Shown here: positions 1-64,000 of the stretch, one piece after another | How the letters are laid out: the number at the start of each line of letters is the position of its first letter | Numbering within the stretch: the first letter of the stretch is position 1 | NCBI GenBank assembly: GCA_963768425.1 | Contig: CAVYHV010000008.1 | Span: 152,932 to 216,931, forward strand | Source of the DNA: Candidatus Bathyarchaeota archaeon | Lineage (GTDB): Archaea; Thermoproteota; Bathyarchaeia; Bathyarchaeales; Bathycorpusculaceae | DNA: 64,000 nt | Reading direction: 5' to 3' | Notes under the pieces: generated by a model | Database searches by the model: none | What the model saw: only the letters and a program-made list of their open reading frames with translations | Told to the model about the DNA's origin: nothing | Made by a program: the position numbers and the translations under genes

Positions 1-21
1 TTAAGCTCCACATTTTAAGTC

Positions 22-412
22 TCATTCAACGATCCTCGACATCAAAGTGTTACCCGCTACTTTCCCAGTTACCACTGCGCCCAAAGATAACCCGACGTTA
101 GCTAATATGTTCAACGCCACCAAAATAAAGCGGTTGCTATCCATGAGGTTGCTGGTCTCCAACGCAAAGGACGACATGGTTGTGAAAGCCCCGCAGAACC
201 CCGTGGCAACAAACAAAGAATAATTCGAATCCAAGTTCAGAGCAATTGACAAAACTGAGAAAAGTCCAAGTAGTGAAGCTGCCGACAACGTTAACCACTA
301 AAACGTTCACTGGCAACCCGGCGAGGGTTTTGGGTGAAGCAACCATTGCGTAACGGAGAAAAGCGCCGACTATTGCGCCCACCGCTAAGAGTACGAATTC
401 AATCATTTTCAT
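22..412 (-). CDS. crcB: Fluoride efflux channel CrcB/Fluc (one frameshift near 275, probably a sequencing error)
   Basis: ORF 137-412 gives GAIVGAFLRY...VNVVGSF. ORF 22-288 gives TGFCGAFTTMSSFALET, the Fluc signature. Removing one base (TTC A[C]TA CTT GGA) joins them as GSFILGLF. Confidence 0.92.
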
Positions 413-436
413 GTGTGCCTACCTTGGTTTGGTTTT

Positions 437-499
437 GGGTAGGCATTATCAGCATCCAAGGAGCGGTTCTGACCAGAGGTCAAGGCTAATGCCATAGCA
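437..499 (-). promoter_or_regulatory. Fluoride riboswitch (crcB RNA motif)
   Basis: Minus strand reads GCTA TGGCAT TAGC...AACCGC...GCTGATAATGCCTAC. P1 is GCTA/TAGC, the pseudoknot is GGCATT/AATGCC, and the conserved AACCGC and GCTGAT..CCTAC are present. It lies directly 5' of crcB. Confidence 0.88.
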
Positions 500-680
500 C
501 AGGTTTCAGTCAAAAGATTAGCCGGAAATTATTATATTTATTGGATGGAGAAACTGGGGTTTCCCCATATTTTGGTTGAAAAACCAAGCTTTTCTGTCTC
601 AACGCTATACAGCTTCCATTAGACCTGAAAATTAGGCTTTTCCGAAACCTAAAATAAGCTGGCAACAAAACTGTACCCAT

Positions 681-1949
681 TTGAGGTTTAAAGGCGTGTC
701 ATCCATCATCGAAGACCTCATTGCAAGAAAAGTTTTCAACAACCGCGGAGAAGAAACCATCGAGGTTGATGTAATCACCACAGGTGGCTTCGGAAGAGCT
801 GCTGCTCCCGCTGGAAAAAGCCGCGGTAAAGCCGAGGTAGCTTATTACCCGCAGGGCGGAGTCGAAGCAGCCATCAAGAAAGTTGACGACTTAATTGCTC
901 CTGAACTTGCAGGTTTGAACGCTGATTTTCAAGAGGAAATCGACAGCACCCTCCACGAAGTTGACGGCTCAACAGATTTTAAGAACATCGGCGGAAACAC
1001 AGCTTTCGCCATCTCATTGGCCAACGCTGAAGCTGCAGCGAACAGCCACGGACTTTTGCTTTTCCAGTTCTTAGGCGGAAACGCCGCAAATACATTGCCA
1101 TACCCGCTTGGCAACTGCATAAGCGGCGGCCAACATGCAAGAGGCAAAGCACCAGACATCCAAGAATACCTTGCACTTCCGCATGGCGCTGAAACTTTCC
1201 TTGAGGCACAAACCGCTAACACTCTGATTCACAAAAAAATCGGGGATTCGTTGAAGAAGAAAAGCACAACTTTTAACGGCGGCAAAAGCGACGAAGGCGC
1301 CTGGATAGCTAATATTGACACAACAGACGCGTTTGAAGTCATTGCCAAAGCCTGCGAAGAAGTCGGCAACGAACTCGATTTTGAATGCGGCTTCGGCATA
1401 GACGTCGCCGCATCTTCGCTTTGGAAGCCTAAAGAAGAAAAATATGTTTATCCAAGCGAAGGCAAAAAACTTGAAACCGCTGAGCAACTTGAGTTCATGC
1501 TTGAGCTAATCGAGAAGTACCATCTCGCCTACGTTGAAGATCCGTTTAACGAAGAGGATTACGAAAGCTTCGCTGAATTGACCCGCAAAACCAAGAACTG
1601 CTTGATCTGCGGCGATGATTTGTTCACAACTAATACTGAAAGGTTAAATAATGGAATTAAGATAAACGCTGGAAACGCCATCATAATAAAAGTCAACCAG
1701 ATTGGCACGCTAAGTGATGCAACTCAAACAATTGAAACAGCGCAGAGACACGGATACGACCCTGTTGTATCCCACCGTTCAGGCGACACATGCGATTGGC
1801 ACATTGCCCACTTGGCGGTAGCATACAAGTGTCCCCTCATCAAAACAGGGGTCGTGGAAGGCGCACGCATAGCCAAACTCAACGAGCTGATAAGAATCGA
1901 GCATTTCCTTGCGCACCGAGCCAAAATGGCTGATTTAAAAATACGTTAA
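681..1949 (+). CDS. eno: Enolase (probable start GTG 696)
   Basis: Motifs RGEETIEVDV, DEG, DVAAS, EDP, GDDL, IKVNQIG, SHRSG, IKTG. Confidence 0.95.
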   Translation: MRFKGVSSIIEDLIARKVFNNRGEETIEVDVITTGGFGRAAAPAGKSRGKAEVAYYPQGGVEAAIKKVDDLIAPELAGLNADFQEEIDSTLHEVDGSTDFKNIGGNTAFAISLANAEAAANSHGLLLFQFLGGNAANTLPYPLGNCISGGQHARGKAPDIQEYLALPHGAETFLEAQTANTLIHKKIGDSLKKKSTTFNGGKSDEGAWIANIDTTDAFEVIAKACEEVGNELDFECGFGIDVAASSLWKPKEEKYVYPSEGKKLETAEQLEFMLELIEKYHLAYVEDPFNEEDYESFAELTRKTKNCLICGDDLFTTNTERLNNGIKINAGNAIIIKVNQIGTLSDATQTIETAQRHGYDPVVSHRSGDTCDWHIAHLAVAYKCPLIKTGVVEGARIAKLNELIRIEHFLAHRAKMADLKIR

Positions 1950-1965
1950 CAGAGAAAGTGAAAGT

Positions 1966-2766
1966 ATGTCTGAAGACGAAGTAAAAGATAATCTACCCGA
2001 AGAAAACCAAGTGGAAAACTTAGAAGAACCAGTTGAAGAGGAAGCTGCCCCACAAGAACAGCAAGCAGAGGAACCTGTAGCTGAAGAAGCTGCGCCTGTT
2101 GAAGGCGAAGCGGCTCAAGAAGCCCCAACACCAGAAGTTCCACCTGGCGAGGAATTACTTTTGCCACGCGACACATTGCTGTCGGCAGGTATCCACATCG
2201 GCACAAGGATGAAAACCCTGGACATGGAACCATTCATCTACCGAGTTCGCCCAGATGGACTATTCGTGCTTGACGTTAAAAAAACTGATGACCGAATAAG
2301 AGTCACCGCAAAGTTCCTATCACGCTATGATCACGCCAAAATTGCAGTTGCAGCAACCAGACTATATGCGCAGGAACCAATCAAAATGTTCTGCAAACTC
2401 ACAGGCGCAACTCCGTTAATAGGCAGATTTATCCCGGGGCAACTGTCTAACCCACAGTATCCAGGTAGAATCGACCCTGAAGTTATTGTTGTCTCTGACC
2501 CGCGGGCAGACGCACAGGCAGTCAAGGAAGCAGGCAGAGTCGGCATTCCAATCGTCGCATTATGCAGCACCGACAATGAGTTTGCAGGCGTCGACCTTGT
2601 AATCCCAACAAATAACAAAGGAAGAAGAGCATTAGCTGTCATATTCTGGCTGCTTGCAAGGCAATTACTCCGTGAAAGAGGCGAAATCGGTCCAGACAAA
2701 GACCCGCCGGTAACCATCGATGACTTCGAAGCAAAGGTGACACGCGAAGAGGAGGAGGAACCCTAA
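1966..2766 (+). CDS. rps2: 30S ribosomal protein S2 with acidic N-terminal extension
   Basis: AGIHIGT, RPDGLFVLD, GRFIPG, IPTNNKGRRAL. Confidence 0.96.
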   Translation: MSEDEVKDNLPEENQVENLEEPVEEEAAPQEQQAEEPVAEEAAPVEGEAAQEAPTPEVPPGEELLLPRDTLLSAGIHIGTRMKTLDMEPFIYRVRPDGLFVLDVKKTDDRIRVTAKFLSRYDHAKIAVAATRLYAQEPIKMFCKLTGATPLIGRFIPGQLSNPQYPGRIDPEVIVVSDPRADAQAVKEAGRVGIPIVALCSTDNEFAGVDLVIPTNNKGRRALAVIFWLLARQLLRERGEIGPDKDPPVTIDDFEAKVTREEEEEP

Positions 2767-2770
2767 AAGG

Positions 2771-3622
2771 TTGCCGACTATTCGGCGTCCAACCGTCGCA
2801 GGCCAATTTTATGAAGCCGACGCCGAAGAGCTCAGAGCACAAATTAAAAGTTGTTTCCTCCACAAGATAGGTCCACAAGAACTTCCAAAAGTAAACCAGA
2901 ATACTCACCCGCGAAGCATCGTCGGGTTAATTTGCCCCCACGCGGGCTACATGTATTCAGGCCCAGTGGCCGCATCTGCTTTTTACGAGTTAGCGAAAGA
3001 TGGCAAACCAGACACCGTTGTCCTCCTAGGTCCAAACCACACCGGCTACGGTAGCGCATTAAGCATGATGAGGGAGGGCGTTTGGCAAACACCGCTTGGC
3101 AAAGTGGAAATAGATACAGCGTTAGCTGATCAGATAAGACAGGAAACCAGCGTCATAGAAGTCGACGACGTCGCCCACCGCTATGAACACTCGATCGAAG
3201 TGCAACTGCCGTTTCTACAATTTCTTTACGGTGATACATTCAAGATTGTTCCCATCTGTTTTCTGATGCAGGATTACGAATCAGCCGTTGAAGTCGGTGG
3301 CGCGCTTGAAGAAGCTTTGGACACCGCTAACACAGTTGTTATCGCTTCTTCAGACATGACACATTATGAAACCGCAAAAAAGGCTTCTGAAAAGGATCAG
3401 GCAGCGCTCAAAGCGGTTACAGATTTGGATGCGAAACGCTTCTACGATATAGTTGAGGCGCAAAACATCACCGCATGTGGCTATGCACCTATAACGGCTT
3501 TAATCACATATGCAAACGGCGTGTGTGCTAAGGCTAAACTTTTGAACTATCATAATAGCGGCGACATAACAGGCGACCACTCCAGCGTTGTAGGCTACGC
3601 AGCTGTGAGCTTCAGGAAATAA
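2771..3622 (+). CDS. MEMO1 family / AmmeMemoRadiSam protein B
   Basis: RRPTVAGQFY, PHAGYMYSG, GPNHTG, EHSIEVQLPFLQ, ASSDMTHY, VVGYAA. Confidence 0.93.
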   Translation: MPTIRRPTVAGQFYEADAEELRAQIKSCFLHKIGPQELPKVNQNTHPRSIVGLICPHAGYMYSGPVAASAFYELAKDGKPDTVVLLGPNHTGYGSALSMMREGVWQTPLGKVEIDTALADQIRQETSVIEVDDVAHRYEHSIEVQLPFLQFLYGDTFKIVPICFLMQDYESAVEVGGALEEALDTANTVVIASSDMTHYETAKKASEKDQAALKAVTDLDAKRFYDIVEAQNITACGYAPITALITYANGVCAKAKLLNYHNSGDITGDHSSVVGYAAVSFRK

Positions 3623-3640
3623 GCATACGAGTGGTTTTTT

Positions 3641-3730
3641 GGATGATGTTCACCGATGGCAAGGTGGGCAAGCGAGATAGGGGTCTCAGTTACCAAGCGG
3701 TTGTGGCTTCAAGATGTAACAACATCATCT
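3641..3730 (+). ncRNA. Candidate structured RNA (four-way junction), family unknown
   Basis: A 10-bp closing stem (3641-50/3721-30) encloses three hairpins: CACC/GGTG, GAGAT/GTCTC, and GTTAC+AAGC/GCTT+GTAAC. Folded by eye only. Confidence 0.4.
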
Positions 3731-4036
3731 TATATTCTATTTCTGTGTAAAATGATTTGAGCGAGAAAGGAAAAAGCAAGGGATTGCCAACAAACAGTTG
3801 GGCGGTCCGGCTGGTAACAAGGTGATGAGGCGTCTTTGCCCAATCAATTTTTGCTTCTCCCCTGTTAACGCTTGGCTTGACCTCCTAACGCTACTTTTAC
3901 CCCACCAAACTAAACTTGTTGAATAAGTGTTTTGCGAGCAATTTTTAATTTCGGTTTTGTCTTCTGAGCAACCACTTGGTAAAAAAGAATGTTTTTATTA
4001 GAATTGATACAATAGCTCCTTTCATCGGTGACATTA

Positions 4037-4978
4037 ATGGGTAAAGGTTCGGGTTACGGCAAAGTGATTTTGTTGGGTGAACACTTCGTTGTTCATGGTG
4101 CTCCCGGAATCGTCTCCGCGATTGACTCCACAACCGACGCTGAAGTCAAAAAGGCTGTCAAAGGTATCAACATCCGGGACGAACGGAAAACCGCTAAGGG
4201 CTACAGTGAAGAAAAACGTCTCCAACAAATCGAATCAATCGAGAGAATGCTAAAAACCATGGGCATCGACTCCAAAATCGGACTTGACATATGGATTGGC
4301 GGGACTCTTCCAGGCTTTAGTGGGCTAGGCGCTTCAGCGGCAAGCAGCGTCGCCATCGCAAGAGCCATAGCACAGGAACTCGGAATGCTAGTTTCCGACG
4401 AAAAAATTAACCAGGTCGCCTACGAAGCAGAGAAAGCTTACGCTGGTAACCCTTCAGGCATCGACAACACTGCTGCAACTTACGGTGGTTTGATGTGGTT
4501 CAAAAAAGACGTGGCGGGTGGACCAGACAAGATTGAAAAACTGCATGTACGTAGACCAATTGAAATAGTCATCGGCAGCACAGGCAAGGTTGCGAATACC
4601 AAAGCTATGGTGGAAGGCGTTGCTGAACGCAAAAAGAAAAACCCAGCGAAATATGACCCAATTTTTAAGCAAGCTGAAAACCTGGCGGTTGCAGGACGGA
4701 AAGCGCTCGAAGCTTATGACCTTAAAAAAGTCGGTGACCTCATGAATGAAAACCATCGTTTGCTCCAAGAAATTGGCGTATCCAGCAAAGACCTCGACAT
4801 GCTTGTTGATTTGGCACGGAAACAGGGTGCCTTCGGCGCGAAACTCACTGGAGGAGGCGGCGGCGGATGCATGGTTGCGTTAACTCCTGGAAAAGAGTTG
4901 CAGGGCAAAGTTCTAAGCTCCATTAAAAGCTTAGGTTTTGAAGTGCTCAGCACAAAGATCGGCGCTGAAAGGTATTAG
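4037..4978 (+). CDS. mvk: Mevalonate kinase
   Basis: GKVILLGEHFVVHG, SGLGASAA, PSGIDN, GAKLTGGGGGGC (GHMP motifs); mevalonate gene context. Confidence 0.93.
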   Translation: MGKGSGYGKVILLGEHFVVHGAPGIVSAIDSTTDAEVKKAVKGINIRDERKTAKGYSEEKRLQQIESIERMLKTMGIDSKIGLDIWIGGTLPGFSGLGASAASSVAIARAIAQELGMLVSDEKINQVAYEAEKAYAGNPSGIDNTAATYGGLMWFKKDVAGGPDKIEKLHVRRPIEIVIGSTGKVANTKAMVEGVAERKKKNPAKYDPIFKQAENLAVAGRKALEAYDLKKVGDLMNENHRLLQEIGVSSKDLDMLVDLARKQGAFGAKLTGGGGGGCMVALTPGKELQGKVLSSIKSLGFEVLSTKIGAERY

Positions 4979-4983
4979 GGTGG

Positions 4984-6300
4984 ATGGCCAAGTTGGGTTT
5001 AAGAAGTTTCATCGAAGTGCTCGACAAAAACGGCGAATTAACACGAATAACCAAGCCGGTTTCCGCCGAGTACGAGTTAGCAGGCATAATTGAGGCTTTG
5101 CGTGAGAAGCCTGTGTATTTTGAGAAAGTTAAAGAGTCAATGTACCCTGTTGTTGCAGGGCTTGTTTCATCTAAAGAGTTTATCGCGAGGTCGCTTGGTG
5201 TGCAGAAAGACAAGTTACTACCCAAATTATCAGGCGCGATCGAACATCCAGAGCCGCCACAAATCATCAAAAGGGGAGCATGCCAAGAGGTCGTGGAAAC
5301 AGACGTCGACTTATGCAAGCTCCCCATAATGCGTTACACCGAAAAAGACGGCGGAAAATACATCGCGTCAGCTGTAACAATCATCAAAGACCCTCAATTA
5401 GGCAGAAACATGTGTTTCCATCGCCTCATGCTTAAAGACAAGGACCATTTTGTCGCCCGCATCGTTGAAGAACGCGGAACTGACACTGCGCTCAAAAAAT
5501 CTGGCGGCGAACTCGACGTAGCCATCTGCATCGGCAGCTCGACCGCTGTTCTACTTTCTGCTGCAACCTCGATGCCTAAAGGAGTGGATGAATTGGGAAT
5601 GTCGAACGCACTGGAGAAAACCGAACTTGTCAAGTGCAGAACGGTTGATTTGGAAGTGCCAGCGGACTGCGAGTTTGTTCTTGAAGGACGAATCACAAAA
5701 GAGAGGGCTACTGAAGGACCATTCTTGGATTTGACGGGCGTGGTTGACCGGATACGTCAGCAGCCAGTTGTCGAAATCAAATGCGTTACGCACCGCAAGA
5801 ACCCTATTTATCAGACGATTCTCGCTGGCAAAAACGAGCACAAATTTCTCATGGGCATGCCAAAGGAACCGACCATCTACCATGAAGTCAATAAGGTTTG
5901 TCAATGTAAAGACGTCTACATCACGCCTGGCGGATGTAGTTGGCTCCACGCCGTCGTGCAGATTAAGAAGCAGAATGCTGATGACGGCAAAAAAGCAATA
6001 GCAGCCGCTTTCGAAGGCCACAAATCGCTAAAACACGTGGTTGTCGTCGACGAAGACATTAACATTTATGACTCCAACGAGGTGGAGTGGGCGATTGCGA
6101 CAAGGTTCCAAGCTGACAAAAACACAGTTATCTTGTCAAACCAACCTGGGTCATCACTTGACCCGTCAGGCGACTTGAGTGAAGGCAAGAAAGCAACCAC
6201 AGCCAAAGCAGGGTTAGACGCGACCATACCTCTCGTGACAACTGGGAAAGGCTTCAAGAAAGAAGAATATGATAAAGTGGACTTAAAAATGTACATGTGA
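4984..6300 (+). CDS. UbiD-family decarboxylase, probable trans-anhydromevalonate 5-phosphate decarboxylase
   Basis: FHRLM, EGPFLDLTG, VVVDEDINI, VEWAIATRFQ, GSSLDPS; lies between mvk and the aconitase X genes. Confidence 0.85.
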   Translation: MAKLGLRSFIEVLDKNGELTRITKPVSAEYELAGIIEALREKPVYFEKVKESMYPVVAGLVSSKEFIARSLGVQKDKLLPKLSGAIEHPEPPQIIKRGACQEVVETDVDLCKLPIMRYTEKDGGKYIASAVTIIKDPQLGRNMCFHRLMLKDKDHFVARIVEERGTDTALKKSGGELDVAICIGSSTAVLLSAATSMPKGVDELGMSNALEKTELVKCRTVDLEVPADCEFVLEGRITKERATEGPFLDLTGVVDRIRQQPVVEIKCVTHRKNPIYQTILAGKNEHKFLMGMPKEPTIYHEVNKVCQCKDVYITPGGCSWLHAVVQIKKQNADDGKKAIAAAFEGHKSLKHVVVVDEDINIYDSNEVEWAIATRFQADKNTVILSNQPGSSLDPSGDLSEGKKATTAKAGLDATIPLVTTGKGFKKEEYDKVDLKMYM

Positions 6301-7505
6301 TATTCATGCGGTTGACTAAGCAGGAACAGAAAATGCTTGAAGGCGCCGAAGGTTATGCTGTGCGGAAAAGCATGGAAATCCTCGTTGCTTTAGGGGAAAT
6401 TTACGGCGCAGAAAGTCTCATCGAGGTGGGCAGCGTCCAGGTGTCAGGTGTATCATACAACAACCTCGGCGACGCTGGGCTAGAATTTCTCGATGAACTG
6501 GCAAGGGACGGCAAAGTGCGAGTTCTTACAACTCTTAACCCAGCAGGCATGGATCTTGAAAACTGGCGCAATCTTGGCATCAGCGCAGAATTCGCTGAAA
6601 AACAAAACCTCGTCATAAAAGCCTTTGAGAAAATGGGGATACTTGTCAGCTGCACATGCACGCCCTACCTGATAGGTAACCTGCCACTTTTTGGCGAACA
6701 CATAGCGTGGTCAGAAAGCTCAGCAGTCACGTTTGCGAACTCGGTGATTGGCGCAAAGACAAACAAGGAAGGCGGACCTTCTGCTTTGGCAGCGGCGTTC
6801 GTGGGAAAGACGCCTTGTTACGGGCTTCATCTGGATAAGAATCGGGTTCCCGATGTACATGTGCATGTCAGGGCGAATTTGTCGAAGCTTTCTGATTGGG
6901 GCGCACTGGGCTACTCAATAGGAATGATGGCAGAAAACAAAATCCCTTACATAACAGGCATCAAGGCGACGGATTTGGATGAGCTTAAATCGTTCTGTGC
7001 GTCGGTCGTGACCTACGGTGCCAAACCCCTCTTCTACATCAAGGGGATAACACCAGCGTCGGAGCAGCAAACAATCCCGAAAACAACTGTAATCATCGAG
7101 CAGGCAGACATTAAGAACGCATACGACAAAATCAACGACCAAGTAACTGACATAGAACTTGTCTGCGTCGGCTGCCCACACTGCTCAATCAACGAAATCT
7201 CCAAAGTCGCTGAGTTGGTCAAAGGCAAAAGAGTTGCGAAAGACACAGAGTTTTGGGTTGCAACTTCCAGAAGCGCCAAGCAGCTGGCGGACAAACGCGG
7301 GTACACAAGGGTTATTGAGGCGGCAGGGGGCAAATTCGCTTGCGACACATGCATGGCTGTGGCTCCCCTTAAGGGCAGGTTTAAGTCGTTGGCGACAACT
7401 TCAGCGAAAGGCTGTTTCTACTCGAGGCAGAATCTTATGAAAACCAAGATGGGAAGCATCGAAGAATGCGTGCAAGCAGCGGTGACTGGGAAATGGAACA
7501 GTTGA
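6297..7505 (+). CDS. Aconitase X catalytic subunit, probable phosphomevalonate dehydratase large subunit
   Basis: SCTCTPY, AWSESSAV, GCPHCS, DTCMAVAP, TTSAKG. Confidence 0.88.
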   Translation: MIFMRLTKQEQKMLEGAEGYAVRKSMEILVALGEIYGAESLIEVGSVQVSGVSYNNLGDAGLEFLDELARDGKVRVLTTLNPAGMDLENWRNLGISAEFAEKQNLVIKAFEKMGILVSCTCTPYLIGNLPLFGEHIAWSESSAVTFANSVIGAKTNKEGGPSALAAAFVGKTPCYGLHLDKNRVPDVHVHVRANLSKLSDWGALGYSIGMMAENKIPYITGIKATDLDELKSFCASVVTYGAKPLFYIKGITPASEQQTIPKTTVIIEQADIKNAYDKINDQVTDIELVCVGCPHCSINEISKVAELVKGKRVAKDTEFWVATSRSAKQLADKRGYTRVIEAAGGKFACDTCMAVAPLKGRFKSLATTSAKGCFYSRQNLMKTKMGSIEECVQAAVTGKWNS

Positions 7506-7879
7506 AAGGCAGAGTAATCTACAAGGGCAAAGTGCAGGGAGAAGCACTCGTGACCAGCCAATCTATCTCTTTCTATGGCGGAGTCGACCCAACAACAGGC
7601 ACAATCATCGAGAAAGGGCATGAGCTGCAAGGGCAAAGTGTCAAAGGCAAAATCCTCGTGTTTCCAACTGGCAAAGGCTCAACTGTTGGCTCATACACCC
7701 TTTACCGAATGAAAAAGAACGGCGCCGCACCTTCAGGCATGATCAACAAAGAATGCGAAACAGTGGTTGCGGTCGGGGTCATCATCAGCGAAATCCCTTG
7801 TGTCGACAAAATTGACGTATCTAAAATCAAAACAGGCGACAAAATCCTAATAGAAAACGATATCATAAGCGTGTCATAG
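7493..7879 (+). CDS. Aconitase X swivel subunit (DUF126), probable phosphomevalonate dehydratase small subunit
   Basis: ISFYGGVDP, GKILVFPTGKGSTVGSY; overlaps the large-subunit stop. Confidence 0.88.
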   Translation: MEQLKGRVIYKGKVQGEALVTSQSISFYGGVDPTTGTIIEKGHELQGQSVKGKILVFPTGKGSTVGSYTLYRMKKNGAAPSGMINKECETVVAVGVIISEIPCVDKIDVSKIKTGDKILIENDIISVS

Positions 7880-7970
7880 AAACCTGCCCATATTTGGAGG
7901 CATTAACCCATTTTTGCGCAAGAATCATTTTCTTAAAAAAAGAGAAATCAAAGTGCGGTTTACTTTTTGT

Positions 7971-8642
7971 TCAGCTTTCCTTTTTTATTTGCCGCAAATG
8001 CAAGACAAAGTATGCAGATACGATCCCAATCCAAAGAAGAACCGATCCAAGGAAGAGCCGTTCAGTAAGCCCACCTACTCGAGAATTTAGGTGAGGAAAC
8101 AGGAAAGGTAATCCAAACTCAATAACCCAAAGAACTATAACGATTATTGATAGTGGCATCGCGAGACGGTTTAGGTTTTGAAACTCCCGATTTCGCCCTA
8201 GTTTCTGCGAGATTGCAACTGTTCCGAATGCTCCACCGATGAAGGCGATGATGGCAACTACAAGGTGAATCCCACCATGCCACGATACAGGCGTTGCTGG
8301 AACGTCAGTTGGGAACGCTGCTAACAAAACCGCTCCGACTGCCCACACACTAAACAGATACGTCCCAGTTCGAAATTGAGATCGAGTTACCCCGACCAAA
8401 TCCAAGGTTCGAAGGAAAGCATAAATGAACAGGAGCGAAAGTACGGCGCGGTTGAGGAAATTTAGCGTCATGATGAACCCGAACTTGCCTACTGCGAGGG
8501 CGCTTTCAGCCTGACTGATTGGACTGTAATGCGGCGGCAAAACCTGGGCAACCGCATCGAGAACTACATAAAGGACAAGCCCAAAGATGACTGCCCAAAA
8601 AAACTTTGCAGAACCCGATTTCTCAATTTGGTTCATAATCAA
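7971..8642 (-). CDS. DUF998-like multi-pass membrane protein
   Basis: YSPISQAESALA, FPTD, HGGIH..A, GLTER; about 5-6 TM segments. Confidence 0.75.
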   Translation of the reverse strand: MIMNQIEKSGSAKFFWAVIFGLVLYVVLDAVAQVLPPHYSPISQAESALAVGKFGFIMTLNFLNRAVLSLLFIYAFLRTLDLVGVTRSQFRTGTYLFSVWAVGAVLLAAFPTDVPATPVSWHGGIHLVVAIIAFIGGAFGTVAISQKLGRNREFQNLNRLAMPLSIIVIVLWVIEFGLPFLFPHLNSRVGGLTERLFLGSVLLWIGIVSAYFVLHLRQIKKES

Positions 8643-8752
8643 CCCTTAATCAAAAAAGCAGTTAAACTTATTGCTCGCCTTTTTGGAGACGGTCATGTAG
8701 CCGTTATTAGTGGATCTGTTGCCCTTTCTAAGAAACAGGTGTCTTCAAGGTT

Positions 8753-9214
8753 TTAATCTATGGGTTTTGTCCATCCACCATTGCTGAACCTTGCTAGGCA
8801 GCCGAAGGGGAACGACAGCAACAGGTCGATTATGGCTATCGTTGGCGTAAACTGCAACTTGAAAGTTACCTGCAAGACAAGGTTGAGGGTTGAGAACGCA
8901 AGTAAAAGGAAGATACCATTAAGCCAGAAGCCTACTTGCCAGCCTCGGGTTTTATGGAGGCTGTTGATCAAGGCTATGTTTACGGCTCCAAGTATGATCG
9001 GCTGTGCAAAATAGGTTATAGCTAGGAGAAACGCGAAGCCCAGGGGAGGCATATAACTCATGAAAGAGTCTTGCGCACTGTAGAACCATGCTTGAATAAC
9101 GATTAAAATAATGACGGTAATTAGACCTTGAAGGAACAGTTTTTCAGCTAGCCTCAGGTCTCTGAGGTGGTTAAGCACTTTGTTTTCACTTTGCGTTTTT
9201 TGCAATCCAGTCAC
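8753..9214 (-). CDS. Hypothetical 4-TM membrane protein
   Basis: Hydrophobic ORF overlapping the end of the upstream hydrolase gene. Confidence 0.65.
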   Translation of the reverse strand: MTGLQKTQSENKVLNHLRDLRLAEKLFLQGLITVIILIVIQAWFYSAQDSFMSYMPPLGFAFLLAITYFAQPIILGAVNIALINSLHKTRGWQVGFWLNGIFLLLAFSTLNLVLQVTFKLQFTPTIAIIDLLLSFPFGCLARFSNGGWTKPID

Positions 9215-10115
9215 CTACCGCTGTTTCTGTTGGGGTTCCGCGGATCCCGTAGTTGTCGTATGCGCTGTTCCAATAGACGATCCAGCAGCCTTTGAGCCCA
9301 ATGCTTTTGAAAAGATTTAGTCCACTGATGATGTAGTTGGTTTGGGCTGCGCTGTCGGTTGTTGACATGCCGAACTCGGTTATTACCACATTTTTATGGG
9401 TAATTTCATGCAGGTTTTGGATGAAAAGGGGCGACAAAACAAGGAATGAATTCATGTAGACGTCTAACCCTACGAAGCTGAGTTTTTGGCTGAACTCGAC
9501 TGGAATGTTGGTTCTCAGAACGTAGCCGATTCCGAAATTTGTATACAGCTCTGCAGAAAGGTGATGGGATTCAACGGTTGCTAAAATGTTGTTGAACGTG
9601 GAGATTATTTCGTCATCCGTAAACAGTGCGCCGATGTCCCAGCTGGAGGATGTTTCAGGTTCATTCATGATTTGGATGTAAGTCAAGTTTCCTCCCCAGT
9701 GGTCAATGTAGAAGTTAATGTCGTCGGTTGATTCATCGTTTGGTATGACCAGTGCAACGGCTAAACCGTAGTGGCTTGTTGCTTCGAAAAACATGTCTGT
9801 CTTCTGGTTTAGCGGATCAGTAGGGTACTGCGGGTCGCACTTAAAATTTATTCGTATGACTTTGAAGCCTAAATCATAAATCTGTGTAACTTGCCCGTAT
9901 ATATCGGTCAGGTTATCCTGCTCGTAAACGTAGTGTATGCCGACTTGGAAGGAGGAATTCGGGTTGCTGTGAGTCGACATATAATAGTCGTATGGATAGA
10001 AAAGCTCGATAAAGACGAACATAACGCATAGCGTAATAACAATGAGGTTTTTAATCAAGCTCTTGTTAGTAAAGCTGGTTAAACCTTGAACGAGGTTCGA
10101 AAGGGGCTTCCCCAT
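9186..10115 (-). CDS. Membrane-anchored clan GH-A-like glycoside hydrolase (TIM barrel)
   Basis: N-terminal TM; LGFKVIRI, IMNEP (acid/base Glu), ITEFG (nucleophile Glu), YW..YGI. Confidence 0.7.
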   Translation of the reverse strand: MGKPLSNLVQGLTSFTNKSLIKNLIVITLCVMFVFIELFYPYDYYMSTHSNPNSSFQVGIHYVYEQDNLTDIYGQVTQIYDLGFKVIRINFKCDPQYPTDPLNQKTDMFFEATSHYGLAVALVIPNDESTDDINFYIDHWGGNLTYIQIMNEPETSSSWDIGALFTDDEIISTFNNILATVESHHLSAELYTNFGIGYVLRTNIPVEFSQKLSFVGLDVYMNSFLVLSPLFIQNLHEITHKNVVITEFGMSTTDSAAQTNYIISGLNLFKSIGLKGCWIVYWNSAYDNYGIRGTPTETAVGDWIAKNAK

Positions 10116-10891
10116 GGCTTATGTTGTCTCTGTATCGCCTTTTAAGTTTTAATTAACCAAAAGCAAAAAACCAGTCAAGGAAAAGCTGATCAGCCGGGGT
10201 TTCGGGAAAAGTAATTAATTTATTAAATGTTTTTTCCAACTTTTTGAGTAACCATCAAGTTGGATGTCAAGCGTAAACAAGTCAAACATAGCTTCTACTG
10301 TTCATGCGAGAAACTTGAACCTGAGCTAACTTAGTTTTGGCAGCATCAAACCTTTTCCAAGCTTGTGCGTTGTAGAAATATGGTTTTTTAGTGTGAATTG
10401 CAGTTTCATAATATTTTAGTTGTTTTTCATATGTAATACCTTTCTGATGTCAAATGAAAAGAAAAAAGAAGATGTCTGAAACTAAATTGTCTGATGAAGA
10501 AGACTTAGTTTCATGGGTTGTCGAGGAAGTATTGATAAAGCACTCGACTAAACTCGACTAAGGCTAAAACTGCCATAAGAGAAAGATAACCTCCTTATTG
10601 AAAAAACGGCTAAAGTCGTAATAAATGTCAAAAAGGTCAATAAGCTAAAGTGCTTTAAATCTAATTTCACTACGCGACACGTTAAAATATCATTCTTTCT
10701 TAGCGGTGTGTGGCTTTGCATTGAAGTATTTTGGTTTATCTAGTATTTCTGCAAAAGTTTTCGTTAGGTGTCCCATTTCTCATATTTCCCCATATTGGAT
10801 GTATATCGAAGAAACTAAACCAAAAACACGTACAATTATCCATTAAAGGTTTAAATAAAACTTTTCGACCAGAAAGAAATAAGGATTAAGA

Positions 10892-11248
10892 ATGAAGGAC
10901 AAAAAATTGGAAAAGATTCACTTTGCACTTGATGCACAGTTACCAATAGTCTTGTTTTCTAAAGTTGTTGAAACACTAGCCAAACTACCTAAAGAAGTTC
11001 AGAAATTCGTTGTTGAAAATGTTCAATTTATCGAAGGTCGCGCAAGCACAATTCGCAAAGAACAAATTAGTGAAAAACCCTTCCTTATTATTTTGCGAAA
11101 TAATAATTCTGAATTCACTATCGCACATGAAGTTGCTCATGCATGGCTAAACCATGACGATAAAGAAGCAGATATTGACAATTCCATATCTGACAAAAAT
11201 CAGAAAGAAGCAAATCAATTAGCTAAAAAGTGGTTAAAATCCTCATGA
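10892..11248 (+). CDS. Small HExxH zincin metallopeptidase-like protein (ImmA/IrrE-like)
   Basis: FTIAHEVAHAWL...EANQLA; located in AT-rich DNA. Confidence 0.6.
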   Translation: MKDKKLEKIHFALDAQLPIVLFSKVVETLAKLPKEVQKFVVENVQFIEGRASTIRKEQISEKPFLIILRNNNSEFTIAHEVAHAWLNHDDKEADIDNSISDKNQKEANQLAKKWLKSS

Positions 11249-11639
11249 ATCAACAAATCGGTTTCTCGACTGCATGTTGATGGGTTAAGATCTTAAAGTC
11301 GTAACGATTAAGGGCTGTTTTTGGAATAACCGGAAACTTGGCAGAATTAAAGACTATATCCCGAAAGAACTTTATGTTAAAAAGCACGGTATCGGTAAAA
11401 AGTCAAAGTTTCGTTTCATAATCAGGTCCATTAAAAATTAGATTATTGTTCGGTTTTAGGTAAAGTTTAAGTTCTGTTTGAAATAAAGTGAGATCGTCTC
11501 TAAAATGTACTCGATAGCCTTTTTTGAGAGAGTGCGGGAAAAACTTTGCATTTATCAATTAATCAAACTAAACGGAAAATTCTATCTAAAGAAGCCACTG
11601 ACTTATACTTTAAGAGACTATGGCCCAAGAAGTGTCAGC

Positions 11640-13193
11640 ATGAAGCGCCTCACATGCATCCTCCTAATTGTGGCGATTCTGTTAAACGGGATATTTCTTG
11701 GACAGAAAACTCATGCGCAAATCCCTTCAAACGTGACAATAACCAGTAACACGGAATGGACAATAGCTCAAAGTCCAATAATTTTTAACGGAACCGTAAT
11801 GGTGAACAGCAATGTCACCTTAACGATTGATCCCGGTGTAACAGTAAATTTGGAAACGTATGGTTTGACGATATACGGTACGTTAACTGCTCAGGGCAAC
11901 GTAAACAATCAAATCACATTTACATCTGCCACCATCAACGTGACTGAACAAACCGGTTCCCAGACCATACAAGTCCTTCCAAGCGATCCGATCTATTTTG
12001 GACAAGAAAGCACTTCTTGGAACGCCGCAACAAACTCAGGGTCGATTATTCAAAACGCCGTCTTAAACGGAGTAAGCGTTAATTTGGACGGCTCATCGCC
12101 GGAAATAGACAGTTGCGTTTTTAATTATGCAACACCCTATGAGCCGACTATCAGCATCGGCGCGGGTTCACCTCAAATATCCAACAACATCATAAACTAC
12201 AACATCCAAAACTACGGTTACGGCGCCAACATCCTGAGCGTTTACGACGGGACCCCGCTCATAACCAACAACCAGTTTGAAGGATCCTTCTCTGGCACAA
12301 CAAATACAGGCATAGAAGTGAATTTGGGAGCCCCAACAATAGCCGGCAACACTTTCGCGGCACAATACTGCAACAACAGCGACGCTATAAGAGTAACTTC
12401 AGGTACCCCGCAGATAAGTAACAACCAGTTTGAAGGAAACGGATACCTCACAGGCATCTATGACTCCTCCAACTCTGCCTTCACCATTTTCAATAACATG
12501 TTTGCAAACTGCTTCACTGGAATCAGCGCTCAAGCTCCAAGCAACTTAATCGTTCAAGGCAACACTTTCTCGAAAGGAACTGATGGAATAGACATTTTCA
12601 CTGGAGCATCACTGGCCATAACCGATAACTTGATTGATAGCAATTCGCGGTACGGAATCAACGGGGGCGGAACCATCGGTTCCAACACAATCACCAACAA
12701 CCAAATAGGAATACACAATCCGTCAACAGGCATCATCAGCAACAACAACATAGTCGGCAACACCGAAAACAGCATAACCGCCACTACCGCAAACATTGAC
12801 GCGCAAAACAACTGGTGGGGAATAGCTGATACAGCCACAATTAACCGCACAATCTACGACACGAAAATCGATCCCCACCTCGGGACAGTCCTGTTTGTTC
12901 CATTTTTGACTCAACCGAATTTATCGGCGCCAGCCATCCCAAGCGGAACACCAACAATTACACCCGTTCCGAAAACGCAGGCTCAAACACCACAGCCAAC
13001 TGCAGAACCCATTTTTACACCGACGTCTACGCCGGATCAATACTCCCAGACGTTCGCTTACCAGGTAGGCGATATCATAAACCTTAATCTAATAACCACC
13101 GCCACAGCGGTCGTGTTAGTCGTCGCATGGGTGATTGTTATTTTAGGGTACGCAACAAAAAGTGTCATTTCGAAAAATAAGGCTAGGAAATAA
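11640..13193 (+). CDS. Secreted right-handed parallel beta-helix (NosD/pectin-lyase-like) surface protein with PT-rich linker and C-terminal TM anchor
   Basis: Signal peptide from ATG 11640; repeated P-x-I-x-N-N-x-F coils; NNWWG; TPT linker; C-terminal TM. Confidence 0.8.
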   Translation: MKRLTCILLIVAILLNGIFLGQKTHAQIPSNVTITSNTEWTIAQSPIIFNGTVMVNSNVTLTIDPGVTVNLETYGLTIYGTLTAQGNVNNQITFTSATINVTEQTGSQTIQVLPSDPIYFGQESTSWNAATNSGSIIQNAVLNGVSVNLDGSSPEIDSCVFNYATPYEPTISIGAGSPQISNNIINYNIQNYGYGANILSVYDGTPLITNNQFEGSFSGTTNTGIEVNLGAPTIAGNTFAAQYCNNSDAIRVTSGTPQISNNQFEGNGYLTGIYDSSNSAFTIFNNMFANCFTGISAQAPSNLIVQGNTFSKGTDGIDIFTGASLAITDNLIDSNSRYGINGGGTIGSNTITNNQIGIHNPSTGIISNNNIVGNTENSITATTANIDAQNNWWGIADTATINRTIYDTKIDPHLGTVLFVPFLTQPNLSAPAIPSGTPTITPVPKTQAQTPQPTAEPIFTPTSTPDQYSQTFAYQVGDIINLNLITTATAVVLVVAWVIVILGYATKSVISKNKARK

Positions 13194-13333
13194 AGAACCC
13201 ATTTTTCGCCTTTATATTTGCGCAGAAAATCAAAGTTGGCCCTTTTTTGCTACGGCGAAAGAGGTGTCCTTTTTTGTTCTCGGTAATGCTTTTCAATAAG
13301 TGATTTAATACTTCATGTAAAGGTGTATGATAA

Positions 13334-14134
13334 TTGAACGTGGCGAAACCAGTAATCCTGAAAATCGGCGGCTCAGCCATCACCGACAAAACGGTTGAGG
13401 CTTCTCCGAAAACAGAAATCATAAACCGTTTGGCGGAGGAAATCAAGCGGGCAGATCTTGACAACCTAATAATCGTGCACGGCGGCGGAAGCTTCGGTCA
13501 CCCAGCCGCAGCGAAGTACGGCTTAAAAGATGGGTACAAAGAGGATCCAACGCAGAAACTCGGTTTCGCGGAAACCCACCACATGATGACCGTTTTGAAC
13601 GGGCTGGTTATGGACGCGCTTATTTGGCATGAAGTCCCCGCTATCAGCATTGCACCCTCCTGCAGCTTCATCACTGAAAACGGGAAAATCAAGTTTTTCG
13701 ACGATTCAGTGCTCCAGGCAATGACTAAAATGAACTTTACTCCTGTCCTATACGGCGACGCAGTTTTAGACGAAAAACTAGGTTTCACAGTTGTTTCAGG
13801 CGACCAGCTGGTTGCTTACTTAGCAATCAGGTACAAGGCACAAAAAATCGTCATAGGCGCCGACACAGACGGCTTATTTGACGCTGACCCCAAAACTAAC
13901 CCGAACGCTAAGCCATATAAGCATTTAACGTTAGCCGAGCTGAAGCAGATTCAGCCTAAACTTGGAAAAGCAGCGGGCACAGACGTAACAGGCGGCATGG
14001 CAGGAAAAATCGCCGAGCTCATCCCAGCAATCGAGCAGGGAGTTCACGTTACCGTGACGGGAGCCACTAAGGGATTATCTATCTTCCGAGCTTTAACAGA
14101 CCAAAGTGTTTTAGGTACGGAAATCGAGAAGTAG
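13334..14134 (+). CDS. Isopentenyl phosphate kinase
   Basis: LKIGGSAITDK, VHGGGSFGHP, PVLYGD, SGDQL, DVTGGMAGK. Confidence 0.92.
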   Translation: MNVAKPVILKIGGSAITDKTVEASPKTEIINRLAEEIKRADLDNLIIVHGGGSFGHPAAAKYGLKDGYKEDPTQKLGFAETHHMMTVLNGLVMDALIWHEVPAISIAPSCSFITENGKIKFFDDSVLQAMTKMNFTPVLYGDAVLDEKLGFTVVSGDQLVAYLAIRYKAQKIVIGADTDGLFDADPKTNPNAKPYKHLTLAELKQIQPKLGKAAGTDVTGGMAGKIAELIPAIEQGVHVTVTGATKGLSIFRALTDQSVLGTEIEK

Positions 14135-14138
14135 CAGT

Positions 14139-15240
14139 ATGGCTGAAGAAACGCAGAGCCGCAAGGCAGATCACATAAGGATTTGTCTTGAACAAAAAGC
14201 CCAAGCAAAAAAAGCCACCGCGGGCTTTGAAGACATCCAGTTCATCCACCGCGCCCTCCCGGAACTTGACCGAGAAAAAATCAGCCTAGCCACATCTTTC
14301 TTTGGCAAAAAACTCTCAGCGCCAATAATCGTCGGAGCTATGACAGGCGGAACACGAGAAGCCAAAAAAATCAATGCTTCAATAGCGCAAGCTGTCGAAG
14401 AACTGCATTTGGGCATGGGCGTAGGAAGCCAAAGAGCAGCCATCGAAAACGAAAAACTCGAACTCACCTACGCAGTTGCACGCAAAAAAGCGCCAACCGC
14501 CTTCCTAATCGCGAACATCGGCGGAGTCCAACTTGCACACGGGTACGGGTTGAAAGAGGCGAGGAAAGCCGTGGAAATGATCGAGGCGAACGCGTTGGCT
14601 ATCCACATGAACCCTCTGCAGGAAGCAATCCAACCCGAGGGACAAACCAACTTCCAAGACGTCCTATCAAAAATCGGAGAAATCGTCGCTGACTTAGATG
14701 TGCCTGTAATCGTTAAGGAAACGGGCTGCGGCATTTCTGCGGAGGACGCGAAAGCTTTGGAGGCGGTAGGCGTAAAAGCTATTGACGTCGGCGGGGTCGG
14801 CGGGACAAGTTTCGCGGCGGTTGAATTTTATCGTGCAGTCGGCGGGAAAAAGACGGACGAATTGTTTTGGGATTGGGGAATCCCAACAACTGTGAGCCTG
14901 ATTGAAACAACCCAAACAGTAAAAATCCCTGTTGTTGCTTCAGGTGGAGTACGAAACGGCATTGACGTTGCAAAGTCTATAGCGTTAAACGCAAGTCTTA
15001 GCAAGCCTATCCCAGCCTGTGCTTGAAGCTGCCGTTAAAGGAGCCCAAGAAACCCAAAAGCTGCTTTCCTGCTTAATCAATGATCTGCGTAACGTCATGT
15101 TTCTTGTCGGCGCCAAAAACATTGAATCCCTCGCGAAGGTGCCAGCGGTAGTGACGGGAAAAACCGCGGAGTGGCTTAATATCAGAGGATTCGATACTGC
15201 AATTTACGCTCAGAGGAGACCCGTGACGTTTGAATATTGA
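14139..15240 (+). CDS. fni: Type 2 IPP isomerase (frameshift near 14998)
   Basis: RKADHI, AMTGG, GVGSQRAA, NPLQEAIQPEG, VKETGCG, ASGGVR; the C-terminus continues in ORF 15019-15240. Confidence 0.92.
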
Positions 15241-16299
15241 AAAGTTTCTTGAAGAAAAGGCCCGTTAATTGACAAGGCCATCGAAAAATACGTTCCGAGA
15301 AAATTTACTGAAGACTCGCTTCTTTTCAAAGTTGACCCGCCTGCATACAGCTACAACCTGCAACCTCTCAACAAGGCGATTGCGGATCCGATTTGGGACA
15401 TGCTGGACCGAGGCGGAAAAAGATGGCGTCCAGCTCTTTTCTTGCTAATATGCGAGGCGCTTGGCAACAGCTCTGACTACTGCTTAGACTTCTCTATTAT
15501 TCCGGAAGTCATACACAACGGCACCTTGGTAGTTGATGACATTGAAGACGCCTCAGAGCTTCGCCGAGGCAAACCATGCACCTACAAAATCTTCCAAATG
15601 GACATAGCCGTCAACGCGGGAAATGCCATGTACTACCTTCCCCTTTTGCCGTTGATGCTGCAGAGATCAGACATTACAGCTGAAATGCAGCGGGACGTTT
15701 ACGAAGTCTATGTTCAAGAAATGATTAATCTCAGCTTGGGACAAGCCATGGACATAGCGTGGCACAGAGGGTTAGCCAACGCTGACCAGCTTCGCGAAGA
15801 GGATTACCTGCAGATGTGCGCTTACAAAACAGGTACTCTTGCACGAATGGCAGCGAAAATGGCTGGGGTTCTAGCTGGCGCAAACAAGCCACTCGTAGAA
15901 AAACTTGGACGTTTAGCCGAAAGCATCGGGGTAGCGTTCCAGATGCAAGATGACATTTTAGATTTGACCGGAGTCGATTTTGCAAAGAAGAAAGGCGGAG
16001 TCGGACAAGACATCACCGAGGGCAAACGAACCCTGATGGTCATTTACACAATAGGAAAAGCCAACGCAACCGACAAGAAACGGCTTATCCAGATCCTTAA
16101 CATGCATACCTCCGAACAGGCGCTAAGGGACGAAGCCATTGCCCTATTGAAGAAGTACGACGCCATACAACACGTCAAACGCACAGCGGAAAAAATGGTT
16201 GAGGAAAGCTGGACCGAAACTGAAAAATTGCTGCCTACACCTCTGGCTAAGGAAAAATTAAAAGCGTTCGCTGAATTCTTGATTAAAAGAAACAAGTAG
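15230..16299 (+). CDS. Geranylgeranyl diphosphate synthase (frameshift near 15260)
   Basis: GGKRWRP, DDIED..RRG, GQAMD, YKTG, FQMQDDILD, DITEGK; N-terminus LNIEKFLEEK from TTG 15230. Confidence 0.9.
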
Positions 16300-16317
16300 T
16301 GAGCGAGCGTAACCGGT

Positions 16318-18069
16318 TTGGCATTAGAAAAAAATAACGACTTAAAAGAGCTTGTTCGGAAAGCCGCTTTGTTAAACGCTGTCTCTCATGATGGCAAAGC
16401 TCAAGCAGGCGCTTTAGTCGGTAAGATTCTCGGCGAAAGAGCTGACCTGCGATCAAAGGTGAAGGAGCTTTCAGGCGTTATCAACACAGTTGTAGGCGAA
16501 GTCAATAGTCTCACGTTAGCAGAGCAGAAAGCAATTGTTGAGACGAATTGGCCTGAAACCCAAAAGAAAGAGAAAGCAGAAGAGAAGCATCTTTCCCCTT
16601 TGCCCAACGCCGAAAAGTATCCTTTGATTGTGACTCGTTTCTCCCCAAACCCTGACTGCGTCCTGCATTTGGGTTCTGCAAGAGCTATCCTTCTCAGTCA
16701 CGAATACGCACGCATCTACAAGGGCAAATTCATCCTGCGCTTCGAAGATACAGACCCCAAAGTGAAGAGGCCGTCGCTGGTTTTCTACGACAGCATCAGA
16801 CAAGATTTGATGTGGCTCGGTTGCAAAGTCGACGAAGAATACATCCAAAGCGATCGGCTCCCAATCTATTATGAATACACAGAACGACTCATTGGAGACG
16901 GCAACGCCTACATCTGTGAATGCCCCTCTGAGGAGTTCCGCAAAAAAACCTTGGAAAAACATGCCTGCCCATGCCGAAATGTACCTGCAAAAGACCAGTT
17001 GGAACGCTGGAAACGCATGTTAAACGGCAGCTACGCCGAGGGGCAAGCAGTTGTACGAGTAAAAACGGACATTGAACATCCCAACCCAGCCGTCAGAGAC
17101 TGGCCAGCCCTAAGAGTTGTTGACACAAAAAAGTATCCCCATCCAAGAGTAGGAAGCAAATACATCGTTTGGCCTCTCTACAATTTGGCAGCAGGCTTAG
17201 ACGACCACCTGATGGGGATGACCCACATCATCCGAGGCAAGGAACACTACACCAACATGGTGCGCCAAAAATACATGTACCAACACTTGGGCTGGGAATA
17301 CCCTGAAGCGATACATTACGGCAGGCTAAAAATCACAGGCGCATTCCTGAGCAAATCAAAAATTGTTCAAGGAGTAAAAGACGGCACGTACACAGGCTAC
17401 GATGATCCGCGGCTTGGAACCTTCGCCGCCTTGAGGAAAAGAGGCTTCACACCCGAAGCTATCAAAAAAATGATAATAGACGTCGGCACAAAACCAAACG
17501 ACGTCACCCTAAGCTGGGAAAACCTGTTTTCATACAACCGCAAAATCCTTGACGCTGCAAGCAACCGGTACTTCTTCGTTGCTGAACCTATTGAACTTAA
17601 TGTTCTAAACTTGCCGAAAACCTTCCAAGCAAAGCTTCCTCTGCACCCTGAAAAGCCTGAACGCGGCTTTAGAGAATACACAATCGCTCCCGAAGGCGAG
17701 GGTCAACAGACTAGATTCTGGGTCTCAAAGAAGGACACCGGGGCGCTAGAAACTGGCAAAGTTGTGAGGCTGATGGAACTCTTCAACGTCAAAGTCGAAG
17801 CTAAAACAGCCGACACCTTGACAGCGTCGTTCGCTAGCGAGTCATATGAGGATGTGAGAAAAATTAAGGTTCAGCTTATCCAGTGGATTCTCAAAGACGC
17901 AGAGTACCCTTGCCAAGTTGTTATGCCTGACGCTTCAGTTGCCGAGGGATATGCCGAAAGCGCCTGCAAAAAGTTAAAGCCTGACGCCATAATACAGTTT
18001 GAACGTTTCGGATTCACCAGAATCGACCAGGTAAACGAAAAAATGGTCGCTTATTACGCTCATAAATAA
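16318..18069 (+). CDS. gltX: Glutamyl-tRNA synthetase
   Basis: TRFSPNPD..HLG, LRFEDTDP, THIIRGKEH, LSKS, QFERFGF. Confidence 0.96.
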   Translation: MALEKNNDLKELVRKAALLNAVSHDGKAQAGALVGKILGERADLRSKVKELSGVINTVVGEVNSLTLAEQKAIVETNWPETQKKEKAEEKHLSPLPNAEKYPLIVTRFSPNPDCVLHLGSARAILLSHEYARIYKGKFILRFEDTDPKVKRPSLVFYDSIRQDLMWLGCKVDEEYIQSDRLPIYYEYTERLIGDGNAYICECPSEEFRKKTLEKHACPCRNVPAKDQLERWKRMLNGSYAEGQAVVRVKTDIEHPNPAVRDWPALRVVDTKKYPHPRVGSKYIVWPLYNLAAGLDDHLMGMTHIIRGKEHYTNMVRQKYMYQHLGWEYPEAIHYGRLKITGAFLSKSKIVQGVKDGTYTGYDDPRLGTFAALRKRGFTPEAIKKMIIDVGTKPNDVTLSWENLFSYNRKILDAASNRYFFVAEPIELNVLNLPKTFQAKLPLHPEKPERGFREYTIAPEGEGQQTRFWVSKKDTGALETGKVVRLMELFNVKVEAKTADTLTASFASESYEDVRKIKVQLIQWILKDAEYPCQVVMPDASVAEGYAESACKKLKPDAIIQFERFGFTRIDQVNEKMVAYYAHK

Positions 18070-18073
18070 GGGG

Positions 18074-18385
18074 ATGAATAAGATGAAAAAACTCGACAAA
18101 GCAATAATTTGGCCGATTTACTTTGACGCCAACAAAACCAGAAGAAACGGGCGCCGGGTCGCTAAGAACTTAGCTGTGCAGTCGCCGAAAATCGATGAAG
18201 TTAAAATAGCAGTTGATAGGCTGGGATTAAAGAACGAGGTAAGGCTTGAAGCTCACTTCCCAAGGATACCTTGGGCGAAGACCGGAATGTTGCTCGTTGA
18301 AAAGAAAGAGGCAAAAGAAAAAATAATTCAGAAAATCGCGAAACAACTGGTAAAGATGAAAAATGCTACTGTGAAAACGCAGTAG
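18074..18385 (+). CDS. srp19: Signal recognition particle 19 kDa protein
   Basis: IWPIYFD...RRNGRRV..P. Confidence 0.92.
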   Translation: MNKMKKLDKAIIWPIYFDANKTRRNGRRVAKNLAVQSPKIDEVKIAVDRLGLKNEVRLEAHFPRIPWAKTGMLLVEKKEAKEKIIQKIAKQLVKMKNATVKTQ

Positions 18386-18386
18386 A

Positions 18387-18786
18387 TTATGCTTTTTCTT
18401 TTCTCGGTATCAGAACCGCGTTGATTATGCCGTCGTTTCCCGGGCGGCTGCTAACCTTTGCTAAGCCTATATGTAGTTTCGATTTCTGCGCCTTTAGTTA
18501 TAACGCCTCTGCGGTTGTAATCAACATTTGCCGCGTTGCGGACGACACGGGTTATTTCGGTTTTCTGTGTTTTTCCCGTTTTAGGGTCGGTTACTGAAGC
18601 GAATTTGTCACTTAGAACTTTCACTTTGGTGTTGCCGCCCATGCCTCGGGTGGTTTTCCTTTTAGGTTCGCCGAGGATTGTTTCCGCTGGGAACCCGCCT
18701 TCCTCGTATTTTTTCTTTACTCGGTAGGCTCGTTTTTTGCCGCCTGAACGTTTTCTTTTGCGTAAGGTGCCATGCCAGACTGACAT
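18387..18786 (-). CDS. rps8e: 30S ribosomal protein S8e (frameshift near 18470)
   Basis: RKRSGGK, RRGVITKGAEIET; second frame gives GLAKVSSRPGNDGIINAVLI. Confidence 0.95.
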
Positions 18787-18980
18787 TTTCTACATTTCCT
18801 ATGAATATTTTATCGCGTAGTCACTAAAACAGTAAATTTCCATATAAACGTATCCGTCTGACTCCTCGCTCTGCTGATTGTTTTCCTTCAAAGGCTTCTT
18901 TGGGCTATGATTGATTTGCAAGAAATCCTAAGCCGAAGCCTTCGAGCATCTCAGCTGTGGCGTTTCGCCGTTTCTTGAGG

Positions 18981-19580
18981 TTACGTTCCAAGGTCGTCTT
19001 TTAGTGCCTCGCCGAATATTCGCTTTAGGTCTTTCTTCATCAGGGTAATGTCATGCGTTAGTCCGAAGTAGTCGGCGAAGTAGTCTGTTGTCCTCAAAGC
19101 CATAGAGCGCCCGCTTCTCTCCGAAATGATTAGTCCCATCTCCTTAAGCAGCTTCACATGCCCATACGCGTGTTGTCCACGCACGTCAATCACCCTTTTC
19201 TGTGAAATAGGCTGACGTAAAGCGATGTACGAGAGCGTTTTTAGCGGTCCTGAGGACAGCAACGGCTTATTCACTAGCTTCTTGATCAAAGGGGTAAACT
19301 CCGCCTTAACCTGCAGTACATAGCGTTCGTCTTTCAGCGCCAGTATTTCAAGCGACGTATTCCGCGCCGTGTACTCTCTCCTGAGAAACTCAGCGTACTT
19401 TTGCGCTTTCTTTTTGCTGCGGCTGCCTATCACCTGGCACAACTCGTTAAGGTCCAGTGGGCGACCAGCAATGTAAAGCGCCGCCTCCAATAAGGCAACG
19501 CAGTGAGATTGCCGCTCCGCCTCATGAGCTTGCTCTCCTTCAGGGTTCAGTTCAGTTTCTTGTTCCTTCGGCTTTTCCAA
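18981..19580 (-). CDS. scpB: SMC-Scp complex subunit ScpB
   Basis: LEAALYIAG, KTLSYIALRQPISQ..VRG, TTDYFADYFGL. Confidence 0.92.
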   Translation of the reverse strand: MEKPKEQETELNPEGEQAHEAERQSHCVALLEAALYIAGRPLDLNELCQVIGSRSKKKAQKYAEFLRREYTARNTSLEILALKDERYVLQVKAEFTPLIKKLVNKPLLSSGPLKTLSYIALRQPISQKRVIDVRGQHAYGHVKLLKEMGLIISERSGRSMALRTTDYFADYFGLTHDITLMKKDLKRIFGEALKDDLGT

Positions 19581-20268
19581 CGTTCAGTTTCCCCACAGCA
19601 ATGTATAATTCTTCAGTTTCCTCATTCTGCCACAAACTAACCAACCCATCCTGCGCCAGAAACAGCAGGTAAATGAAAGTTCGCAACGCCTCAATTCTGG
19701 TCATCGATTTGGTGAGGGTTGAGAAATCAATTATTCCTGAACCTCCAAGTTTGTCTGTTAAGAGAGCGTATAAATTGTTGATTTGCAGCTCGATTTCGGC
19801 AATGAACTGATCGAACTGCGGAAGCAAATCAGTTACAGAAGGCAAAATCGGGTGCTGCTCAACCACATGGTTCAAGTTAAGCAATCGCTCGCCTTTGAGC
19901 ACATCGTCTAAAACTTCAAGCAGATGCTGGATGGTTGTTGACGTCAATTCGTGCCTGAGCGGGAGAAACAGCGGCGGCGGAACATAATCCGTGGGAACCC
20001 GAGGCGGCGGCGCAGGCGCTTCTTGCAACGTAAGCAATAGCTTAGACTTCATCAAGTAAATTAGGGCAGAAGAATCTAAAGCGACGCCTGACGCTCGGAA
20101 ATCGGTTTTGTCCGTTCGCTCCATTTCAGCAAGGAACGACCGCAGGAGGTAAGCGATATTAACGTTCCAAGGTGTAAGTTTTTCAAGTTTGCTGATTTCA
20201 AACAGGATGTTCCAGGGCGGACGCAGATAGAACGGCTTCCTAATGGGGGCTGGTGTTTCTGCAGCCAT
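19552..20268 (-). CDS. scpA: Kleisin ScpA
   Basis: PWNVNI, FRASG.ALDSSA..Y.MKS, FIYLLFLAQDG.V.L.Q; lies between smc and scpB. Confidence 0.85.
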   Translation of the reverse strand: MAAETPAPIRKPFYLRPPWNILFEISKLEKLTPWNVNIAYLLRSFLAEMERTDKTDFRASGVALDSSALIYLMKSKLLLTLQEAPAPPPRVPTDYVPPPLFLPLRHELTSTTIQHLLEVLDDVLKGERLLNLNHVVEQHPILPSVTDLLPQFDQFIAEIELQINNLYALLTDKLGGSGIIDFSTLTKSMTRIEALRTFIYLLFLAQDGLVSLWQNEETEELYIAVGKLNVGKAEGTRN

Positions 20269-23200
20269 TTATCTCGCTGCCTCCGATGGAGGGAACTTCG
20301 CAGTTACTACGTTTGAGACTCCGTTGCGTTCGTAGACGCCGTAGACTTTCTGTGCTTTATTCACCATTTCTGGCCTGAGGGTGATTACTATGAACTGCAT
20401 TTTTGCCGCCTCATCAAGCAACAAATCTGCGAGCAAACCTGTGTGGTAAGCATCCAAGTGTGCGTCAACCTCGTCCAAAATATAGAATGAGGCTGGCGTG
20501 AAATCTTTAAGCGAAAAAATGAAGGCAACTGCTGCGATTGAGCGTTCGCCCCCGCTTGCACCACTGACGACGATCGAAGGCTTATTCGGAAACTGAACAA
20601 GCATGTCTATGCCCCCTGAAAAGGGTTCTTCGGGGTTTTCAAGCTTAATCGTAGCTTCTCCGCCGCCAGTAAGCTTGGCAAAGTAGCCTTTGAGGCTGTT
20701 ATTGATTTTGTCGAAGGCATCCATGAAAACCTTGCGTTTTTTAGCTTCAATCTCATCCATAAACTGCACGATTGCTTGTTTTTCTCTTTCCAACTCGTTA
20801 AGTCGAACAGAAAGCTCCCGATAACGGGAAAGCTGGTCGGCATAATGGGAAAGCGCGAGCTGGTTGATGGCACCGATTCTTTCCATTTCAAACTGCATCA
20901 TTCGAATAGTAATTTCCGCTTCCTCAACCTGCTTTTGATTAGTGTCTAGCGGCTGCTCATATCCGTAAAGGCGTAGTTGACTTTGAAGCTGTTGCAGACG
21001 AAGTTGACTAGTTTCAGTGCTGAGCTGCAGCTGATTCAGCAGTCGGTCAGCCACCTCATACTCGGTGTCGAGCAACCGAAGTTCAGCGTCGATAGCGTCT
21101 ATCTGTGCCGTGAACTTTTTGGATTCTTCCCTTGCAGAAAACACTGCTTTTGAGAGTTCAACGCGGCTTTTTTCTTGCTCGTCAAGTGTCTTCTTTACAG
21201 TGTCACGTTCCTGCAGGGCTTCTAAAACTTCTTTTTCTAGTTTTCTCTGTTGCTGCTCAACCCTGACTATCTGAATCTTGATGTTCTTGTAGCCGTTGCG
21301 CAGAACCCTATCGAACTGTGACTGAAAAGTTGAAATCTCTGTTTGCGTTGACCCAGAGTTCTGTTTGAGTTTGTTGATTTCTTCCCCAAGTTTTTCACGT
21401 TCAACCTCAAGCGCTTGAATATTCTTAACGTCGGTTTTCAGTCTTAAGTTGGCGATGTCCGCTCGTAACTTTTGGTCTTCGTGCTAGGATGGTGTTGCGC
21501 TCGTTTCTGTAAACTTCCATCCGTCCTTTGTAGGATGCAGCTTCACGTTCAAGCTTGCTGCCGTACTTTTCCGTGTACCGAATATTAAACTGGGTTCGCT
21601 TAACGCCCCGTTTGATCCTTACTATTTCTCGATCCAGAGTCGCTATGCCTTCGGCTAGTCGGGTCATCTCGATTTTTGACCGTTCAACTTCTTCCTCTAA
21701 ACCAGTAATGTCCGTTCCCCTTTGGGTCAGGTGTGTCTGTAGGGCGTTGACGGCTTCATCGAGGCTTTTGAGGGCGTTTTCGCTCGGGATAATCGTCGAG
21801 AAATCGATGGGTGCACGGTAGTACCCGCTTTCGAAGGCGCCGGACTCGTATAGGTCGCCGTTGACGGTTACGGCTCGATAGCCTTGGTTTGATAGCGCAA
21901 AAGCTACTTTATCGTTTGATACCACCATTGTATCTCCGAAAACGTAGTTCACCGCCAACTCATAGTTGCTATCGTACTTCATGAAGCTGGAAAGAGCTCC
22001 AACCACGCCTTCACGATTAGGAACGGGTTTATTTTTGGCGATTATGGAGCCTTGCAAGGGGATAATTTTGATTCTCCCCAGTTTCATGCGTCGTAACGTT
22101 TCGGCGCAGGTGAAGGCTGAGTCAAGGTTTGCCACAACCAGAGCTTCAAGCCAGCCAGTCGCTGCTGCCTCAATGGCTTTCTTGTAATTCCGATCAATCT
22201 TGATTAGGTTGCGCAGCCTGCCGTGGATTCCGTTGATTGCCCCAACATTTCCCATCTCCTCGATGCTTCTGAGTGCTTTTTCTTCAGCAGCAATGGTGGC
22301 TGCAAGGTTCCTTTGCGTAGCAAACTCGATCACGGCTGCTTTAGCTGAAGTTGCAATTTTTTCGGCTTCCACGATTTCTTTTTCAACAGTTTCTTTCTGC
22401 GTTTTTTTGCGTTCGATTGTTGTTTCAAGGTTTTTAAGCTGGTTTTTCTGATCTTTTTGCACTTGCTCAAGCTCAACGAGTGACTTTTCGATTTCCGCGA
22501 GGTTCGTTTGGAATCTTTCTTTGCGCACGGCTAAGTTTTTGATCCTTCCAGTACACAAACGTAGCGCTGCTTTTTCCTGGTTGTAAACCGAATGTAAATA
22601 TGCGATGCGTTTAACGTGATTGTCGATTAAAGCCTGTTTCGCAACTATTTCTTCATTGTTGCTGTCCAGTCCACCCCAAAGTTCAGTAGTTTGCTTCGCC
22701 AACGTGTCATGCTCTGTCTGTCTTTGAGCAAGGGTTTCTTGGATTTTGCCGAGTTCACTTCGGAATCCTCTGATTTTGAGGCGGTTTTCACGAATCTCAT
22801 TTCGAATGTTCTCCTGTTGAGTTACATTGTTTTCACGTACCCGCTTAAGGCTCTCCATAGTACTTTGCCCAGAATTGATTTTTGTGTTCAACTCTGTCAT
22901 TTTGGATTTTAGTTCGCCGATGGTGATTTGAACCTTAAGGACCTGAGAGCCGCCTTCTTCGAGGTTTTCGCCGCTTAGCTTACGCCATTCTCCTTCAACG
23001 TCATGGCGCTTGCCCCTGCGAAGATCCCGTTGCTCTTTGAGTTTATCAACTCTGCTCTGGACCTTTTCAGTTTGGTTTTTTGTCTCATTTAGTTTGGCGT
23101 TTATTTGGGCGACGTCACTTGAGATTTTGATTGCTTGAAACTTTTTGGTTTCCGTTTGAATGAAATTGTAGCGCAAGAGTTGGTTGCGTTCCCGCTCCAA

Positions 23201-23824
23201 ATCATCAAGACGCTTCTGTACTTCGTCTATTCTTCCCATAGCAGTACGGATTGAAATATCGGCAGCACGGAGCTTTTCTTCCGCTTCAACCTTCTCCGAA
23301 TCGTATTGACCTATGCCGACCAGATCTTCGATAATTTTTCGCCGCTCTAAAGAGTTGATTTCTGTGAGCCTTGTAAGAGTACCTTGCGGGATGATGTTTT
23401 GGCTCATACTGCTAATCGAGCTCATGGACAGGGTTTCAGTGATGTAAGCCCTTGACATTCTCCTGCCGTTTAATCGGTAAACGCTTTGTCCGTTCCTGAA
23501 AACCTCACGGGAAATAGTCACCGTTGTAGTGTCAACTGGCATTGTGCCATCTGTATTGTCAAATTGGATGACGACCTTAGCCATCTTTGCTTTCTCCTGT
23601 CCAGCCTTATCTGAACCGTGAAAAATCAGGCTGGCGGCGTTTTCGGCACGCAGTCTTCTTGTGCTTAGTTCACCAAGCGAAAAAAGCACGGAGTCAATGA
23701 TGTTTGATTTTCCGCTTCCGTTAGGACCTGTGAATGCCGTGAATCCTTTGTCTAAGGATATTTTGATTGTCTGCGGCCCAAAAGATTTGAAACCTTTCAA
23801 CTCGATTTTTTTTATGTAGGGCAT
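20269..23824 (-). CDS. smc: Chromosome segregation protein SMC (frameshift near 21481)
   Basis: GFKSF, GPNGSGKSN, hinge GIHGRL, SGGERS, LDEVDAHLD; the intervening frame 21145-21480 is open coiled-coil. Confidence 0.95.
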
Positions 23825-24166
23825 TTAGCCTATATCCTCACGGCAAACAGTCTAGCTCATTTTAACATCTCATCAACATACGTATAAAAGCTTATAGCAC
23901 CTACACGCTGTCTTAGCACTCTTTACTGGAACTCTTGAATCTCAAAATTTAAGAAAATTTGGATTTGTTTGACTAAAATTTCCCCTTGAACATTCCCTCG
24001 ATTTACAAGTATTTACTAGACCAATATCGCCTGTTAAGGGTATCATACTTAGAGCTGAAAAGAATCGTTGTTTTTCAAAATTGTAAATCAAAAAATGTCG
24101 GAGAAGCACAACCAATTAATGCTTAGAGAGGCAATTTAGAGTGTAATTGGGACAGAGGGATTAGTA

Positions 24167-25609
24167 ATGAAGGTAACTGTTGCAGCTTTAGATAAACAGG
24201 GCAACAGCGTAGCTGAAAAAATGCTTAAAGTGTTGAAAGAGTTTAGCGTTGAACAGCCTTTTCATTTTGGGTTTGTTTCACCGCAGAAGAGTGTTCTTGA
24301 CAAGAAACTTGACCTTCTAATTAGGCAAAGTCCTCAATCTTCAGCCGCAGTTGGGATTGCCTCCTCAAAACCAGCCTCAAAAGGCTACGAGTTCTTGCAG
24401 TTGGAAGATGCGGCACTTGTTTTGCAAGGAAAAGTGTACTCTCCTCCTTCGAAAGCCGACGCTTTGCAGCAGCTTTCTAAAGAACCCAAGCATTGCGAAG
24501 TCATCCTGCAAAAGCTCATCGAAAAAGCCGACGGGGACTACATGTTTCTTATGGTTAGGAATGGCTGGATGGCTGCCGGAAGAGACCCGGTTGGCGTTCA
24601 ACCGCTATATTTCGGCGAAAACCGAGACTATGCTGCTGTTGCCACGAACCGAAAGGCGCTGTGGAAACTGGGGATAGAAAACATTGCTTCTTTTCCGCCG
24701 GGAAACCTTGCTTTCATAAACAGGGATGGCTTCCAGTTCAAACCAGTTAAAACCTTGAACTTTTCAGTGCCCAAGCAGATAACATTGGATGATGCAGCAC
24801 ACAAGCTTCAAGTGCTCGTTGAGGAATCGCTTAGGCGCCGCACGCATGATGTAAAAGAAGTTTCGGTGGCGTTTTCAGGCGGATTAGACAGCAGTCTTGT
24901 GGCTTATTTGGCCAACAAACTCGGGTTAAAAGTTAACCTGCTACATGTAAGCATGGAAAATGAGGCAGAAACCGAGGAAGCCATCTCGGCATCTAAACAA
25001 TTGAATCTGCCTCTTCAGGTAAACTTGTATAAAGATTCTGACGTTGAAAAAACCTTACCCAAAGTTGTGGACCTAATTGAGGAAGCTGATCCGATTAAAG
25101 CCAGCATCGGTTTGCCATTTTACTGGACCGCAGAGCAGGCAGCTGACGCAGGGTTCCACGTGGTTTTGGCTGGGCAGGGAGCGGATGAAATGTTCGGAGG
25201 CTATCAACGCTACGTCAATGAATACTGCAAAGAAGGCGACGAAAAAGTCTTAAAAACCATGTTCTATGACGTGGTTAACATTTATTTGAGCAACCTTGAA
25301 CGGGACTTAAAGATCACAAGCTACCACGACGTTGAGTTACGCATGCCGTTCGCTTCATTTGACGTTGCCGAGTTTGCGGTTGGCTTACCGATTGAATGCA
25401 AAATTGAACCAAGGCTAGACACCCTTAGAAAATTGGTGTTGCGCAAGGTCGCTTTGAACGTTGGCTTGCCCGCCTCAATCGTTGATAAACCCAAGAAAGC
25501 CGTTCAATACTCAACAGGCATAAATGATGCTGTGAAAAGAGTAGCGAAAAAGCATAGCAAGACAGTCAACGAATACATCGCAGAGCTCTACCAAAACTCA
25601 AGACAATAA
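24167..25609 (+). CDS. Asparagine synthetase B-related protein lacking the N-terminal nucleophile Cys
   Basis: RDPVGVQPLY, AFSGGLDSS, GQGADEMFGGY, KKAVQYSTG; starts MKVT rather than MC. Confidence 0.82.
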   Translation: MKVTVAALDKQGNSVAEKMLKVLKEFSVEQPFHFGFVSPQKSVLDKKLDLLIRQSPQSSAAVGIASSKPASKGYEFLQLEDAALVLQGKVYSPPSKADALQQLSKEPKHCEVILQKLIEKADGDYMFLMVRNGWMAAGRDPVGVQPLYFGENRDYAAVATNRKALWKLGIENIASFPPGNLAFINRDGFQFKPVKTLNFSVPKQITLDDAAHKLQVLVEESLRRRTHDVKEVSVAFSGGLDSSLVAYLANKLGLKVNLLHVSMENEAETEEAISASKQLNLPLQVNLYKDSDVEKTLPKVVDLIEEADPIKASIGLPFYWTAEQAADAGFHVVLAGQGADEMFGGYQRYVNEYCKEGDEKVLKTMFYDVVNIYLSNLERDLKITSYHDVELRMPFASFDVAEFAVGLPIECKIEPRLDTLRKLVLRKVALNVGLPASIVDKPKKAVQYSTGINDAVKRVAKKHSKTVNEYIAELYQNSRQ

Positions 25610-25704
25610 AACCGAACCCCTAAACCAAAGACCCCTCAAAACAATCTCTTACTAATAAGGTGTCTATTAGTTTGTAGTAAAAACAAAAACAGAAATGGTT
25701 TGTC

Positions 25705-27493
25705 TTACATTACGCCTGCCCAGAAAGGAATCTTTTTGCGCATGAAATTAATGTATTCTTTGAGCACATCTTGCTCTTCAGCCGTCAAGTCATCCGCATG
25801 AGTCGTCAACAATAGCCTGTGCATCCTTTTCAGGAACCTTCACATACAAGATGTCCTTCTCGAAAATGTGCCTGCCGGCGATCGGTTTATCCATTGAAAT
25901 CGCAACTTGCATGCCTACCTTCGCTTCGGGTATTGCTTTGCCTTGGTCTTGAATCTGGTCAACCTCGCCAAGGTCGCTGCCATCCTCCTTGCGCATAAGT
26001 CCGTATTTTGGTTTTAATCGACCGGCCAGCACCTCTACACCGACAACTAAAGGCTTGGCTCTGTGGAAGATGCAATTAGGCAAAACCGTAACTTTACCTG
26101 GCTTAACTAGCGCTTCAAACTCGGCTTCACTCTTTGTTTCACGTTTATTCTTAGCCCACTGCAAATATGCATCTATCAGGTTGTAGATTATAGGTTGGTT
26201 AAAAATTGGGATTCCGTTGGCTGCGGCTTCCACTTCAGCGTCAGGCAAAGTTTTAACGCCGAATGCCAGTATTGCGCCGACTAATGGTTGACGGGTCTTC
26301 ACGACAGACGCCTCAATCACGTCCCGTTTACTTATGTCGCCTACGTCGGCGATTCGCACCTGCACGTTATTTGCCTTCAAAATCTCAGCCATAGCCTCAA
26401 GCGAACCCAGCGTGTCAGCTTTTACAATTACACCGTCTATTTCTTTAGCAATTCTGATTCTGCCGATCTCTTCAGTTATAAGATTACAGTACTTAGTTGG
26501 GTCTTCTCCTGTCGGCACAGCAAACAAGGGGGCACCAGCCAAGGCACGCTCTAGTCCAGGTGCAACAATTTTGATGCCTGCGCTGGCAAAAACGCATTCA
26601 ACCGAAGTAAATTTATCTCGTGGATCCCTCATTTCATCTAGAGGTTTAGGTACCAGAATCGTTCGCACACGCGACGAAATTGGTCCGTCTCGTCCGCCTA
26701 CAACCACCAAATCATCCCTGTGAAGGGTGCCATCGTAAATAATCGCGTTCAAAGTTAAGCCTAACCCGGGCTCCTCTTTAACTTCCAAAATGGAGCCTTT
26801 AGCTGCGCCGTCGGTTGTCTGCAGTCGCTTCTTAAGAAACTGTTGACTTAACCCGACCAAAACCATAACCAGCTCGGATAGGCCTTCGCCTGTTTTGGCG
26901 CTGGTCGGTACCAAAGCCACGTTGATGGTGAAGTCGCGGATGTGGTCGAAGCGGTCAGTTTTGAAGCCTTGGCGGCTGAACTCACCCATAATGGTATATA
27001 AGCGGTTATCTAGTGCCTCACGGACAAAGCTTGATTGTGCCATGTAAGACTTCATAAAAGGGGCTCCCGGTTGAGCAGTCCAGCCTGGAATGCGGTCAAT
27101 CTTGTTGACTGCAACGAGAAACGGGGTTTTACGTGCCTTCAAAATTTCGATGCATTCGTAGGTTTGTGCCTCAAAACCCCTCAGTGTATCAACGACCAAT
27201 ATGGCTATGTCAGCGACGCTTCCGCCTCTTCGACGTAGATTCGTGAAAGCTTCATGCCCAGGCGTATCCACAATCAGCAACCCGGGAATCTCGATGCCAC
27301 TTTTGAAGTTGGACAGCAAAGGTCCGATAAGCTGCTTGAGTGTCTCAACAGGGAAAAAGCTGGCGCCAATGTGCTGTGTCATTCCTCCGGCTTCGCGGGC
27401 TTGCACGCTGGTTTTTCGCAGTTCATCAAGAAGTGAGGTTTTGCCGGCGTCCACATGTCCTAAGACGCATACGATGGGTTGGCGTGTAGGCAT
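25705..27493 (-). CDS. infB: Translation initiation factor IF-2/aIF5B (frameshift near 25820)
   Basis: RQPIVCVLGHVDAGKT, DTPGHEAF, NKID, ADTLGSLEA; true C-terminus ...RKKIPFWAGVM* in the next frame. Confidence 0.96.
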
Positions 27494-27659
27494 ATTTTTT
27501 CGCTTCCATTACAAATTATTCATGTCTCTTAATGCAATTGGGTTTATAAATGGTGGTGGAGCCCTTTCAAACCATTGAACATTCGTATGGCGAAAGCCGA
27601 AGGCAAAGATTTAAACCTAAAACCTCTTGTTCCTATTGAAAAAAGAAATGATAAGTGAT

Positions 27660-27869
27660 CTATTCTGTGGGTCTGACAAGCAGCATAAAGAGTCCGATGA
27701 CAATCAGGATTACGCTTAAAACCCCGAAGAACCCGCTAAACGCGCCCAACTCGCTAGCGCTGGTGCTTGTAGCTGTCAAGTAAAGAAGTACTCCGCCGAT
27801 TACTATTATTATTAAGCCGAAGAATTTTTCGGCAAGCGATACCCAGAATGTGTCGCCTTGTTCACTCAT
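27660..27869 (-). CDS. Small 2-TM membrane protein
   Basis: Two hydrophobic helices; GGAGAGG upstream. Confidence 0.7.
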   Translation of the reverse strand: MSEQGDTFWVSLAEKFFGLIIIVIGGVLLYLTATSTSASELGAFSGFFGVLSVILIVIGLFMLLVRPTE

Positions 27870-28096
27870 ATTTGTTTGCGCCCTGCCTCTCCGTGTTAAT
27901 GGCTACATTAAACAAGAGGGGTATTTTAAATTATTTGTTATTGCTTACCTTAAAGTTTCTCCGTGTGAGGTGCTTAATTAACCACAAACCGGCTCAAACC
28001 GGATTTTCCAAATCTTTCGCCAATGTTTTTTCTTGACGTGGTTTAGTTACATATGGATAAATTGTCCTTTTGATTTTGTTTGGGGTGGTGTTTTTG

Positions 28097-28521
28097 ATGG
28101 AAAAAAAGAAATGTTAGCTGAAATTAAAGAGAAAACTAACGCTGTAGTTATAAAGGAATCAGAGAAGACGGCGCGATGATAGAGTACAATGCGAGCGGGG
28201 AAGCTAGAGTCGACAAATACCGCGCATAGCCACATGGAAACCATCGATGTCAAGATCAAGATGAATGGAACAAACGAGTGGGAAAGCAGCTCGATGGAGA
28301 TGACTAATGAAGGCGACGTTGTAATGATTTCTGGCAACGGCACTGGACAGGCAAACCACTTCAGCGGTGAAGTTACTTACATGACGAATTCTCCAAGGCT
28401 CAATTGGCTCAACAACACTAAAGCGCATATCGAAGGCAAAACGGACATGAAAATCAACGAAGCAACCATAAAGGTGTGGGCGGTAAAGAAGGAAGAAACA
28501 ACCGCCGCCGCCATGATGTAG
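28097..28521 (+). CDS. Hypothetical beta-rich protein (N-terminus apparently frameshifted)
   Basis: ORF 28189-28521 (YMTNSPRLNWLN); upstream frames from ATG 28097 read like a continuous protein. Confidence 0.55.
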
Positions 28522-28525
28522 ACGC

Positions 28526-29608
28526 TTAGTTCTTCAGTTTTGTAGGCAGATACTCATCAACAATGTAGGTTAAACCGTAACGGCTGAAAGCTTCCTGTTC
28601 AGCCTTTCTTTTTATTTTCAGGAACAGCTTTATTTCTTTTTGCCAGATAGGGTCATTTTGGTACCTCGGGTCTTTCTGCAGCTCGTAGAGCCGTTTTATG
28701 TCCACTTCATCGAGAGGATCAGTCGGCAACTTATACTCGATTATGTCGCTTGCCCAAACCCCGCTCCACACTGCATCTGGAGTGTTAAGATCTCTCAAGT
28801 GCGCTGCGTTGGCTGAGCCTGAAATGATGACTTGGGCAATGTGCATTCCCCATGGATCGCCGTCAGTTAAGATGTATACCGGCAGGTTGAGTTCGTCGTG
28901 CAATCGTCGGATGAAGCTGCGAGTTTGTCTTGGTGCCTGTCCACCGCATGAAATCAGCAGCGCCTTGTGCTTGTTATGTACATTTTCTTCGATAAACCTA
29001 GTGAATAGGGCGCCCTTCTCGATGGCTATGACTTTATCAGCTTTCGTCTCCAACAACTCCGATGAAGTTAAGGCTGGTCCAATCAGGACGCCGTCGGGGT
29101 GGCTGGTTAAGTTGAGAGTTTTGCCTTCGTAGCCTGGGACGGTGTAGCCGATGTTTAAGTCACCGAAGATAGCGCTGCGTTCTTCTGGAAAAATATGGAA
29201 GTCTTCCCTCGCGAACCCGGTCAACGTTTCCAGGTCGGTGATGATGTTGTTGGATTCCTGCTGGTCCGTAAAGGTCATCTCATAAGCCTGTGCAGAGTAG
29301 TAAACATCTCTTAGCGTGCTGGTTTTTCGTTGGGTTGTAAGTTCGTTGCTGAACATAGCAGCCCAAGCGAGTTGCGTGAAGGGTTTAATGTGTCGTATGT
29401 TTCGGGCGCTTCGGCTGACTGCTTTTTCGCCTAAAATATACTGTCGAACAACCGAGTCATACGTTATGTTATCGGTGGAGCGACTTGGCATGTTGATTGT
29501 TGGGAAAACGCCTTGGTCCAATTGATTATAAATTTGGGTGCCAAACGTTTGAAGCCCATTGATAACTTCGTTTCTTCTTTCAATAATTTTAGCTTTCTTC
29601 TGCGCCAT
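28526..29608 (-). CDS. top6A: DNA topoisomerase VI subunit A
   Basis: TLRDVYY (catalytic Tyr), IEK, TDGDPWG, KAEQEA. Confidence 0.96.
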   Translation of the reverse strand: MAQKKAKIIERRNEVINGLQTFGTQIYNQLDQGVFPTINMPSRSTDNITYDSVVRQYILGEKAVSRSARNIRHIKPFTQLAWAAMFSNELTTQRKTSTLRDVYYSAQAYEMTFTDQQESNNIITDLETLTGFAREDFHIFPEERSAIFGDLNIGYTVPGYEGKTLNLTSHPDGVLIGPALTSSELLETKADKVIAIEKGALFTRFIEENVHNKHKALLISCGGQAPRQTRSFIRRLHDELNLPVYILTDGDPWGMHIAQVIISGSANAAHLRDLNTPDAVWSGVWASDIIEYKLPTDPLDEVDIKRLYELQKDPRYQNDPIWQKEIKLFLKIKRKAEQEAFSRYGLTYIVDEYLPTKLKN

Positions 29609-31214
29609 ACTTCTGTACACTCTTTAGTAGTTTATCTATGTCTGGAACCCGCTCCTGCCCAGCTAAAGTGGTTGCGAACTGAGCGATTTTAGGCAGGTAT
29701 TTGCCGAAGATTCCTAGACGCTTCTTCTCCATATGCACATGCTCTTGACGTGACAAGAAATGCTGCAGTTGACGGGCAACTTCTCGGATTGCGTTTGCTT
29801 CTTCACGTCGGACTTCGGGGCGGTCAGCGATGAATTCTTTTCCAACCGTCTTATAAGGTACTTTTGTGCTGCAAATATGAATAACGATGGCTATTGGCAT
29901 GTCTGGAGCGACTTTGTAGCGGCGCCAGTTCATCGCCGATATGACTCGGTAAGAGACATCGCTTGCTTCGTCGTAAAGCAGCGGGATTTTGTTTGCGAAA
30001 CGATAAATTACGAAGCTGCCGCGTTTTGGTACTCCGCCGCCGTAAGCAATTGCCATTTCAACAATAAATGGGTGACCTGCATAAGTTGATGGTTTGCGTT
30101 GGTGAACGACAAGGTACTCGGGGTACAGCTCTTTTTGTACGCCGGCTTTAAGCAATTCCTCTCCTAAGGGTGAAAGGCAACTGGCGTCTGGTGGCAGGAA
30201 ATCCTTGTATTTCTTGAGGTTCTGCATTAAACGGACAATTTCCTCATGTGATAGCCGTTTTGGGTTCTTAGTGCTTGATTGTGCTTCCTTGCCGCAGGTT
30301 GGGCAGAGGGGTTTGTTATCAACTAATTTTATCTGATCCAGTGGAATTTTACCATGCTCACGGCAAGTGAAGGTAATTAAATCGCTGAAAATCAAGAATT
30401 TGAGTGCCGTAACAGCGCCGACACGATGGAAGTGGCCTGTCAAGAAATCGGTCATGTTATTGTAAGTAGTCATCTGAATGAGGCGCTGCAGTAACTCTAC
30501 GTCTACGCCGTATGGGTGTGGCAACGTTTCTTTTGGCGGTTCAGGCATCTCACTCGTTGCGCGCACAAACTTGTAGAGTCTGCCTTTTGGGTCAACGAAA
30601 GTCAGATTGGCGTACGGGTTCACCATGGCTGTCTGTTTGAAGTAATCGAGGATTTTTGGCATCGCTCTGAGGTAGTCGCCTTCAAGGGTGAATTCAACAA
30701 TCGTTCCGCGCCAGTTGTCCTTGTTGATTAGGACTTTGCGATCTAGAATAATGGGGCGGTTCCTTTGAATATCCATCATTAACTTGAAACTGTAGATTTT
30801 GGCTTGACCAGTGCTTGACGTAACGAAAGCTGGCTGGTGAGTGGTGATTTGTCCGTATAGAACAGCCATTTTGCCGCCTAGACCGAATGTTCCACGCATT
30901 TGTTTTAGCTTGTATTTGCTTCCGAAGAGAACCTGCCCGAAAGCGGACGGGATAAACCGCGGTTGAATTCCACTGCCGTTGTCTTCTACACGGAGCTTGT
31001 AAATTTGAGTGTCTTTGGAAGCTTCCCCTTCAAAAGACAAGCGCACGTAAATGTTGGGCGGGATTTTTTGGCTTTCAGCCGCGTCCAATGAGTTTTCGAC
31101 TAACTCGCGGATTGCGGCGAATATGGCTCGGGAAGGATTTGTGAAGCCAGCGATGTCTCTGTTCCTGTAAAAAAAGTCACTAGCGGAAATCTCTTCGAAG
31201 GTTGCTTGAGCCAC
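29589..31214 (-). CDS. top6B: DNA topoisomerase VI subunit B with Zn-ribbon-like insertion
   Basis: ELVENSLDA, EDNGSG, RGTFGLG, PHPYG, RFANKIPLL, KVPYKT. Confidence 0.96.
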   Translation of the reverse strand: MAQATFEEISASDFFYRNRDIAGFTNPSRAIFAAIRELVENSLDAAESQKIPPNIYVRLSFEGEASKDTQIYKLRVEDNGSGIQPRFIPSAFGQVLFGSKYKLKQMRGTFGLGGKMAVLYGQITTHQPAFVTSSTGQAKIYSFKLMMDIQRNRPIILDRKVLINKDNWRGTIVEFTLEGDYLRAMPKILDYFKQTAMVNPYANLTFVDPKGRLYKFVRATSEMPEPPKETLPHPYGVDVELLQRLIQMTTYNNMTDFLTGHFHRVGAVTALKFLIFSDLITFTCREHGKIPLDQIKLVDNKPLCPTCGKEAQSSTKNPKRLSHEEIVRLMQNLKKYKDFLPPDASCLSPLGEELLKAGVQKELYPEYLVVHQRKPSTYAGHPFIVEMAIAYGGGVPKRGSFVIYRFANKIPLLYDEASDVSYRVISAMNWRRYKVAPDMPIAIVIHICSTKVPYKTVGKEFIADRPEVRREEANAIREVARQLQHFLSRQEHVHMEKKRLGIFGKYLPKIAQFATTLAGQERVPDIDKLLKSVQKYGAEES

Positions 31215-31445
31215 TTGCTACCTACACCACTTTTTCCCTTTTTCTCCCGTTCGAGTGCTTAGTATATTTGCTGCTTGTTTTTTAAGTTAACTGCACCCTA
31301 AGAAGAAAACCCTGGAATTTGAGCAGAAGTCAACTGCTAAGAAATGGTTATTTTTGCCTTGAAAGTGTATATTAAGTTCTAACAGATGCATTAACAGTAT
31401 CGAGAAAGGTATTGCTTCGATAATTAAGGAGAAGAAGTGTTTTTG

Positions 31446-33250
31446 CTACTTCTTGAGCGCCGCTTCTGGCTTAGTGGTCTTAGTATAGTAGTACTCGCCT
31501 ATACCTTTTTGGAACTTATCCATTTGAGAGTCTTCTTTGTTTACTCGGGGACGCATGGTGACTGAGTCTCTGCGGAAGGTTATGTCCATTTCTTTAAGAA
31601 ACGAGTTCATGCCTTTCCTAAGGCTGGTTGGCGGATTAGCTCTGCCGCTTACGCCCGGGTCACCGTTGAAAACCATCAGGCGGTCAGCGATGAAGTCTTG
31701 GGTTACAACGTCATGTTCAACAACGAAGGCTGGGATGCCGTGCGCTTCCACAACCCTCCGAAGAGTCTTAGCCATGTTCAGGCGTTCTTCAACGTCCAGG
31801 TAGGCGCTTGGCTCGTCAAGCAGAAACAAATCGGCTTTTCGGCTGAGGCAGGCTGCAATGGCGACTTTCTGTAGTTCTCCACCGCTCAGCTCCATCACGT
31901 TTCGATCCATCAAAACCTGAAGCCTCATCGGCTGAGCAATCTCCGTTTTGTACCAACTGGATGTAAAATTTTCTTTAGCGACGCTCATAAGCAACTCTGC
32001 AACTGTCCCTGCGTAATCGGGGGCGATGTATTGTGGCTTGTAGCTAACAGTTAACTCGCCCAGCTTCTTCTTGTCGTCAGTTTCCTCTATGCCTGCAAGA
32101 ATCTTTACAAATGTTGTTTTTCCAATGCCGTTGGGACCTAAAATGCCAACGATTTCGCCGACTTTGATTTCGCCGGGTTCGACGGATAACTTGAATTCGT
32201 TGAAGGATTTTTCTATGTGTTCCCATTTTAAGATGGGTTCGCCCACGTTTGAGCCTGCGGTAGGCGGTTTCTCGTGGAAAACGATTGCTTCTTTGCGGAA
32301 CATGATGTTCTCGTCTGGGATGTAGCCTTGCAGGTAAATGTTTATGCCTGTTCGAACCCCGTGCACGTGAGAAACGACGCCGTAGACGGCTGGTTCGCCG
32401 TAGAAGAGGCAGATTTGGTCCGACAGGTAATCGATTATGGCTAAGTCATGTTCAGCAACAATGATGGTTTTCTGTTGTTCCTTAAGGCTTCGTATTGCTC
32501 TCGCAACAACGAGCCTCTGCTTCACGTCAAGGTAACTTGAAGGCTCGTCAAAAAGGTAAACGTCGGCTTCGCGACTAAGTGCAGCTGCAACTGCTACACG
32601 TTGAAGTTCCCCCCGCTAAGAATGTCTAAGGGTCTATCCCAAACTTTTTTGAGTTCAAGTTCTTCAGCAATGGCGTTCAGCTGTTTTCTTTCATCGACCT
32701 TTTCCAGTAAATCGCCGACTTTCCCTGCGACTGCCTTAGGAATCTTGTCTACGTATTGTGGTTTGCTGCTTACCTTGAGTTTTTTTTCGCTCATCTTCTG
32801 GAAATAATCTTGAAGGCTTGAACCCCGATAATATTGGATTATTTCCGGCCAATCAGGCGGGTCATTATACTTTCCTAAGTTCGGTTTGATCTCGCCTGAG
32901 AAAACTTTGAGCGTTGTGGTTTTTCCGATGCCGTTCTGCCCCAGTAAACCCAGTACTGTGCCCGGCGACGGCATGGGTAAACGGAAAAGTTTGAAGCTGT
33001 TTTCGGTGAAACGGTGGCTGCAATCCTTCTCCAACTCGTCGGGTAGGTTGACGACGCTTATTGCTTTGAAGGGGCATTTCTTGACGCAGATTCCGCAGCC
33101 GCTGCACAGTGATTCCGATATGACAGCTTTGTTTCCTTCTACTCTTATGGCTTCTACTCGGCTGCGAACCATAGGGCAGTAGCTGACGCAGACTTGGTTG
33201 CATTTTTTGACTTTGCATTTGTCCTGGTTAAGCACGGCAATTCGGGTCAT
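31446..33250 (-). CDS. ABCE1/RLI ribosome recycling ATPase (frameshift in G-run near 32610)
   Basis: N-terminal Fe-S (CSGCGICVKKCP); two Walker A motifs (GQNGIGKT, GPNGIGKT); LSGGELQ; FRRD..RPRVNK. Confidence 0.95.
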
Positions 33251-33483
33251 AGGCAAACTCCTAACTATCAAAATAACAACTAAGTAATAAATTTAAGAAT
33301 AAAAAACAGCTTTCTTTAGCTTTCCGTTAGAATTTCGACTCGCGTCATGGCAAAGATAAATGACTGCATCAGAAACTATACAAATAGGCTTTTCATCGGT
33401 TTCAAAAATCGACCTCAAACGCTTCCTTAAGAAGGGATTTAACGAAAGAAAAATAATAAAAAGTTCAGTTCGGGGTGCTTAGT

Positions 33484-33552
33484 CTACCATTCTTCTTCTT
33501 CCCATTCTTCATCTTCGCCTTCTTCCCATTCATCTTCTTCTTCGAATATCAT
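33484..33552 (-). CDS. 22-aa acidic Trp-spaced micro-protein MIFEEEDEWEEGEDEEWEEEEW
   Basis: ATG..TAG frame preceded by a perfect SD GGAGGTGA (33562-33569) and a TTTAAA box at ~33606. Confidence 0.7.
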   Translation of the reverse strand: MIFEEEDEWEEGEDEEWEEEEW

Positions 33553-34228
33553 GTCTCTTTTTCACCTCCAAATAACACGTACAATCTACCCTGCCTTTGG
33601 GGAACTTTAAAGATTTAGATTCGTCAACTGTCGTTAATATCACATGATAATTTAGGGCTAAAACATGTTTCATACACAAATTTTCCACATTAACCTTCGG
33701 ACGATAATTTGATAATGGGCAGTTCTAAACACCTCAACCTTCTCTCGCGCAGCGGTTCTCTATCAAACCTGGTTGTGGTTAAAATCGGGCAAAGCGAAAA
33801 CCTCGATAGGCGAACCCAAAAACTCGTAAGCAAACTAACCTAAAAGCAATCTGCTTTTGGGCTTAGCTTGCAAAATGAATAAATTTCTGCAGCCCCACGT
33901 AGATGGCGGGATGATGTGAGGCGACGGCTTCGAGCTTGCGCTGTGAGAAATCGTCAAATAACGCTGACCCAAGAATTGACGAAATGAGTTGTCCCTTTTC
34001 ATGATTTTTTCATTAAAGAACAGGAATTTTGAAGGACAAAAATTCAATGCACAATTTCGTGCGTCTCGTTTCAAGTCAAACTAAGCTGTTTCACATAAAG
34101 GGGGCATTTTAAGCTCACATAGTTGAGCATTCGTGGTAAATCCGACAACAAAAATTGGTGGAGCGCCAATTTTAAAAGCATTAAGTTGCCTATCTTGACT
34201 TATTGTTTAGTTTCCGAGCGCGAACGAT

Positions 34229-35253
34229 TTGGTTGACGAAAAAACAGGAAAAAACCATGTCCCCGAAAGCACAGGCATCGGCGAGCGAAGAATAATTGAC
34301 ATAATCGCCCGGAACCTTGAAACCATGCCCAACTTGCCCGTGCCCTTCGGCGACGACGTCTCCGCAGTTAACATTGACCAAAAACAGGTTGCCGTCCTCA
34401 AAACTGATATGCTTGTGAGTAAAACCGACGTGCCTCCCAACATGAGCCTTTGGCAAGCGTCACGCAAAGCAGTCGTTATGAACATCAGCGACTTCGCCTC
34501 CAAAGGTGTCCAACCCACAGCCGCTCTGGCATCTTTAGGGCTACCTAAAGGTCTAATGCAAAAAGACATCGAAGAAATCGCACGCGGGTTAAATGCGGGT
34601 GCAAGGGAATATGGCGCGTACATTGTCGGCGGGGATACAGGTGAAGCTTCAGACCTCATAATTTCAATCAGCCTCTATGGCACAGCAGAAAAAACAAGCT
34701 TGATGCTTCGCAACGGGGCCAAACCGGGCGACGTGTTAGCAGTCACGGGGTTCTTCGGCAAGTCAGCGGCTGGATTACGTTTACTGACGAATAATTTTTC
34801 AGCGTCCCATCATTTGCGCGATGTTTTGCTGGGTGCGGTTTGTATGCCTAACGCTCGGCTTAAAGAAGGGTTAGCCCTTAGTCGTTCAGGTGCAGCGACA
34901 GCTTCCATCGATTCAAGTGACGGTTTGGCTTGGAGCTTGCATGAAATCGCCAAAATGAGTAACGTCGGCTTCGTCGTTAACACTGTTCCCGTTTCTGATG
35001 AAGTAAGGAGATTCGCCGAATTTAACCACCTTGATCCGTTGGAGCTGGCGCTTTACGGCGGCGAAGAATACGAGCTTGTAGTAACCATCAAGCCTGACAA
35101 GTGGGTTGAAGCTGAAGCCTCAGTAGAAGCCGCCGGCGGATGTCTCTTGCCCATTGGAAAAGCTACGAGGGACACCAGATGCTCTTAGACGTTGACGGCT
35201 TAAAAAGTTCTGTTGAAGCCCGCGGTTGGGAACACTTCAAGAGCAAGATTTAG
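34229..35253 (+). CDS. thiL: Thiamine-monophosphate kinase (frameshift near 35175)
   Basis: GDDVSA, KTDML, NISDFASKG, VGGDT, IDSSDGL, GGEEYEL; C-terminus RGWEHF in the next frame. Confidence 0.93.
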
Positions 35254-35807
35254 CTCTTGATGTCCAACAGATAATTGATTATTGTTATGCACGAAGCAGC
35301 CAAGTAAGGTTGTTTGCCTAAACTAATTTTTTCGCCAAACCTAAGTGCAAACCTTTCCACATTTCTAGGCAATCCAACATGGTCGCCGAGCACAAAAACT
35401 GCGTCGTCAGCAAGATCCACCTCAGCCACGTTTTTTCCGCCCTCTTCTAAAACGTACACTTGATGCGTTTGGGCTTTGCCTTTAAGCAAAGCTTCAAAGC
35501 TTGTCTTGTCTACGCTGATGCCCGGATGCGATTTGCCAGCAATCACCTTTCTTAGGATCTGCTGCCATGTATCCACGTCCGTGCGAACATCATACAGTTT
35601 TTCCCCGTCAATTTCTATGTGCAGCGGAGGCTTCGGGGGACCATTCAGTATGGCATGGAAGGATACGTCTCTGCGTATTCCGTGAGAGAGGAAAAGACTC
35701 GTTACTATGCATTCGTATGCGATGTCTAAGCGTCCTGCGTCGTGGAGATTATGGAATGATGCATCTGTGTTTCCTAAACGCGAGAACATTATAAATTGTC
35801 TTGGCAA
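35250..35807 (-). CDS. trmY: tRNA (pseudouridine54-N1)-methyltransferase
   Basis: GRLDI, FLSHGIRRD, FVLGDHVG, ISLG..Y.A..CI (SPOUT). Confidence 0.88.
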   Translation of the reverse strand: MPRQFIMFSRLGNTDASFHNLHDAGRLDIAYECIVTSLFLSHGIRRDVSFHAILNGPPKPPLHIEIDGEKLYDVRTDVDTWQQILRKVIAGKSHPGISVDKTSFEALLKGKAQTHQVYVLEEGGKNVAEVDLADDAVFVLGDHVGLPRNVERFALRFGEKISLGKQPYLAASCITIINYLLDIKS

Positions 35808-36072
35808 TCCTCTTCACGTTTATTGTTATGTAAACTTTGCTTTAAAGTACTTCCCAACCAATACATGAGGAAAATCTATTGGGTTTAGACAATCAGATGC
35901 GAATTAGTCACTCAAGGGTTGCCAAAAACGATTTTCTTGCCGTCGCAGGCTCACGATGCTTGTGGCTTTCAACACGATTAAAGTTAAATATGTTATTTGT
36001 TCACTGCCGAGTGAGGCAAAAGGGGTAATTGCGTAACTTGAAAACTTTGCAAGCTAAGGCCGTGCAACTTGA

Positions 36073-36477
36073 CTATATTAGAACTCTTTTTAGAATTCCC
36101 GAATGATCAATGTTCTTTTCCATGAACACGCTTATCTTGTTCTCCCCTACATTCACAAAAAGAACTTTAAGGCTTTTCCCCTCAACCAAAGCACTTTCAA
36201 TTGCGGCTACGCCTAATTGTTTTGCAATTTCCAAACACGACTCACACAGTTGATAAGATAAGAAGGCAAATTGGGTTATCTTGTCTCCTCCATCCAAGTC
36301 AAACACTGCTGAACTGTTTCCTCTAATGATGTAGCCTAAAACTCCATTCATCTTACGAATTTCAACTAAACTAGCTCCTAAACTTGCGAAAGCTGGGTCG
36401 TCAGTGTCCGAAGATGAAATGACTGCAACGTTGGTCAATGATGTTTCTGTCTGGGTCGGGCTTGATTTTGAGCTCAT
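36073..36477 (-). CDS. Roadblock/LC7-like domain protein
   Basis: Helix-L.EI...GVLGYIIR, then helix, then three beta strands (ALVEG, VLFV, ISVFMEK). Confidence 0.6.
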   Translation of the reverse strand: MSSKSSPTQTETSLTNVAVISSSDTDDPAFASLGASLVEIRKMNGVLGYIIRGNSSAVFDLDGGDKITQFAFLSYQLCESCLEIAKQLGVAAIESALVEGKSLKVLFVNVGENKISVFMEKNIDHSGILKRVLI

Positions 36478-37335
36478 CTTTTTTCCTCCCACTCCGCTGG
36501 AATAACTGGTTTAACTATTACAAGCTTGCCTTCGACTAATCGCAACGTCTGCAGGATCCTTTCAGGAATCTGTATTATCCCTTTAGCTTTGCTATCTGCT
36601 TCTCTCACTGGTCTAAACTTGCATCTTACTGATCTACCCTCTAAAGTTTCAACGTTAACCTGGGAAATTTCCCGATCGCCGTAAAGGTCAACCCACTTAG
36701 CTACGATGTCTGCGTCAACCCGTACCATATCTGAAGCAACGAGTAAACCTGCAATTTTCTCTACCATAAACTGGTTTACTGGCGGCTTTGGAAAATTTTG
36801 CTCTGAAAGCATCCGATGCGGATTTGAAATTTTGCTGTTCTGTGTGTTTGGGCTGTTCTGTGTGTTTGGGCTCTTCCGGCGGCTTAGTTGTTTCTTTCTC
36901 CTTTTCGGCTTCGGAGTTAGGAGGGTCCGTTGGCTCGTTTTCAAGTTCAGAAGGCTCTATTTGATCCATCAATTTGATGATGGTTGGTAAAACGACGAAA
37001 GTTAATGCTTTAACTCTTTTTTCGTCTGCCATACGGGAAGAAACCGTGGCCAAGTAACGACCGTTAGTTGTTGTAACATTTATTTGGCTGTTAACGCCTT
37101 GGATGGTTAAGTTTTCAACGCCTCCAATAACCTCTGAATGATTTGCTATTTCGTCGAAGGCAGCGGCCAAATTTTTGGCGCGATCTTTAGCGAGGTCGTT
37201 TTCGTTGCATGCTAAGATTTCGCCGTCTTCTTTGAAAATGACTGCTTTGGTTGTCTCCGGACTGATGTTTCTGAATTCACCTAAGATTGTTTGCAGCGGG
37301 GTCGAAGAAGAATTTGGAGAAGAGACTTCGGTCAC
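36474..37335 (-). CDS. Roadblock-like domain + acidic/Pro linker + C-terminal beta-barrel-like domain (frameshift near 36810)
   Basis: N-terminal AVIFKEDGEILA...IGGVENLTIQG; C-terminal frame NQFMVE...GIIQIPERILQTLRLVEGKLVIVKP. Confidence 0.55.
36834..36871. repeat. 18-bp tandem duplication encoding (PKHTEQ)2 in a linker
   Basis: gctgttctgtgtgtttgg x2. Confidence 0.85.
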
Positions 37336-37357
37336 CTTTTGCTGCCAGCTAACAAGA

Positions 37358-37783
37358 TTATGTTATTTTGAAGAGGATTCGCTCTGGGATGCCTTCGTCC
37401 TGTAGCACAAGGTACCTAAGACCTTCAGTGTCTCCAAGTTGATCCAGCCACTTTAACGCTTCACGAACCTTCTGCAACACTAAGAGTCGCTCCTGGTAGC
37501 TGCGCACGACTGCTTCTATGGCGGTTAACTCGTGGAACGCGTTTGCGTCTAGGACGATGTTTAGAGTGCCGACTGTGATTTCGCTTGGGTTTTCCGTCGA
37601 TGCTTTCTTTCCAGCTAACTTCATCACGACTTCGCGGACTTTCTTTGACTTCTCCGCTAACGTGCGTATCTCATCCAATCGACGCAGGTACTCGCCCAAG
37701 ACGCTCTTGGTTTCAGACAATTCCTTGTCTAGAGCATCTGCTATTGCTTGAGCTGAATTATATTCTTGTATTTGGGTTACCAT
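37358..37783 (-). CDS. Hypothetical coiled-coil protein (prefoldin-like helix-hairpin-helix layout)
   Basis: Two long amphipathic helices flank a short beta segment; SD GGAGGT upstream. Confidence 0.65.
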   Translation of the reverse strand: MVTQIQEYNSAQAIADALDKELSETKSVLGEYLRRLDEIRTLAEKSKKVREVVMKLAGKKASTENPSEITVGTLNIVLDANAFHELTAIEAVVRSYQERLLVLQKVREALKWLDQLGDTEGLRYLVLQDEGIPERILFKIT

Positions 37784-37879
37784 GTTTTTTTACCTCCAAA
37801 CGAGGAAACAAAAGAGAAAGGAAAAAAGTGGTGATGCAATTTCACCTTACCCCCGAATTTCAAACTAAATTTTGTGTGC

Positions 37880-38361
37880 TTATGGTCCATTGTATGAGGC
37901 GGAGCTTGTCAATGTGTTGCCTTTTGAGGTCATCAGCGTTATTGTGTATTGGGCGCTGTTACTGAAGGTCTCTGCGGCTGTAGTGATAGTTACGTCTACT
38001 GAAGTTCCTTTAGCAATTGGAATCTGGCCCTTGTTCAGAAGTATTTGTTGCTGGTAGTGCCGCTGAGATATCCGCTGACTAGTGTTCCGGTGTTTCCATC
38101 TATAGTCGCCGATGATATAGTCACTGCGGCGGAACCAGTGTTTTGAATGGTAACGACGGCTTGACCGCTAGTGCCGGTGGGGTCGGATAGTACGACGTTT
38201 GTTATTTTTGCTTGTTCAGAGTTTCCCATGAATCCGATGGTTAATGCTCCCATCCATGCTGCTACGACGACGCTGACTGCGACTGTGACGGCGATGAGTA
38301 TGATTGTTGCGATTACGGGGCTTAGTGCTTTTGCGCTTTTCCTAAATTTCCTGAAATTCAA
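37880..38361 (-). CDS. Archaeal type IV pilin (class III signal peptide; frameshift near 38045)
   Basis: RKSAKA|LSPVIATIILIAVTVAVSVVVAAW; IQNTGS; C-terminus YTITLMTSKGNT...P* in the next frame. Confidence 0.88.
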
Positions 38362-38578
38362 TTTGTTTCTTTACCCTCCTTTGGGTTACTGAATATACGT
38401 TCCACTTTTTGCATTAATAAATATTATGACTTAATACATCATATTATTGACTTGTTAGACACAACTACAGCCACAATCTAATCAATTCTCAAATCCCATC
38501 AAAATGCAAGTCTATTCGTCCACAACTGGAACTGAAAAAAGATTAAGAGCTAAAGTAAAAAACTCTAAGAATATAGAA

Positions 38579-38911
38579 TTAAGCTTCAAGTTCACCGAAT
38601 AATCCGAAGAGAAGCTTCGCAACTTTTTCGCCGAGTTCAGTTTTCAAGTAGTACTTCTTGAGCGGATCGATTCGTTCGCTCTTCGCTAAGCCCAACGATT
38701 CAATTTCGATCATTCTTGCCCTGAACGTGCCGTCGCTCAGCGTCAGCTTGTTCTTATGCATAAAGTCTTTGGCTTCCTTCCATTTGCCGCGGCCTGCGTA
38801 AAGCAGCAGCAGGCAGTCGATTGCGTGATCTTTTTCAAGCATGGCTTTGATCGCGGACAGTTTAGGGTCAGTAAGAATATGCTTAATCTTCTCGTCCTCA
38901 TTTTTTGCCAT
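38579..38911 (-). CDS. Winged-helix DNA-binding protein
   Basis: LSDGTFRARMIEIESLGL...YYLKTELGEKV. Confidence 0.7.
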   Translation of the reverse strand: MAKNEDEKIKHILTDPKLSAIKAMLEKDHAIDCLLLLYAGRGKWKEAKDFMHKNKLTLSDGTFRARMIEIESLGLAKSERIDPLKKYYLKTELGEKVAKLLFGLFGELEA

Positions 38912-39273
38912 TTTTTTAATACACCTTTTTATCCTTTCATTTGTTATTAAACCAAAAGTTAGCGTCTTATGCTTTTAAACCATATTGCGAATCGTGAAAC
39001 ATATCTGCAGACGCCTTCCTTCCGAAATCAACTATAACTAGCAACTTGCTTATAAATTGTTACTGAGCAAGCTGAAAGTGATTAAGGTTAAACATTCAGT
39101 CACAAAAGGGTATTGAAATCAATAAAGCCCCAAGGTTTTTTAAGATTGGTGTGTCGGATGGCTGTATTTCAAAGCAGAGGGTTTGTTATATGAAGTGGGC
39201 GAACAGGGGACTTGCAAGCGCTAAACTTAACTAAGGAAGCCTGCAAATCTTCACTTAATATGAGGCGTAAAAA

Positions 39274-39868
39274 GTGGTTGCCGAAATCGAATATGAAGTT
39301 CCAACTTGGAGTCAAATATACGATATGCTTCTAAGCCAAGCACGAAAAATCCGCTGCGACGGCTACAAACCTGATATCATTGTTGGGATCGCTCGAGGAG
39401 GGTTGGTTCCTTTGCGGGTTTTGGCGGATCTATTGGAGACGCGAGACATGGCAGTAATCACTATAGAGTACTACCTTGGCATCGCGCAAAAGTCGCGGGA
39501 ACCCATCTTGAAACAGTGTCTCCACACTACCTTGACGAGTAAGAAAGTTTTGCTGGTTGACGATGTTTCCGACGGCGGGAGAAGCCTGCAGCTTGCCAAG
39601 AAACATCTTGAGGAGCAATGCGCCCAACAAATCAAAGTAGCCACCATCTACTGCAAACCCGGCACTCTTACGACGCCCGACTACTTTGAGAAAGAGACAA
39701 ATCGCTGGATTGTTTTTCCATGGGAAGCTCGAGAAACCTTGACGAAAATAGGGCGCAGGGTCGAGGGCAAACGCGCGTTAGGCAGGGAAGTTACGAACCT
39801 GGTGCGGGCAGGCTTCCCTAAGGCATTGGCTGACAGACTGCTTGAAGAGGGCGTTGATGAACCCTTAA
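39274..39868 (+). CDS. Type I phosphoribosyltransferase (purine PRT-like)
   Basis: GIARGG, VLLVDDVSDGGRSL, WIVFPWE; the probable true stop TAA at 39866 overlaps the next ATG. Confidence 0.85.
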
Positions 39869-40434
39869 TGTTGCATCATATAGAAGAGTTCGGCGTGTAC
39901 GCTGAAATAACAGGGTTCAAAGGCGTAAAATTTCCGGATGCAGAGGCTTTCTTAAAAGAGAGTCGGAAAAAAGCCACTCTGAAAGTTGATTTGCAATTCT
40001 TCGATGCAGACTTGATTGCGACCCATAGGCACCTCTATTTTGCCGTGCTAAACGCGTTGCAAGCCTTCCGCAACAAAACAAACCTTTCTAAAAGCTTGGC
40101 CGTCGAAACCATGCTTTACGCTTCCGCACAACGGCAGATACAGCGAGCCATCCAACGCTGCGGCATCAAACCACAAACCACAGACATGGCCGCCACCATA
40201 ATCGGTGAAAAACCCACTGAAATTCACGATCAGCTCAAAGATATAGCGGCATGCGTTGGCGTCAAACCTGATGACGGCGTGCTGGAAATGACCGCTATTA
40301 AGCTTGAAAAAATCAAGGAAACTTTTCAAATTAAACCTGAAGAAATCAACTCTATAGTAAATAATGGCTACTTTGAAGAGGCGGTTGTCAGCCTCGTCGT
40401 TGAACGAGTAGCCCTGCTTTCGACCCAGCTTTGA
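39868..40434 (+). CDS. cgi121: KEOPS complex subunit Cgi121
   Basis: QFFDADLIA...HL.FA, SKSLAVETMLYASAQRQI..AI...G. Confidence 0.85.
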   Translation: MLHHIEEFGVYAEITGFKGVKFPDAEAFLKESRKKATLKVDLQFFDADLIATHRHLYFAVLNALQAFRNKTNLSKSLAVETMLYASAQRQIQRAIQRCGIKPQTTDMAATIIGEKPTEIHDQLKDIAACVGVKPDDGVLEMTAIKLEKIKETFQIKPEEINSIVNNGYFEEAVVSLVVERVALLSTQL

Positions 40435-40436
40435 GG

Positions 40437-40966
40437 CTAAAGCATTTTCTCTTTCAAGACGGACAAGACGTCGCTGGGTTTAATGCAGTGAGATGCCTGT
40501 TAGTGCGCCCAGAACTTCGATTTGTAGGATGCGGTCAGGGGTATTCATGTCTGCCTTGCGTTTGATGTCTGAAGCGGCTGCCTCGATGATTTCTTTTGAA
40601 TGCAATGCTGTGAAGCGTTTCTCAACTGTAACCCTGAACGATTCATTGTCGGCGATTCTGGCTGGCCAACTCTTGAGTCACTCGTTTAATCTCTTGTAAG
40701 TCTGTGGGCACAACCCGTTCGATCGGCACGATGCGTAGGGCATAGCGGAACTCATAGGGTCGCTCCTTAAGAATGGCACGCAGTTTCTCTATGGCAACGA
40801 AGGGGTCCAGCGTGGTTTTAGCAACGATTAAACCGCGGATTTTTGTTTTGGTTGCCTGCGGGTCGGGGTCTCCCAGTTCGTCTTTGAGCAGGTAATACAA
40901 CTCGTTGCACATTGGGCGCTCGTTGCCCCGTGAAGTCGTCGCTACAAGATTAAAGTCGCTAATCAT
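40437..40966 (-). CDS. THUMP domain RNA-binding protein (frameshift near 40665)
   Basis: FNLVATTSRGNE, LRIVPIERVV; second frame gives SFRVTVEKRF...PDRILQIEVLG. Confidence 0.85.
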
Positions 40967-41260
40967 AACTTTTCTCTCAGCAGAAAAAGATGCAGACTGA
41001 TTATTTGTGCTTTTACCTTGGCACCATAACAAAAAAAATTGGGACTGGGCAATGCCTGCTCGCAAATCAAGCATTGGTACAATAGTCATAATCGGCATCG
41101 GGTATAATCCAAAAATCAGTTAATTCGTTAAACATGAAACAACATAGTTCAATTCAAACCAACCTCACTTTTTATGCGGAAACGATGATTTTCAACATTG
41201 TTTTCACCGATAAAACATTTAAAAACTTGGGTTTCACTGATTAGCAAACATGAACAGTGC

Positions 41261-41334
41261 GCCTCGATGGCTCAGTCTGGTAGAGCGGCTGCCTCGTAAG
41301 CAGCAGGCCGCGGGATCAAAGCCCGCTCGAGGCT
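41261..41334 (+). tRNA. tRNA-Thr(CGT)
   Basis: Acceptor GCCTCGA/TCGAGGC; anticodon arm GCTGC-CTCGTAA-GCAGC; T arm GCGGG-ATCAAAG-CCCGC; no CCA, no intron. Confidence 0.93.
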
Positions 41335-41595
41335 TCACTTATTTCTCCAACAAAATAGAAACCATTCTTTTGTCGATACAGCCTAACGCATGATTGATGG
41401 AAGTCTCTTTTTAATGAAGTATTAGAAAGGTCTGTGAGCATAGATTATTGTGTTACAAAAAAGTGTGTTAAAATAAAAAAGGGAAGCCAAATTCTTCTTG
41501 GTTGGGTGTGGAATTGGCTTTTGATTTTCTGCCCATTGTTGTTTTGTTCTTTTTAGTCATCTCCTTCTGTTTTATTCTGAGGTTGTGGGTTTGAG

Positions 41596-41706
41596 CTAGA
41601 CTTGGTTATCTTTGATGAATTTTCGATATTTCATATTATAGTAAACGAAAGCTGCCATCAACGAGCTTGTACATAGCGCAAACGCGGGTAAACTTGTTTC
41701 TATCAT
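41596..41706 (-). CDS. Putative 36-aa single-TM micro-protein
   Basis: MIETSLPAFALCTSSLMAAFVYYNMKYRKFIKDNQV*; SD AGGTGA upstream. Confidence 0.45.
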   Translation of the reverse strand: MIETSLPAFALCTSSLMAAFVYYNMKYRKFIKDNQV

Positions 41707-42082
41707 TTTTTCTCACCTACACGTGGGGGAAGTAAACGGTTTCTTTTTTTGGAGCCGTTTTGTTTGAGGATGTTTTTTCCATTTTTCCACCATTCTTTTT
41801 TGATATTGATAGGTCGCGACTTCATATAAGGGTGTTTGTGATTTGTTCATAATTATTGTGAAAAGCTGCATAAATAACATAATTTAGACGTTTAAATTAT
41901 AATAAAGATTAATAATTGCTTGAAAGGTTGTGCGTTTGTGGAATCAGGGAGGCAAGAAGAACCAGTTTGCTTTTTTGCTTTAGTGTATTGGTGTTGTACT
42001 CTTTTGCGGGCATGACGCCATGCGATAAAGTTTATTAAATATTGCTACACTCGATGTAGAATGAACGTGGGAGGCGAATGAC

Positions 42083-42415
42083 ATGCAGCTTTTCCATGGG
42101 CACGAGCAAAAACTCCAATGCCCCTACAAAGGATGCGAAAAACTATTTGACAAGCCGACCGTTATAACAGACACCAACACAATCCCACGGCAAACACACT
42201 TCGCCTGCCCCTACTGCATGTCCAAACTCGATATTAGAACCGAAAAGAATCGGATCATCGAAATCAAACCAACCGAGTACCCCACAGTTTTTGACAGCCC
42301 CGCCAAATGTGCTCACTACAGCAGCCTACTCCACGCGCCCGGCGAAAACATGCTAACACAAGACGAATGCCTGATCTGCCCAAAGGTACTACAATGCAAC
42401 ATACGCAAGAAATAA
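42083..42415 (+). CDS. Cys-rich zinc-finger protein
   Basis: CPYKGC, CPYC, CAHY, CLICPKVLQC; SD GGAGG. Confidence 0.75.
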   Translation: MQLFHGHEQKLQCPYKGCEKLFDKPTVITDTNTIPRQTHFACPYCMSKLDIRTEKNRIIEIKPTEYPTVFDSPAKCAHYSSLLHAPGENMLTQDECLICPKVLQCNIRKK

Positions 42416-42419
42416 TCAG

Positions 42420-42965
42420 TTAAAATCTCACGTTAAAAGATCCCGAGGAAGACTGTCTCTCTGTTACTTCTATATGTTCTATAACAATCACAGCTGCGAT
42501 AACAACACGATGGTCAACGTTGCCCGTTATTGACACTCCCATTTGGTCCCTAAGTGTTACCCATTTTTTGTGGACTGCCGCGACGGGTTGTCCGGCGACT
42601 TCTATTTGGTATTCGTGTTCGGTGAAGTCTCCGTAGATGCGCATGAATTCGGCTCCGTTCTTTTCAACCCAGAACTCTTCGCCCACAAACTTAGCTATCT
42701 TCTTTTTTATTGTTCCCAGTTCTTCGCCGGTTTGGTCGAAGAAAGTGAATTCTCTGCGCAGAGAGAGGGTTTTGCCTTGAATGTGCATGAGCTCGATGTT
42801 GTGGTTGTCTTTGAGTTGGAATTTGGGTGGGATCTGGATGAGGTTCCCGTCAGCTTCCGCCAGTTTGTTGCCTTGCAAGTCGAGGAAGTCGTAGTGTTCG
42901 TGGGCTGAGAGAATTTTTTTCTGCATTATAAAATCGTTGATGTCGAGCAGGCTCATATAGGTCAC
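42420..42965 (-). CDS. LURP-one/scramblase (Tubby C-terminal-like) family protein
   Basis: QKKILS..Y, GTIKKK, IYGDF..HEY.I, VAAVHKKWVTLRD. Confidence 0.8.
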   Translation of the reverse strand: MTYMSLLDINDFIMQKKILSAHEHYDFLDLQGNKLAEADGNLIQIPPKFQLKDNHNIELMHIQGKTLSLRREFTFFDQTGEELGTIKKKIAKFVGEEFWVEKNGAEFMRIYGDFTEHEYQIEVAGQPVAAVHKKWVTLRDQMGVSITGNVDHRVVIAAVIVIEHIEVTERQSSSGSFNVRF

Positions 42966-43244
42966 TGAAGCTAAATAGGACGGTTTGGGCTAAAAAACCT
43001 AGCGACAAATCCTTGTTCTGCAAACTGGGCTCTTGCATATGGCATGAGTTATATGTGTCCTTTTCTTTCTTCGCCTCTACAAGTGTGCCTCAATGTTACG
43101 ACGAAAAACCAACACAAAAAACAAAATCCCCCATCTTTCAGCACCATAACCCGCCCACTTCAAAGGTAAAAGTTTATATTTCCGCAGACTTTTTGCTTAT
43201 TTCCGATATAATAAAAACATGTTCTAACTAAGATGGTGTAACAT

Positions 43245-44912
43245 ATGGCGTATTTAACAACAACAGGTTCAGGACAGCCAGTCCTCATCCTTAAAGAAGG
43301 AACAACTCGAAGCAGGGGCAAAGAAGCCCAGAGAAACAACATCATGGCGGCACGCGTCATTGGCGAAGTGCTCAAAACCACACTTGGCCCACGAGGCATG
43401 GACAAAATGCTCATCGACAGCCTAGGCGACATAACAATAACAAACGACGGCGCCGCAATCCTTAAAGAAATCGACGTCGAACACCCAGCGGCAAAAATGA
43501 TGGTTGAAATCGCAAAAACCCAAGACGACATGGTCGGTGACGGAACAACCACAGCAGTCGTTCTCGCAAGTGAACTACTTAAGAAAGCCGAGGAACTTCT
43601 CGATCAAAACATTCACCCAACAATTCTGGTTAGTGGCTACAGAAAAGCAAGCCAGAAAGCCATTGAAGTCATAAACAAAATTGCCACCCCGTTAGACGTC
43701 AACGACAAAGCAACTCTACTCAAAGTCTCGCTAACAAGTATGAGCAGCAAAGCCGTCGGCAGCGCACGCGAACACCTCGCGGAAATAAGCATACAGGCCG
43801 TCATGCAAATAGCTGAGCAACGCGGGGACAAAACCATCGCGGACATCGACAACATCCAGCTCATAAAGAAAACAGGCAAAAGTCTCCTCGAGACCCAACT
43901 TATCCAAGGCATAATAATCGACAAAGAAGTCGTCAACCCAGGAATGCCTAAAACCAAGGAAAACGCGAAAGTCGCACTTCTGGACGCAGCACTTGAAATC
44001 GAGAAAACTGAAATCAGTGCCGAAATCCGCATAAAAGACCCGTCTCAAATGAAGGCTTTTCTAGATCAGGAAAGCGACATGATGCAAAAGATGGTCAAGA
44101 CAATTAAGGCTTCAGGCGCAGACATTGTGTTCTGCCAGAAAGGTATCGACGACATGGTGCAGCACTTCCTCTCCAAAGAAGGCATAATGGCGGCAAGACG
44201 CGTAAAAGAATCCGACATGGAGAAGCTCGCGCGGGCAACAGGCGCACGAATCATCAGCGACCTCGACGACCTCAAAGCAGCAGACCTTGGCTTCGCAGGA
44301 CACATAGAAGAACGCAAGATCGGCGACGACAAAATGATCTTTGTCGAAAAATGCAAAGATCCACACAGCGTAGCAATACTCATCCGAGCAGGCTTAGAAC
44401 GCCTCGTTGACGAAGCCGAAAGAGCCATGGTTGACTCATTATCTGTCGTTTCAGACGTGATTGAAAACAACAAGATTGTTCCAGGCGGCGGCGCAGTGGA
44501 AGTCGAAATCGCAAAGGAACTACGCAAGTACGCAACCAAAGTTGGCGGAAGAGAACAACTAGCCGTAGAAGCATTCGCAGATGCAGTTGAAGTCATCCCA
44601 CGCACGCTAGCAGAAAACGCAGGTTTAGAACCCATAGACATCCTTGTCGAACTACGACAAAGACATGACGCAGCAGACGGCAAAAACATAGGCATCAACG
44701 TTTTCACTGGCAAATTGCAGGACAGCGTTGCAAACGGAGTCATTGAACCAATCGTAGTCAAAGAACAAGCCATTAAATCAGCAGCAGAATCAGCAGCCAT
44801 GATACTTCGAATAGACGACGTCATAACAGCCAAATCTCCCAAAGGCGGTCCCGGCGGCCCAGGCGGCGGAATGCCCGGCGGCCCGAAGGCGAAGAATAAA
44901 CTAAACATCTAA
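43245..44912 (+). CDS. Thermosome (group II chaperonin) subunit
   Basis: [35 protein letters not shown]; GGPGG tail, last codons probably frameshifted from PEGEE*. Confidence 0.97.
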
Positions 44913-44942
44913 ATTTCTTTTTTTATTTTTTTGTTTTCTTTA
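44913..44942 (+). terminator. Oligo-T archaeal terminator
   Basis: tttctttttttattttttgttttctt directly after the thermosome gene. Confidence 0.6.
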
Positions 44943-45018
44943 ACCAAAAAGCATTGTGTCAACTCTCTTCCATTAACGCTGTTTCATTTTCAAAGGTCCA
45001 AGCTGGATTTTCTCTACT

Positions 45019-45459
45019 TTAAGGGTGGTTCTTTGGTTTCATCCTGAACCGAACCGCAGTAGCCAGAAAAAGCAAAGCGGAAGCGACAGTGGTTATTATC
45101 CAGAGCCAGAATGCCTCCTCAATCGAAGAACCTAAAATCAGGTGAGGAATCAAGATGGCGATTTCAGCGATTAGCATGCCGACGAATACAAAGCCGAAGA
45201 TGATGAAGGTGGGCACCAGGGTCTTACCGAACCACATGTAGCCCCTCATGTTGACTTTTTCTTTGACTACATAGTTGCTGTACTCGTCTTTTACGACTAA
45301 CCCTATATCCACGAGTTTTTGCAGGTTTCTGTAAGCAACACTGGGGCTACTCAGGTCGGCTCCACGCATGACATCTCGGGGTCCAACAGGCTTCCCAACT
45401 TTAACAAGATACATATACGTCTGAAAAGTCGACGCGTTAAGATCCTCATTTGGCTCCAA
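45019..45459 (-). CDS. Membrane-anchored winged-helix protein
   Basis: PVGPRDVMRG..LSSPSVAYRNLQKL...GLV.KD, then two TM helices. Confidence 0.75.
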   Translation of the reverse strand: MEPNEDLNASTFQTYMYLVKVGKPVGPRDVMRGADLSSPSVAYRNLQKLVDIGLVVKDEYSNYVVKEKVNMRGYMWFGKTLVPTFIIFGFVFVGMLIAEIAILIPHLILGSSIEEAFWLWIITTVASALLFLATAVRFRMKPKNHP

Positions 45460-45599
45460 GCCGCAGTACCCTTCAAACCATCTGCATCTTCTGCCTTAAA
45501 AACCCAAGCGACAAAACCCTCGTCACCGACATTTTTCAAACAGAAACGAAAACCTATTGAACCTCATTTGAATTCCTTCAATTAGGCATAAACAAGTTT

Positions 45600-46550
45600 T
45601 TGGTGGAATTAAAAGTGGAAACAGAAAACAAGAAAACCGACATTTTAATCATCGGCGGTGGACCCGCCGGGTTAACAGCGGCTATTTATTCTGCATGGCT
45701 GGGTTTGAAAACCGTGGTTTTGGAAGCGGGCATCGTTGGCGGGCGGGCATGGTTGGCGCCTAAGATTGAGAATTTTCCAGGCTTCGAATTCGGCGTTAAA
45801 GGCAGTGACTTAGTTGAGAAGATGCGTTTGCAAGCTTTACGTTTTCACGCGAAAATTGCTGAATCTGAAGAAGTAGTCGGGCTGGACCTAAAAAATGAAT
45901 GTAAACATGTCGTGTCGCGAAAGCAAAGCTATGAGGCGGATGCTGTAATTATTGCAACAGGAACTCAACGGAGAAAACTGTTGGTGGCGGGCGAAACCGA
46001 CTTTGTAGGCCGGGGAGTCAGCTACTGCGTAACCTGCGATGGACCATTTTTCAGGAACGCCACTGTCGCCGTTGTAGGCAACGGGGAAGAAGCAGCTATT
46101 GACGCCCTGTTCATGGCAGATTTGGCAAACCAAGTTCTCCTGGTTAGTGAGCAACAAGACCTCAACTTTGAAGGCACCCTAATGGAGAGACTAAGAAACA
46201 AGCCGAACATCGAAATCGTCAACGGGCGAGTGGAAAGGATTGTAGGCGACGAAGTTGTTAAAGCAATAAGAATTTTAGAGTTTGGTTCAAAACGCGAACT
46301 GGAGAGGAACGTCAAGGGGATTTTTGTTTCCTTAGGCGGCGTTCCTCTAACTGCAATAGTCAAAAATGCTGGAGTTGCAACCGACGCAGGCGGCTGCTTA
46401 GTTGTCGATCGGCAGCAGAAAACAAATTTGGAAGGGGTGTTCGCAGCTGGAGACTGCACTTGCGGGGGAATGCAGGTGATTACGGCGGTTGGGGAAGGCG
46501 CTATGGCTGCGATGCGTGCTTCAGCCTACGTAAGAAAAGTCAAAACATAG
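45600..46550 (+). CDS. trxB: Thioredoxin reductase-like FAD oxidoreductase
   Basis: GGGPAG, IENFPG, GRGVSYCVTCDG, GVFAAGD. Confidence 0.88.
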   Translation: MVELKVETENKKTDILIIGGGPAGLTAAIYSAWLGLKTVVLEAGIVGGRAWLAPKIENFPGFEFGVKGSDLVEKMRLQALRFHAKIAESEEVVGLDLKNECKHVVSRKQSYEADAVIIATGTQRRKLLVAGETDFVGRGVSYCVTCDGPFFRNATVAVVGNGEEAAIDALFMADLANQVLLVSEQQDLNFEGTLMERLRNKPNIEIVNGRVERIVGDEVVKAIRILEFGSKRELERNVKGIFVSLGGVPLTAIVKNAGVATDAGGCLVVDRQQKTNLEGVFAAGDCTCGGMQVITAVGEGAMAAMRASAYVRKVKT

Positions 46551-46660
46551 CGGGACAGCACAAGTGTGACATGCACGCTAAATTTGTTCACCGCCAAACA
46601 TCTGCACATTAGCTAAGGTTTTTATGATTCATTAGAAATTATCTTTCCCTGCAACACAGC

Positions 46661-46735
46661 GGGGCTGTCGGCTAGCTTGGTCTAGGCTTGTAGACTTGGG
46701 CTCTATAGACTCCGGTTCAAATCCGGGCAGCCCCA
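46661..46735 (+). tRNA. tRNA-Pro(TGG)
   Basis: Acceptor GGGGCTG/CAGCCCC; anticodon arm GTAGA-CTTGGGC-TCTAT; T loop GGTTCAAATCC. Confidence 0.93.
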
Positions 46736-46837
46736 TTCAAGGTTCTGAACCGTTTCCAGAGTGTGTCAAAACTTACAGCCAAAACCTCATTATTTGCCTA
46801 CCCAAGCTCTTGGATACGTTTGTTCTTAACAACTTTT

Positions 46838-48302
46838 TTACGGCTTAATCAAATCCATTAGCGTCCCAACTCCAAAAATATTAATCACCCTTCTAAGATT
46901 ATAAGCCAGCATAGTAAATCCCACTTCTCCCCTAACCTTCCGTAACCCTTTCAAAAGCAAATAACCTTGATTGAACGCTCGCTTAATAGTTCCAAACGGA
47001 TGCTCCACTATTTCCCGCCTCAAACGAAGCTTCGCTCTTCCAACAGAACTACTCACTCTCGCCCTTAATCTGTCCACAGTATCTTGATATTCCGGCCTGA
47101 ACATGCGTCTGCCACGTTTGTTTCTGGTGCATCTACTCCTCATAGAACAAGAGAGACAGAATTTCGTCCCATAAAGACCACCCCAACATTGCTCTTTTCC
47201 TCGATAACTACGCCTCAAAAGCTCCAATTCAGCCCCGCCAGGACAAACATAAGCATCTCGCTCAACATGAAAGACAAACTTACCAGAGCAAAACTCGGGC
47301 TCCGGCACCCCTACATTCTTAGTGGGATTGAAAGCTGGAATCGGCATAAACACCGTTATCCCAGCTTCCTCACATTCAACCAGATCATTTGCAACATAGA
47401 ATCCTTTGTCACTCAAAACTTCCAGCTGATCAACGCCAAGCACCTGTTTCGCAGCCTTAGCATCAGTCGCTAGCTGGTGATCGATCAGTCGAATTGTTGA
47501 TAACATCGTAATCCACGATTAAATGCTGCTTCGCATCCACAGACGTCTGAATGTTGTAGCAGACATCCAGCCTTTGACTATCTACCCGCATGAGCCTGCT
47601 ATCTGGGTCTGCGAGTGAAACCTCCGTCTGGCCTGTCGCCTTCATCTGGTTTTGGGCCTGTTCATACTGCTGCTTCTTCTCCTCAAGCTTGCTGATCCTT
47701 TCCTTTAGCCCGTTGACTTTAAGGCTATTATCTTTGCCTGAGTCGGCTCTGTCGTTCTCATCCATCAGCTTAAGGTACTCCGCTATCTTCTCCTCGGTTT
47801 TCTTGAGCCTCAACGCGACTGTTTTCTCGTTAAAATTGTTGCTCTTTGAATTAACAGCTTTGAACTTGCTGCCGTCTATAGCTACAAGTTGAGCGCCATA
47901 CAAGTCTAATGAACGGCAGAGGTAGACGAATTCTGTGAAGACTGGTTTGATGCAGTCGACGTTGTTTTTTCTGAAGTCAGCGATGGTTTTGAAGTCCGGA
48001 GCAAGTTTCTTCATGAGCCACATGACTTCGAGGTTGCGGTGGCATTCTTTCTCCAGTTTTCGGCTTGATCTCACCTGGTTTAGGTATCCATATGCGTAGA
48101 GTTTGAGAAGGTCTGAAGGATTGTAAGATGGTCTTCCCGTGTTAGCAAGAATTGAATGTTTGAAACCGAGTTTCTCCAGGTTTAGGCTGTCGATGAAGGC
48201 GTCAATGAACCTGACTGGGTTTTCTGCATCAACGTATTCGTCGAGTGTATCGGGGAAGAGTATGGTTTGGTCTCTGTGGGTTCCGCCGACGTGTTCGCTC
48301 AT
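46838..48302 (-). CDS. IS1182 DDE transposase (frameshift near 47485)
   Basis: GRPSY.P..LLKLY.YGY, SSRKLE, PDFKTIADFR, AIDGSK, DPDSR, SDKGF, VEHPFGTIK. Confidence 0.9.
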
Positions 48303-48484
48303 GGCTGTGGGCTCCCTTCGGTTGGTTCTTCAACTATAACTAGGTAGACTGTTTTGCCAAGGTACTCTTTTGGGCATGTGACTTTGGCGCCTGTTCCGTA
48401 GGCAGTGACTTTTCTCTTTAGGAAGCCGATTATTCCAGTGACTTTGATTTCTGTTGCTGGCTCAAAAACTATTTTTTTAGGCAT
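48299..48484 (-). CDS. DUF2080-like transposase-associated small protein
   Basis: RKVTAYGTGAKVTCPKEYLGKTVYLVI; its stop overlaps the transposase ATG (ATGA). Confidence 0.75.
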   Translation of the reverse strand: MPKKIVFEPATEIKVTGIIGFLKRKVTAYGTGAKVTCPKEYLGKTVYLVIVEEPTEGSPQP

Positions 48485-48565
48485 ATATATCTGATATTAA
48501 CCAATTATACATATAAAACTATCATTCACTTGAAAACCTAACATAGTTTTCACACACTCTGGAAA

Positions 48566-50192
48566 GAGACCGTGTGAAAACTCAGAGCTAAATCCTAAGA
48601 GTATCTATCACTCAAGCTGTTAGCTACTATTGTTCACTTGTTTTCTCTTTTCTACGCCTTAATGAAGCCCATCAGCATACCAACTCCAAGAATATTGATA
48701 GCCCGTCGCATGTTGTAAGCCAGCATCGTAAATCCGACCTCTCCTCTAACCTTTCGCAAGCCTTTCAATAGCACATAGCCCTGATTGAAAGCACGCTTAA
48801 TAGTCCCAAACGGATGCTCCACTAGCATCCGTCTCAAACGAATCTTCTCTCGTCCATCAAGACCCTTCAACCTAACCCTTAGACGCTCAACTGCATCATC
48901 ATACTCAGACCTAACCATAGTCCGTCCACGTTTGTTCCTCGTACACTTGCCCCTAAAAACACAGACAGCGCAACTAGCAGTCCTGTAAACCCTGCCTCTC
49001 TCAGGTTCATCTCTGTAGACGCACTTACAAAACTTCAACTCTTCGCCTGCAGGACAAACATACACGTTCTTAGCAGCATCATAAACAAATTTGTCGCTGT
49101 AGAACTCAGGCGCTGGAACACCAATACTCTTGTAAGGGCTCAAAACGGCGGGTATAGGCATGAAGACAGTAATACCATTGTTCTCGCAGTCTGAGACGTC
49201 TTTTTCAACATAGAATCCCTTGTCACTCAAAACATCAAGCTCATCCACACCCAAGGTCTCCTTTGCTGCAAAGGCGTCCTTGGCTAGCTGATGATGGTCA
49301 GTTGAGTTATTTATCACATCATAATCAACGATTAGATGCTGTTTCGCATCGACTGATGTTTGAATGTTATAGCCGACTTCAAACCGTTGACTATCCACTC
49401 TCATCAAGCGGCTATCAGGATCCACAAGAGAAATCTCCCTTTGCCTGTGCCTTCATCTGCTCTTGAATATGCTCGTACTGCTTCTTCTTCTCTTCCAACT
49501 GGCTTATTTTTTCTTTAAGCTCATCGGTCTTGACTGCTCCATCTCCGTCTGAATCAGACGCATCATTGTGGTCTAATTCGTTGAGATATTTTGCTATCCT
49601 TTCCTCTGTCTGCTTGAGTCTTAGAGCGACTGCTTTCTCGTTGAGGTTGTTGCCCCGTGAGTTAACAGCCCTGAATTTTGTACCATCGATGGCTACCAGC
49701 TGAGCACCATAAAGATCCAAGCTCCTGCAGAGGTAAACAAACTCTTTGAATACGCCTTTGATGCAGTCGACGTTATCTTTCCTGAAATCAGCAATGGTTT
49801 TGAAGTCTGGAACAAGCCTCTTCATAAGCCACATAACTTCAACGTTTCGGTGGCACTCTTTCTCCAATTTCCTGCTAGACCTGACCTGGTTTAGGTAGCC
49901 GTAAACGTAGAGTTTTAGCAAGTCTGAAGGATTGTAAGAGGGTCTTCCAGTTTCAGCCGGAATTGAGTGTTTGAAGCCAAGCTTTTCCAGGTCAAGGCTA
50001 TCTATGAAAGCGTCGATGAACCTAACCGGGTTTTCTTTTTCAACGTACTTGTTGATGGTATCTGGGAACAGCACTGTTTGGTCTCTGTGGGTTCCATTTA
50101 CATGTTCGCTCATGGCTTTTCAGTTGTTCTAAGGCTAGCTTTAAGCTTAACGGTAAGTGGCTGGCAAAAAATGAGACTTTTCACACACTCTC
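48566..50192 (-). mobile_element. IS1182-family element B with 4-bp GAAA target duplication
   Basis: IRs gagaccgtgtgaaaactc / gacttttcacacactctc (15/18); GAAA at 48562-65 and 50193-96. Confidence 0.88.
48652..50113 (-). CDS. IS1182 DDE transposase (frameshift near 49425-49445)
   Basis: Same motifs as element A, but a clearly diverged copy. Confidence 0.9.
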
Positions 50193-50432
50193 GAAAGGGT
50201 TCAGAACCTTATCCAAACAAAAGGTGATACTCTTCTCGTCTCAAACAGGTGGCGCCCGAAAAGACTGAAGACTCTGTTAACAACTGTTAAGAAATCTCGC
50301 CCATAGCTGACTCGTATAGGTTTGAACCCGCGTTTGAGCCCTCGGATATTGAATAGTTCGATCACTTGGAGGGTTTTTAAACTTCAACGCCTCTACTGTC
50401 TAAACAGATGGGTAATAAAAAGGAGGAATAAT

Positions 50433-50681
50433 ATGAGTAAATCAAGGCAAGGTGGCGGTTACGAGGGAAAACGTGGTCATGGCAAGGGTTTTAAACGTTG
50501 CCCAGTCGAGTTGGGAGAAGAATTAGAAGTAGAAATCACGGAATTGAGCCCAAAAGGGGAAGGCATAGCTAAAAACCAAGGTTATGTAATTTATGTTGCC
50601 GACACAAAACCTGGTGACCGCATAAAAGTAAAGATCACCAGAATAACCGACAAAGCAGCAAACGCACAAGTAGTCAAATAG
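50433..50681 (+). CDS. Single TRAM-domain RNA chaperone
   Basis: PVELGEELEVEI...KGEGIAK..GYVIYV..TKPGD; SD AGGAGG. Confidence 0.88.
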   Translation: MSKSRQGGGYEGKRGHGKGFKRCPVELGEELEVEITELSPKGEGIAKNQGYVIYVADTKPGDRIKVKITRITDKAANAQVVK

Positions 50682-50905
50682 ATATGCGCTCCGCAAAAAC
50701 GCAAACCAAAATTTTTTAAAAATCAACGGGTCAAGTTTTAACAGTAAATAGTTAGTTAGAAATCGCGCTGATATGTCTATACGAATTTAAATCTTGGTGT
50801 AACAATATACTTGTAGAAGTGAACAGTTTTGGAAAGGTCAAAAGTGGTTAGTGCACTGTCTTCTAACGCTAACACCCATGGAGTTTAACTTCAGGAGAAA
50901 TTTTA

Positions 50906-51244
50906 ATGAGCAAAGCCTTGGCAAAGAGTTCTTCGAAAATTTTGGCTGTTGTGGTTGAAGATCGCGGTTTTCACTTTTGCTTCGCAGACCAAGTTTACTC
51001 AATGGTGACAGCCACTAGTCTTTCAGATTTTGTCGAGAAATTAAACGGGATAGATGATAGAGCCATTTTGTTTCATTATCCTCGTGGCGATTTTCAAGCC
51101 TGGATACGAGAGGTCCTCGGAGACAACGAGTTAGCAGATAGAATGTGTTTCATAACGCCAAATCTTCCAGGGGAAAAACTCAGAAAGGAACTGCAAAGAA
51201 TAGTGCAAAACCGCATTAAGGAACTTACAGCCATACCTTTGTGA
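50906..51244 (+). CDS. DUF5752-like protein
   Basis: FHF...A.SL.DF...L..I....I.FH..RGDFQAWIREVLGD.ELA. Confidence 0.72.
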   Translation: MSKALAKSSSKILAVVVEDRGFHFCFADQVYSMVTATSLSDFVEKLNGIDDRAILFHYPRGDFQAWIREVLGDNELADRMCFITPNLPGEKLRKELQRIVQNRIKELTAIPL

Positions 51245-51506
51245 TGAGAGTAAAATCCTTTTAGCGCTGAGTTTTTTTGAGACTATTCTTTTTGGATGTT
51301 TCCGAAAACCTACAGTTTCTTCTTCAGAGTTGTTATAGGTTTAAGCAGCCTAAACGCGTTGGTCTCTACGAACCTTCACATGTGAGAGGATACTTGCCGT
51401 CTGTACAGTAGACCCGCGAAGACCCCCAAGCCGAATAGCGCCATCACGTCTAATTGCGTAAATCTTTATAATACAACATCGTATGCATTAAAAGAGGAAG
51501 ATTGGA

Positions 51507-52262
51507 ATGTTTAAGCTCAAAGTGGCTGACTCAAAATTCTTAAGAGACATGGTTACAGCTATCTCAATACTCGTAGATGAAGCTACTTTCAAAATTGAAC
51601 CCGACGGCTTGAAACTTCGGGCTATGGATCCCTCCCGCGTTGCCATGATCGATTTTGAATTGCCCAAAACAATCTTCGAAGAATACGTTTGCAGTGAACC
51701 CATGAAAATAGGCATGAAAATAAGCGAACTGCTGAAACTGCTGAAGAGAGCGGGGAAAGACGAAGCAGTGGAGTTGTTGCTTGATGATAAGACTGGGCGT
51801 TTGCAGGTTAAGATAACAGGGAAGTACAACCGAGACTTCACCATGCCCACGATGGTAGCCTCGGAGGAAGAAGTGCCAACGCCAAAGATAGCCTTCAACG
51901 TAAAAGCTAAGATTACAACGCACGGTTTGAGCCAGACAATTGAAGATGCTGGGCTAGTCAGTGACCATGTTAGATTTGAAGCGGACCCGGAAAAGCTGGT
52001 TTTGAACGCTATGGGCGACCTCATGGGTGCTACGATAACTCTGCTGAAGGGAAATGATGCTCTCTTGGATTTGGAGGTAAAAGAAGCTTCAAAGGCAACT
52101 TTTAGCCTAAGTTACCTGTCTGAAATCATTAAAGCGGCTTCAGCCACATCCGACATCGCTACACTGGAGTTCTCAACCGACATGCCTGTGCTCATCGATT
52201 TTCAACAGTCGAAAGGAGGAAAACTGACTTTCTTCCTGGCGCCAAGAATCGAAACGGAATAA
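51507..52262 (+). CDS. pcn: PCNA sliding clamp
   Basis: LVDEATF, AMDPSRVAM, FSLSYL, FFLAPR. Confidence 0.96.
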   Translation: MFKLKVADSKFLRDMVTAISILVDEATFKIEPDGLKLRAMDPSRVAMIDFELPKTIFEEYVCSEPMKIGMKISELLKLLKRAGKDEAVELLLDDKTGRLQVKITGKYNRDFTMPTMVASEEEVPTPKIAFNVKAKITTHGLSQTIEDAGLVSDHVRFEADPEKLVLNAMGDLMGATITLLKGNDALLDLEVKEASKATFSLSYLSEIIKAASATSDIATLEFSTDMPVLIDFQQSKGGKLTFFLAPRIETE

Positions 52263-52567
52263 TGAGGCTGATTTAGTTAGCAACGATGGGTGATGAGCCC
52301 TTCACAAAAAAATTAATGTGGAATTAGGCTTCAATCTTAGTAAAACGTTTGAAAACCACTTAAGACAGCTAATAACGCAGTTTTTACCATGCCAAAATTT
52401 AAAGGACAAAATATCGACAAATCCACAATGCGTGTACGTGTCTAAAGCCAGAATATAGGATAAGGGAGCCACACTGAAACATCCTTAGGCGACTCTGTTG
52501 TTTAATCGCTTTATAGGGCAGTTGAGTAGTATAGGGCAGTAACGTTATGATTAAATGGTGATGGTAA

Positions 52568-52855
52568 ATGTCGGAAAAATCAAAAATTGTTTTCGTTGGA
52601 AAGAAAATGCCAATGGACTATGTTCTAGCGATTATTACAGGGCTGTCAGCGAGCGATGCTAAAGATATAACCTTGAAGGCGAGAGGACAAGCAATAGCCA
52701 CAGCTGTTGACGCGGCTGAAATAACTAGAAACCGCTTCCTAAAAGATCTGAAAGTAAGCAAAATTGTGATAGGAACCGAGGAGATGCCGCCAAGAGAGGG
52801 CGAAACCAGAGCACGTATGGTTTCAACAATTGAAATAATGCTTACCAAAGAGTAG
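52568..52855 (+). CDS. albA: DNA/RNA-binding protein Alba
   Basis: VFVGKK..MDYVLA, KARGQAI..AVD.AE, VSTIEI.L. Confidence 0.93.
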   Translation: MSEKSKIVFVGKKMPMDYVLAIITGLSASDAKDITLKARGQAIATAVDAAEITRNRFLKDLKVSKIVIGTEEMPPREGETRARMVSTIEIMLTKE

Positions 52856-53105
52856 GTATGCTTTGCGTAATACGCGCTAAGCAAACATTAAGGCGTGGCA
52901 TGTTTTGGTCTTCTTTCGTCCGATTGAAAATCCCATTGAAGAACCAAAGCAACTTTGCTTTCTCTGATTAGACGCGCCACAGATTATGCGGCAGTAGTTA
53001 AAGATGGGAAAGTCCAACGTATAGAAAATCCAACCTAAAGAGTACATTTATGAAAACGATGACTTTGGTGAATTGCTATATGGGGACGTGGCAACATGAC
53101 TTTGA

Positions 53106-53312
53106 ATGGGAGTAAACCTTGGTGTAACTATGAAATGTCCTGCTTGCGATAAAATGCTTAAACGAATAGAGGGTGTATGCGGCGAGTACATCTGTATTAA
53201 TCACGAATGCCTTGAAAACAAGAAAGCACGCGTGCAGGCATACGCAGAGTTTTACGGGCTTACCCAAGCAGAAATATACGCAAACTATCGCATAGCACTT
53301 ACCAAAAAATAG
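53106..53312 (+). CDS. Small Zn-ribbon protein
   Basis: CPAC...YICINHEC. Confidence 0.55.
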   Translation: MGVNLGVTMKCPACDKMLKRIEGVCGEYICINHECLENKKARVQAYAEFYGLTQAEIYANYRIALTKK

Positions 53313-53533
53313 GAAGGAGAAATAGCCGTGAGCGCGTTGGCTGTCCCTAATCGAATGTGAACAAGGATGATATTGTTTTCCATTTGGAGAAAACAGCGGA
53401 TCTCCCGTTTTTGTGCGCGCAACAGAAGCGATGCCCTAAAAAACAAGTTTTGACATTTTTGTTTTTCCTGATACTTTAGGTTTTAAGAACCACAACAGGC
53501 CCAAACGCCTTTTGCGAAGCGCAATATAGCCCT

Positions 53534-53641
53534 ATCGGGTGTTTGGATTTCAACGACTGATTGTTTACGCAGGTCCTTAGGTGAAATCAGACCGAATGAG
53601 ATTTCGTCAACAACTTTGTGGATTATCTCTTCTGTAACAAT
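53534..53641 (-). pseudogene. rpoA1: 5' stump of RNA polymerase subunit A' (rpoA1)
   Basis: IVTEEIIHKVVDEISFGLISPKDLRKQSVVEIQTPD matches the RpoA' N-terminus. There is no start codon, and homology stops abruptly after TPD. Confidence 0.85.
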
Positions 53642-53682
53642 GCGCTATCTTGTCGTCTGTGCAAGCATCATGGGGTCAAATT

Positions 53683-56600
53683 TTATGCCTTCTCCTTGAG
53701 TCTTAATTTGGGAGTTATACACAGACTCTTGAGCTCCTGCAACAGAAGCTTAAAAGCGTAAGAGACGATTACTGCGGAAACTTTGGCTTTTTCGTCACAT
53801 ATCCTGCAGACATAGCGTCTTTGTTTCATGTCGAAGTAAGCGATTTGCCCGCAGTTCTCGCAGATGTAGAGCGTGTACTTGTCTGACTCTTCCAGCAATC
53901 TGTCTGTGAGCAGCATGGCTGCGCCGTGTCCGATGAGGCAGTCTCGTTCCATTTCTCCGAATCTGAGACCTCCGCCTCTGGCTCTGCCTTCAGTGGGTTG
54001 CCTTGTTAACATTTGAACTTGTCCGCGGGCTCTGGCGTGTATTTTGTCAGCGACCATGTGGTGAAGTTTTTGATAATAGACTACGCCGACGAAGACGTCT
54101 GCAACGAATTTCTCGCCTGTGGTGCCGTTGTAGAAGACTTCGCTTCCAGTATGACTGAAACCAAGTTTTACGAGGCTCTTACGTACTTCAGTCGGGACCT
54201 TCGTTTGAGAATGGTGTGCCATTTGCTGGTCTTCCTCTTGCCGATGCAGCTTTTCCAGCGAGAGATTCGATGAATTGGCCAATGGTCATTCTTGAAGGTA
54301 TAGCATGCGGGTTGATTATTAGGTCTGGCACCATGCCGTCATCAGTGAAGGGCAGATCCTCTTGCGGCACAATTAAGCCTATGACTCCTTTTTGTCCGTG
54401 ACGTGAAGCAAATTTGTCGCCAAGTTCGGGGACTCGTTGATCACGCACTCTTACTTTTACAAGTTGGCTGCCTTCGCCTGACATCGTTATGAATATGCCG
54501 TCTACGATGCCAGTTTCAGAGGGACGCATGTCGACAGATGTATCACGCATTGATGGACCTTTAACTTCGAATTCTTTGTATTCTTCCAGGAATCTCGGTG
54601 GGCTGATTCTGCCGATTAATACGTCTCCACCGACAACTTGCGATTCTAAACTGATTATTCCGTCAGGTTCTAAAAGCCTATAATATTGTTCGCCTCGGTA
54701 ACCACGGGTTCCGGGTTCTGGAACAGTGAACTTGTCTTTTAATCCGCCTAAGTATTGGCGGCATTCTGCTTCGTAAATTCGGTAGAATGTGGATCTGGCT
54801 AAGCCTCGTTCTATGGATGCTTTGTTGAATATTAATGCGTCTTCCATGTTGTAGCCTTCGAAGCTGAGCACGGCAACAACGCAGTTTTGTCCTGTGGGGC
54901 GTTGCTTGTAACCCATAACTTCCATTAGTTCTGTTTCAACCATCGGCACTTGCGGGTAGTGAAGTATGTGTGAACGTGAGTCAACACGGTGATGGAAGTT
55001 GGTGCAATAAACGCCCAGCGCTTGTTTAGCCATAGCTGCCTGGTATGAGTTACGAGGCGACTGGTTGTGTTCGGGATACGGAATTGTTGAGGCGCAAATC
55101 CCAAGAATCGTGTAAGTAGCTATTTCCACATGAGTATTTTGAGGGTTAATTGCGTCAAATGTTAAGGCGATGTAAGCGTTTTCTTCTTCTTCAGCATCCA
55201 AATACTCAATTAAACCATTCTTAACTACGTCTTCCCAAGTCCACTCGCCTAAACCGATCTTTTCAAAATGTTTAGGCTGAAGTTTTGACGCTCCATTCTC
55301 AACAATTATGAGTGGGCGCCTGACTCTGCCTTCGTCACAGTTAGCATGTACTTCCTCGGTTTCAGTTTGCTGTTTTGAGAAGTATGTTACGTTTACTTCG
55401 GTTGAGATTTCCCCAGCTCTTCTTTTCTCGCGGAAAGACTTCACCATTTCCTGCGGGTTATTGCAGTAGCCTATGATGTTTCCGTCAACGAAAACTTTAG
55501 CTCCTGAAATACGTAAATCGCGGCTGGCTTCTGCTGCTGGAACAGCACCCATTTCAAAAAGTAATTGCTTAACTCTATCGGGATTTACTCCAACGGCTAT
55601 GGAAGCTGATAGCGCTAAGTTTTTGACTAAGCCACAGTTAGAGCCTTCAGGGGTTTCGTTTGGACACAAGCGTCCCCAGTGGGTTGGGTGTAAGTCTCTG
55701 GCTTCGAAGTTAGGTTGGCTTCTGCTCAGTGGCGACTGAAGCCTGCGCAAGTGGCTTAGGGTTGAGATGTAGTTTGTTCGGTCTAAAAGCTGGGTGATGC
55801 CGACTCTGCCTCTTCCCCAGTTGCCCGTTGCCAACGCATGCTGAAAACGTTCAGTTATTATGCCAGAGCGAACTGCGACTGAAACAGTTATGATTGGTCC
55901 TTTAACGCCTATGCGTTCAAGCTGGTACTTTATGTCTCTGGTTAAGTTTCTGAATGATACGCGGAAGAGGTCTGCAAGAAGCGGACCACCGAGGCGCAAA
56001 CGTTTGTTCTTGAAATGGTCTTTATCGTCAGGTTGCCTTCTACCCGTTTTCAACTGTAGAACTCGGTATGCCATTTCGCCTAGGAAAATTGCTTTTTCTT
56101 TTCGGTTTGTTTCGCTTCTGCCTAAGTGTGGCAAGAAGTTCTTGTCCAGGGCCGTCTCGGCTTTTTGTAAGCGGTATTCTTCAACTTGTCCGTGGGCTAC
56201 ACGGTTACCGATGAATAGGATTGCGTCTGCAGGTGTGTCTACACCTATGGCTTTTTCAAATGAAGCGGCTAATTGGCTTTGCATTTCGCTGTCAAGTGAA
56301 ACTGCTTCTGCAATGTCTTTGTCTTTTTCTAGGCTTAAGGCGCGCATTATGACAACGAACGGGATTTCTGTTGGTAATCCGGGCATGGTGACGTAGATGG
56401 CGTCGTCTGATTTGAGTTTAAGTTCAATTCTTGCTCTGAAGCCGACGGTGGTTGAGAAAATTTTTGCTTGATAAACTGGTGAGGTTCCTTTCTCGTCAAT
56501 GTCTACAAGTACGCGGTTAGGCGCCAAGTCTTCCATGGCAACAATGACTCGTTCAGAACCGTTAACAACAAAGTATCCGCCTTGGTCATCAGGGTCTTCT

Positions 56601-57055
56601 CCAGCAGCAATAAGTTCCTCCTTTGAAAGCTGGGATAAGAAGCAAAGTTTCGATTTAAGCATTACAGGAATATTTCCAATGTAAACAAGTTCGGTGTCCT
56701 GTTCTCTCCCATCTATCACGGGCGTCATTTCAAGCGCCACTGGCACGGCGTATGCAAGGTTCCTGAGCCTGGCTTCCATGGGATAAATTTCGTGTTTAGA
56801 GCCATCCACTTCTGCCACGTACGGCCCTGTTATCCTCGATTGAGGATCTATCACCCAGACCTGTCCAAGCTTCACCTTGTACGGACTTTCAGGAACTTCA
56901 ATATTGATTTCGCCAACCTCATCCACCACCTCCTGCAAACCATGATCGATAAACTCGTTATAAGAATCCAGATGCTGTCTAACTAGTCCTTTCTCGTTGA
57001 AGAAAGATTTTAACAACAAATGTATATCTTCTTTTGAAATTTCAGTCAAAGTCAT
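53683..57055 (-). CDS. rpoB: RNA polymerase subunit B, unsplit (frameshift near 54195)
   Basis: [63 protein letters not shown]. Confidence 0.96.
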
Positions 57056-57282
57056 TTATCCCCCGCAAGTTTAATTACGAAACGATATTCATGTGAATGT
57101 GCTTTTCGAATGCGGACCTTCTCAAACTTTTGATTTCCTCTGATGTTGAATCATCCAACTCGAAAAATAGTCTCCAGTTTTTAAGAGCCACACACACATC
57201 CTGTACAGCTCTAATAAACTTTTTGTACATTAGTTCATTTCTTTGCCCATAAAACACGGTTCGTTACACTTTCTTAGGGTTA

Positions 57283-57503
57283 TTACATTCTAATACTTTA
57301 TCGCCTTTTATGAAGAACATCACCAACCGATTTACGATTTCCTCGGGGAAGGAAGCAATTCTCCTTTCGACCTGGTTCTCTGTTTGGCGGGTTCCTGTTA
57401 CGTTCCAAATTTGGGGGAACCATTCATCGCACTCTTTCTTTGTGAAGACCCTGATAAGGCTGAATCGCCGTCAGCGTAAATTGACGTTTATCTGTCCCTT
57501 CCG
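57283..57503 (-). pseudogene. Relic of an N4/N6 DNA methyltransferase
   Basis: FRKG...FTKKECDEWFPQIWNVTGTRQ...RRIASFPEEIVNRLVMFFIKGDKVLE resembles the AFPEE...GD.VLDPF segment; no start codon and an internal stop. Confidence 0.6.
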
Positions 57504-57506
57504 GAA

Positions 57507-59675
57507 TTACACTACAAAAGGCGCAGGCTTCTGCAGCCTTCGAACCTGATTCATAAAGCTCCTATACCAATTCTCAATTTCTGGCGATATGCTCGGCGGA
57601 ACCTCCTCCATAGCTTTCTCAAAATCGCTGAAGGTAACCTCTTTTGCGTTGATGTCTCTTCTCAAAGCGTTCATGGCGGCCTCCCTGCATACGGATGATA
57701 TATCGGCGCCGGAGTAACCTTTCGTCATGCGATGCTCCTTGATGTCCACATCATTTGATAGTGGCATGTTCTTCGTATGAATCTTAAAGATTTCAAGCCT
57801 GGCCGCTTCGTCGGGTTCTGGAACATAAATTAGCCGATCGAATCTGCCTGGCCTTAATACGGCTGAGTCGACAATATCGGGCCTATTTGTCGCAGCTATA
57901 ACTATGATGTCTTCTAAGGGCATTATTCCATCCATTTCTGTTAAAAGCTGGCTGATGACGCGTTCAGTTACTCCGCTGTCGCCGTAACCCAGCCCCCTCC
58001 TTGGAACAAGAGAGTCAACTTCATCGAAGAATATGACCGCTGGCGAAGCCATTCTAGCCTTCCTGAAGACCTCTCGAATAGCCTTTTCAGACTCGCCAAC
58101 CCACTTAGAGAAAACCTCCGGACCCTTAATCGAAATGAAGTTTGCCTCGCTCTCAGTTGCAACAGCCCTAGCCAGCATTGTCTTCCCACACCCAGGCGGG
58201 CCTATTAACAGTATACCTTTAGGCGGCTGAATCCCCAATCTCTTGAAGACTTCAGGATTTTTCAGCGGCCACTCAACAGCCTCCTTTAATTTCTCTTTAA
58301 CCTCCTCCAAGCCTCCCACTTCATCCCAATGAACAACCGGAACTTCCACAGCAATCTCCCTCATAGCTGTAGGCGTAATCTCCTTGAAGGCGTTCATGAA
58401 ATCATCTATCCGAACCTCCATCTTCTCCAGGACGTGGGGAGGTATTCGCTCTTCCTTCAGATTTATCTCGGGAAGATACCTAAGTAGAGCTTTCATAGCT
58501 GCCTCTCTGCACAGGGCGGCCAAGTCAGCACCCGTGTAACCGTGCGTCCGCTCAGCAAGCAGCTTTAAGTCAACATCATGGGCTAAGGGCATACCTCTGC
58601 TATGAATCAACAATATTTCATGACGCCCCCGCTTGTCTGGGGTCCCTATCTCTATCTCGCGGTCAAACCTCCCAGGCCTCCTGAGAGCTGGATCCAAGGC
58701 ATTCGGCCTGTTTGTTGCACCTATTACTATGACATTTCCTCTACCAGTCAATCCGTCCATGAGAGATAGAAGCTGAGCGACAACCCTTTTCTCCACTTCA
58801 CCTGTAACCTCCTCACGTTTGGGCGCGATGGAGTCCAACTCGTCTATGAGTATGATGCTCGGAGCGTTTTTATGAGCCTGTTGAAATATTTCTCGAAGCT
58901 TCGCCTCCGACTCCCCATAGAACATACTTATTATCTCAGGCCCGTTTATTGAGAAGAAGTTTACATCAGACTCATTTGCTACTGCTTTAGCTAGGAGTGT
59001 CTTTCCGCAGCCGGGTGGACCGAGCAGTAGAACCCCTTTCGGAGGATCTATTCCAAGCGTCTGGAAAATCTCGGGATGCCGCATTGGAAGTTCAATCATC
59101 TCCCTTATCAGTTGAATCTCCTTCTCCAAGCCTCCTAAGTCCTCATAGGTGGTACGTGGCACACTTTCAGCTTCCGCAACAGGGTCAGTCAATATCTGCA
59201 ATATAGTATCGAAAGTCATCTTGACTATTCCTTGGGGCTGCATCTTCGCAACAGTGAACTGAACAGAATGACCAAGCATCATAACGGACGTCTTGTCTCC
59301 CTCAACAAACGTCCTATCCATAAGTCTGTTCTTCACAAAATTTGCAAAGGCTTCGTCAACGTTCAATCGCATATTCACTGGAGCAAGCACTATGCTCATG
59401 GCATCTTTAACTTCAGCCTTGCGAACTACAACGTACTCGTTTATTGATACGCCAGCATTTTTACGTAAGAACCCATCGATTCGCATAACGTTTGGATCCT
59501 GGTCTTCAGAGTACGCTGGCCAAGCGATCGCCGACGTTTTTTTCTTCCCTGAGAACTCTATTACGTCTCCAGATGAAACCCCTAACTTTTGCATTGTTCT
59601 CTGGTCTATTCTAGCGATTCCTCTTGCCACATCTCTCTGTCTGGAATCCAGAACTTTCAGCTGAACTTCGCTCAA
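57507..59675 (-). CDS. cdc48: CDC48/VAT AAA+ ATPase
   Basis: N-domain, two [23 protein letters not shown] x2. Confidence 0.95.
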
Positions 59676-59780
59676 TCTTCAACGCTCCATTAAATATATT
59701 TCTGATAGAAGCACTAAATCCGTTCTCTCAACATCATTAGAAAATCACCAATGGTTAAACCTTTTCAGAGAAAACATGGA

Positions 59781-59880
59781 TCATTATAATCTCAGCAGCC
59801 AACTTAACTCCCTGCGAGAACCTTCTGAAGGCTAGCTTGACCAAATCGGGGTAATCATGAGTTTGCCAAGGCATAAACCA
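59781..59880 (-). pseudogene. Relic of a stand-alone pyruvate-kinase C-terminal (alpha/beta) domain protein
   Basis: YPDLVKLAFRRFSQGVKLAAEIIM resembles the ALR.F.QG.KV..EI motif; fragment only. Confidence 0.45.
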
Positions 59881-59924
59881 ATGAAGAGAAATATTGGGAT
59901 ACAACTCTTGAGATGTTTTTGATC

Positions 59925-62756
59925 TCACGAGAAAACGTTGAAAGGGTAGTCGGGATTATTTAATTCAGCTGAAGTCAACATCATTTCTCTAAGTCTGGCT
60001 TGAGCTGCCACGAGTCTAACAATAGGAACACGGTATGGGGAACAGCTTACATAGGTTAGACCAAGAGCTTGAAAGAATTCCACACTGCGAGGATTACCGG
60101 CGTGTTCACCGCAGATGCCTACTTTGAGTTTAGAATTACCTTTTTTGCCCCAATCGATGGTGATTTTCATAAGTCTACCCACCCCTTTAATGTCCAGAAC
60201 CTCGAAGGGATTATCAATAAGAATCTTCAACTCATTATAGAGAGGCAGAAACTTGTTCTCCGCATCCTCCCTTGAGAAAGAAAAAGTGGCCTGAGTCAAG
60301 TCATTTGTACCAAATGAAAAGAAGTCGGTTACCTTTGCCAGTCGACCAGCTCGCATGCAAGCCCTAACCGTTTCAATCATCGTCCCAAATTGAATGTGCA
60401 ATTGAACACCGTGTTTTATCTCAACTTCCTTCTTTATGTCTTCCAGCCACCTGCGGACCCTCTTGAGTTCTTGCGACGTAACTACTTGGGGAATCATGAT
60501 CTCAGGTTGAGCATCCACGCCTTCATTGAGCAGTTCCGCGGAAGCCTCAAGACAAGCTCGAATCTGCATTTGGTAGATCTCAGGATATTTGATGCCCAGC
60601 CTTACACCTCGGTGTCCTAGCATAGGATTGACTTCGGCAGTCTCGCGAACCTTTTGCAGAATCTCTTCTTTCTTCTTGATTAGTTCGTCAAGAGGATGAT
60701 CTTTTTTGATTTCTGAAAGCTCACTAATGACATTTTCTACCTTGGGGATGTATTTCTGGAGTGAAGGCTCCAGGCTGACCTTAACAGAATCGGATATCAT
60801 TTCCATCTGTTGAAGACCTTGCTGCACGTCCTTGAGCCGTTCGATCTCCTGTAAAAGCGATTCTATGGAAGGCAGGAACTCATGAAGCGGTGGATCGATA
60901 AGGCGGATCGTCACGGGAAGTCCTTCCATTATCTTTAGAATCTGTTTGAAATCATTTTTCTGCATTGGCAGAAGCCGGTCCAGAGCCTCCTGTCTCTCTG
61001 CGGCACTGTCAGCGAGAATCATCTCACGAACAATCGGTAGACGATCTGTGGAATTGAACATTCTTTCCGTACGGCAAAGGCCAATCCCCTCGGCTCCCAA
61101 TTTTTTGGCCCTCGCAGCATCCTCCGGAGTGTCGGCATTAGCTCGCACCCCTAGAGTTCTAATCTCATCGGCCCATCTGAAAATCGTACTCAATTCTGGA
61201 CCGAACTGTGGATCAACAGTGGGGACCGCCCCAAGATAAATCGATCCAGTAGCTCCGTCGATCGTGATGACGTCGCCTGCCACAACTTTTTGGCCTTTAA
61301 AGAGGGCTGATTTGCTGTGGTTTTGAATCTGGATATCTCTGCAGCCTACAACACACGGTTTTCCCATTCCCCGTGCAACTACGGCCGCATGGGAGGTCTT
61401 GCCGCCGCGGCTGGTTAGTATTCCTCTCGCCTGAAAGAATCCATGAATGTCTTCCGGCTTCGTTTCTTCCCTTACGAGGATGACTGCTTCGCCCAATCGC
61501 CCCCGTCGTTCGGCCTCGTCAGCATCAAAGACGACTTTTCCATGAGCGGCCCCTGGAGAAGCAGGGATGCCTTCCGCAACTGGTTCAGCATGCGCCGTCG
61601 GGTCGATTCGATGGTGGAAGATCTGTTCAAGATGCTCGGGGCTTATACGGAGAAGAGCTTTCTCCTTAGTGAGGAGTTTCTCTGACACCATGTCAAGAGA
61701 TGTCTTGATGAATGCTGTCGCGTTCATCTTCGCGTTTCGGGTCTGGAGCAAATAGAGTTTTCCCCGCTCAATTGTGAATTCGAAATCTTGCACCTCACGA
61801 AAGTGCTGCTCTAGGACTTGGCGGATCACCTCAATCTCTTCGTACTGTTGTGGCATTTCTTTTTTCAACTGAGCAATCGGTTTAGGCGTTCTTATCCCTG
61901 CAACCACATCTTCACCCTGCGCATTGATCAGGTACTCTCCGAAAAGTGCATTCTCACCGGTTCCAGGATCCCTTGTGAAACCAACGCCTGTTGCAGAGTC
62001 ATTGCCCATGTTTCCGAATACCATGGTAACGATGTTAACCGCAGTGCCATCAGCCATTTTCGGAGTGATCTTAAATTCCCTGCGATAGTCGATGGCACGT
62101 TTTCCCCTCCATGAACGAAAAACCGCTTCGATAGCCATTTGGAGTTGTTTCCAAGGATCTTGAGGGAATTCCTGCCCCAACTCTTTTTTGAAAACTTCCT
62201 TGAACTCGTTGCAAATCTTAAGGAGATCGTCTGTGTCTAAGTCCGTGTCAAATTCGACGCCGAGCTGTTTCTTGGTAGTTTCAAGGATACTATCAAAATG
62301 ACTCTCATCCACTCCCATTGCAATTTTTCCGAAGAGTTGCAGGAACCGGCGGTATGCGTCATAGGCAAAACGACGGTTCTTTGTAGCCTTTCCAAGTCCC
62401 TCCACAACTGGGTCATTGAGTCCAAGATTGAGTATGGTATCCATCATGCCGGGCATTGATAAGGCTGCGCCAGATCTAACAGATACAAGGAGTGGATTCT
62501 CAGCATTGCCAAAGCCTTTTTTTGTCTTGTTCTCGAGACGTTTCATATGTTTCGTTACTTCAGCCATGAGACCATCTGGAAGCTTCTTGCTCTTAGCATA
62601 GTACTGGCGACAGGCTTCAGTGGTGATAACAAAGCCGAAGGGTATGGGAAGCCCAATCTGGGTCATCTCAACTAAGCCGGATCCTTTTCCTCCTAAAAGT
62701 TGCTTATTCTTGCCATCTCCCTCTTCAAAATCAAAGACAAACTTCACGTTTCCCAT
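59925..62756 (-). CDS. ppdK: Pyruvate, phosphate dikinase (probable start ATG 62756; ORF extends to 62873)
   Basis: LLGGKG, LLVSVRSGA, GEDVVAG, GGKTSHAAVVARG, GLCRTE, NPMLGHRG, FSFGTNDL, GICGEH. Confidence 0.96.
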   Translation of the reverse strand: MGNVKFVFDFEEGDGKNKQLLGGKGSGLVEMTQIGLPIPFGFVITTEACRQYYAKSKKLPDGLMAEVTKHMKRLENKTKKGFGNAENPLLVSVRSGAALSMPGMMDTILNLGLNDPVVEGLGKATKNRRFAYDAYRRFLQLFGKIAMGVDESHFDSILETTKKQLGVEFDTDLDTDDLLKICNEFKEVFKKELGQEFPQDPWKQLQMAIEAVFRSWRGKRAIDYRREFKITPKMADGTAVNIVTMVFGNMGNDSATGVGFTRDPGTGENALFGEYLINAQGEDVVAGIRTPKPIAQLKKEMPQQYEEIEVIRQVLEQHFREVQDFEFTIERGKLYLLQTRNAKMNATAFIKTSLDMVSEKLLTKEKALLRISPEHLEQIFHHRIDPTAHAEPVAEGIPASPGAAHGKVVFDADEAERRGRLGEAVILVREETKPEDIHGFFQARGILTSRGGKTSHAAVVARGMGKPCVVGCRDIQIQNHSKSALFKGQKVVAGDVITIDGATGSIYLGAVPTVDPQFGPELSTIFRWADEIRTLGVRANADTPEDAARAKKLGAEGIGLCRTERMFNSTDRLPIVREMILADSAAERQEALDRLLPMQKNDFKQILKIMEGLPVTIRLIDPPLHEFLPSIESLLQEIERLKDVQQGLQQMEMISDSVKVSLEPSLQKYIPKVENVISELSEIKKDHPLDELIKKKEEILQKVRETAEVNPMLGHRGVRLGIKYPEIYQMQIRACLEASAELLNEGVDAQPEIMIPQVVTSQELKRVRRWLEDIKKEVEIKHGVQLHIQFGTMIETVRACMRAGRLAKVTDFFSFGTNDLTQATFSFSREDAENKFLPLYNELKILIDNPFEVLDIKGVGRLMKITIDWGKKGNSKLKVGICGEHAGNPRSVEFFQALGLTYVSCSPYRVPIVRLVAAQARLREMMLTSAELNNPDYPFNVFS

Positions 62757-63161
62757 GGTCTTCGAGTCCTTTGATCTTTCTGTTCCTGTTGTTGCTCTTC
62801 CACGCTGCGAATTCACTTCCTTATCCCTGAGCGCATCACTGTCCACAGACGCGCGTTTGCCTTCCAGGTTCATTTGTTGTTTCCTCGCATCCGCTTAAGA
62901 TAACATCCAGTACACTCTTTCTTGTTGCCTTCCCAGACATTCGCAAACTCGCCACACGCGCACTTCATTTGGTTGGGGTCTCCAAGGTCTTCTCTTTGTT
63001 CTTGAAATAATCAGTGAAAAATTCTAGGGCTGCGCTAGTTAACTTAAGCATTTCAACATTATCCGAAGGCATTTGAATGTAACAATTACTATACTGAATT
63101 TTCAAAAGTGGTTTTCTCTCTTTCTTTTTTTCTGAGTATTATGGGATTTAATGGAACACTA

Positions 63162-63323
63162 CTAATGCTGATCACGCATATCAGCATCTTGAGGGATACT
63201 AGACGCATCTACTAGATGTGCTGTTCCGTCAGGACAGTAGACTTTTTCGTCTTTCTTAACTAGTTGATAGCGCCCACTGCAAACGTGCAACTGAGTGCAA
63301 CCATCACAATCTCTTGATAACAT
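63162..63323 (-). CDS. Small Cys/His metal-binding protein
   Basis: MLSRDCDGC....C...YCPDG.AHL; SD GGAGG. Confidence 0.6.
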   Translation of the reverse strand: MLSRDCDGCTQLHVCSGRYQLVKKDEKVYCPDGTAHLVDASSIPQDADMRDQH

Positions 63324-63853
63324 TCCTTCGCCTCCTATTAGTCCTTCATGGAACAACTTGGGAACTCTTAAGCATATCTCACATATTTTCCAAGGGACTC
63401 TCGAAATACAATGGCTATTGCTTCTTTTCTATAACAACGTGGCTGTTGTCAGGCCACATTGATAGACTTTCGTAGCTCTTTCTTTCACGTGCTCTATTAG
63501 TTTGCAAAGGAGCGCTTCGTTAATAATTCTGCCAACATGCCAGGGACCGTTAAATTCTTCAAAGTCAACGAATGCGCATTCTAGACGGCGCGCCAGTTTG
63601 TTGCTAAATGGTATTTACTCGCCTTTTATGATTTGGGGACAGTTTTGAGCTTCGCATCTTCATCTCGTATTCTTTCAGTATCCACCCTTCTGGAACCCAT
63701 ACAGGCGCCTTAGCTTCTGGAAGGTTAGCTGACTGTTGAAGAATCTTGATATGACGCTATATGTAGCACCGAAGGAAAGACTTGGATAAGCAGCTTTATC
63801 AGTTGGCAACTTTGTTACTTAGCTGAAATCTTTTCATCTAAGGAGTTAGAAAA

Positions 63854-64000
63854 ATGGTTGAGTCAAGAGACTACTCGATGAGGCAAAAAATCGCCTATTT
63901 CTCTATGGAGATCGGGCTGTCGAATGACATTCATACTTACAACGGAGGTTTGGGGATTCTTGCGGGGGATGTGATAAGATCGAGTGCGGATCTGAGAATT
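63854..64000 (+). CDS. glgP: Alpha-glucan (glycogen) phosphorylase, 5' part cut by the window edge
   Basis: IAYFSMEIG...[18 protein letters not shown]; SD AGGAG at 63841. Confidence 0.88.

Follow-up and report, generated by a model that had tools for sequence, protein, structure and literature searches.

The locus

The window analysed here is a 64,000-nt stretch of contig C8 from the draft genome (G000) of a Candidatus Bathyarchaeota archaeon. Its reverse strand carries a second gene for RNA polymerase subunit B, here called rpoB2, which lies between a gene for a Cdc48-family ATPase and a small group of genes on the opposite strand. The features of the locus are as follows.

46661–46735, forward strand: tRNA-Pro gene, at which synteny with relatives stops and directly after which the island starts
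46739–50210, reverse strand: two tandem IS5-like elements with split transposase frames (DUF772 and DDE domains), marking the start of the non-syntenic island
51401–52265, forward strand: PCNA gene cassette, one of four near-identical copies in the genome (context)
52568–52855, forward strand: second-copy Alba gene (Pfam Alba, NCBIfam AlbA), at the far end of the shared block
53106–53312, forward strand: zinc-ribbon ORF of 68 aa, part of the block in many relatives
53431–53534, reverse strand: spacer past the junction
53535–53682, reverse strand: dead rpoA1 remnant
53683–57055, reverse strand: rpoB2, second copy of the RNA polymerase subunit B gene, from its ORFs and Rpb2 domains 1–7
54193, reverse strand: extra G that shifts the frame, from alignment with relatives
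56713–57055, reverse strand: 5' segment of rpoB2 of a separate type (y), about 107–113 codons, from the identity profile with coordinates converted from the alignment
57056–57233, reverse strand: leader/promoter region carried with the gene
57507–59675, reverse strand: second-copy gene for a Cdc48-family AAA ATPase (Pfam CDC48_N, CDC48_2 and two AAA domains), directly upstream of rpoB2 and the anchor of the shared block

The original prediction placed an essentially intact rpoB here. Position and strand were correct, and all Rpb2 domains (Pfam Rpb2 1–7) are present in order, but the gene is split by the extra G. It therefore occupies two frames, one of 955 aa (54188–57055) holding Rpb2_1, 2, 3, 4, 5 and 6, and one of 199 aa (53683–54282), homologous to rpoB from about 54196, holding the end of Rpb2_6 and Rpb2_7; the window copy has no uninterrupted ORF of about 1120 aa. 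The disruption amounts to one +1 frameshift, after which a TGA stop follows at 54190–54188. The stop of rpoB itself is TAA (53685–53683), and the C-terminal cysteine-rich zinc motif is preserved (CENCG...CRIC).

rpoB2 does not stand directly upstream of an rpoA gene. Its stop codon is followed by about 42 inserted bases of unrelated sequence containing ATGATG...TAG, and then by some 36 start-less rpoA1 codons (about 53640–53535). That these codons give way to unrelated DNA had been predicted and was confirmed: homology to the rpoB locus on contig C24 of the same genome spans 57034 to exactly 53535 and ends sharply at 53535/53534. The possibility that the in-frame TAG of the stump is a recoded codon was dropped, the stump having frame-breaking indels in relatives. 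The spacer beyond the junction is conserved among the copies in G000, G095, G117 and G130 and in locus L071, and contains a run of six T (53443–53438) that looks like a putative terminator. At the other end of the gene, the leader shares homology with the sequence preceding canonical rpoB, its match to G003 extending to 57222 and that to the y type to 57233; by eye, a candidate TATA-like element, AAAGTTTATTA, lies near 57215–57225.

Copy number and the canonical locus

The genome holds two rpoB genes, one rpoA and one rpoH. The complete rpoA1 that was expected to exist elsewhere is present on contig C24, as a single-ORF rpoA of 1278 aa that also accounts for the sole RNA_pol_Rpb1_1 match of the genome, alongside an intact rpoB of 1122 aa. 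This C24 copy, and not rpoB2, is the main rpoB. The predicted lack of rpoH upstream of rpoB2 was borne out, the sole RNA_pol_Rpb5_C match of the genome lying on contig C14. It is uninformative about rpoB2, since the canonical C24 locus (rpoB, rpoA, L30e, NusA) is likewise without rpoH upstream. The absence is a trait of the lineage rather than of the locus.

Neighbourhood and mobility

The Cdc48-like protein scores 1055 bits against TIGR01243 (cut-off 803). It is 88–98% identical at the amino acid level in 27 of 31 loci and 64–77% identical in L084, L085 and L091, and in L096 it is a 67-residue piece. Homology between loci begins about 70 nt upstream of its start codon, which sets one edge of the block near 59745; at the other end most loci lose homology near 52430–52474 and L087 at 52321. 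The flanking sequences vary from locus to locus outside about 59745 and about 52465, and dS of the Cdc48-like gene between loci is 0.03–0.3. The block occurs in differing contexts and is more alike than the genomes that host it, as would be expected of mobile cargo. No terminal repeats were seen at its ends.

As a variable block of spare genes for information processing in soil and peat Bathyarchaeia, this region comprises a TBP paralog, the Cdc48-like gene, the zinc-ribbon ORF, an SSB-like gene and Alba, with PCNA in addition here. The TBP paralog adjoins the Cdc48-like/rpoB2 block in many loci but is absent from the window. The zinc-ribbon ORF follows the Cdc48-like gene in L068, L073, L076, L087 and L088; it has no match in Pfam, PADLOC or PHROGs at E≤0.001, and only weak sub-threshold matches to zinc-ribbon and ligase zinc-finger models (Pfam E≤1, NCBIfam E≤0.01). 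A comparison with empty sites, the roughly 425 nt between the Cdc48-like and zinc-ribbon genes in loci without rpoB2, gave no similarity to the flanks at 57454–57233 and 53534–53327. PADLOC and PHROGs gave generic AAA+ similarity only (IetA, TRIP13, clamp loader), which provides no ground for a defence or viral assignment.

In G095 IS5-like elements flank the block on both sides, in the window on one. Those in the window have terminal inverted repeats at 46739–46771 and 50178–50210, and both are split, in contrast to six other copies in the genome that are intact. The Rfam search gave the tRNA-Pro only, and the repeat search the IS terminal repeats only, with no tRNA-derived att site. The island, on a contig that ends before its far side, yielded no integrase, no att-like repeat and no target duplication.

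Distribution and transfer among relatives

The unit with the identical junction, termed x, is found besides G000 in G095, G099, G117, G130 and G074 (two copies), that is in 6 of 120 genomes of the genus, the five further carriers being five other species. In G095 and G099 the canonical and the extra copy share one contig, and the end point of the rpoA1 stump is identical in G095, G099, G117 and G130. The original prediction would have been overturned by a chimeric join at about 53530, and none was found. The junction recurs in other genomes and in two metagenome contigs, and short-read contigs from two peat studies cross it (X1 record 1, 53450–53732, with 0 differences; X4 records 25 and 26, 53468–53636), so it is not an assembly chimera.

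It is scarcely credible, then, that the second rpoB belongs to another organism or arose by mis-assembly at 53535: such an artefact might be suspected in a draft in 33 contigs whose contamination is estimated at 4.75%, for a gene that lies 7–10 kb from a contig end and resembles that of another species, but it is largely refuted by the identical junction in five other genomes and two metagenome contigs, by the contigs of G095 and G099 that hold both copies, by the bridging short-read contigs of two studies, and by the C8 backbone, whose identity of about 84% to the relatives G003 and G004 is as expected for the genome.

In the gene tree the x copies are a single clade (UFBoot 100) that lies within the canonical genes and adjoins those of G003, G046 and G078 (support 98); the root of the tree shifted once the y type was added. 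Synonymous divergence between x copies is well below that between the canonical genes of the same hosts (dS 0.24 vs 1.00, 0.59 vs 1.35 and 0.56 vs 1.36), and x–x dS is 2–4 times lower than host–host dS. The similarity of the x copies thus greatly exceeds that of the native rpoB genes of their hosts, which points to transfer between species, and rpoB2 would have moved in this way since the chimera described below was formed. Locus L071 retains just the last ~90 nt of the gene and the stump, from which it follows that rpoB2 was lost there.

A chimeric origin

At the nucleotide level the window copy is 92.1% identical to rpoB of G004 and 89.5% to that of G003, compared with 82.6% to the C24 copy of its own genome, with which it shares 95% amino acid identity. 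rpoB2 is therefore not a duplicate of the genome's own rpoB. It is a chimeric and horizontally acquired gene, and the suggestion that it is a relocated rpoB from a broken operon is not supported.

The chimera is evident from the identity profile. From nt 1 to about 320 of the ORF, x copies are 87–95% identical to the y type and 72–75% to any canonical rpoB; the remainder is 92–97% identical to the canonical gene of G004 (90% in one interval). The crossover falls between alignment nt 319 and 340 in 7/7 x copies, and x is a chimera of single origin with a y-type start and a remainder from a canonical operon. The y type is itself an orphan that adjoins the Cdc48-like gene, co-exists with canonical rpoB and has a dN/dS of 0.085; within the genus no copy of it was found nearer than the x copies (79%). 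We suggest that the leader and first ~110 codons of x came from this older orphan type by recombination, that a canonical operon in a different group of species was the template for the rest of x and the 36 rpoA1 codons, and that the rpoA1 piece would be a dead by-product of that recombination. rpoB2 is, on the best reading, part of a lineage of orphan rpoB genes.

Integrity and selection

Five of the seven x copies are without frameshift or stop. Those of G095, G117 and G130 are ORFs of 1123 aa, and the two of G074 are open over codons 5–1122. Frameshifts occur in the window copy, in the x copy of G099 and in the y copy of G136 (which also has a TAA), that is in three of eight full-length orphans. 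Over 21 x–x pairs (dS 0.24–0.76) dN/dS is 0.032–0.057, within the range of 0.009–0.069 for 36 canonical pairs. The seven terminal x branches carry 352 synonymous and 61 non-synonymous unique changes, 10 and 0 of which, respectively, belong to the window copy. Neither a dN/dS near 1 nor an excess of non-synonymous changes was found in rpoB2, and the neutral decay that would have counted against the original prediction is not seen. Strong purifying selection, read here from substitution patterns only, suggests that the RpoB2 protein has been in use.

Among the RNA-library contigs, which map to the body of the gene, several stop at 53533 or 53535 in canonical rpoA1 sequence and so derive from the canonical operons of relatives. 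One (X15 record 16, 170 nt, 56778–56947, 3 differences) lies in the x-specific 5' part, although it may reflect carry-over of DNA.

Is the window copy a functional gene?

The locus is probably an accessory second gene for subunit B that is chimeric, passes from species to species and is under selection. This agrees with the original proposal of a retained second rpoB, possibly encoding an alternative subunit, since most copies of relatives are intact and purifying selection on them is strong. The data are all from metagenome-assembled genomes. The extra G at 54193 reflects either an error of the consensus or an inactivation that happened very recently.

On the second of these alternatives the gene would be freshly dead here: the extra G would be real and no full-length protein made, in a lineage that was functional until recently. 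The chance of this falls a little short of even. The frameshift itself speaks for it, as do the breakage or deletion of orphan copies elsewhere (G099 x, G136 y and L071) and the splitting of both neighbouring IS transposase genes, six copies of which are whole elsewhere in the genome, so that the island may be decaying here. Against it, the unique changes of the window copy are all synonymous, and the site, CCC[G]ACTGAA in the window, CCC-ACTGAA in the closest relatives and CCCGAC-GAA in others, resembles a blend of two relatives' alleles. Metagenome contig L098 is moreover open in frame across the site. The canonical rpoB, which is essential, is frameshifted in 4 of 35 copies from related assemblies of the same kind, from which it follows that indel errors occur in such assemblies. 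The read-level check was made on Logan contigs, in which 39% was the largest share of the words found in any run and none of the contigs listed is shown across 54193. Elsewhere in the genome 28 genes could be tested for frameshifts, too few to decide, and one of these has several frame changes.

The selected accessory gene has also to be weighed against a subunit kept for resistance, or as a decoy, after the model of the second rpoB of some actinobacteria. RpoB2 would then protect transcription against an agent aimed at the normal B subunit, be it a natural product, a toxin or a viral inhibitor, or against a modification of that subunit. This seems unlikely. An accessory, horizontally spread distribution would suit such a role, and x and y share Ala at positions 80 and 102, where 31/31 canonical sequences of the genus have Thr and Ser, together with changes at 392, 396 and 1091. 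Ala102 and Val392 are, however, also the states of two outgroup genomes and may be ancestral. We know of no inhibitor or modifying enzyme that would fit, none is encoded near rpoB2, and the PADLOC matches are no more than generic AAA+ similarity.

That rpoB2 is an inert passenger, an operon fragment in a mobile block whose low dN/dS reflects recent copying of functional genes, is very unlikely. The flanking IS5-like elements, the exchange of the block between species (with the low dS of its Cdc48-like gene) and the copying of most of x from a canonical gene are all in keeping with such a passenger. All x–x divergence is nevertheless younger than the single chimera and truncation event, and dN/dS is still 0.03–0.06 up to a dS of 0.76. 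Over the same period the rpoA1 stump gained frame-breaking indels, a 2-nt deletion in G095 and others in G117, whose differences between copies mark it as decaying, and the 3.4-kb ORF stayed open in 5/7 copies. Repeated gene conversion of x by the canonical genes of its hosts is not seen, x being one clade.

Comparison with canonical subunit B and with other systems

A selected second rpoB has to be set against the usual view of archaea, which are assumed to have a single RNA polymerase, each core subunit being encoded by one gene, and whose alternative transcription programmes are usually credited to TBP and TFB paralogs. In intact relatives the rpoB2 protein resembles the canonical Rpo2/RpoB of the genus in having all seven Rpb2 domains, 1123 aa and 93–96% amino acid identity. 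Nine residues are fixed in x and found only there. Of the positions at which canonical genes do not vary (873), the window copy departs at 12, and the number across the seven x copies is 12–21; with so few differences, a distinct function of x is not evident. Within the first 110 residues, positions 16, 47, 50, 65, 80, 102 and 103 are x/y-specific. Unlike its canonical counterpart, rpoB2 has a dead 36-codon stump in place of a downstream rpoA partner, lies beside the Cdc48-like gene rather than in a polymerase and ribosomal-protein cluster, has N-terminal ~110 residues of a separate type, and occurs in just 6/120 genomes of the genus, moving between species.

The second rpoB of actinobacteria (rpoB(R) of Nonomuraea, rpoB2 of Nocardia) is likewise a full-length gene additional to an essential one. 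Few of its residues differ, and its product is thought to swap into the one polymerase. These are bacterial beta subunits linked to rifamycin resistance, whereas the gene described here is archaeal and chimeric, lacks a resistance region and is linked to Cdc48 and TBP paralogs. In haloarchaea the sets of TBP and TFB paralogs are expanded, and five relatives tested here have 2–4 TBP genes, with five TFB genes in G000. Such paralogs resemble rpoB2 in being spare components of basal transcription, from which alternative initiation complexes could be assembled, but they are initiation factors, whereas rpoB2 encodes a duplicated core catalytic subunit. Eukaryotic paralogs of the second-largest subunit (Pol I, II and III, and plant Pol IV and V) show that Rpb2-type duplication is a route to specialised polymerases. 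They are ancient and highly diverged and have largest subunits of their own, whereas rpoB2 is a young gene that has hardly diverged from the canonical one and lacks a partner rpoA. A full-text literature search, in the portions of the papers that could be seen, turned up neither an orphan nor a second rpoB described for Bathyarchaeia or any other archaea.

A possible role and its implications

Within the preferred reading, RpoB2 may stand in for the usual B subunit in a fraction of the RNA polymerase of the cell. The resulting isoform would differ mainly in the N-terminal ~110 residues (the protrusion domain) and at a few other positions, and may act together with the lineage's spare TBP and TFB factors. 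A fuller model, which we put forward tentatively, has two forms of a single polymerase in some Bathyarchaeia: RpoB2, traded horizontally and distinct in its N-terminal protrusion segment, would swap in and, with the neighbouring spare TBP and TFB paralogs, direct a separate transcription programme or shield transcription when the normal subunit is attacked, and the adjacent Cdc48-family unfoldase may help to exchange or remove subunits. This model as a whole is doubtful.

The locus represents a second gene for a catalytic core subunit, one that is under selection and can be transferred. One practical consequence concerns the use of rpoB as a single-copy marker in phylogeny and in judging genome quality, for a second copy of foreign origin can mislead both trees and contamination estimates for these genomes. 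For the biology of this abundant, uncultured soil and peat lineage the finding points to polymerase isoforms, and it offers a concrete model for the onset of subunit paralogy, on which the multiple polymerases of eukaryotes are based. If the two-form polymerase is true, rpoB2 would represent a prokaryotic, still-mobile stage of the kind of subunit duplication that lies behind the eukaryotic polymerases.

The orphan rpoB locus

The window carries a second, foreign and chimeric rpoB which has one origin, has spread between species under purifying selection, is followed by a dead rpoA1 stump and is linked to a Cdc48-like gene. This orphan copy is referred to here as rpoB2 and copies of its type as x; in archaeal papers ‘rpoB2’ appears to denote one half of a split B gene. 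The window is the final 64 kb of contig C8 of the source genome (G000), and synteny of C8 with related genomes stops at tRNA-Pro (46661-46735). Beyond this come two tandem IS5-like elements, then TRAM and DUF5752, PCNA and Alba, and after a zinc-ribbon ORF the rpoA1 stump with rpoB, followed by a Cdc48-family ATPase and a second pyruvate phosphate dikinase.

Features of the region past tRNA-Pro (window coordinates; strand where assigned)
46739-50210: two tandem IS5-like elements, a diverged pair (75%), directly after tRNA-Pro
51401-52265: PCNA gene cassette (other copies in G000 at C19:59-923, C18:29754-30618, C14:16476-17340 and C23:36386-37153)
ends at 53535, minus strand: rpoA1 stump, about 36 codons matching the start of rpoA1, without start codon (alignment)
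directly after the rpoB2 stop, minus strand: about 42 unrelated bases with ATGATG...TAG
53685-53683, minus strand: rpoB2 stop codon
53683-54282, minus strand: second frame of rpoB2, 199 aa (ORF call)
54188-57055, minus strand: first frame of rpoB2, 955 aa (ORF call)
59925-62873: second pyruvate phosphate dikinase gene (982 aa, extended at the N-terminus by some 40 residues)

Taken together the two frames hold Pfam Rpb2 domains 1 to 7 in order, and their overlap is due to a single extra base at 54193, where the window has CCC[G]ACTGAA as against CCC-ACTGAA in its closest relatives and CCCGAC-GAA in others. Homology to rpoA1 ends abruptly at exactly 53535, while upstream of rpoB2 similarity to the canonical rpoB leader extends as far as about 57233. 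A stretch of about 100 nt in this leader (57128-57224), 74-76% conserved 5' of canonical rpoB in many species and retained in rpoB2, could be a regulatory leader.

The G000 assembly (33 contigs, 2.96 Mb, 91% complete, 4.75% contamination) holds another rpoB on contig C24, open and 1122 aa long. Behind it lie one 1278-aa ORF whose beginning is that of rpoA and then L30e- and NusA-sized ORFs (both named by eye). The sole Rpb1_1 match in G000 is also on C24, and the complete rpoA1 that the original prediction expected elsewhere is thus present. This rpoA (C24:13603-17439), identified from the start of the ORF, is one gene and not separate A' and A'' genes. The sole Rpb5_C (rpoH) match is on contig C14. 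The noted absence of rpoH beside the window rpoB is correct, but since rpoH does not adjoin rpoB even at the canonical locus it carries no weight. The rpoH gene itself (C14:144643-145236; L003:1135-1728) encodes 197 aa, of which the N-terminal 120 or so residues, before the usual Rpb5_C, match restriction-endonuclease-like families (Mrr_cat, NA-iREase1), an arrangement that resembles the two-domain eukaryotic Rpb5.

Foreign source and spread between species

DNA identity of the window rpoB2 to the C24 gene is 82.6% (protein identity 95%), as against 92.1%, 89.5% and 88.3% to rpoB of the relatives G004, G003 and G016. Against syntenic DNA of these relatives the C8 backbone (44.0-46.7 kb) shows about 84% identity, which is the expectation for G000. 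On these identities rpoB2 is not a local duplicate of the C24 gene, and the suggestion of a relocated rpoB is not borne out.

Of 120 genus genomes searched at the DNA level, 111 gave a match. The rpoB2 unit extends beyond the point where rpoA1 breaks off in G095, G099, G130, G117 and G074 (two contigs), and only short remnants of it are seen in G049 and G020; extra and canonical rpoB share one contig in G095 and G099. The junction ...CCCGAT|AGGGCTATATTGCG... is common to all rpoB2 copies, recurs in two metagenome contigs and is bridged by short-read contigs of two peat studies, which shows the join to be real DNA of single origin and disposes of a chimeric join near 53530.

Rooted on two genomes of other families, a maximum-likelihood DNA tree of rpoB gathers the x copies into a single clade (UFBoot 100). 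This lies inside the canonical clade of G003, G004 and G095, with the canonical genes of G003, G046 and G078 as its sister (98). The canonical genes of G000 and G099 group together, distant from the x clade (94). Between x copies dS is 2-4 times below that of the same hosts' canonical genes (0.24 against 1.00 for G000-G099, 0.59 against 1.35 for G000-G117 and 0.56 against 1.36 for G099-G117). Judged by tree and dS, the x rpoB is a gene passed between species.

Chimeric origin

An older, different orphan rpoB type, y, lies beside the same Cdc48-like gene at two further loci (L067 and L083), in host genomes (G136 and G137) that also have a canonical-type rpoB; no y copy was found among the 120 genus genomes. 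Mutual identity of the y copies is 86% (dN/dS 0.085) and their identity to x 77-79%, and in L067 only about 10 rpoA1 codons are left. In sliding windows the first 330 nt or so of x are close to y (87-95% identity) and much further from every canonical gene (72-75%), the remainder being 92-97% identical (90% in one window) to the canonical gene of G004 and 69-82% to y. Informative sites put a single crossover at alignment nt 319-340 in each of the seven x copies. Counted as site-by-copy comparisons, agreement ahead of this point is with y in 145 and with canonical genes in 23, as against 90 and 1324 past nt 400. The switch and the one common crossover indicate that x arose once. An older orphan rpoB retained its own leader and first 110 or so codons, the rest of the gene together with 36 rpoA1 codons being overwritten from a canonical operon of the G003/G004 group. 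Because x is a mosaic, adding y to the tree shifts the outgroup attachment to the x/y branch, which leaves the genus tree without a secure root.

Selection and the frameshift at 54193

As the truncation and crossover are common to every x copy, all divergence among them postdates orphaning. The x copies of G095, G117 and G130 are open 1123-aa ORFs and both G074 copies are without stops or frameshifts over codons 5-1122, with one +1 insertion each in those of G000 and G099. Nei-Gojobori dN/dS was 0.032-0.057 in 21 x-x pairs (at dS 0.24-0.76) and 0.009-0.069 in 36 canonical pairs. Of the changes found in one x copy only, 352 are synonymous and 61 non-synonymous, with 10 and 0 in the window copy and 11 and 1 in that of G099. 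By these ratios purifying selection has acted strongly on the x lineage; the second rpoB is retained, as had been proposed, and neutral decay of the window copy is not borne out. The rpoA1 stump is decaying, with a 2-nt deletion in G095 and other indels in G117.

Whether the window frameshift is an assembly artefact or a real break of the gene is about evenly balanced. Towards an artefact point the site itself, which looks like blended alleles of relatives, the open frame at this site in metagenome contig L098, the lack of unique non-synonymous changes in the window copy, and frameshifts in the essential canonical rpoB of 4 of 35 genus genomes examined (G023, G095, G096 and G115), which show that indel errors occur in these assemblies. 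Towards a real break point the two IS5-like transposase genes of the same island, both split over two frames with six copies elsewhere in G000 whole, and other orphan rpoB copies that are broken or deleted. Several frame changes were found in one of 28 other testable G000 genes. At C13:21983-23831 a 616-aa gene, intact in a relative, aligns as four pieces over three frames; this is a pseudogene or else sequence that was poorly polished. The canonical rpoB of G095 (C3:403296-406766; L055) has at least two frame changes, and the extra x copy of this genome is intact; the breaks could be assembly error or replacement in progress.

The Cdc48-like block

Relatives of the Cdc48-like protein (window 57507-59675) were found in 31 loci (L066-L096), with 88-98% amino acid identity in 27 and 64-77% in three (L084, L085 and L091), L096 holding only a 67-residue piece. 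By title these are Candidatus Bathyarchaeota/Bathyarchaeia genomes except L091 (uncultured Thermoproteales archaeon) and L096 (Chlamydiota bacterium); some may duplicate the genomes with G handles, and the two sets are not counted as independent. The recurring order is Vps4-like, TBP, Cdc48-like, rpoB2 (optional), zinc-ribbon, SSB-like (optional) and Alba. In five loci the Cdc48-like gene is followed by zinc-ribbon and Alba without rpoB, the gap to the zinc-ribbon gene being about 420 nt in L068, L076, L087 and L088 and about 1.06 kb in L073, and in L071 only the last 90 nt or so of rpoB2 and the stump are left. This indicates that rpoB2 is an optional insert that can be lost. Between species dS of the Cdc48-like gene is very low (0.03-0.3), at dN/dS of 0.13-0.8, from which the block seems to be subject to exchange and to rapid change of its proteins. 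The substitution pattern of the Cdc48-like gene is unlike that of the rpoB genes. Another Cdc48 gene of G000 (C8:41096-43041) is 67% identical to the window gene in nucleotides.

By tblastn G000 has one TBP, five TFB, five PCNA and three Alba genes, and five relatives tested (G003, G095, G099, G117 and G130) have 2-4 TBP genes each; the TBP set of the relatives and the five TFB genes of G000 recall the haloarchaeal expansion of basal transcription factors. The PCNA gene and about 100 nt upstream form an 865-nt cassette with four copies at 95-96% identity and one at 77%; two copies are at contig ends, and TFB genes lie 3-8 kb from two. The IS5-like elements have 33-nt terminal inverted repeats. 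The window pyruvate phosphate dikinase gene and the copy at C8:89-91.6 kb are only 69-74% identical in nucleotides, and none of five relatives compared has a close match to the window gene.

Possible role of RpoB2

Nine residues (S16, N50, V65, A80, A102, V103, S396, V1091 and K1108) are fixed in x, with at most one exception each, and absent from 31 canonical sequences of the genus. Six of these fall within the first 103 residues, and the altered N-terminal part is inside the Pfam Rpb2_1 (protrusion) domain. A80, A102, V392, a change at 396 and V1091 are common to y and x; both outgroups also have A102 and V392, so some of these residues may be retained ancestral states. Comparison may be drawn with actinobacterial rpoB duplicates and eukaryotic polymerase paralogs. 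A full-text literature search yielded nothing on an orphan or additional rpoB, whether in Bathyarchaeia or in archaea at large, and passages of PMC9012536 and PMC13257274 do not deal with one.

RpoB2 would stand in for the normal B subunit in a fraction of the polymerase molecules and would alter a surface formed by the first 110 or so residues. It might, as hypotheses only, be tied to the spare TBP/TFB, to the Cdc48-like unfoldase, or to protection from an agent directed at the usual B subunit.
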